Made by a program: the position numbers and the translations under genes
The notes under the pieces: generated by a model
The model's database searches: none
Told to the model about the DNA's origin: nothing
Seen by the model: only the letters and a program-made list of their open reading frames with translations
Shown here: one piece after another, positions 1-30,640 of the stretch
How positions within the stretch are numbered: position 1 is the stretch's first letter
Layout of the letters: the number at the start of each line of letters is the position of its first letter
From: a virus
Taxonomy: Duplodnaviria; Caudoviricetes
Reading direction: 5' to 3' (one strand)
DNA: 30,640 bases
IMG/VR virus record: IMGVR_UViG_3300020045_001088
Span: 1-30,640 of that record

Positions 1-72
1 TCAGGGTCATAGTCAGGGTCACGGTCAGGGTCAGGGTCAGGGTCAGGGTCAGGGTCAGGGTCAGGGTCAGGG
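1..72 (+). repeat. Hexamer tandem repeat (TCAGGG)x12, probably truncated by the window edge
   Basis: 10 perfect TCAGGG units plus TCATAG (7-12) and TCACGG (19-24); followed directly by TAA 73-75 in frame 1 (Ser-Gly repeat). Confidence 0.95.
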
Positions 73-94
73 TAACCCCCCTCCCCCCGAACAC

Positions 95-134
95 AAAAAA
101 AGGAAGCCTCGAATTATCGGGGCTTTTTGCTTTT
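95..134 (+). terminator. Rho-independent terminator, possibly bidirectional
   Basis: Stem AAGCCTCGA (104-112) / TCGGGGCTT (117-125), T-tract after and A-tract before. Confidence 0.75.
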
Positions 135-141
135 ATTGGGA

Positions 142-170
142 TTTGGGTGTTTGTTCAATGTTTACTTTTG
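142..170 (+). promoter_or_regulatory. Bacteroidota-type promoter upstream of the YopX gene
   Basis: TTTG 142-145 and TACTTTTG 163-170 match the -33/-7 consensus (17 nt spacer); ATG at 187. Confidence 0.6.
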
Positions 171-186
171 GGGAAATAAAAAGAAC

Positions 187-636
187 ATGAACAGATTAAG
201 CAAATTTCGCGGAAAATGTACCAAGTCAGGGGATTGGGTATATGGTGACTTAATACATGGTGTTGGCCATAAATCGGGCAACATTTACATTCTGCCAAGG
301 GTAATAAACTTGGCTGGCGTTAAGCATTGCGACCCGCTTGATGGGGTTAAGGTAATCCCCGAAACGGTTGGGCAGTTTACTTCGTTGTTTGATAAGAATG
401 GGGTTGAAGTTTTTGAAGGCGATATTATTTGTCATAACGATAAACGATTTGTTTGTGCGTGGTCTAAGGTTTGTGGCTACTGTTTTGTAGAGATGAATAA
501 AAACCTTGGTAGCTTCGCCAATGACGGGATTGTAATGATGAATCACAACAGGAGAACGCAATCGGAAATCGTAACTTACATTAAGTATTGTGAAATCGCA
601 GGCAACATTCACGAACAAAAACCAACAGAACAATGA
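187..636 (+). CDS. YopX-family phage protein
   Basis: KFRG..WVYGDL, VIPETVGQFT..DKNGVEVFEGDI and EIAGNIHE motifs. Start moved to ATG 187, downstream of the promoter. Confidence 0.85.
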   Translation: MNRLSKFRGKCTKSGDWVYGDLIHGVGHKSGNIYILPRVINLAGVKHCDPLDGVKVIPETVGQFTSLFDKNGVEVFEGDIICHNDKRFVCAWSKVCGYCFVEMNKNLGSFANDGIVMMNHNRRTQSEIVTYIKYCEIAGNIHEQKPTEQ

Positions 637-896
637 ACCAAGAACTAATTGAAAAGGCAAGACGCGGTGAAATTGCCGTGCATAATGTTGATTGTAGTGT
701 TGAGGAATTGAGGCAGGTGGTCAAGGATATTTGGCCTGACCAACACAATGACCTTCGCACCGAATTGAACCCCGAGTTTATGCACTACTTCATTCATAAC
801 GGACAATTATCTTGCGGGGTGTTGTTGTTTTTGCAAAAAAGACTTGAAGCCGTCCCCGTCCGTGACTTCCTAACCGAAAAAGAAACAGAACAATGA
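633..896 (+). CDS. Hypothetical protein
   Basis: ATGA overlaps with both neighbours. Confidence 0.7.
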   Translation: MNQELIEKARRGEIAVHNVDCSVEELRQVVKDIWPDQHNDLRTELNPEFMHYFIHNGQLSCGVLLFLQKRLEAVPVRDFLTEKETEQ

Positions 897-1105
897 ACCA
901 GCTTGAACCCAAAGAAAAGGCTAAGGAGTTAGTCGAGAAGTTTTATGATTTGCCAATAATACACGTAACGGCTAAAGATTGCGCCTTGATTGTTTGTGAG
1001 GTGATTATTGACGATGCTCTAAATGATTGGTGTGCAAATGCACCTAATATCAATCAAACGATTGAATATTGGCAAGAAGTAAAAACCGAAATACACCTAT
1101 TATGA
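893..1105 (+). CDS. Hypothetical phage protein (PKEKAKELV..YWQEVKTEI type)
   Basis: ATGA-coupled; resembles small proteins I recall from Bacteroidota phages. Confidence 0.7.
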   Translation: MNQLEPKEKAKELVEKFYDLPIIHVTAKDCALIVCEVIIDDALNDWCANAPNINQTIEYWQEVKTEIHLL

Positions 1106-1353
1106 AACAACTTGAATTTCTCCTCGGCTTCCTTTGGCCGTTCAAATCAAAGGCAAAGAGTAACAGAAAGGATTGGGTCGGAGTGCGAACTCAAAGCTCC
1201 TTTTACCCCCCTCAAAAGGGCTATAACGAACTTGCCTTACATCACCGAACCGCATCTTTGGAAATGTGGTTGGTTGACAGGAAGATTGGTAGAACAAAGA
1301 CTTGCCCGACAAAGGCGATGATAAAGAAACATAACGAGCAGAATAAGCCATGA
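1102..1353 (+). CDS. Hypothetical protein
   Basis: ATG 1102 overlaps the upstream TGA; its stop overlaps the next ATG. Confidence 0.6.
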   Translation: MKQLEFLLGFLWPFKSKAKSNRKDWVGVRTQSSFYPPQKGYNELALHHRTASLEMWLVDRKIGRTKTCPTKAMIKKHNEQNKP

Positions 1354-1709
1354 ACAAGAACATTAGACATAAGATTGGGGATAATGTTGTGGCCTTAACA
1401 GACCCGGAAAACGAAGAGTGCCAACCGAGAAAGAAAGGTCATGTTTATACGGTATTCGATGTTGCTTATTGCCCGAAGTGTGGGGTGCAAGAAATAAACA
1501 TTGGGCCGCACACAAATTCCGCTTATACATTGTGTGATTGCGGGGGTCGGCACGACACTCGTGGACTGTTTTGGACACACTCATGCCTATTCGCCCCAAT
1601 AGACGAGGCCACAATGCAATCAGCGATTGAAGAAGAAAACTACGAACTTGCCGCGATATTGCGCGACTTAATGATTGAACTCGAACCAATCAAACAATCC
1701 GAAGAATGA
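1350..1709 (+). CDS. Zn-ribbon protein with C-terminal UVR (UvrB/C)-like motif
   Basis: CPKCG and CDCG pairs; AIEEENYELAAILRD. Confidence 0.65.
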   Translation: MNKNIRHKIGDNVVALTDPENEECQPRKKGHVYTVFDVAYCPKCGVQEINIGPHTNSAYTLCDCGGRHDTRGLFWTHSCLFAPIDEATMQSAIEEENYELAAILRDLMIELEPIKQSEE

Positions 1710-1722
1710 CATATTTTTGACC

Positions 1723-2166
1723 ATGCAAAATACCCTCGTCATATCAGGTCGGGTAATCACACCCACCAACATAGCCAAGTTGAAAGCATACGCCCGTAGC
1801 CTATCCCGTGAGTGGGGGGACGATTACGTTCAGCAATCACTTATGAAGGCATGGCAGAAACAACCGAACCACCCCATCACTTACATATCACGGTCAATCC
1901 GTAACGCTCATTTGGACAGGGTGAAACTTAATTCGGAGAAAATGACCGAACACCCTGCAACTATTCCAGAAACGCAGGAACAAACGCAACCCGAAATCGT
2001 TGCCGTCCTTTCATCATTGCACCCACTTGAGCGCGTTATTATAATCGCCCGCTATAACGGGGTGGACTTTGCCGATATGGCTGCAAGCGCGGGGATTTCT
2101 GAAAGAACTGTTAGGCGAGTTGTTCACACCCTGCAAGCGAAATGCAGACAAATGATTGAGCAATGA
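1723..2166 (+). CDS. ECF/sigma-70 region 2 + region 4-like transcription factor (probable late regulator)
   Basis: DDYVQQSLMKAW..YISRSIRNAHLD (region 2); LHPLERVIIIARY.GVDFADMAASAGISERTVRRVV (region 4 HTH). Start taken at ATG 1723, after TATTTTTG 1712-1719. Confidence 0.75.
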   Translation: MQNTLVISGRVITPTNIAKLKAYARSLSREWGDDYVQQSLMKAWQKQPNHPITYISRSIRNAHLDRVKLNSEKMTEHPATIPETQEQTQPEIVAVLSSLHPLERVIIIARYNGVDFADMAASAGISERTVRRVVHTLQAKCRQMIEQ

Positions 2167-2552
2167 TTAAGCGTTGGAGAGTTGTGCCCGAAGTATTCAA
2201 TGAACGGATGGCAATATGTAACGCTTGCCCACACCTTGAAAACGGTCACACTTGCGGCCCGGTAGGAAGGGGGAAAGACCTCGAGGACGGAACGCATCTA
2301 TGCGGCTGCATTATGCGGCTTAAATGCGAACTCCCCGCCTCCGCTTGTCCTGTCGGCAAATGGGGTCACGCCCTTTCAAGAAAGGAGATTGAAAATATCA
2401 AAGAGGCAATCAGACTACTTGACCACGGTGGCAACCCCGCGCAAAGACGATGGGTAGATGATATTCTTGCCAAGTATATTGGAGGCAAACAAAACCTCGG
2501 ATGCCCGCCTTGTGTGAAAAAAGCCGCTGAAGACTTACGGCTTTTGCTTTGA
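2163..2552 (+). CDS. Cys-rich, probably metal-binding phage protein (DUF6171-like)
   Basis: ERMAICNACPH..CGCIMRLK..ACPVGKW and a C-terminal CPPC. Confidence 0.65.
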   Translation: MIKRWRVVPEVFNERMAICNACPHLENGHTCGPVGRGKDLEDGTHLCGCIMRLKCELPASACPVGKWGHALSRKEIENIKEAIRLLDHGGNPAQRRWVDDILAKYIGGKQNLGCPPCVKKAAEDLRLLL

Positions 2553-2593
2553 TTCAGCCATCTTTACAATGCCCTCGGCAATGCGCTTGACGT

Positions 2594-3079
2594 TCAAAAT
2601 ATAAGTATCGGCAGCCCGTTGTTGCTCCCGCCTCTCGTTTCGCAGTTCTCGCTTGTTTGCCATAGTGGGTAATCTGTTGAATTATCATTTAGGTACTTTA
2701 CCATTATGCGAAGATAGGTGTCTGCCGTTTCTCTTATCCAACCCATTTCCCTATCATTTGAGTTTGTGTCAATCGGAGCGGTGTCTTGGCTTGAGCGATT
2801 GAAAACCCCTCCATTATGAACCCTGGATTTGATACGGGGAAATGCATCAAGCAACGTATACCACGCCAAAGCAGGAACAATGTAATCATCTACCAAGGTG
2901 GCGAACACTCCTGCAGGGGGATTCATGGCTTTTAAGGCAATGTAAAAGTCAGCCCCTAAAGCCTGACGGATATACTTGTCCTGTGCGGTTGTAATGAAAG
3001 GCTGAATTAACGCCTCATCCGTCACCCCGCTTACTTGTGTTCGGTCTTTTACTTCTTGGACTGTGATAAAATCAGGCAT
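2594..3079 (-). CDS. Probable head-tail adaptor / head completion protein
   Basis: 161 aa directly after the portal; AQDKYIRQALG.DFY..DYIVPALAWY pattern. Confidence 0.6.
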   Translation of the reverse strand: MPDFITVQEVKDRTQVSGVTDEALIQPFITTAQDKYIRQALGADFYIALKAMNPPAGVFATLVDDYIVPALAWYTLLDAFPRIKSRVHNGGVFNRSSQDTAPIDTNSNDREMGWIRETADTYLRIMVKYLNDNSTDYPLWQTSENCETRGGSNNGLPILIF

Positions 3080-3082
3080 GGC

Positions 3083-4936
3083 TTATGGATTTTTAAGTGA
3101 ACCTCGGCTTGGCGTATCAATCGGGGCTATACCTTCAAGCCCCTTTTGCGGAACGAAAGGTACGTTGGCAACACGAACATCATTTTCAAGTCCTTTGTTT
3201 GGCAGGAAAGCCCCGTTTGCGGCACGTTTGCGGAAATAGATTTGACGCTTCCAATGGTGATGGCAATAAACGCCACCCTTCCAATCGAAGATGTTGTATG
3301 TGCTTTCACCCTGTGGTGCAAATTGACCATTTTCCCCGCTATTCGACATTTGGTTAATATCCTCATATCGGAAAACAACGCCCGAAACGCTCAAGCCAAC
3401 CATCTGCTGACAGAATGAACGGCTGCCAACTGAAAGGTTTTGAGAGTAGGCATATCGGAGTTTGTATAATCCTTTGTCACCCCATGCGCTTCTTTCTTCG
3501 GGGTTCGCGAAATCGTCAAGGGAAAGGAAAACAGGTTTGTATGTAGCCTCAAATTCAGACGTTCCCGCCTCTTCTTCGTGTACCAATTCCCAAACGTCTT
3601 TATCGACTATTTCACCGCAACCTTTCAATCTTTCAATTATTGTTGCCCCTTCTTCGTCTGACAGGTCGTGTTCGTGTTGGGATAGTTTTAATGCGGTGGT
3701 TGGCGTTTCAACCTCTTCATCGGGGAACATTTCAACAACGATATTCACGTCAAAGGCCATCGCTTGTTCGGCAATCACCCGCGCTTGTTCGGTAGTTATT
3801 GCCCCTGACTTGACAAGTCCAACGAGTTCAATTAACTTGCCTATTTGGCCGTCAGAGTATGCCGCTTGTTTGTCGGCAAACTCGTTGAAGTCCGTCTTAA
3901 ATTCAATCTTAATTCCAAGGTAATCCGAAAGGGGTTTAAGCCCGTCTTCAATGACCTCGCGGAAAGGAATGATAACGTCTTTGTAGAATTGAATGCGAGC
4001 CTTGTCAAATTCTTCTGCTGAATTTCCAAGGCCGCTGCTTTCCAAAACACCCATCAAACGGGGTGACGTTACCCTATGCCCTCGGAGGATTTGTAAGACA
4101 ACCTCACGCCCCAACATCTCGTAAATCTTATCCGCGTTGGTAGTTTCGGCAATGACAAATTCGGCTGCCGTATCTTTGGAATCGTTGAACATTACAACCG
4201 CCTTGCCCGCCTTGGTAGAACCTCGCAGCTTGTTATCGAGTTCCGCAACTATCTCGTCACGTTCTTCCGTGGTCTGTGGCCTTGAATTGTTCAAGTTGAT
4301 GAACACACTCGGGAACATTCCGTTGATAATGTTGGCAAGGTGCAACTCGCTAATTTGCCCTTCCAAGTCTATTGCTTTGACCGAACCAATGTAATCAGGC
4401 AAAGGGTAAACATCCTCCCCACTCAAAAAGCAATCAACCATAAGCACTTGCCGAAGGTCTTGAGCGATGGTAGCCTTGTTGAAAGTGGGTATTTTGACAA
4501 TTGGGAATTGCCCCAACTTTGACCAGTCTTGGCAGTAGTAAACGCTTTGAATTACCCCATGCTCACGGGGTGAACGCCTGACGGAGGCAAACGGTAAGTA
4601 ATTGATTTGGACTTGTGCCGCGTCACCGCTTTGGCAAATCTCAAGGTAGAAACCTCCGTGCTTCTTTGCGTCATTTACGGCAGACCTCATAACCTTAGCC
4701 AATCGGTTGTAATTGACCGACAAGCCATCTCCGTATATCATTTGGCTGATAGTGGTAACGGCTGCTGAATTGGTCGGGGAGTTTTGAAATAGGCCTTGGA
4801 TATATTGCGGCCAAAGGTTCTTTTTACCGTAGGGCACATACCCCAAACTCTTTGCTTGTTGCAGGTTTTCAGTCGGCAATGTTGGCACGTATTCGGCCAT
4901 TTTAATCACCCCTCCGCTAAAGTCTTTTTTTGCCAT
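3083..4936 (-). CDS. Portal protein with a C-terminal extension (minor-head-like domain)
   Basis: YGKKNLWPQY..SPTN, YPLPDY, NGMFPS, ILRGHRVTSPRLMG motifs; C-terminal RSFC..KGGVYCHHHW domain. Confidence 0.8.
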   Translation of the reverse strand: MAKKDFSGGVIKMAEYVPTLPTENLQQAKSLGYVPYGKKNLWPQYIQGLFQNSPTNSAAVTTISQMIYGDGLSVNYNRLAKVMRSAVNDAKKHGGFYLEICQSGDAAQVQINYLPFASVRRSPREHGVIQSVYYCQDWSKLGQFPIVKIPTFNKATIAQDLRQVLMVDCFLSGEDVYPLPDYIGSVKAIDLEGQISELHLANIINGMFPSVFINLNNSRPQTTEERDEIVAELDNKLRGSTKAGKAVVMFNDSKDTAAEFVIAETTNADKIYEMLGREVVLQILRGHRVTSPRLMGVLESSGLGNSAEEFDKARIQFYKDVIIPFREVIEDGLKPLSDYLGIKIEFKTDFNEFADKQAAYSDGQIGKLIELVGLVKSGAITTEQARVIAEQAMAFDVNIVVEMFPDEEVETPTTALKLSQHEHDLSDEEGATIIERLKGCGEIVDKDVWELVHEEEAGTSEFEATYKPVFLSLDDFANPEERSAWGDKGLYKLRYAYSQNLSVGSRSFCQQMVGLSVSGVVFRYEDINQMSNSGENGQFAPQGESTYNIFDWKGGVYCHHHWKRQIYFRKRAANGAFLPNKGLENDVRVANVPFVPQKGLEGIAPIDTPSRGSLKNP

Positions 4937-4938
4937 AA

Positions 4939-5283
4939 TCAAGTTATTCTAAGCGTTCCCTGCTCAACAAGTAAGTCAGCGGAATCGGGGTCTAAGTTAG
5001 TGGAAGATGTTTGAGCATAGACGTAATAAACATAAAGCCCCGCATCAGATAACTCGATGTTACCTGACAGGGGGGCTTCAACGTTTGTGTCAATTGTTGC
5101 TTCTTGATAAACACCGTAATCGGTTGTTATATCAAGTATGCAAGCGGTGATTACCGTTTCGGGAATCGTCTGTGACCGAACCGTAAACAAGTAGTAAGGG
5201 TTGACAAGATTACTGCCCGTCAGCCCCTCCGATAGTGTCATCACCATCGTCTGATTGGCCGTCTGTTGGATTAGGTGCAGCAT
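4939..5283 (-). CDS. Virion-associated hypothetical protein (beta-rich)
   Basis: ATG 5283; YYLF..GLYVYYVYAQTSSTNLDP..VEQG; lies in the structural operon. Confidence 0.6.
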   Translation of the reverse strand: MLHLIQQTANQTMVMTLSEGLTGSNLVNPYYLFTVRSQTIPETVITACILDITTDYGVYQEATIDTNVEAPLSGNIELSDAGLYVYYVYAQTSSTNLDPDSADLLVEQGTLRIT

Positions 5284-5455
5284 CTTTCTTTCCTTTTTTT
5301 GCTTTCGGTTTGCCACCTTCTTCGACCCACTCAACCGCGTTTGGGTTCAATGTGGCAATGTGGGCCAACCCTTGTTGGTCGCCCTTTACCTCATTTGCCT
5401 TTACATCGATTGTAATGCCGAAGTGAATGATTTTGTCAACTTTTGCTTTCCACAT
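5210..5455 (-). CDS. Small hypothetical protein
   Basis: Starts 2 nt after the tail tube stop; its acidic tail overlaps the next gene by 74 nt. Confidence 0.5.
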   Translation of the reverse strand: MWKAKVDKIIHFGITIDVKANEVKGDQQGLAHIATLNPNAVEWVEEGGKPKAKKGKKDAAPNPTDGQSDDGDDTIGGADGQ

Positions 5456-5457
5456 AA

Positions 5458-5997
5458 TTACAGCCCCGGTACAATGGTGATGTTCGAGAATCCCGCTGCA
5501 CCGAATGGAGTAGCGTTGTAAGTCAATGCGTACGGAGGTGTCTTTGAGTTGTTCTGAAACGTCACCGTAGTGCCGCTAAAGTCACCCATTTGCTCGCCCG
5601 TACCGAAAGGAGCGGTTACCCCTCTCGCATCCTGCAATACCCATATTTGACCCTGTTGGTCTAAAGCAAATACCCAAAGGTTATTACTCTGTAATTGGTC
5701 ATGCAGTTCCTGTGTTTCCAACGGCTCAAGATTCGGCAACTTCATCATTACGCTATTCTGATAGAACAATGTATGGTTCTCGTTGCTTATCTGTGGTTCG
5801 CTTGAAAATGACCCGAAGCCATATTGGCTTTCGAGGTCATATTCATATACGCTTGCCGTTCCTAAAGCCGTGATAAGCCCTCCCGCAATGGTTGTACCCG
5901 TTGCGAAGTCATCACCGACCGCCAAATATACTTTTTGCAAGCCGCCCACGTTGGTACGGCACACTCTTAATCGTCCTTCGCTTACGTTGCAAGCCAT
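5458..5997 (-). CDS. Major tail (tube) protein
   Basis: 179 aa after the capsid gene; MAC..GR..C..VGGL..VY N-terminus and G..MGDFSG.TVTF motif. Confidence 0.65.
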   Translation of the reverse strand: MACNVSEGRLRVCRTNVGGLQKVYLAVGDDFATGTTIAGGLITALGTASVYEYDLESQYGFGSFSSEPQISNENHTLFYQNSVMMKLPNLEPLETQELHDQLQSNNLWVFALDQQGQIWVLQDARGVTAPFGTGEQMGDFSGTTVTFQNNSKTPPYALTYNATPFGAAGFSNITIVPGL

Positions 5998-6010
5998 AGT
6001 ATTTCAGTTA

Positions 6011-6925
6011 TTATGCCCGATAAAGGCCGATTTCAGCACCCAAACGATATTGCACGTTCATACCAGTCTGCAACTTCAAACGCAACTTGTTTTCGTTGGT
6101 TGTAGTTCGCATATCAACAATGGACATTTGACCTTGTTGGTCAGCCGAACCCGTACCAAACCACAAGTTGTCTTTGTGCGCGCATACCATTGTATTGGCG
6201 GCAAGACCCGGACACTCGATGATTTGGAATCCATCCGCGAACACCATTGGGATAGTGTTGTCGGCATTGTACCTGTCAAGGTATCCAAGCGTTTGTTGCG
6301 AGTAGATGTACAAGCGTGCAGTCACGGGCGCAACATAGATGTTCGGCTTGATTGTCTTTTGAATCACGGCAGGGTTTGTTGCACCCGCAGCGGTAATCAA
6401 CAGTTTCAATTTGTCAACGATGTTTCCCTCTGTCAATGCAACAGGAGCGGCAACGTCATTGACGGCAGCATCAGCCAAGAATCTTTCGATGAACCCGCTG
6501 AACGAGTTTGCACCCGCTGTGCCTTCCCAAATCATTTCTTCGGTAGCCGCTTGCGCTTTACCAACCATGTCAGCAATCAAAGCCGCTTGAAACACTTCGG
6601 GAGCGTTGTCACCGGGCCAAGGTGCACCCATAGTGATAGAATCCCAAAGACCTGTTAAGTCTTTGAAGCAAACCTCTTTGGCGATTTCAAGACCCAACAA
6701 CTCCAACACTCTGTCGGCAGTTGTGATTGAACCCGCTGCCGTGAAATCACAGTTGGCAGCCGCCCATGTGCCGGTTGTGTCAAGGTTTGATAAGTTCAGT
6801 TTTGTTTTGATTCCCTCGCGTACCGAAATATGCTGAAGGGTTTTCAGTTCTTTGACCGCCTCCAAGAAGTAGTCGTCATTCCAGAGGCCTGAGTAGTTTG
6901 ACCCCGCTGTCATTGTTGTTGCCAT
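6011..6925 (-). CDS. Major capsid protein (HK97-like)
   Basis: 304 aa after protease and scaffold; CDFT..G.IT...RVL, EEMIWEG and NLWFGTG motifs. Confidence 0.8.
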   Translation of the reverse strand: MATTMTAGSNYSGLWNDDYFLEAVKELKTLQHISVREGIKTKLNLSNLDTTGTWAAANCDFTAAGSITTADRVLELLGLEIAKEVCFKDLTGLWDSITMGAPWPGDNAPEVFQAALIADMVGKAQAATEEMIWEGTAGANSFSGFIERFLADAAVNDVAAPVALTEGNIVDKLKLLITAAGATNPAVIQKTIKPNIYVAPVTARLYIYSQQTLGYLDRYNADNTIPMVFADGFQIIECPGLAANTMVCAHKDNLWFGTGSADQQGQMSIVDMRTTTNENKLRLKLQTGMNVQYRLGAEIGLYRA

Positions 6926-6928
6926 GTC

Positions 6929-7504
6929 TTAATTTTGAGATTGTGTTTGTAAAGAGGTGAGGATTTTTCCAAAGCGCTTTTCATAGCCTTCGCCCGCGTT
7001 TCGGAATTTAAATTCGTTGTTTACTTGAGTTGTGGTTTCAGTCACGTTGCGAACAGAATCGGGTTTGATAGCCGACAACTTCAATTCAACCGCAACTTTT
7101 GCAGCGGTCAATTCGGTTACTTGTTTGCCGAACTTCGCAACCTCGGCTTTTAAAGCCGTGATTTCAGCAGCTTTCGCAACCGTGTCAGCTTTCAACGTTT
7201 CGATTGTTTGGGCAAGTGCGGCAACCATCTCTTCGGCTTCTGCTTCCATGTTGTCAGCCTCAACCATTTCAGCGATTTTGCCACCTGCAACGATGATTGT
7301 AACACCGCTTTCAAGCGAGTAAGTACCATCTGCAACGGGCGCGCTCATTTCGGCATCTGAATAGATTGCATCGCCAACGGCAGGGGCCTCGGCATCAGTG
7401 TAAACTTGCCCACCTTCTTTCAGCGAGTGCGCTGCGAGGGTAACAGGTTGAATTTTGTTGTCTGTAAACAACTTGACCAAGCGGTCAAATGTGATTTTGT
7501 GCAT
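6929..7504 (-). CDS. Capsid scaffolding protein
   Basis: PVADGTYSLESG..I.V.GGKIAE domain followed by an Ala/Glu/Lys coiled coil; between protease and MCP. Confidence 0.65.
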   Translation of the reverse strand: MHKITFDRLVKLFTDNKIQPVTLAAHSLKEGGQVYTDAEAPAVGDAIYSDAEMSAPVADGTYSLESGVTIIVAGGKIAEMVEADNMEAEAEEMVAALAQTIETLKADTVAKAAEITALKAEVAKFGKQVTELTAAKVAVELKLSAIKPDSVRNVTETTTQVNNEFKFRNAGEGYEKRFGKILTSLQTQSQN

Positions 7505-7538
7505 GGGTGAATGTTTTATTGTTCACCCGAATAGACGG

Positions 7539-8123
7539 CTACTCGCCTATTTCTGCCAATATCGCTTTTATGAAGCGTTCCTCGGGTGTCATTTCAGCAC
7601 CCAACACCACTTTCTCCATATTTAGGTATGCCTCGATTGAATAGCCTGTCAGGCTTCCGTCTTTAATGCCCGCCCAAATCTCGTCATTGTCAATCTTCAT
7701 AGTGACCATGAGTGTTCCAACAGGCAACGTCATGCCAAGGGCTGCTGCTTTGTCCTTTTCGGTATCAGCAATGAGCCAAAGTTCGGTGACGTAAACGCCA
7801 TTGACCCCGATTTCGTGCATTGCCGTTACTTGATCCGTTCGCTTTTCTTTCATGTATTTGGCCGCGATTGCCTCCACAACGTCAGTCCGAAACAAAACCT
7901 CATATTCTTCGCCCCCTTCACCCTTACGGTAGATGGCCTTGTTTGGAATTAGTGCCGGGCCTGTAATGGTTCGCTTTTCCGCTTGAGTTGCGAAGAGTTG
8001 GGGAATGTCACGGTCATCGCGTAACGCTATCCATCCCGCCTCTATTGCGGGTTTGTCCACAAGGGAAATTGCAAACATCCCGTGAATGTTCAGGTCGGTG
8101 ATTTCTAACTCTATTCGTTTCAT
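7539..8123 (-). CDS. Prohead protease (XkdF-like serine protease)
   Basis: AISLVDKPAIE, GPALIPNKAIYR, His in TAMHE, G.LTGYSIE. Confidence 0.8.
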   Translation of the reverse strand: MKRIELEITDLNIHGMFAISLVDKPAIEAGWIALRDDRDIPQLFATQAEKRTITGPALIPNKAIYRKGEGGEEYEVLFRTDVVEAIAAKYMKEKRTDQVTAMHEIGVNGVYVTELWLIADTEKDKAAALGMTLPVGTLMVTMKIDNDEIWAGIKDGSLTGYSIEAYLNMEKVVLGAEMTPEERFIKAILAEIGE

Positions 8124-9820
8124 AATTTCGATTTTTGGGCTATTTGATTCTGTATCTGTTGTTCGTTGGTGACGTCTTGGCCGAGCACATAAGTCTTTGG
8201 CGTTTGTAATATGCTGCTGAAATCAGGCTGATTAGGTACCGGGCCTTGTGTTGGAGGGGTAACACCTCCCCCACCTCCAAAGCCACCACCACCGCCACCA
8301 CTTGCACCACCTCCCCCGCCTCCTCCTCCGAATTGGGTAGACTTGATTTTGGCAACACGGGCGAACCCTGCTATCCCCGCAATACCCGCTTGAATATATG
8401 GATAACCTGGGAATAAAACGGACGCGGGGTTTGCTGCTGACGTTGCAAATATGTTGCTGATACCTTGGTATGTGCTTATCACCGCCTGTGCAATACTTGC
8501 CGCTTTGTTTATTTGAAACGCTCTTTTTGCCGCCTTTTCGTTGCCCTGACCAAAGGCCGTTGTTAGGTCGGAGATTGCTCCCAAAGCATCCTGTGCCATT
8601 TGCAACTTCGCATTTCTTACCGATTGCTCACGGGCGAGTTCAATGTCTGAATACTTCTTTTTGATGGCTTCGGCTTCCATGACTTGCTGCTCAAGCAATT
8701 GCTTCTCAAGTTCCGCGTTATTATTTGCCATTAAGAAAAGGGCATCGTACTTAGCAGCCACCGCGTCTTGCTCCTTTTGTTGAGCATCGGTTACAAGGGC
8801 AAGGCGAACACTTTCAATATCGGCAAGGGCTTGTTGCTCTCTGTCGAATAATGCTTTTGCGTCTGCATCTCTTTTGGCTTTGGCTTCCGCTTCAATCTTC
8901 GCCCAAGCATCCTCCCCTTCCTTTCTTATCCGCAATAGTTCAGCGGCTTCCTTTTCCGCAATCGCGTTGTTTTCATCAGCCGCCTTGGTTTTGATTTCCT
9001 TTAGCTTCAACTCATACCCCGCCTGAGTGTTGGTTAATTCGAGCAGCTTCTTTTCCGTTGCCTCTATTGCTGCGTTGGCTTCCGTGTCAACCGCCTCGGG
9101 GTCGAATAACAAGCCCGCTACCTTTTCGCCTATATTGAACTCGAAGCCTTCAAACCCCAACAACTCACTCGCCTTGCTTGCGTAGTCAATGAGTAGTTGC
9201 AACGGCTTGACCATGAAATCAATTATCCCGCTTAATATCTTTTTGTTCCTCGCCTCCGCATCAATCTGAAACTGAATAGTTGCCTTTTGCCGTTCAAGTT
9301 GGAATTTGTAGGCGTCTATATCTTCTTCAATAGCGACTTGTTTCAGCTTGATTATTTCAGCCTCTGACTTACCCTGCAAGCGCAATACATTGTCTTGTCC
9401 GTTCAGGATGTCAAGTTGCTTGTCGGCTATCTTTACACCTTCTTCGGCTGACTTGTTCAATTGAACTTGTGCCCCATCAAGCCCGCGCAATGCCGCCTTC
9501 ATGTCGTCCATCTTGGTAGCCAATACCCCGATAGCCACAACGAGCAATCCGATTCCTGTTGCCGCTATTGCGGCCTTCACTCCCGTCATGCCTTTTGTCA
9601 AGTCCTTTGTTATACCTACAATTCGGGTAAGCGATTCCCCAACCAATCCAAACCTCCCCTCAAGAAACCTCGCTGAAGTAGCCATGAGGTTGTTGTTGGA
9701 TTCAACCGCCTTTCCAACCCCCGCCACCTGTGATTTCAGCTTCTCACCTACTTGTGCGACCTGTTGGCTTGCCTTGCCAGTCTTAACATCGACCTCTATT
9801 ATTACTGTTTCAGTAGCCAT
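8120..9820 (-). CDS. Tape measure protein (short, about 566 aa)
   Basis: KAAIAATGIGLLVVAIG motif, long coiled coil, KAASIAQAVISTY, Gly-rich C-terminus. Start taken at ATG 9820. Confidence 0.75.
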   Translation of the reverse strand: MATETVIIEVDVKTGKASQQVAQVGEKLKSQVAGVGKAVESNNNLMATSARFLEGRFGLVGESLTRIVGITKDLTKGMTGVKAAIAATGIGLLVVAIGVLATKMDDMKAALRGLDGAQVQLNKSAEEGVKIADKQLDILNGQDNVLRLQGKSEAEIIKLKQVAIEEDIDAYKFQLERQKATIQFQIDAEARNKKILSGIIDFMVKPLQLLIDYASKASELLGFEGFEFNIGEKVAGLLFDPEAVDTEANAAIEATEKKLLELTNTQAGYELKLKEIKTKAADENNAIAEKEAAELLRIRKEGEDAWAKIEAEAKAKRDADAKALFDREQQALADIESVRLALVTDAQQKEQDAVAAKYDALFLMANNNAELEKQLLEQQVMEAEAIKKKYSDIELAREQSVRNAKLQMAQDALGAISDLTTAFGQGNEKAAKRAFQINKAASIAQAVISTYQGISNIFATSAANPASVLFPGYPYIQAGIAGIAGFARVAKIKSTQFGGGGGGGGASGGGGGGFGGGGGVTPPTQGPVPNQPDFSSILQTPKTYVLGQDVTNEQQIQNQIAQKSKL

Positions 9821-9990
9821 TGGAGTAGTGTGTAAATGATTAATGCAATAACGCAATAGACGGCAACAGAAAGAAGTAAGTCCACTACCTTAATAGTTCC
9901 CGTTATCCATTTGGGTATAGACCGCTTTGGGTATTTGACCTTTCCGCTTTGGGCTGCCCGTATTGCCGTTATGACTATTGACCTATTCAT
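9802..9990 (-). CDS. Small membrane protein
   Basis: Basic N-terminus and one C-terminal hydrophobic helix; abuts the upstream stop. Confidence 0.55.
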   Translation of the reverse strand: MNRSIVITAIRAAQSGKVKYPKRSIPKWITGTIKVVDLLLSVAVYCVIALIIYTLLQWLLKQ

Positions 9991-12876
9991 TTATTGGAAT
10001 ACAAGTATATAGTTCCATTCAGCCGCCCATTGAATACTTCCCGCGCCCAAGACGCCCGTGGTATTAAATAATAACTCAAATGCCCCGCTACCAAGGTCAT
10101 TGACTTGAATGACCCACAAAGGAACGTATGCGCCAAAATACCCGTATATCGGGGGGCCGTATTGAATGCCTGTCGTGCCCGCGTTATTGACGATAACGCA
10201 ATATTGACGGACGTAGTATGCTACACCTCCCTCCATTGCAACTAAGTCAACAAAGCCTGTCATCTGTGAGTTGTTGGGTAGGTATAGGGTGCTTTGCCCA
10301 TTACCCAAGGTCATGACGGTACTATTTACACCACCGCCTGATAAGTCAGCCGCAAAGCAAAAAGGAATAGTCCCCGAACGTGACCAACCGCAATTGCCAT
10401 TTACTTTACCCGGGTGGCTTACGTTTGTCCCTTCACCCGTTACAAGGTTTCCGCTACCCGAAACACCCTCCTCAATAGTATGCCCATCCCCCGCGATGAC
10501 TGACTTAACAACGGGCGAAAGGAATATATTTGAGTTGCCAAGGATAAGCGAATCCCCTAATTGCTTTGTCGCACTTGTTTCGGCCTTTGGTTTAACATCC
10601 TTTCCAACTACTGCGTCAGGACGTTCATTGAGCATGAAACACTTATTGATGCCCGAAGCCCAAACACCTCCGTAGAACTCGCAGCAGGTTTCATTTCCAA
10701 AACCAACAACCCCATCTTCATCCGTGAACAAAACAAGCCCGCCCGCGCTTGAATAGGGCACAAACTCGCATGACCTCGGTGTGATTACCTGCTTAATCAA
10801 TTCAACCTTGCACGTTCCTATCCCGTTGGCGTTATACGAATCAACCTTGTTTACCCTCCAAATGCTATCCTTAATTACAATCGAATCCCGAAAGTCAAGT
10901 TCCGCAAACTCGTTTGGCGTTAAGTAAACATTTGCCGACCTTATTCGTGCCTCTTTATTGTAAATCTCGTTGAAGTACGGCAGCCAAAAGCGGTTGAATA
11001 AGTTCAATTCGGTTAATCCTAAGTAATTATGCCAAGGCTGAACAACACCGAAGTTGTCATCATACCCCGCAAAATCAATATTGGGAACTTGAAAGTGCCC
11101 GATATAAGGGTAATCGGTCAATATATCGACAGTTGTAGTGTCAGGATTGTACACGCCAACACCTACTGCCGTAGGCTGATAGGAATAGTAGCCCCCTTTC
11201 GGTTGTCCAAATATGCCTTGGCCATTCGGGTCGGTTGACTTGTGAATGATTATATCCGTTTCCGCTACCGTATTGCAGGGAATCGGGAAGAAAGGGAGGG
11301 TAATCTTTTGGTCACCCGTTGCAAATTCGTTGTTGGGGTTTTCAATCAGTTGACTGCCATAATTGACCTTGGTAACGTCATTGACAATCTTACTTATCAT
11401 GTCCGTTCCTTTGGTATACTCCAAAAGGATAGTCCGTGATTGCAGCCCCGTTGTCGGCTTGTCAACGACGTCTTTCCCCGCTTCCATCTTATTCGTCCAA
11501 TCGCGCGTTACGCCTGTATAAATCAAATCGCGGATTGGCTCAATGATAACGCCTTTCGGGTGTGACGGGTCGGGAATTACCGCCATGTTATACTTACGAC
11601 AAATGCCACGCAAATAGTCTATCTGCTTAATGTCGGGAGCGTTGGCAGACACATCAACATCTTCATTGTGCAATGGAGGTGTCGCAAAGTTCATCTTGAA
11701 GCCCGTGCCCAACCATGCATCGTAAAGCGCCGTTCCGTAAAGGGTAATGTCGGGAGCCGTTCCTGTTGTTGTTCTGACAAAGTTCCATGTTACGGTATCA
11801 CCCGCCTCGAGAAGCAAAGGAGCCTCATATTGGACAAGTTCATCCGTTCCCGCCCCTATAATCACTTGCACGCTGCTCAATCCATTAAGCGGATAAGCAA
11901 ATGCGCCATTGACTTGAAGGAAGAAGATTAATACAGCATTGATGTTTGAAGTCATAAGGGAAGATAATTGGAATGTGAATACCCCCGCGTAGGGCGCGGT
12001 AAAGGTATCACCTCCGCTGAAATTATTACTCAAATCCCATGATTCAACCATGCCGCTAATCGCTTGCACGTTTGTACCGCCTCCGTAGGGTGACCCTTGG
12101 GCAACAGCCGTGAATACTTGGTCGGTCAAACGGTACAACGCGCCCGTCTGTGCCTCCGCTTTCAACTCGCCAATAACGTAACGGCTATTTAGGAATAGGG
12201 TGTACTTATCGTCAAACTCTGCGGTGTCGAAAAAGTCAGAAGTGAGTTGATACCCCGCCTCTGTAATGATTTTATCCATTAACCAACGCTCACGGATTGC
12301 GGGCGTAAAGTCCGCGAAGTAGTTCCGCTTGTCTGTGTCGGTTGAATTGATTGGCCTACTATTCGGGCTGCCATCGTTTGTCCATGCTTGACCCTTATCA
12401 ACAAGTGTATAAACAAGGTCACCACTTAGTCCCGACTGGTCAATCAACGTCTCAAATGTTGTTTGGTCGAGTGTATGGTCGAGGTCGGAATAGTCCAACT
12501 CACTCAACATTTTATCCTTAATGTCACGGGCAACATTGGCAACCTCGCCAAAGAATATTAATTCGTATTCCCTTTGGATAAGGTTTTGATGGTACACGCC
12601 CAACATTTGAACGTGGCCGAATAAAGTAGTCTGAACGCCCGCGCTTATTTGAGCAGGAACTTTTACTCTCGGGTCGAACCCGTCATCGTTCACATTCCAA
12701 TAAGTGCCGAACACTTCATTTGTTTTCTCATTGGCGAGTACTCGGAACGTGTAAGAATAGGGGCTGATTATATCGCCCAACTGTTGAACCTCGCTAAATG
12801 ACTTCGACAAGGTGACGGCAGTCTCAGGACTGATTTCTATTCCAACCCCGTCAATGCTAAAGATAAGTTCCTGCAT
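9991..12876 (-). CDS. Large tail tip / baseplate hub-like protein
   Basis: 961 aa; YSYTFRV..N.KTNEVF N-terminus, PDIKQIDYL.GI..KYN, DWTNK, WRVNKVDSYN..CKVELIK. Confidence 0.7.
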   Translation of the reverse strand: MQELIFSIDGVGIEISPETAVTLSKSFSEVQQLGDIISPYSYTFRVLANEKTNEVFGTYWNVNDDGFDPRVKVPAQISAGVQTTLFGHVQMLGVYHQNLIQREYELIFFGEVANVARDIKDKMLSELDYSDLDHTLDQTTFETLIDQSGLSGDLVYTLVDKGQAWTNDGSPNSRPINSTDTDKRNYFADFTPAIRERWLMDKIITEAGYQLTSDFFDTAEFDDKYTLFLNSRYVIGELKAEAQTGALYRLTDQVFTAVAQGSPYGGGTNVQAISGMVESWDLSNNFSGGDTFTAPYAGVFTFQLSSLMTSNINAVLIFFLQVNGAFAYPLNGLSSVQVIIGAGTDELVQYEAPLLLEAGDTVTWNFVRTTTGTAPDITLYGTALYDAWLGTGFKMNFATPPLHNEDVDVSANAPDIKQIDYLRGICRKYNMAVIPDPSHPKGVIIEPIRDLIYTGVTRDWTNKMEAGKDVVDKPTTGLQSRTILLEYTKGTDMISKIVNDVTKVNYGSQLIENPNNEFATGDQKITLPFFPIPCNTVAETDIIIHKSTDPNGQGIFGQPKGGYYSYQPTAVGVGVYNPDTTTVDILTDYPYIGHFQVPNIDFAGYDDNFGVVQPWHNYLGLTELNLFNRFWLPYFNEIYNKEARIRSANVYLTPNEFAELDFRDSIVIKDSIWRVNKVDSYNANGIGTCKVELIKQVITPRSCEFVPYSSAGGLVLFTDEDGVVGFGNETCCEFYGGVWASGINKCFMLNERPDAVVGKDVKPKAETSATKQLGDSLILGNSNIFLSPVVKSVIAGDGHTIEEGVSGSGNLVTGEGTNVSHPGKVNGNCGWSRSGTIPFCFAADLSGGGVNSTVMTLGNGQSTLYLPNNSQMTGFVDLVAMEGGVAYYVRQYCVIVNNAGTTGIQYGPPIYGYFGAYVPLWVIQVNDLGSGAFELLFNTTGVLGAGSIQWAAEWNYILVFQ

Positions 12877-14203
12877 CGCTTCCGATTTTTAGTTTGATGG
12901 TGATGGTATCCAAAGCGAAGTCTTCGCGTATCAAATGCCTGTGGCTTGCTTCTGCCAATGTCACGGGGTATGTATAGCCGTCTGACGTTGTTATTTCAAG
13001 CGATTCCGAACGGTAGGCCGTTGCTAAAAACTTCCTTTGCTCAACCGTCAACATTTCGCTTTTGAGTTCAAGCGTTTGAGTAGTTTCGGAATAGCCCGTT
13101 TGGTCACCCAACAACCTTGCATAGATAGCTCCTGACGTTGTTTGTCCATGGTTATACACTTGTACCCTTTGGGTATCTTCTGTGACGCTATTTGCCCCGT
13201 CAAAAGTGTGATGCTCAACTCCTCCGTGGTCGGCCACCCATCGCAAAGTGATTGGCTGATAGTCACAGTCGCATCTGTACATACATAGCACCTGTGAGGC
13301 TTGACTTACGCCACCTATCAGTTGAACGGTATAGTGCGTCCAATCGGGGAAGTTTGAAGGCTTTTCGATGGCGGGGATTATTGCCACGTCAGTAGCCTCG
13401 ATGTTGTCAAGTCCAACCCCAACATATAACATCTTTTCCCTTGCCGTTGTCGAAGCGGGGGAGTAGGGTATAGTATAATCTTGGGTGGCAAGTGTTACTG
13501 ACCCCTCATATAAAGTATATCGGTAGGTGGCCGCTATGCACCCCGCCAATATAGTTCCGTCATCGTTGATGTGAGCAATGCTGAACTTATGACCGGTAAA
13601 TGTCGGAACGCAAATAGCCCTTGCAACTGCTGCATACATAAGTTGACCAACCCACGGGGAGTTGATGTAAGTCCGCCACGTCAACCAACCCTCGTTTACT
13701 GATGCCGTTGCAGGTGGGTAATAGTCACCCGCTGCCGTTCCCTCGCCTGATTGCCTTGCGGTTATTCTTCCCTTCAAGTAGTAAGCGGGGTAAGTGACGG
13801 TAGTTCCTGCGTCAATGGTAAACACCCCTGCAACGTCATAACCTTCCGATATTTCAAGCGTGTATTTTGTGACAGCGTTTGTGTTTACATAAACCAAAGG
13901 ATTACCCGTAATCACTTGCGGATTGCTCAAGGATGGATAAACGAGCGCTCCTGCTGTGGCAAATAATGACCTATCCCAACCAACTACATTGTCGGCAAGT
14001 TCGGCAACATTAAGATAGTTGCCTGTGGTTAGGTAGGGCAAGAAGATATAATTGCCTGTTGCCGCGCCCGTGGGGTAAAAGCGTATGCAGAATCGGAAGT
14101 TAGGCTGACCAACATTGGTTGAAGTCATTGACACCATTATCCAACCCCGCGTATATAGGAAGTTTGTACCCGTTCCAAATGGTTCTGTTATCGTTAGTGC
14201 CAT
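12857..14203 (-). CDS. Tail protein (distal-tail-like C-terminus)
   Basis: 448 aa; C-terminal L.W....GGVEHHTF pattern; directly upstream of the hub-like gene. Confidence 0.6.
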   Translation of the reverse strand: MALTITEPFGTGTNFLYTRGWIMVSMTSTNVGQPNFRFCIRFYPTGAATGNYIFLPYLTTGNYLNVAELADNVVGWDRSLFATAGALVYPSLSNPQVITGNPLVYVNTNAVTKYTLEISEGYDVAGVFTIDAGTTVTYPAYYLKGRITARQSGEGTAAGDYYPPATASVNEGWLTWRTYINSPWVGQLMYAAVARAICVPTFTGHKFSIAHINDDGTILAGCIAATYRYTLYEGSVTLATQDYTIPYSPASTTAREKMLYVGVGLDNIEATDVAIIPAIEKPSNFPDWTHYTVQLIGGVSQASQVLCMYRCDCDYQPITLRWVADHGGVEHHTFDGANSVTEDTQRVQVYNHGQTTSGAIYARLLGDQTGYSETTQTLELKSEMLTVEQRKFLATAYRSESLEITTSDGYTYPVTLAEASHRHLIREDFALDTITIKLKIGSDAGTYL

Positions 14204-14712
14204 TATTTCAACCCTCCTTTAGCTAATTTCTTCCTTAGTTGTTCGGCTATCGCCTTTCGGCTACCCTCCGAAATATCATTGTTCGGCTTTTCGAGTTCCC
14301 GTTTTATGGATGTTGAGTAAAAGAAGATACCCGGGTAACCTTTCTTTGCCACCTTACGACCTATCATAAAGGCCATGCCGTTAAGCCTCGCGGGTGTGCG
14401 TTCAACGAACCTCCCCGTTGCTTTATCCCTTGGCATGATTCCTTTCGCCAATATCCATGCTTTGATTGCTTCAAGCGGTGGCAACTTGGCTGACGGCTTT
14501 CGACCTTGCTCTACCCAAATACCTTGCTTGGCAGAACTGAACTCGATACGGTCACGGCTGACTTTCGACCTCAAACTGTTGGCAAGCGTTCCCGTGGCTA
14601 CCCTCCTGACGTTTCGCCCGTTAATAGTTCGGGGGGATTCAATCATCATCTTTGCCCGCTTCTTGACCTTTTTGGCAAACCGACCCATGGCTATTTTAAG
14701 AACATCGCTCAT
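14203..14712 (-). CDS. Neck / tail-completion protein (HK97 gp10-like)
   Basis: Basic; ATGTLANSL..WVEQGRKP..PPLEAIKAWI..AFMIGRKVAKKG. Confidence 0.6.
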   Translation of the reverse strand: MSDVLKIAMGRFAKKVKKRAKMMIESPRTINGRNVRRVATGTLANSLRSKVSRDRIEFSSAKQGIWVEQGRKPSAKLPPLEAIKAWILAKGIMPRDKATGRFVERTPARLNGMAFMIGRKVAKKGYPGIFFYSTSIKRELEKPNNDISEGSRKAIAEQLRKKLAKGGLK

Positions 14713-15101
14713 ACAATAGAAAGTTCGAAAGGTTCTTTGGGTAGCAGCTTCAGCAGTTCGGCCATTGCGACCTTACTACTTGTCACGTCTATTTGTCCGT
14801 CCTTATTGATGTCAGCCAAACCCGTTCCGACAAGTATACATCCTTTGATGTCGGTGTGGTAGTTGCCGTGATGGATTAGGATAAGGTCACGGGCGGGCAC
14901 GTTGGTCAAATAGAAATGCTCCCCGTACTTTGGGGAGGTTCTTCTTGCTACTATATACTTTCCCTTCGGAACGCAACTAACCTGCTTCGCGTTACCCTTC
15001 CAAGGTAATTCAAGGGTGTGAAAGGTTTTATCGCCAACGGTCAACTTGCCGATTGTTTGAACGGTGTTGTCGGATAGGCGTGTGAGTGTGTAGGTGTTCA
15101 T
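14709..15101 (-). CDS. Putative endolysin, DUF5675 family
   Basis: T.GKL..HTLELPW..N....SCVPKGKY, VP.R..ILIH.GN...DIKGCILVG. ATG 15101 is coupled to the holin stop. Confidence 0.8.
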   Translation of the reverse strand: MNTYTLTRLSDNTVQTIGKLTVGDKTFHTLELPWKGNAKQVSCVPKGKYIVARRTSPKYGEHFYLTNVPARDLILIHHGNYHTDIKGCILVGTGLADINKDGQIDVTSSKVAMAELLKLLPKEPFELSIV

Positions 15102-15463
15102 TCTTCGTTGTTTTTTTTGTACCCAAATCGGCCAAGTATTACCGCCCAAATATCCCCAAACAACTTACTGCTATTCATGGTCAACCAAAGGATTAAGTCA
15201 CGGCCAACAAGTCCGCTTGCCACCGCTGCCCAAAGGCTCGCATTATCTCCGTATGGTTGCGCCAAGTGACCCGCCCCCACCCCGACAAACATTGCAAGAA
15301 TAACCGATGCAAACATTTTCCAAGGCGGAATCCTTTTGCCGCTTAGGATAATGGTCATTTGTTGAACAACGCTTGAAGCGACTGCCGCAAGCCCAAGAGG
15401 AATTGACTTAATCATAAATGTACTTACCGAGTTCATAAGTTCGAACCATTCTGCCTTTGCCAT
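15098..15463 (-). CDS. Putative holin
   Basis: About 3 hydrophobic segments and a charged C-terminus; directly upstream of the endolysin. Confidence 0.65.
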   Translation of the reverse strand: MAKAEWFELMNSVSTFMIKSIPLGLAAVASSVVQQMTIILSGKRIPPWKMFASVILAMFVGVGAGHLAQPYGDNASLWAAVASGLVGRDLILWLTMNSSKLFGDIWAVILGRFGYKKNNEE

Positions 15464-15834
15464 TTAATAAATATTAAGACCGAAGTGGCCATTGATACCC
15501 AAAAGAAAATTACCTCTGCATTACCAAGTATTGACACATCGCCAAAGGCCGCGTCAATAGTTTGATTCCATGCGGACAAGCCAATGAACACCCACAACGC
15601 CCGAGTGATGGCCGTTGCTTCTTTCCAATTCAATGCCGAATGTGCGACCATGCTTACAAGGGTCAACTGCGTTAACGCGCATGACAAGTGAGGCCAATTG
15701 GCGTAAGGATTGAACGGTAATGCCTCCAACCCGATTGCAATGTCAAAGTCAGCCACAAGCATTGAAGCGAAGTACTGACCCATCGCAAAGGTCATTGTCA
15801 GGATTGCCCCTAATATGTAGTGATGGTTTTTCAT
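15433..15834 (-). CDS. Multi-pass membrane protein (lysis module)
   Basis: About 4 hydrophobic segments; ATG 15834 is coupled to the upstream TGA. Confidence 0.6.
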   Translation of the reverse strand: MKNHHYILGAILTMTFAMGQYFASMLVADFDIAIGLEALPFNPYANWPHLSCALTQLTLVSMVAHSALNWKEATAITRALWVFIGLSAWNQTIDAAFGDVSILGNAEVIFFWVSMATSVLIFIKWQRQNGSNL

Positions 15835-16106
15835 CGTCTTCTTCGTGTACCGGCAAGGCCGCCCCAAAACAAATTCCCGTTTGTGTCGGTAATGACCACC
15901 GTATTATCACAGTCACATTGCCACCCGGTACCGCCACCTTTATATTCCACTTCTGAAACATTCGATAGCCCTGTCATGGTTGCCGTTCCAAGTGAGTATA
16001 GCCCACCTCCATCGTCATTGACACTCACATATTCGGTCGTGTCATTTGAAACGTAAAATGATTTTGTTGCCGCGCCTGTTGCGCTTCTAAGTGATACTGT
16101 TGCCAT
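15831..16106 (-). CDS. Hypothetical protein
   Basis: Fits the operon spacing exactly; ends in RRRR. Confidence 0.6.
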   Translation of the reverse strand: MATVSLRSATGAATKSFYVSNDTTEYVSVNDDGGGLYSLGTATMTGLSNVSEVEYKGGGTGWQCDCDNTVVITDTNGNLFWGGLAGTRRRR

Positions 16107-16108
16107 GT

Positions 16109-17512
16109 TTAAAAGTGTTTACAAATTATTCCTGTTGTTGATGCGGTTGTTGACTTCGCTAAGGTCGTCACCCCGTTACTATTGAATATATAAGCGTTTG
16201 CCGTACTCGTTTGGTTTTGGTCACTCAACCATGTGCGCGAACCCCTCGTCATAACCAAAGCAAGGTAGTTGCTATCATCGTTAATGTCAAATATGGTCAT
16301 GGCCTCCTCGAGTGCAGGCATCCACCAACCAGTCTCACCAACGTAAGTTGTTGCGGGGTTTGGTAAAGAGTTGTTCCATGTTTGAGCCGTGAACGTATCA
16401 GCGTTTCTCCATTGCAAGCCCGTGAGATGGTCATAAATGATAACGTCACCCGGTGTTGCTATTGCCACCCCGTTAATGTCAAACCAATCGTTCAGCTTTC
16501 GCGCATAGCTGCCATTGCTCAAAGTGAATCGGTATCGGTGGCCGTGGGTGTTGTTGTATGCCAACCAATATCCATGCGCTGAGCCAACGGGTAAATCACT
16601 AAATGCAAGTTGTTGAGGGCGAAGAATTGAACCCACCGCGTAAGCGACAGGGGCATAGTAGCCATTGGCAATACGCCAAGCGGTTGTGCCTGACGTTGCC
16701 GACAACGAGCTTCCTATCGGCACGGGTCTTTGGAAGATTGTCAGGACGGGTGCATAAGGGTCAGGAATCTCAACAACATTGCCCACAATAGTTCCAACGG
16801 GTGTGCCGTTTTCGTATTCGACAAGAACGTCAATCGTTGCCCCCGATGCCACCGTATCATAAGCGTTTCCATTTACTTCAACATTCGCATCTGTACATAC
16901 CGGTATAATCCAGTCCGAACCAACGAGCGAACCAACGGGCGAGCCACCTTGTAAAACGTCAATGTCTATCGTGCCACCACTTGCCACCGTTCCAACTTCA
17001 ACACCGTTCAATTCAACCGTGGCATCAGGACAATCAGCGGGTGAACCTCCTGCTGTTATACCGGGTATCAAACATCTTTCGTTTACCGAAGGCTGACTTA
17101 TAGTAGTCGAAACCACAACGCCACTAAGCGTATCGGCAAAGTCATTGGTCAAGAATTGAGCAGACATTGCGCCTGTTGTCCTTACCCGCCATGCCGCGAA
17201 GATTTGATTGTCACCGATTACACTTCGGAAGTCCGTTGCCACTTGAGCCATGTCGGAATGAATCTCACGGATATTCGTAAGGTCATCCGTCTTTTGCGCG
17301 GGCACGTCAAGAAAGTAAACATCAAATGAATGGTTCTTCATGCCGTTGAACTCGGGAGGGAAGTCAACCGTTTGCGGAACCACGAACATCATTGGGTAAT
17401 TCTGCTCCTTCAAGAAGTCCGCATCCGTTACCTCGCCATAAGCAAAGTGACGGAGCAAAGCATGACCGTCCGCAAATGTTTCAAAGAATGCTACTATTTC
17501 GTTATGCGTCAT
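16109..17512 (-). CDS. Tail-completion-like domain fused to repeats and a DUF1566/Lcl-like lectin domain
   Basis: N-terminal ~150 aa with YP.MFV and D.LSG..C.IP; two ~46 aa repeats; C-terminal DHLTGLQW..W..GWWMP.LEE..WLS..AY. Confidence 0.6.
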   Translation of the reverse strand: MTHNEIVAFFETFADGHALLRHFAYGEVTDADFLKEQNYPMMFVVPQTVDFPPEFNGMKNHSFDVYFLDVPAQKTDDLTNIREIHSDMAQVATDFRSVIGDNQIFAAWRVRTTGAMSAQFLTNDFADTLSGVVVSTTISQPSVNERCLIPGITAGGSPADCPDATVELNGVEVGTVASGGTIDIDVLQGGSPVGSLVGSDWIIPVCTDANVEVNGNAYDTVASGATIDVLVEYENGTPVGTIVGNVVEIPDPYAPVLTIFQRPVPIGSSLSATSGTTAWRIANGYYAPVAYAVGSILRPQQLAFSDLPVGSAHGYWLAYNNTHGHRYRFTLSNGSYARKLNDWFDINGVAIATPGDVIIYDHLTGLQWRNADTFTAQTWNNSLPNPATTYVGETGWWMPALEEAMTIFDINDDSNYLALVMTRGSRTWLSDQNQTSTANAYIFNSNGVTTLAKSTTASTTGIICKHF

Positions 17513-17755
17513 CGTTTCGCTTTGCTTTCAGTATAGACGAAATTCGCAGCATGGTATGACAAATGCAAGAAGAACTTGCTCGCGGGTTGTTCAGCCCAAT
17601 AGTCAACGAGTTTCGGGTCATCGTTTGACAAACGCATGAGGGTACAGAAAAAACCATAGGCTTCTGTCATAGCATCTCCTTTAGATTTCTTGCCGCCCTT
17701 TCCAAAGATGTCAGGGTATAGTCTCTCCAACTTTCCGCGATAGTGCAAAAAAAAA
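17509..17755 (-). CDS. Tail assembly chaperone, -1 frameshift extension (gpGT-like)
   Basis: No ATG start; the frame is -1 relative to the upstream ORF and is entered at a T9 run; its stop overlaps the next ATG. Confidence 0.7.
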
Positions 17756-18197
17756 CCTCCGCACCGAGGTAACTTGCCATTGTCATTCCAAGCAATTCGG
17801 GAACTTGTTTTCCCGTGTATTTCTCAACCTCGTACAAGTTGCCTATTTTGTTTGTGACGGGACGAAAGAGGCAAGACAAGATGGCTATTTGGTAAGCGTC
17901 CCCATCCTCTTCCTTTGCTTCGGTGAAATCAATAAACGCCCCCGTTTCAAACTTCATTAAGTCGGAAGGTAAACGATATTCAACCCCCTCAATAGTATGC
18001 CGAGGGTCGGAAGGTTCAACCGATGCAAAGGCTTTTGTTACCGCCTCCGCCGCTTCTTCATAGGCTTGTACGGGAAGTTCCCGAACTTGTTCAACAGTAA
18101 GCCCCGACAATGCGGCCACCGCTTCAACGTCACCTTTCTTTGAGCGCAACCAATCGGCAACAGTAATGCTTTGGCTTCCTTTGATGGTGAATTTCAT
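17667..18197 (-). CDS. Tail assembly chaperone (gpG-like)
   Basis: G.FID..LFRPV..Y..EKY..GA.VFF pattern, with a slippery run near the 3' end. Confidence 0.65.
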   Translation of the reverse strand: MKFTIKGSQSITVADWLRSKKGDVEAVAALSGLTVEQVRELPVQAYEEAAEAVTKAFASVEPSDPRHTIEGVEYRLPSDLMKFETGAFIDFTEAKEEDGDAYQIAILSCLFRPVTNKIGNLYEVEKYTGKQVPELLGMTMASYLGAEVFFCTIAESWRDYTLTSLERAARNLKEML

Positions 18198-18206
18198 TTG
18201 CCAAAG

Positions 18207-19376
18207 TTAACCAAAAAAATACTTTCCCGCGTTTGGTCTGCCTATTTTATGGACGGCTGCATAGCGTAAAGAATCGAGCAAATGGTTATGCATATCAATA
18301 GGCGTTGCGCTCTTCCTATCATGCCATGCGTACAGGCTCAATTCCTTTTTCAAGTTCTTTGACCGAGGGGTAACAATGAGTTGATAGTTTTGAAGTAGGG
18401 CTATCCCTTCCCTTACGCTATTTGCGCCCTTGACACACTCCCGAATGTTCAGCCCGTGGTTACTTCGCAACTCATTTATCAATCGGGGTTCGGCAGAATC
18501 GGCAATGATTAGTCCATCCTTCCTGCAATGGCTAAGGTTTATTGCCGCGATAGCATCGGTGTTCAATCCGGGTAAATACAAAAGCTCATCGCAATAAATT
18601 CTTTTCAGTTTGGCGTCAACGGCCACTTTGATAAGTGTTGAGGGGTCGTTGCTGAATCCATAGTCTTGACCGAATAGGAACGGGAGGGAAGTGTCAAACT
18701 CGCCCTCCGACCAATTGGTAAAGATTGCCCCCTCAACCTTTGCCCGTAACCCCGAACCATAAACCGCCCACCAATATGCGTTGCCTTGCCTGCTTTCAAT
18801 ATCTTCGACCTGACTTGCTGTCAAGTGAGGGTTGTCTTTGTAGGTTGTTATTAAAGGTGGGTACTTATCGAGGTAAGGGTCGAGCCAATGCTCACTTCCT
18901 AAAGCGGGGTTAAAGTCGCAAATGATACGATGCCTTGTTCGGGGCATAAGTTGGTCAACCGTTTCTTGCGGGAATTGTTGCGCCTCATTAATCCAAAGAA
19001 TATCGCGCGACCTTCCGTGTATCTTATCGGGGTTGTCCGCACCGTAGTAGCTTATCAAATTCCCCTTTAGTTCGTAGGAGTGATCGGTCTTGTTGTGGTG
19101 TCTTGGGTGATACAGTCCAAACTCATTCAGCCGACCCTCAAAGTCTTTCCAAGCCGTGGCCTTTAAGGCGGTGAAGGTGTCACGGACGATATCTATTTCG
19201 ACCCCTTTATACTTGTGGCAATAATCAATAAGGAAATCAATGACGCTCCAGCTCTTGGCACTTCTTGTGCCTCCTTGAAGGTTGATAACCCTGTCATGTG
19301 CTATCCTTTCCCAAAGGTGGGTGAAGTTAGGACTGACTTTTGAAATAGTCGGGGAGGTTGCTTTGGTTGACTTCAT
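18207..19376 (-). CDS. terL: Terminase large subunit (PBSX-like)
   Basis: Walker A QGGTRSAKS, Walker B LWINEA, DFNP, nuclease GQDYGFSNDP, ADSAEP, NHLLDSLRY. Confidence 0.93.
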   Translation of the reverse strand: MKSTKATSPTISKVSPNFTHLWERIAHDRVINLQGGTRSAKSWSVIDFLIDYCHKYKGVEIDIVRDTFTALKATAWKDFEGRLNEFGLYHPRHHNKTDHSYELKGNLISYYGADNPDKIHGRSRDILWINEAQQFPQETVDQLMPRTRHRIICDFNPALGSEHWLDPYLDKYPPLITTYKDNPHLTASQVEDIESRQGNAYWWAVYGSGLRAKVEGAIFTNWSEGEFDTSLPFLFGQDYGFSNDPSTLIKVAVDAKLKRIYCDELLYLPGLNTDAIAAINLSHCRKDGLIIADSAEPRLINELRSNHGLNIRECVKGANSVREGIALLQNYQLIVTPRSKNLKKELSLYAWHDRKSATPIDMHNHLLDSLRYAAVHKIGRPNAGKYFFG

Positions 19377-19746
19377 GTTCAATTGTCTGCCTTTCCCCGT
19401 AGGTCTTGGGTGCGAGTTTCGACATTAACCATTTACGGGTATCAACTCGCAGCTTATCGCGTTGGATAACGTCATGATTGACCCTAATGCCTTCGGCAGT
19501 CACTTCAACGTCCTTAGAAGTGTTGTCGGCAATGTCAAGTATTTCTTCCGCGAATAGATGCATTTGGTCACTTTTCGCGCGCGCGTACCTTTCAGCCAAG
19601 CCGTCTATTTCTTTCAGCCACCCAAAGAATGAAGTATGGGAACTTCCGTTATTCTTACATATCTGAATTATTCCGGTAGTTGTCGAAGCGACCTCAATCA
19701 ATATCGCTTCCGCTACTTCGCTATTGTATTTACCGCCTCCTTTCAT
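19327..19746 (-). CDS. terS: Terminase small subunit (Sf6 gp1-like)
   Basis: N-terminal HTH, YARAK..AEEILDIAD, RDKLRVDTRKWLMSKLAPKTYG; directly upstream of terL. Confidence 0.88.
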   Translation of the reverse strand: MKGGGKYNSEVAEAILIEVASTTTGIIQICKNNGSSHTSFFGWLKEIDGLAERYARAKSDQMHLFAEEILDIADNTSKDVEVTAEGIRVNHDVIQRDKLRVDTRKWLMSKLAPKTYGERQTIEHEVNQSNLPDYFKSQS

Positions 19747-19751
19747 AATGA

Positions 19752-19759
19752 CAAAGGTA
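19752..19759 (-). promoter_or_regulatory. -7 box (TACCTTTG) 5 nt before the terS ATG
   Basis: Matches TAnnTTTG. Confidence 0.55.
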
Positions 19760-19760
19760 A

Positions 19761-19799
19761 TAAAAAAAGCCTCAAAGTCACCGTTGCGAAATTGAGGCT
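19761..19799 (-). terminator. Rho-independent terminator on the minus strand
   Basis: AGCCTCAA 19768-19775 / TTGAGGCT 19792-19799, with T7 following on the minus strand. Confidence 0.75.
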
Positions 19800-19852
19800 C
19801 TTAACCATAACTATATACCAACTCATTCAAGTATGAAGACGGGGCAAATATA
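19761..19852 (-). ncRNA. Candidate ~80 nt small RNA or attenuated leader with its promoter
   Basis: TATATTTG at 19845-19852 (minus), ending at the terminator above; no substantial ORF between them. Confidence 0.45.
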
Positions 19853-19958
19853 AGGTCAACTGTTCTATTCTGTTTCCCAAAAAATGCAAATGGTCTTTTA
19901 AGGTTCTTTGTATTTTGGGTGTTCGGTTGTTTCGGTTCTTTGTGGAAATTAAAACGAG

Positions 19959-20147
19959 ATGGAAGAACTATTTGAATTTGAAGCCAAGGTGCTTTTGAGT
20001 AAGCGTAAAGGCGAAAAGTATAAAGCGTTACTGATGTTCAAAGATGGGTACACGCTGAACGATTTGTTTGTGTGCGATGGAAAGATTAAAGCTGGGCAAA
20101 AGGTCAAAGTTAAATTCACTTCACCAAATATAACGATAATACCATGA
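19959..20147 (+). CDS. Hypothetical protein
   Basis: First gene of the rightward arm; ATGA-coupled to the next gene. Confidence 0.65.
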   Translation: MEELFEFEAKVLLSKRKGEKYKALLMFKDGYTLNDLFVCDGKIKAGQKVKVKFTSPNITIIP

Positions 20148-20491
20148 CTATCCAAATTGACAGACTTAAATTCACCGAGGCAATGCCCGACCTTATTCCC
20201 GATAATTGGAAAGCAAAGGCGTACCGAAAGAAACCCCTATCACTTTCCAACCGTCAGTTCCAAGGCGAACCCATTACGGGGCTTGTTGTCTATTCAAATA
20301 AGGATTGGGAAGTTTGGAAGGATGGAACGGTGTTGCACCCCGAGAGGCAATACGTTATTACAGGGTCGGAGATTGAACTCGGTAACGTCTATCACGATAT
20401 GATTCGTAAGGGTTGGGTGAATGTTGCGCAGTTTGAATCGGCCTATTCGGTTGCTTGCTATGTATGCCGTGAGTTGGGATATATAGTTTAG
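20144..20491 (+). CDS. Hypothetical protein
   Basis: Coupled ORF; HDMIRKGWVN motif. Confidence 0.65.
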   Translation: MTIQIDRLKFTEAMPDLIPDNWKAKAYRKKPLSLSNRQFQGEPITGLVVYSNKDWEVWKDGTVLHPERQYVITGSEIELGNVYHDMIRKGWVNVAQFESAYSVACYVCRELGYIV

Positions 20492-20574
20492 TCGAGTAAA
20501 TTACCACATTCGTCTAAATTATGAATAATGAGGGCGGGGGTCAATTTACCTTTACGGCATCAAACAACACGATA

Positions 20575-20982
20575 ATGTTTTACAACGAATCAAATTTCCA
20601 CATCAACTCAAAAGCAATCTTTACACCATGTGATATGCCAACGGGTCAGCCCGACTTTGTGTCTGATAGCGGAAGTTCATATTGGTATATGAATGGTGGT
20701 GTTGTTCGCGTTTCAAACCATTGGGGGCACGTTGCAAGTTGCTTTTGGTATTTGAAAGGTCAAAAGCACCCAAACAGAGGTTGTTTGACAACAGAAACGC
20801 TTGCCGCGTTTACTTCATTTTCCGATATGAATCGCACTAAATCATTTAGTAAGATTATAGCTAAATCATTCAATCAAAGGTCATTTGCTAAAGGCAGCGA
20901 CAAACAAGTTTATCATACCCTTTACACTTTCCTTTGCGATAGACTTCAATCTTCTTTCCCTATTAACAATCTATCAATCTAA
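20575..20982 (+). CDS. Conserved hypothetical protein (PDFVSDSGSSYWY..VRVSNHWGHVASC.W)
   Basis: Motif I recall from Flavobacteria hypothetical proteins. Start taken at ATG 20575, after TACCTTTA 20547-20554. Confidence 0.65.
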   Translation: MFYNESNFHINSKAIFTPCDMPTGQPDFVSDSGSSYWYMNGGVVRVSNHWGHVASCFWYLKGQKHPNRGCLTTETLAAFTSFSDMNRTKSFSKIIAKSFNQRSFAKGSDKQVYHTLYTFLCDRLQSSFPINNLSI

Positions 20983-20988
20983 TTCACC

Positions 20989-21249
20989 ATGACACTCGAA
21001 GAACGTAAAATCATTGGCTCTTTTATGGGCATACCCGCTTGCAGCGTAAACATAAACACAAAGAACTTAATGGAGGTGAGGCGTGAACTTCACGAAAGAA
21101 CGGACATGAATATCCGAATGGACAAAGGTTCTATTTCTGTTTTCAAAGGCAAGAAAGAGATTTTGAGTACCACGTTCGGAACGGGTCGGACGGAAGTAGA
21201 GGCATTAACCTTCGCGATTACTTTGGCGATTAACGCTTCTGCCGTATGA
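20989..21249 (+). CDS. Hypothetical protein
   Basis: Operon spacing; ATGA-coupled downstream. Confidence 0.65.
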   Translation: MTLEERKIIGSFMGIPACSVNINTKNLMEVRRELHERTDMNIRMDKGSISVFKGKKEILSTTFGTGRTEVEALTFAITLAINASAV

Positions 21250-21422
21250 GCCAAAAAGAATCCAAACTGCACTTAGGCGAGGGATGCCACATCAAGGTAA
21301 AGACCATCCACACCATGACCACACTCAACGTCATTGAAGGCAGGGAGATGGTAACGGTATTGCTTACGGCCGAACAGGTGTCCGAACTTATTGAAATACT
21401 AACGGCAAGTATTGAACTATGA
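21246..21422 (+). CDS. Hypothetical protein, 58 aa (not in the ORF track)
   Basis: MSQKESKLHL..LTASIEL; ATGA overlaps at both ends. Confidence 0.65.
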   Translation: MSQKESKLHLGEGCHIKVKTIHTMTTLNVIEGREMVTVLLTAEQVSELIEILTASIEL

Positions 21423-21571
21423 CCTACACCTTCCACACCAACTACGGAACATTCCGAACCCAAGCCTCCAACCAACAAACTGCCGAAGTAAAGGTGGTTT
21501 GGGATTGGCAGATGAAATACCCGGGTGTTCACAAATCACGTTTACAAATTAAATCAATATCAAACAAATGA
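21419..21571 (+). CDS. Hypothetical protein, 50 aa (not in the ORF track)
   Basis: MTYTFHTNYG..KSISNK; ATGA overlaps at both ends. Confidence 0.6.
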   Translation: MTYTFHTNYGTFRTQASNQQTAEVKVVWDWQMKYPGVHKSRLQIKSISNK

Positions 21572-21870
21572 AAACAATTAGAGAATGGCTTGAAATGTTG
21601 CCCGAGCCTTACAAAAGCGCAGCGATTAAGAACGCGGAGGAGGATGACGAAGATAGACTTGATTGTTATGTAGATACTCTGTCTGAAGCAATTACACAAG
21701 GTTTCATTTGGGAAATGACGCTCGAGGGTCAAGACTATTGGAGTGAACTTCATTACCGCAACCGTCTCGAAGAAGCAATCACCCCCAAATCAAAGGAGCA
21801 ACAGATTGAAGAGCTAAAAGCCAACATCGCAAAAATGCAAGCGGAGTTGGATAAATTGGAACAGAACTAA
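21568..21870 (+). CDS. Hypothetical protein with C-terminal coiled coil
   Basis: KTIREWLEMLPEPY..F.W..T.EGQDYW. Confidence 0.7.
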   Translation: MKTIREWLEMLPEPYKSAAIKNAEEDDEDRLDCYVDTLSEAITQGFIWEMTLEGQDYWSELHYRNRLEEAITPKSKEQQIEELKANIAKMQAELDKLEQN

Positions 21871-21884
21871 AAATGTTTTGACCC

Positions 21885-21916
21885 TTTGGTCATAAGAAAC
21901 AAATTCACTATATTTG
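21885..21916 (+). promoter_or_regulatory. Consensus Bacteroidota promoter for the replication operon
   Basis: TTTG 21885-21888, 20 nt spacer, TATATTTG 21909-21916. Confidence 0.75.
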
Positions 21917-21964
21917 CCCGTCCAAAAGAGGACAGCCGTTGACACCGGTTAAAAAGTACAGATT

Positions 21965-22090
21965 ATGAACAAGAATTATCACACGCCCCCATCGGGGTCA
22001 TTAGCAGCCAACGGAGGGTTTCATCTGTCACCCGTGTCACCGTTGGCTTTGCTTTTGGCTTTCGGTGGGGGTTATTTATTTGAGTTATGA
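21965..22090 (+). CDS. 41 aa leader ORF spanning a long hairpin (not in the ORF track)
   Basis: MNKNYHTPPSG..GGGYLFEL; its TGA overlaps ATG 22087. Confidence 0.5.
   Translation: MNKNYHTPPSGSLAANGGFHLSPVSPLALLLAFGGGYLFEL
21986..22071 (+). ncRNA. Long GC-rich stem-loop (attenuator or antisense-like RNA)
   Basis: CCCCCATCG/CGGTGGGGG and AGCCAACGG/CCGTTGGCT helices, then TTATTTATTT. Confidence 0.65.
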
Positions 22091-22284
22091 TAAATAAAAT
22101 GTACCCCGAGGTTACAGCCTACATAGTTGGGCTATGTGAAACTGACATTCTTGGAAATTCTTATTTGGCTTACAGGTATCTTGCCTTTTGTCAATTTGGC
22201 TTTCAATGGCCTTTAGAAGATGATTGGAAAAGAATAATGTCTTTTCACGAAGACATGGTTGAATACCACGAAAACGGATTGTGA
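22087..22284 (+). CDS. Hypothetical protein
   Basis: Coupled to both the leader ORF and the initiator gene. Confidence 0.55.
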   Translation: MINKMYPEVTAYIVGLCETDILGNSYLAYRYLAFCQFGFQWPLEDDWKRIMSFHEDMVEYHENGL

Positions 22285-23033
22285 TGGCAAAGAGATTCAC
22301 CGATACTGAAAAATGGAAGAATCCTTTTATCCGCAAAATGAAAGCACCCTACAAGCTATTTTGGTTGTACCTGATGGACGAGTGCGACCACGCGGGTATT
22401 TGGCTTGTTGACTTTGATGTTGCCCAAATTAAGATTGGAGAAAAACTTGACCCAAAAATTGCCCTTGAGCAATTCCAAAGCAAGGTAATTGATATTGGTC
22501 ACGACCGTTGGTTTGTGCCTGACTTTATATCTTTCCAATACGGAGTTTTGAATCCTGAAAACAGGGCGCATAATAGCGTTATTCAGATATTGTCCAAGCA
22601 TGGATTGATAGATGAACATTGCGAAATTAAGCCCCTTACAAGCCCCTTAGAAGGTGCTATGGATAAAGATAAGGATATGGATATGGTTAAAGACTTGGAT
22701 AAGGATAAACCGCGCGAAGCAAAAAACGGGAAACAGATACCCCCATTGATTGAAGATGTAATTGCATATTGTCAGGAGAGGGGATTCGGGGTTGACGCTC
22801 ACAAGTGGTTTGACTTCTACTCAAGTAAAGGTTGGCTTGTTGGTAAATCAAAGATGGTTGATTGGCAAGCAGCAGTTAGAACTTGGGAAAAGGATAAGCC
22901 ACAAGTTGAACCAACATTCGACCTGTACAACAAAGACATTTGTCCGGGTGACGATTGGCAATGGGTTTATGCTCCCGAGGAAAAGTGGGAAAAGAAACGA
23001 CCTACTAAGGTCAATCTAAATCGGGCTTGGTAA
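22284..23033 (+). CDS. Phage replication initiator (lambda O-like organisation)
   Basis: AKRFTDTEKW..KLFWLYL.D.CDHAGIW N-domain, DKDKD linker, C-domain PP..EDV.AYC.ER..DFY.SKGW.VGK.KM.DWQAAVRTWE. Confidence 0.8.
   Translation: MAKRFTDTEKWKNPFIRKMKAPYKLFWLYLMDECDHAGIWLVDFDVAQIKIGEKLDPKIALEQFQSKVIDIGHDRWFVPDFISFQYGVLNPENRAHNSVIQILSKHGLIDEHCEIKPLTSPLEGAMDKDKDMDMVKDLDKDKPREAKNGKQIPPLIEDVIAYCQERGFGVDAHKWFDFYSSKGWLVGKSKMVDWQAAVRTWEKDKPQVEPTFDLYNKDICPGDDWQWVYAPEEKWEKKRPTKVNLNRAW
22629..22709 (+). repeat. Candidate replication origin iterons inside the initiator gene
   Basis: AAGCCCCTTA at 22629 and 22640 (11 nt period), followed by purine-rich GATAAG/GATATG repeats. Confidence 0.5.
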
Positions 23034-24904
23034 TGATAGCGAAACACATCATAGACGAAATCAAATCACAAGCTGACATTTGGGATGTGGTCAATGACGT
23101 TGCCTCGTTGAAGGGTAACAAATGCAAATGCCCTCTACCCGGTCACGAAGACAAGACCCCCTCCTTCCAAGTCAACAAGCAAAAGCAAATCTTCAAATGC
23201 TTTGGTTGCGGTCGGTCGGGTGACGTTTTCACCTTCACCCAAGAAATGAAAGGTTGTGACTTTGACACGGCCATCAGGATAATTGCAGATAAGTATCGTT
23301 ACCCGATTACCGAACAAAAGGAATACACAAAGCCCGTTTGGAAGAACAACACCGAACTATCCGACAAGGTTGTAAAATGGTTTGAAGGTCGGAGGATAAG
23401 CCAAAAGACATTGACCAAGGCAAGAATAACGCAATCGGTTGAATGGATGCCAAAGTCTAAGAAAGACCAGAACACTATCAACTTCAACTACTTTCGGAAG
23501 GGTGAATTGGTGAACGTGAAATACCGTGACGGGTCAAAGGATTTTAAGATGCACTCAGGGGCTGAATTAATCTTTTACAACTTGGACGCCATAGAGGCCG
23601 CTAAAAGCGTTTATATTGTCGAAGGTGAGATAGACTGCCTGTCATTCATAGAAAGTGGCTTAGAGGCCGTCCTAAGCGTTCCTAACGGGGCAACAAAGGA
23701 TAACAACAACCTGACGTATTTAGATAACTGCATTGAGTACCTAAAAGGAAAGCGGTTTCACATTTGCACAGACGATGATCCAAACGGGCGCGGATTGCGG
23801 AATGAATTAGCCCGAAGGCTTGGGCTTTCCAATTGCGATTACGTTGTCTTTCCCGATGCTAAGGACGCAAATGAGTACCTATGCAAACACACCAAGACTG
23901 AATTTGTCGAAGCGGCAAAGAACTTCAAGGCATTTCCGATTGAGGGTTCATTCACTATTGAAGATTTCGAGGATGAAATAGACGATATGTTCATCAATGG
24001 ATTGCCCCCCGCGATGGGTGTCGGTATTCCCGTGCTCGATAGCGCGGTTGGTTTTTTACCGGGTTACCTTTGTGTAGTTACGGGCTTCCCATCTCACGGT
24101 AAATCGAACGTGGTTGACGAGATATGCCTCCGTCTTTTAACAATTCACGGATGGAAAGGGGCTTTTTATTCACCCGAACACAAGCCAACGGCCTTGCACT
24201 TTTCAAAGTTTGCCCGTAAGATGGTCGGCAAGTCATGGACAAACGGGATAAGCAAAAGCGAACTTGAGGGCGTGAAGGATAGGCTCAACAAGTCGCTTTG
24301 GTTCATCAAGCCAAAGAAAGGATTTACCCTTGAAGATATATTTGCAAGCGTTACCGAACTTGTGACAACTCACGGCATTAAATGGTTTGTGATTGACGCA
24401 TGGAATAAGCTTGACCACAAAGACGATAGTAGTTCATTTGTTGGCAAGTCACTTGACCAACTTGAAGTATTTTGTCAGGAACTCAATGTACTTTGTTTTC
24501 TGGTTGCCCACCCATCCAAACCGCAAACGCTCAAGGATGGCAGCTTTGCCAAACCAACTTTGTACAACATAAGCGGATCCGCAAACTTCAAAAACAAATG
24601 CGATATCGGGCTTGTAGTGCATCGTGACTTCGACAATAACACAACCGACATTGTCATTGAGAAAATAAAGTACGAACATTGGGGCGAACTCGGGTCAACC
24701 GTTACACTTGCTTACGATGTTCCAAGTAGCCGCTACATTGACAAGATGATACCTATTGTCAAACAAACGGGGTCATGGTTAACCGAGCCAATACAGATTG
24801 AGTTTGATATGCCAGAGCCTTTGAAAACATTACCCACCAACACAGAATTTGAAACACCAAAATACAATGAGCAAACCGACACATTCGACACCGCCCCCTT
24901 CTGA
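23033..24904 (+). CDS. Bifunctional primase-helicase (CHC2 Zn finger + TOPRIM + SF4 helicase)
   Basis: CPLPGHEDKTPSF..FKCFGC; IVEGEIDCLS, SVPNGA, DDDPNG, KDANE; Walker A GFPSHGKS; LVAHPSK; ISGSANF. Confidence 0.9.
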   Translation: MIAKHIIDEIKSQADIWDVVNDVASLKGNKCKCPLPGHEDKTPSFQVNKQKQIFKCFGCGRSGDVFTFTQEMKGCDFDTAIRIIADKYRYPITEQKEYTKPVWKNNTELSDKVVKWFEGRRISQKTLTKARITQSVEWMPKSKKDQNTINFNYFRKGELVNVKYRDGSKDFKMHSGAELIFYNLDAIEAAKSVYIVEGEIDCLSFIESGLEAVLSVPNGATKDNNNLTYLDNCIEYLKGKRFHICTDDDPNGRGLRNELARRLGLSNCDYVVFPDAKDANEYLCKHTKTEFVEAAKNFKAFPIEGSFTIEDFEDEIDDMFINGLPPAMGVGIPVLDSAVGFLPGYLCVVTGFPSHGKSNVVDEICLRLLTIHGWKGAFYSPEHKPTALHFSKFARKMVGKSWTNGISKSELEGVKDRLNKSLWFIKPKKGFTLEDIFASVTELVTTHGIKWFVIDAWNKLDHKDDSSSFVGKSLDQLEVFCQELNVLCFLVAHPSKPQTLKDGSFAKPTLYNISGSANFKNKCDIGLVVHRDFDNNTTDIVIEKIKYEHWGELGSTVTLAYDVPSSRYIDKMIPIVKQTGSWLTEPIQIEFDMPEPLKTLPTNTEFETPKYNEQTDTFDTAPF

Positions 24905-25046
24905 AAAGAAACCGAAAAATACAAGATTATGGCTATTAGCCTTTACTGATTCATTCGCTCTCTGTGCTCGTGCATGGTGTGATGGGTGGGGAGCAATCGG
25001 CCTTATTATTACGATTTTGTGGATTATTAAACAATTCAACCAATGA
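24867..25046 (+). CDS. Small membrane protein
   Basis: ATG 24867, C-terminal hydrophobic helix, ATGA-coupled to the next ORF. Confidence 0.5.
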   Translation: MSKPTHSTPPPSEKKPKNTRLWLLAFTDSFALCARAWCDGWGAIGLIITILWIIKQFNQ

Positions 25047-25222
25047 GTTACATCACCCCTAAAATGCATTGCCTAAATTTGCTTGATAGGTTTGTTGCCG
25101 TAGCCCCGCATACGATAACCGAGGGCGAAGTAAACGTCAAAGTGAATTACGAAGAACAACGGGAGTTGACCGCAATTATCGAAGAAATCAAAAGCATACG
25201 GGAGCGGTATGTTAGGCTGTGA
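25043..25222 (+). CDS. Hypothetical protein, 59 aa (not in the ORF track)
   Basis: MSYITPKMHC..RERYVRL; ATGA overlap upstream. Confidence 0.55.
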   Translation: MSYITPKMHCLNLLDRFVAVAPHTITEGEVNVKVNYEEQRELTAIIEEIKSIRERYVRL

Positions 25223-25233
25223 ATTGGCTTATT

Positions 25234-25268
25234 TTAACAGGAGTGAAGGGTTGGGGGTGTTATCTTTG
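25234..25268 (+). promoter_or_regulatory. Promoter TTAACA-N21-TATCTTTG
   Basis: Same spacing as the promoters at 25694, 27649 and 30322. Confidence 0.65.
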
Positions 25269-25270
25269 GG

Positions 25271-25616
25271 TAACGTTTTGCAGCTATGCCCAGTTGGGCA
25301 ATTGAAAGAACAAAAATTAAATAACAGATAAAAATTAATAAAATGGAAGAAACATCAAAAAACAACGAAACTGCCCAATTGGGTATAGGTGTTGTTAGCA
25401 GCAGTGCTTTACGGGTTATAAACTATGTCAAAAAGCATAATTGCAGAATAAGAATGAGGTGGTACTGTGGCATACAGATACACAGGGTTTGGAAAAACGA
25501 AAGAGAGTTGTCTTATCCAATGATTAATGAAGATACTTGGTGTGAAATTTCGCATCTATTTAAACAAGACGGTGATTATCAGCAAACGCACTTCTACGAT
25601 TTGCATTGCTGCTAAC
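25271..25616. mobile_element. Single-gene cassette with a split attC-like hairpin, flanked by TAAC
   Basis: TAAC at 25271-25274 and 25613-25616; 21 nt arms 25280-25300 / 25372-25392; GTTAGCAGCAGTGC 25394-25407 is the inverse of GCATTGCTGCTAAC 25603-25616 (13/14). Confidence 0.7.
25343..25615 (+). CDS. Cassette-borne hypothetical protein
   Basis: AT-rich; the N-terminal TAQLGIGVVSSSA and C-terminal HCC* are encoded by the element's inverted repeats. Confidence 0.65.
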   Translation: MEETSKNNETAQLGIGVVSSSALRVINYVKKHNCRIRMRWYCGIQIHRVWKNERELSYPMINEDTWCEISHLFKQDGDYQQTHFYDLHCC

Positions 25617-25692
25617 TAAAGGATACACGAAATAATACCTTTTGCAATGCTCCGCCAACACCTCGAAAAGATACCAAAGTCAACTTGCCCAT

Positions 25693-25738
25693 TTTAACAC
25701 CCCTTAACATTTACCAACAAACCAAGGGCTTATCTTTG
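25693..25738 (+). promoter_or_regulatory. Promoter with tandem TTAACA boxes
   Basis: TTTAACACCCCTTAACATTTAC is identical to 27648-27669; TATCTTTG at 25731. Confidence 0.75.
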
Positions 25739-25755
25739 GGTAAAATTACAACACC

Positions 25756-25980
25756 ATGAAACTATTTATCGAAGAAATACAAAAAGAACTATCGGCCTTT
25801 GTTCAAGAAATGGAGGCCACTAAGGAGCATGGCGGAGGAATTGAAATGGAGATTCACATAGGTCAAGATGTAGATTACATCTGCCGAGTAGGCAACTCCG
25901 TTGACACCGTGTCTGCAAGCGGAAAAACCATGCACGAGGCGTATTGGAAAGCGGTAGTTAAATACGAAAGTCAGCCATGA
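25756..25980 (+). CDS. Hypothetical protein
   Basis: First ORF after the promoter. Confidence 0.65.
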   Translation: MKLFIEEIQKELSAFVQEMEATKEHGGGIEMEIHIGQDVDYICRVGNSVDTVSASGKTMHEAYWKAVVKYESQP

Positions 25981-26153
25981 GCAGCGCAGCAAGAATGTTC
26001 TTAGAACAACGGGAACGGGAAACACAAGAAGAAATTTACAATCAACAATTTAATTCATATCAATCATGGCTATTACAGCAACAAACGAAGGAGGCGTCCA
26101 AACGCGAGAACAAGTACCGTCAGGCAATCACGTTGCCCGATGCGTTAAAATGA
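25977..26153 (+). CDS. Possible 58 aa ORF (not in the ORF track)
   Basis: ATGA-coupled, but overlaps the next gene by 88 nt. Confidence 0.35.
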   Translation: MSSAARMFLEQRERETQEEIYNQQFNSYQSWLLQQQTKEASKRENKYRQAITLPDALK

Positions 26154-26716
26154 TTCACATAGGAACGGTAAATACCGAATACCTGGGTGAAGTCAAAGTA
26201 CAAAACAAAATCCGTATCGGCTGGGAATTACCCAACGAAACGAGGGTATTCAATCCAGACAAAGGTGAGCAGCCGATGGTGATTGAAAACACCTACACCC
26301 TGTCAATGCACGAAAAGGCAAGCCTACGGGCAATGCTTCAAAATTGGCGCGGTAAAGCGTTCACCGATGAAGAAGCGAAAGGCTTTGACGTGACTAAGTT
26401 GCTCGGGGTTCCCTGTATGCTTAACGTCATCCACAAGCCAAGTAAGGACGGCCAAAAGGTTTACGCCAACATTTCGGGAGTTACACCATTGCCCAAGGGC
26501 TTTGTTTGCCCCGAACAAGTGAACCCTACTTTTGAATTGAATTACGATGAATTTGACAAGGAGAAGTTTGATTCTTTACCCAAGTTCATACAGGAGGAAA
26601 TGCAAGATAGTGTCGAGTATAAGAAGATGAATGCGGTTAGTGGCCTTAGTTCTTTTATGACGGAGGACACGCCAAACAACTCACAAGCTGACGAGGACGA
26701 CCAACTTCCCTTCTGA
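26066..26716 (+). CDS. Probable single-stranded DNA-binding / replication protein
   Basis: G.HVARC..MIHIGT, YTLSMHEKA.LR..L..WRG, LLGVPC.LNV, YANI; SSB-like acidic tail DEDDQLPF. Confidence 0.65.
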   Translation: MAITATNEGGVQTREQVPSGNHVARCVKMIHIGTVNTEYLGEVKVQNKIRIGWELPNETRVFNPDKGEQPMVIENTYTLSMHEKASLRAMLQNWRGKAFTDEEAKGFDVTKLLGVPCMLNVIHKPSKDGQKVYANISGVTPLPKGFVCPEQVNPTFELNYDEFDKEKFDSLPKFIQEEMQDSVEYKKMNAVSGLSSFMTEDTPNNSQADEDDQLPF

Positions 26717-26979
26717 TGCCAATAATTGCAAGCGATAACGGATTTGAAGAAGGTGGCACGTTTGCCCAACGGGCGAGGGTTGAACACCTTCTTCATTCCG
26801 CTATCATTGACCCGGACTGCAAAGAGTCTATTTTGTTGCAACTCCATAGCATGAGTGTTGCAGAACTTGACCACCTCGTTGCAGAATTGCAGCAGTCACA
26901 ACTCAATCCTGTTACGGAGGTCGGCAGATACGGGCAAAAGGAATTGAACAAGCATATCAAAACAATATCGGGGTTATGA
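26716..26979 (+). CDS. Hypothetical protein
   Basis: Coupled at both ends. Confidence 0.6.
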   Translation: MPIIASDNGFEEGGTFAQRARVEHLLHSAIIDPDCKESILLQLHSMSVAELDHLVAELQQSQLNPVTEVGRYGQKELNKHIKTISGL

Positions 26980-27377
26980 AAGAAGTAGTACACATCACCA
27001 TGAAAGCGGGGAAAGTAGTGAAGGGTAATAACGCCCTTCACCACTTCCTGACCAAAGTAGATGGTGACTATATTTTGACCATTGAACCCGACAAGTTGAA
27101 GCGCACAAGCCCACAGAACCGATACTATCACGGGGTTGTGTTGCAGACCTTACGCCAATGCCTAACGGCCAATGGCCACAAGGTAAACGCTCAACAAGTG
27201 CATGACCTGATGAGGATGAAGTTCTTATCCGAAAAACTTGACGTAAACGGGCAATCAATTACTTCAATGCGTTCCACTACCGAATTGAATGTTGAGGAGT
27301 TTGGCGGGTACATTGATTCAATTGTTCAACTTGTGGCTGAATGGTTTGGGGTCGTGGTTCCCGAAAGCGAGTATTAA
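26976..27377 (+). CDS. NinB/Orf-like recombination protein
   Basis: KRTSPQNRYYHGVV..VHD..K..FL..STTELNVEEF..YID.I...A. Confidence 0.75.
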   Translation: MKEVVHITMKAGKVVKGNNALHHFLTKVDGDYILTIEPDKLKRTSPQNRYYHGVVLQTLRQCLTANGHKVNAQQVHDLMRMKFLSEKLDVNGQSITSMRSTTELNVEEFGGYIDSIVQLVAEWFGVVVPESEY

Positions 27378-27394
27378 TCAATAAAAATAAAAAG

Positions 27395-27652
27395 ATGGCA
27401 ACAATGACTAAAGGCAATGTAATTGTCGAAAACATTAAAATAGGCGACATTCACTACGAATTTGAATTAGCCTATGGTTGTGAAAGCGAGGTTATTTCTT
27501 TGCCTGTAAGGAGTGATGACGGGTATTGGACATGGCAAAGTAAAAATCTTTTAAGTGGCAAGGTTATCAAGTACGGGGTTCGTGAGGGTATGGAGCATTA
27601 CGGCCCAAACCTTTATGACTACAAAGCATACCAAGTAAAGGGATGGATTTAA
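27395..27652 (+). CDS. Hypothetical protein
   Basis: ATG 27395 after an A-rich leader. Confidence 0.65.
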   Translation: MATMTKGNVIVENIKIGDIHYEFELAYGCESEVISLPVRSDDGYWTWQSKNLLSGKVIKYGVREGMEHYGPNLYDYKAYQVKGWI

Positions 27653-27693
27653 CACCCCTTAACATTTACGATTGTAAGCGCGGGGTATATTTG
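27648..27693 (+). promoter_or_regulatory. Promoter with tandem TTAACA boxes driving the tRNA/ncRNA region
   Basis: 22 nt repeat plus TATATTTG at 27686-27693. Confidence 0.75.
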
Positions 27694-27785
27694 TGGTACA
27701 AATTAAGATGTTGCCGGGTAGCTCCCGGATGAACTACGGAGAGCCGCGGGGAAGCCGTAGAGAGATTGACAAAATTGCCCGCCCA

Positions 27786-27858
27786 GTCGAGATAGCTCAT
27801 TGGTGAGAGCGCGTCATTGTTAATGACAAGGTAGGTGGTTCGATTCCATCTCTCGGCA
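27786..27858 (+). tRNA. tRNA with GTT (Asn) anticodon and Thr-like body; CCA not encoded
   Basis: Acceptor GTCGAGA/TCTCGGC, D arm GCTC/GAGC, anticodon arm CGTCA-TTGTTAA-TGACA, T arm GGTGG-TTCGATT-CCATC, discriminator A. Confidence 0.88.
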
Positions 27859-27867
27859 CAACTTACA

Positions 27868-28008
27868 GGGGGAACAACTGCCCAAGATTGGTCACGGATG
27901 ATTGACGGAGTGTTGACGTGGCGTTAAGGATAAACAACCGTTGGCAGCCCCCGCTTACGATGGACGAAAGGGATAGACCTTTGGCGGCCCGGAAAGACGG
28001 GCATTTTT
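27868..28008 (+). ncRNA. Candidate structured RNA downstream of the tRNA
   Basis: GGGGG..CTGCCCAA / TTGGCAG-CCCCC closing helix with inner hairpins; terminal GCCCG-GAAAGA-CGGGC then ATTTTT. Confidence 0.45.
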
Positions 28009-28033
28009 ACGAAACAATTTAATCGAAATAAGG

Positions 28034-28279
28034 ATGGAAACAATTAGAATTAAATCATTAACCGTTCAAGTAACTTATCAAGTTGGTCTTGGTGAGATTG
28101 ATATTCCTGTTGAAGTTTACAATGAACTTGCCAATGCCTATGATGACGGAGAAGAAATAGACTCAACCACGCCTCGGTATTTTGTTGCTGCTGAATGGTT
28201 ATCGGACAATATAAAAGAGGCTGATTGTTGTTCTTGGCAAGTAGAGGTGCAAGACTTAGATTTTAACGAAACAGAATAA
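28034..28279 (+). CDS. Acidic hypothetical protein
   Basis: ORF with an A-rich leader; 2 nt from the next gene. Confidence 0.65.
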   Translation: METIRIKSLTVQVTYQVGLGEIDIPVEVYNELANAYDDGEEIDSTTPRYFVAAEWLSDNIKEADCCSWQVEVQDLDFNETE

Positions 28280-28281
28280 TT

Positions 28282-28524
28282 ATGTTTATAGAACACCAAT
28301 TTGAACTCACCGATTTCACCCTTGAAGTTAAAAGTGACTTCTGGGTTGACATTGAAAAAGAAACACGCGACACTCCCGAAAGCGTTACCGTCAACTATTC
28401 AGAAACAACGGTATGCAAGGTCACGGAAAGCGGTGACAGGACTTTTGTTTCTGTCAATACCTTAACGAGTGAGCAATGGGAAGAACTTGAAGATTTATGT
28501 ATTAACAAATGGAATAACGAATGA
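28282..28524 (+). CDS. Acidic hypothetical protein
   Basis: Operon spacing; ETRDTP motif. Confidence 0.65.
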   Translation: MFIEHQFELTDFTLEVKSDFWVDIEKETRDTPESVTVNYSETTVCKVTESGDRTFVSVNTLTSEQWEELEDLCINKWNNE

Positions 28525-28775
28525 AACATTACATCACTAAATATTCATTGACTGGCGGGCGTATTGAGATTCACGAAACTAAACCGCTTGCGAACACATC
28601 AGATTATGTTATGTCGTTTCATTTAAGCGGGGTGCTGCGGGTTGGTGTGGACGCGTGTGAAACAGAGTCCGAAGCCCTTAAAGCGGTAGAAATCAACCGC
28701 CAAAAAAAGATTGCAAGCCTTAAAAAGCAGATTGAAAAACTTGAAAAACTCACTTTCAAAATAGTAGAAGAATGA
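28521..28775 (+). CDS. Hypothetical phage protein
   Basis: YITKYSLT.G.I..KKIASLKKQIEKLEKL pattern; ATGA-coupled. Confidence 0.7.
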   Translation: MKHYITKYSLTGGRIEIHETKPLANTSDYVMSFHLSGVLRVGVDACETESEALKAVEINRQKKIASLKKQIEKLEKLTFKIVEE

Positions 28776-29266
28776 AAACAATTATCAACAATTTAGACGG
28801 AACGGTAACTATTGACGGGGTGACTTATGTCGCACAAATCCCGAGCGTAACCCCCGAAACACCCAAGCCAAAACTGCCTGAAAGATGGGAAGATTTGAAA
28901 GAGATTGAAGGCGTATACATTACATCCGGTTCGGGAACTGGGATTTGCCCAAGTTCGCCCACAAGAAGAGATGCCCGAAACATTTTTAGCTCGAAAGCCT
29001 ACGCCCAAAGCGCATTAGCCTTTGCCCAACTTAGCCAACTTTACGAGGCTTGGAAAAGGATTGAGTTTCCTGATTGGGTGGCGGATTGGGCTGATTCTAA
29101 TCAAATGAAGTATTGCCCCACTTTTTATGAGAAAAACCTTTCAGTATTTCATACCGCTATTGATATTAGCTTCTTCCCATTCCCATTCAAAGACCTTTGC
29201 CAAGCCTTCATCGGTTGCCCCGAAATCGCGTCTTTGTTACGAACCTTTTATATGATTGAGCAATGA
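28772..29266 (+). CDS. Hypothetical phage protein
   Basis: LPERWEDL..ALAFAQLSQL..W.ADW....KY pattern; ATGA-coupled. Confidence 0.7.
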   Translation: MKTIINNLDGTVTIDGVTYVAQIPSVTPETPKPKLPERWEDLKEIEGVYITSGSGTGICPSSPTRRDARNIFSSKAYAQSALAFAQLSQLYEAWKRIEFPDWVADWADSNQMKYCPTFYEKNLSVFHTAIDISFFPFPFKDLCQAFIGCPEIASLLRTFYMIEQ

Positions 29267-29445
29267 GAGATTACTTAGCGACCTTACTTGTAGCCGCCTT
29301 TGCCGTGTTTTCCTTTGTGATTGTCGGGCACTACAAATCAGAACAATCATATCAACTTGCGGGATACTGGTTTGGTCTTGGTTTACTTATGGCCTGCCTT
29401 TTCCTTGCAAGACTTTTAGAAATCTCTAACCGAAAAAACAAATGA
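29263..29445 (+). CDS. Small protein with two transmembrane helices
   Basis: Two hydrophobic segments and a basic C-terminus. Confidence 0.6.
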   Translation: MRDYLATLLVAAFAVFSFVIVGHYKSEQSYQLAGYWFGLGLLMACLFLARLLEISNRKNK

Positions 29446-29990
29446 AAAACGCACCTTTCTACCTAACGGGAATATTTATGGTAACGGCTATGGCTTGTAC
29501 CAAGTATGACTTCCGACCTTCACAACCTTTCGAGAGTAACCCCGCAATGATGGAACTACTCCCTTACAACTATTCCAACTTCAGATTGGATTTCGGGGCT
29601 GAGAGATGGCTTGCTTTTGATTCAATTAGCTTTGGCCGTATGTTGACATACAACGGGGAAAATGCAACGCCCTACGGGTTTGAGTTGGACAACTCCATCC
29701 CCGTCACTAATACTGATATAAACACGGCCGCGATGTGGTACGGTGGGCAGATTCCTGTTGAACTATTTATCTATGAATTTGACCTGATAAATACCTTCAG
29801 TTCGGGTGCGGTTATATCCAACACAACAGACATTACAATAGGCCAACTGACAATCCCCACGGGAACGATGTGGACGCTTTCAAAGTCTTTGAACGATGAA
29901 GATTTAGAAACACAAGATTGTTGCTTTTACACCTTTTGGTGTGAGCCGCAAACAACAGGGGTAAAGCCAAGGTGGTATTATTCGAGGTAA
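29442..29990 (+). CDS. Putative lipoprotein
   Basis: MKN + hydrophobic stretch + AMA-C lipobox at Cys19. Confidence 0.6.
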   Translation: MKNAPFYLTGIFMVTAMACTKYDFRPSQPFESNPAMMELLPYNYSNFRLDFGAERWLAFDSISFGRMLTYNGENATPYGFELDNSIPVTNTDINTAAMWYGGQIPVELFIYEFDLINTFSSGAVISNTTDITIGQLTIPTGTMWTLSKSLNDEDLETQDCCFYTFWCEPQTTGVKPRWYYSR

Positions 29991-30017
29991 TAACGTATTA
30001 ATTAAAAAACAAAAAAA

Positions 30018-30317
30018 ATGATTATTATTTACTCACTACTTGCTCTTATCGCTATCATGGAGTTGAGTACCTTTATTATTTACGGAGGATTCATTTCTAA
30101 ACAAATAGAAGAAGTTTATATGGACTTAGATGAGAGCGCACTTAGGCTCAACCCGTATGACCACGGCATACTATGTACAAATCCATACATTGCTTCTGTG
30201 CCTTTTAGCGTTTTTGCCAAATATCATATTTCGGGCATTGGCAGAGTTCCAAGGTGGTCAAAACTACACAAAAGGATTAATGAGTATTTTGCTATTGCAG
30301 CCAAAAACGGCCTTTAA
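30018..30317 (+). CDS. Membrane-anchored hypothetical protein
   Basis: Hydrophobic N-terminus; AT-rich. Confidence 0.65.
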   Translation: MIIIYSLLALIAIMELSTFIIYGGFISKQIEEVYMDLDESALRLNPYDHGILCTNPYIASVPFSVFAKYHISGIGRVPRWSKLHKRINEYFAIAAKNGL

Positions 30318-30321
30318 CCAA

Positions 30322-30366
30322 TTAACAAACACTAACATCCCCGATATGAAAATCGGGGTAAATTTG
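30322..30366 (+). promoter_or_regulatory. Promoter TTAACA-N4-CTAACA-N21-TAAATTTG with an internal palindrome
   Basis: Same geometry as the other TTAACA promoters; CCCCGAT/ATCGGGG in the spacer. Confidence 0.65.
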
Positions 30367-30371
30367 GGATT

Positions 30372-30596
30372 ATGAAACTAATATTTAGAACATCAGAAAT
30401 TTTAATTGAAGAAATAAACTCGGAGAATCTTACCGCAGAGATTGCTCAAAGGATAAAAAGCAGCTATGACTACAATGGATTGGTTGAAATATCTATAAGG
30501 TTTGCGACAGCCGCTCGCGTAAAAGATGCCGAAGACCTTAGCAACATTGACAACAAGTTGGTAGAATCCGTAACGATAACAATGGTGAACCAATGA
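30372..30596 (+). CDS. Hypothetical protein
   Basis: ATG 5 nt after the -7 box; ATGA-coupled to the next ORF. Confidence 0.6.
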   Translation: MKLIFRTSEILIEEINSENLTAEIAQRIKSSYDYNGLVEISIRFATAARVKDAEDLSNIDNKLVESVTITMVNQ

Positions 30597-30640
30597 CACA
30601 AACAGACATAGACAAACTTTCTAAGGTACTCAACTCCACG
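30593..30640 (+). CDS. Partial ORF running off the window end (MTQTDIDKLSKVLNST...)
   Basis: ATGA overlap; open to the last base. Confidence 0.5.
   Translation, partial: MTQTDIDKLSKVLNST

Follow-up and report, generated by a model that had tools for sequence, protein, structure and literature searches.

The 342-base unit at positions 25271–25616 of the window (the whole stretch of DNA analyzed, which is a complete virus record of 30.6 kb) is a mobile cassette belonging to a family of hairpin sites shared by Bacteroidota and their phages, likely inserted behind a promoter-like motif by a Xer-like tyrosine recombinase that came from the host or from a co-infecting phage. Its mobility and anatomy rest on the comparison of copies and related sites, and from these we infer the chemistry of recombination.

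The record is linear, rated 100% complete by CheckV, and carries the terminase, portal, tape measure and primase-helicase genes of a tailed phage. The unit is placed after the primase-helicase, among small early genes, and has a GC content of 33–38% as compared with about 44–47% in the flanking genes. A tRNA gene (27786–27858, Rfam score 61.6 bits) also lies among the early genes, and a 6-base tandem repeat that opens the contig (positions 1–72) and translates into a Ser-Gly run is probably an assembly break. No tyrosine recombinase (PF00589) was found in the whole phage record, in agreement with the first-pass annotation, which had reported a cassette with neither integrase nor array; since the phage encodes no recombinase, the cassette is an orphan here. 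The absence of an array applies to the window phage only, where a whole-genome check found this unit to be the sole body of its kind, and does not extend to most relatives, which sit in arrays.

The unit is bounded by two TAAC cores located 342 bases apart (25271 and 25613), and all of its parts are described here on the + strand. The left core (25271–25274, an R'-like box) is the point where homology to the loci L353, L339 and L354 starts, the left flanks being only 20–45% identical. It is followed by an unpaired 5-nt spacer (25275–25279) standing opposite a single nucleotide at 25393, by the 5' arm of a 21-bp inner stem (25280–25300, with three G.T pairs and one G-G), by an A-rich loop of 71 nt (25301–25371) that contains the leader and the ATG (25343), and by the 3' arm of the same stem (25372–25392), which is translated as codons 11–17 of the ORF. 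The GTTA core (25394–25397, an R''-like box) marks the limit between an exchangeable head and the body, and identity to L339 and L354 begins there. The adjoining cassette-specific outer arm (25398–25407, with G at its position 7, 25404) pairs with the distal outer arm (25603–25612, with T at position 7, 25606), a pairing that covaries in the family. The cargo gene (25343–25615) encodes 90 aa of unknown family; its distal arm codes for HCC and the TAA of the right core (25613–25616) is its stop codon, exactly as had been read from the letters. Homology to the three other copies stops at this right core, and the sequence behind it (25617–25630) is not a hairpin head but a weakly attI-like remainder of the target.

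When the circle junction was rebuilt by coordinates, the 10-bp outer arm, the TAAC/GTTA core, the 5-versus-1 spacer and the 21-bp inner stem came together in one long hairpin, as the first-pass annotation had claimed, with four G.T pairs and one G-G as its non-Watson-Crick pairs. The DNA folding energy of this junction was −27.9 kcal/mol on the + strand and −19.2 kcal/mol on the − strand, which bears out the suggested strand-specific fold, while 200 base shuffles gave −9.3 ± 2.6 kcal/mol (lowest −17.5) and the split genomic form gave −17.3. A loose TAAC-to-GTTA pattern occurs in the window no more often than expected (5 against 6.7). Flavo-1 RNA (RF01705) and any other Rfam identity of the hairpin were rejected, none passing the gathering threshold either for the window or for the sites taken from 10 array loci.

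The same gene body was recovered in three other loci (L339, L353 and L354), in which the flanks differ on both sides and the edges fall at TAAC. Between L339 and L354, identity is 99% within the unit and 40% in the left flank, and the identity between the window and L353 ends exactly at the left TAAC. Moreover, a head of the window type (80–92% identity) precedes 14 distinct downstream sequences, so that near-identical heads are found on unrelated genes. The same ends around unrelated cargo and the same cassette at unrelated loci had both been named beforehand as support, and these other loci and other cargo overturn the refutation that had been set beside them, namely that the arms always accompany one gene at one locus. 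Compared across its copies, 25271–25616 is a real mobile cassette. An empty allele with a single TAAC was also looked for in sister phages and none was found, there being no close syntenic sister: the neighbouring gene at 26066–26716 retrieved 78 loci at 32–62% identity, none of them syntenic and none closer than 62% in this protein, the neighbour at 25756–25980 retrieved 0 loci, and the primase-helicase retrieved 1 (45%), not syntenic. The window flanks had no blastn match among the phage and genome loci collected at that point, and blastn against GenBank phages gave no match either.

Searches with a 16-base motif from the left end of the unit matched about 280 viral stretches and about 1,500 genome stretches (in each case the 123 listed were examined), and most of these matches repeated this anatomy with unrelated genes, frequently as tandem units. 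Among the matches listed, the 80 titled genome loci comprised 73 labelled Bacteroidota, 3 Ignavibacteria and 4 others, which agrees with the Bacteroidota hosts proposed at first; the accompanying idea of a system that mainly delivers single genes had to be given up, as arrays are the rule. The outer arm of each cassette, which can find its complement nowhere but across the gene or in a circle, was checked over 10 bases and had its partner just before a downstream TAAC in 114/194 phage heads (2–9 with permuted arms, ten permutations) and in 63/115 chromosomal heads (0–4, likewise ten permutations). This pairing across the gene, together with the anatomy and the homology edges at TAAC, upholds the attC-like split hairpin of the first-pass annotation. 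Across the family the outer arm covaries freely and reaches 11 bp (position 11, which was not filtered, is paired in 109/140 phage and 44/54 chromosomal sites, and position 12 in 38/140 and 13/54), a length that we take to resemble Xer half-sites. Its position 7 is T.G in 138/140 phage and 53/54 chromosomal sites and never A.C, though the filter permitted it. The spacer on the AAC arm is 4 nt longer than its counterpart in 102/140 phage and 45/54 chromosomal sites. No conserved extrahelical base was found in these sites, the bulge on the GTT arm being present in 16/140 and 7/54 without a fixed position and absent from the window. The strand-energy preference, seen in 140/140 phage and 51/54 chromosomal sites, is a partly circular statistic, because motifs taken from the window served as seeds for the site sample and G.T pairs raised the score in the head finder.

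Two layouts of these cassettes were distinguished. In chromosomal units the gene is antisense to the folding strand in 54/64 (9 sense, 1 unclear), which is the classical attC layout, and in viral units it is sense in 140/146 (3 antisense, at least one of them a mis-parse, and 3 unclear), the inversion noted for the ORF of the window cassette, whose ATG lies inside the loop of the site. Of 149 sense units examined, 77 have the start codon inside the head, with GTT read in frame in 57 of these 77, and 47 use the TAA within the end core as their stop codon. Since the T.G pair stays on the same strand whichever the layout, the orientation of the gene is reversed with respect to the complete site; in phage cassettes it is the gene, and not the arms, that is inverted. 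Inversion by flipping of the GTTA-to-TAAC body was considered and rejected, since it would turn T.G into A.C, which was never observed, and since no body matched another in reverse. No cargo common to viruses and chromosomes was found among 474 body contexts, and phage cassettes would thus far appear as a separate pool. Phage-type sense arrays were also seen in two Bacteroidota MAG contigs from genome bins (L139 and L144), possibly prophages or mis-binned phage contigs, and a DUF805 RNA motif (RF03081) lies within a chromosomal cassette array (L190:806–873).

Chromosomal arrays beside a tyrosine recombinase, another kind of support named in advance, were found as well. Thirteen distinct tyrosine recombinases lie near the chromosomal sites, 9/13 of them on the side of the array end and in the orientation of the cargo, and a close relative of the enzyme is present in 44/121 sampled Bacteroidales genomes. 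In a test that started from the enzyme, 20 loci were fetched, of which 13 had at least 1.5 kb downstream; 6/13 contained complete bodies in the expected orientation (downstream GC 0.31–0.40), 7/13 had no complete body under the strict filter, and in none of these Bacteroidales loci were bodies found on the other strand or upstream. Of the 20 loci L531–L550, the other 7 stop within 1.5 kb downstream, which suggests that arrays break assemblies and are undercounted. A shorter phage relative of the enzyme was found in 218 stretches, 80 of which were retained, with bodies upstream in 56/57 loci that had enough upstream DNA and downstream in 0/79 parsed; these phage arrays have a conserved non-hairpin end site about 50 nt ahead of the recombinase start codon. 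The proposal that the cassette is mobilised in trans by a host enzyme was therefore retained in part: an enzyme acting in trans is needed in the window phage, but it need not be the host's, because many phages encode the short relative right beside arrays.

Both enzyme types have Phage_integrase and SAM_4 domains and are 42–48 residues shorter than VchIntI4 (2A3V) in the insertion region. None of 5 genomes holding sites encodes an IntI above the TIGR02249 cut-off, and the linked enzymes also score below it. By these alignments and scores, the linked enzymes are Xer-like and devoid of the IntI insertion (I2). In three chromosomal array recombinases (L152, L178 and L195) the N-terminus is considerably extended, by as much as about 600 aa, with a faint HARP-like match; these extensions are absent from the 265-aa phage enzymes and are a candidate single-strand-binding module.

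At the insertion spot, the promoter-like octamer TAnnTTTG (25261–25268), which we take to be the −7 promoter element of Bacteroidota, lies 2 nt before the left core and likely drives the cargo. Taken by itself, the octamer is no more frequent in the window than expected (26 against 27.7), the 14-mer that contains it recurs at 25730–25743, and similar octamers are present at 25731 and 27686. Two copies of a 19-base upstream element with the TAnnTTTG octamer 16 nt later (25696–25743 and 27651–27693) are likely early phage promoters; the octamer at 25261 has the same downstream bases as these copies and lacks the upstream element. As no promoter octamer precedes the left core in any of the 44 other unlinked heads, the promoter context of the window cassette is not typical. 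Of these heads, 38/44 retain T at position 7 and probably belong to the interior of arrays; among the remaining 6, 3 coincide with the stop codon of a reading frame located upstream (background 64/1,359). Leftmost cassettes (L339:2171–2431, L001, L008 and L039) are often situated on the TAA stop of the upstream gene, which would make insertion harmless. The left flank of the unit is no cassette end, the position-7 T being absent. Scored with a matrix built from 16 chromosomal array ends, the right flank comes first among the 198 TAAC sites in the window (2.0 bits, a low score where leave-one-out scores of true ends range from −5.2 to 14.2), and with one built from 32 phage array ends it comes third of 198; it weakly resembles array-end (attI-like) sites.

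The copies also show an exchange of heads exactly at GTTA (7 pairs, 4 families). The window and L353 have heads that are 91% identical and bodies that are 81% identical, whereas L353 and L339 share bodies at 91% identity and have heads at 54%, with stems at about 40%. The head differs at GTTA in 4/14 body families (7/21 pairs) and 10 families retain it. For integrons, the available part of one report describes how the contact between extrahelical bases (EHBs) and I2 blocks the second strand exchange (PMC4792948). As the present sites have no conserved extrahelical bases and their enzymes no I2, two folded sites could presumably complete both exchanges, and the outcome would be a swap of exactly the TAAC-to-GTTA piece. 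A possible, if rather doubtful, alternative is that the head differences arose by homologous recombination or gene conversion among hairpins, or by rare recombination of the opposite strand at GTTA, after which the cassette re-inserted in the normal way. The common loop sequence (62% identity between the two head types) could seed the homologous route, yet identity drops right at the core (stems of 22–26 nt are 36–42% identical and 28/30 of the nucleotides that come next match), and the exchange of a whole head would require two breakpoints, at TAAC and GTTA, with only 4–5 common bases. Recombination of the attC top strand at low rates, more so without EHBs, is described in the part of PMC5027507 that was at hand and favours the opposite-strand route, but excision of this kind predicts a head taken from the downstream neighbour, which the four copies, a small sample, did not show.

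The 90-aa cargo had no PHROG, Pfam or NCBIfam match and no feature match in the ESM Atlas, and its structure neighbours were weak (best TM 0.59, low-confidence model). Seven homologues were found, and with a pN/pS of 0.07–0.16 in 4/6 pairs (a fifth pair has no synonymous differences) the cargo is under purifying selection. Homologues P0003–P0006 have no cassette end, thus the gene exists also in a decayed or free form. P0006 and P0004 lack the C-terminal arm peptide of the cassette and are a possible free donor or decayed cassette; for the arm-less P0006, no viral locus was found.

Taken together, direct insertion in trans is the best reading of the window copy. The + strand would fold as single-stranded DNA, and the enzyme would cut between AA and C of the TAAC core; the excised circle would rebuild a continuous stem (outer arm, core, 5/1 spacer, inner stem), which would recombine with a TAAC target resembling an array-end (attI-like) site. 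Recombination with such a target would leave the hairpin ahead of the gene, where it would supply the leader, the ATG and 17 N-terminal codons, and between two folded sites the second strand exchange may be finished, swapping heads. The main rival is block capture from another phage, in which the window copy would be a remnant of an array (the last cassette with its array-end site) acquired by homologous or illegitimate recombination, or left after deletion of the recombinase gene, with no site-specific insertion here. We regard this as unlikely: the right flank is like array-end sites, many phage arrays end in such attI-like sites with no recombinase behind, and a 14-mer direct repeat flanks the block 25274–25743, but the left flank is no cassette end, the identity with L353 halts exactly at the left TAAC, and the 14-mer belongs to the promoter-like motif, whose octamer core is found again at 27686, which explains the repeat without duplication.

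That a classical IntI placed an ordinary integron cassette (SALIN) in a secondary attG site is very improbable, even though the AAC/GTT core, a G.T-rich recombining strand and a single cassette near a promoter are all known from the available portions of the literature (10.1101/2022.09.11.507474; PMC5027507), as are phage-borne attC sites (PMC9892861): the 5/5 site-holding genomes have no IntI over the TIGR02249 cut-off, the linked enzymes are without the insertion, and the sites combine a 5/1 spacer and an 11-bp outer arm with the lack of a conserved EHB. The least probable reading, to which we give hardly any credence, takes the hairpin for an RNA leader or a REP/MITE-like repeat and the unit for no recombination substrate. 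It would suit the sense orientation around the start codon in phages and the G.T bias, which equally fits RNA (G.U), but the same polarity is antisense to genes in chromosomes (54/64), the outer arm has its partner at the distal end of each gene, and the linkage to a recombinase is tight.

Integron chemistry is thought to require an IntI-specific domain and extrahelical bases. The window cassette has the imperfect, AAC/GTT-bounded hairpin of the classical integron that is split on insertion, one of its strands folds better and carries G.T pairs as in integrons, and the arrays of the family likewise end in a non-hairpin attI-like site beside a tyrosine recombinase. In contrast, the two or three extrahelical bases that attC has on the arm opposite AAC are not conserved in the present sites, the I2-type insertion of IntI is absent from the linked enzymes, and the family stands apart by its 5 versus 1 spacer, its cassette-specific outer arm of 11 bp, its invariant T.G, a recombinase co-oriented with the cargo, and phage genes that are inverted and start inside the site. 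An attC site stands behind its gene, which is true of the chromosomal copies (54/64) but neither of the window cassette nor of 140/146 phage units. By its sequence features, the family appears integron-cassette-like in its working and not a member of the IntI/attC family. As described in the available parts of the respective reports, SALINs are lone cassettes without integrase beside a promoter-like motif, to which the window cassette is alike except that its site is no classical attC (10.1101/2022.09.11.507474), and phage CALINs are cassette sites carried by phages, as here (PMC9892861); unlike the present family, both use IntI-type attC in the classical orientation (10.1101/2022.09.11.507474; PMC9892861). 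The main text of PMC9892861 contains no mention of Bacteroid- or Flavobact-.

With IntegronFinder, almost no integrons were found in Bacteroidetes, according to the part of that report that was available (PMC9024848). Tentatively, and with slightly less than even confidence, we suggest a second integron-like system of Bacteroidota and their phages, in which an I2-less Xer-type enzyme would act on folded single-strand sites, both exchanges would be completed, and heads (site, leader and start codon) would be shuffled among bodies, while phages would keep a mirror-image pool and scatter single cassettes behind promoters. A family without I2 or extrahelical bases, whose enzyme occurs in 44/121 Bacteroidales genomes and whose sites are carried by hundreds of phages, would mean that gene shuffling in a major phylum and its viruses takes a parallel path overlooked by current tools. 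If true, this would make it possible to test how cassettes come by their sites and change them: with the T.G mark and the head exchange, experiments can address where the site and the orientation of a cassette come from, and whether a Xer enzyme lacking I2 acts on folded DNA. A hairpin head around the start codon would also explain the N-terminal peptide common to many small phage proteins.

The first-pass annotation had put the system forward as a candidate for an undescribed one. Our literature searches, which covered few subscription journals, returned no paper describing the anatomy of the site, the inverted form in phages or the exchange of heads, and 'undescribed' is apt for the first two of these. 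It is limited to them because the chromosomal side resembles the rAID-1 arrays of Bacteroidales, the closest described system, with the likeness judged by description from the available passages of the report (10.1101/471110). These passages present a XerD-like recombinase with low-GC genes behind it that run in the same direction and have repeated sequences between them, 'reminiscent of integrons', another motif immediately 3' of the recombinase, and, as criteria, a recombinase >44% identical to BF9343_RS08045 and cargo enriched in orphan immunity genes (10.1101/471110). By this description, the rAID-1 layout is matched by the chromosomal relatives only, the window itself being without a recombinase, and no site structure, crossover or phage form is described in the same passages (10.1101/471110). 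As compared with rAID-1 so described, the present family spans environmental Bacteroidota broadly and has a T.G-marked split hairpin, inverted phage cassettes, a phage enzyme downstream of the array, and the exchange of heads.
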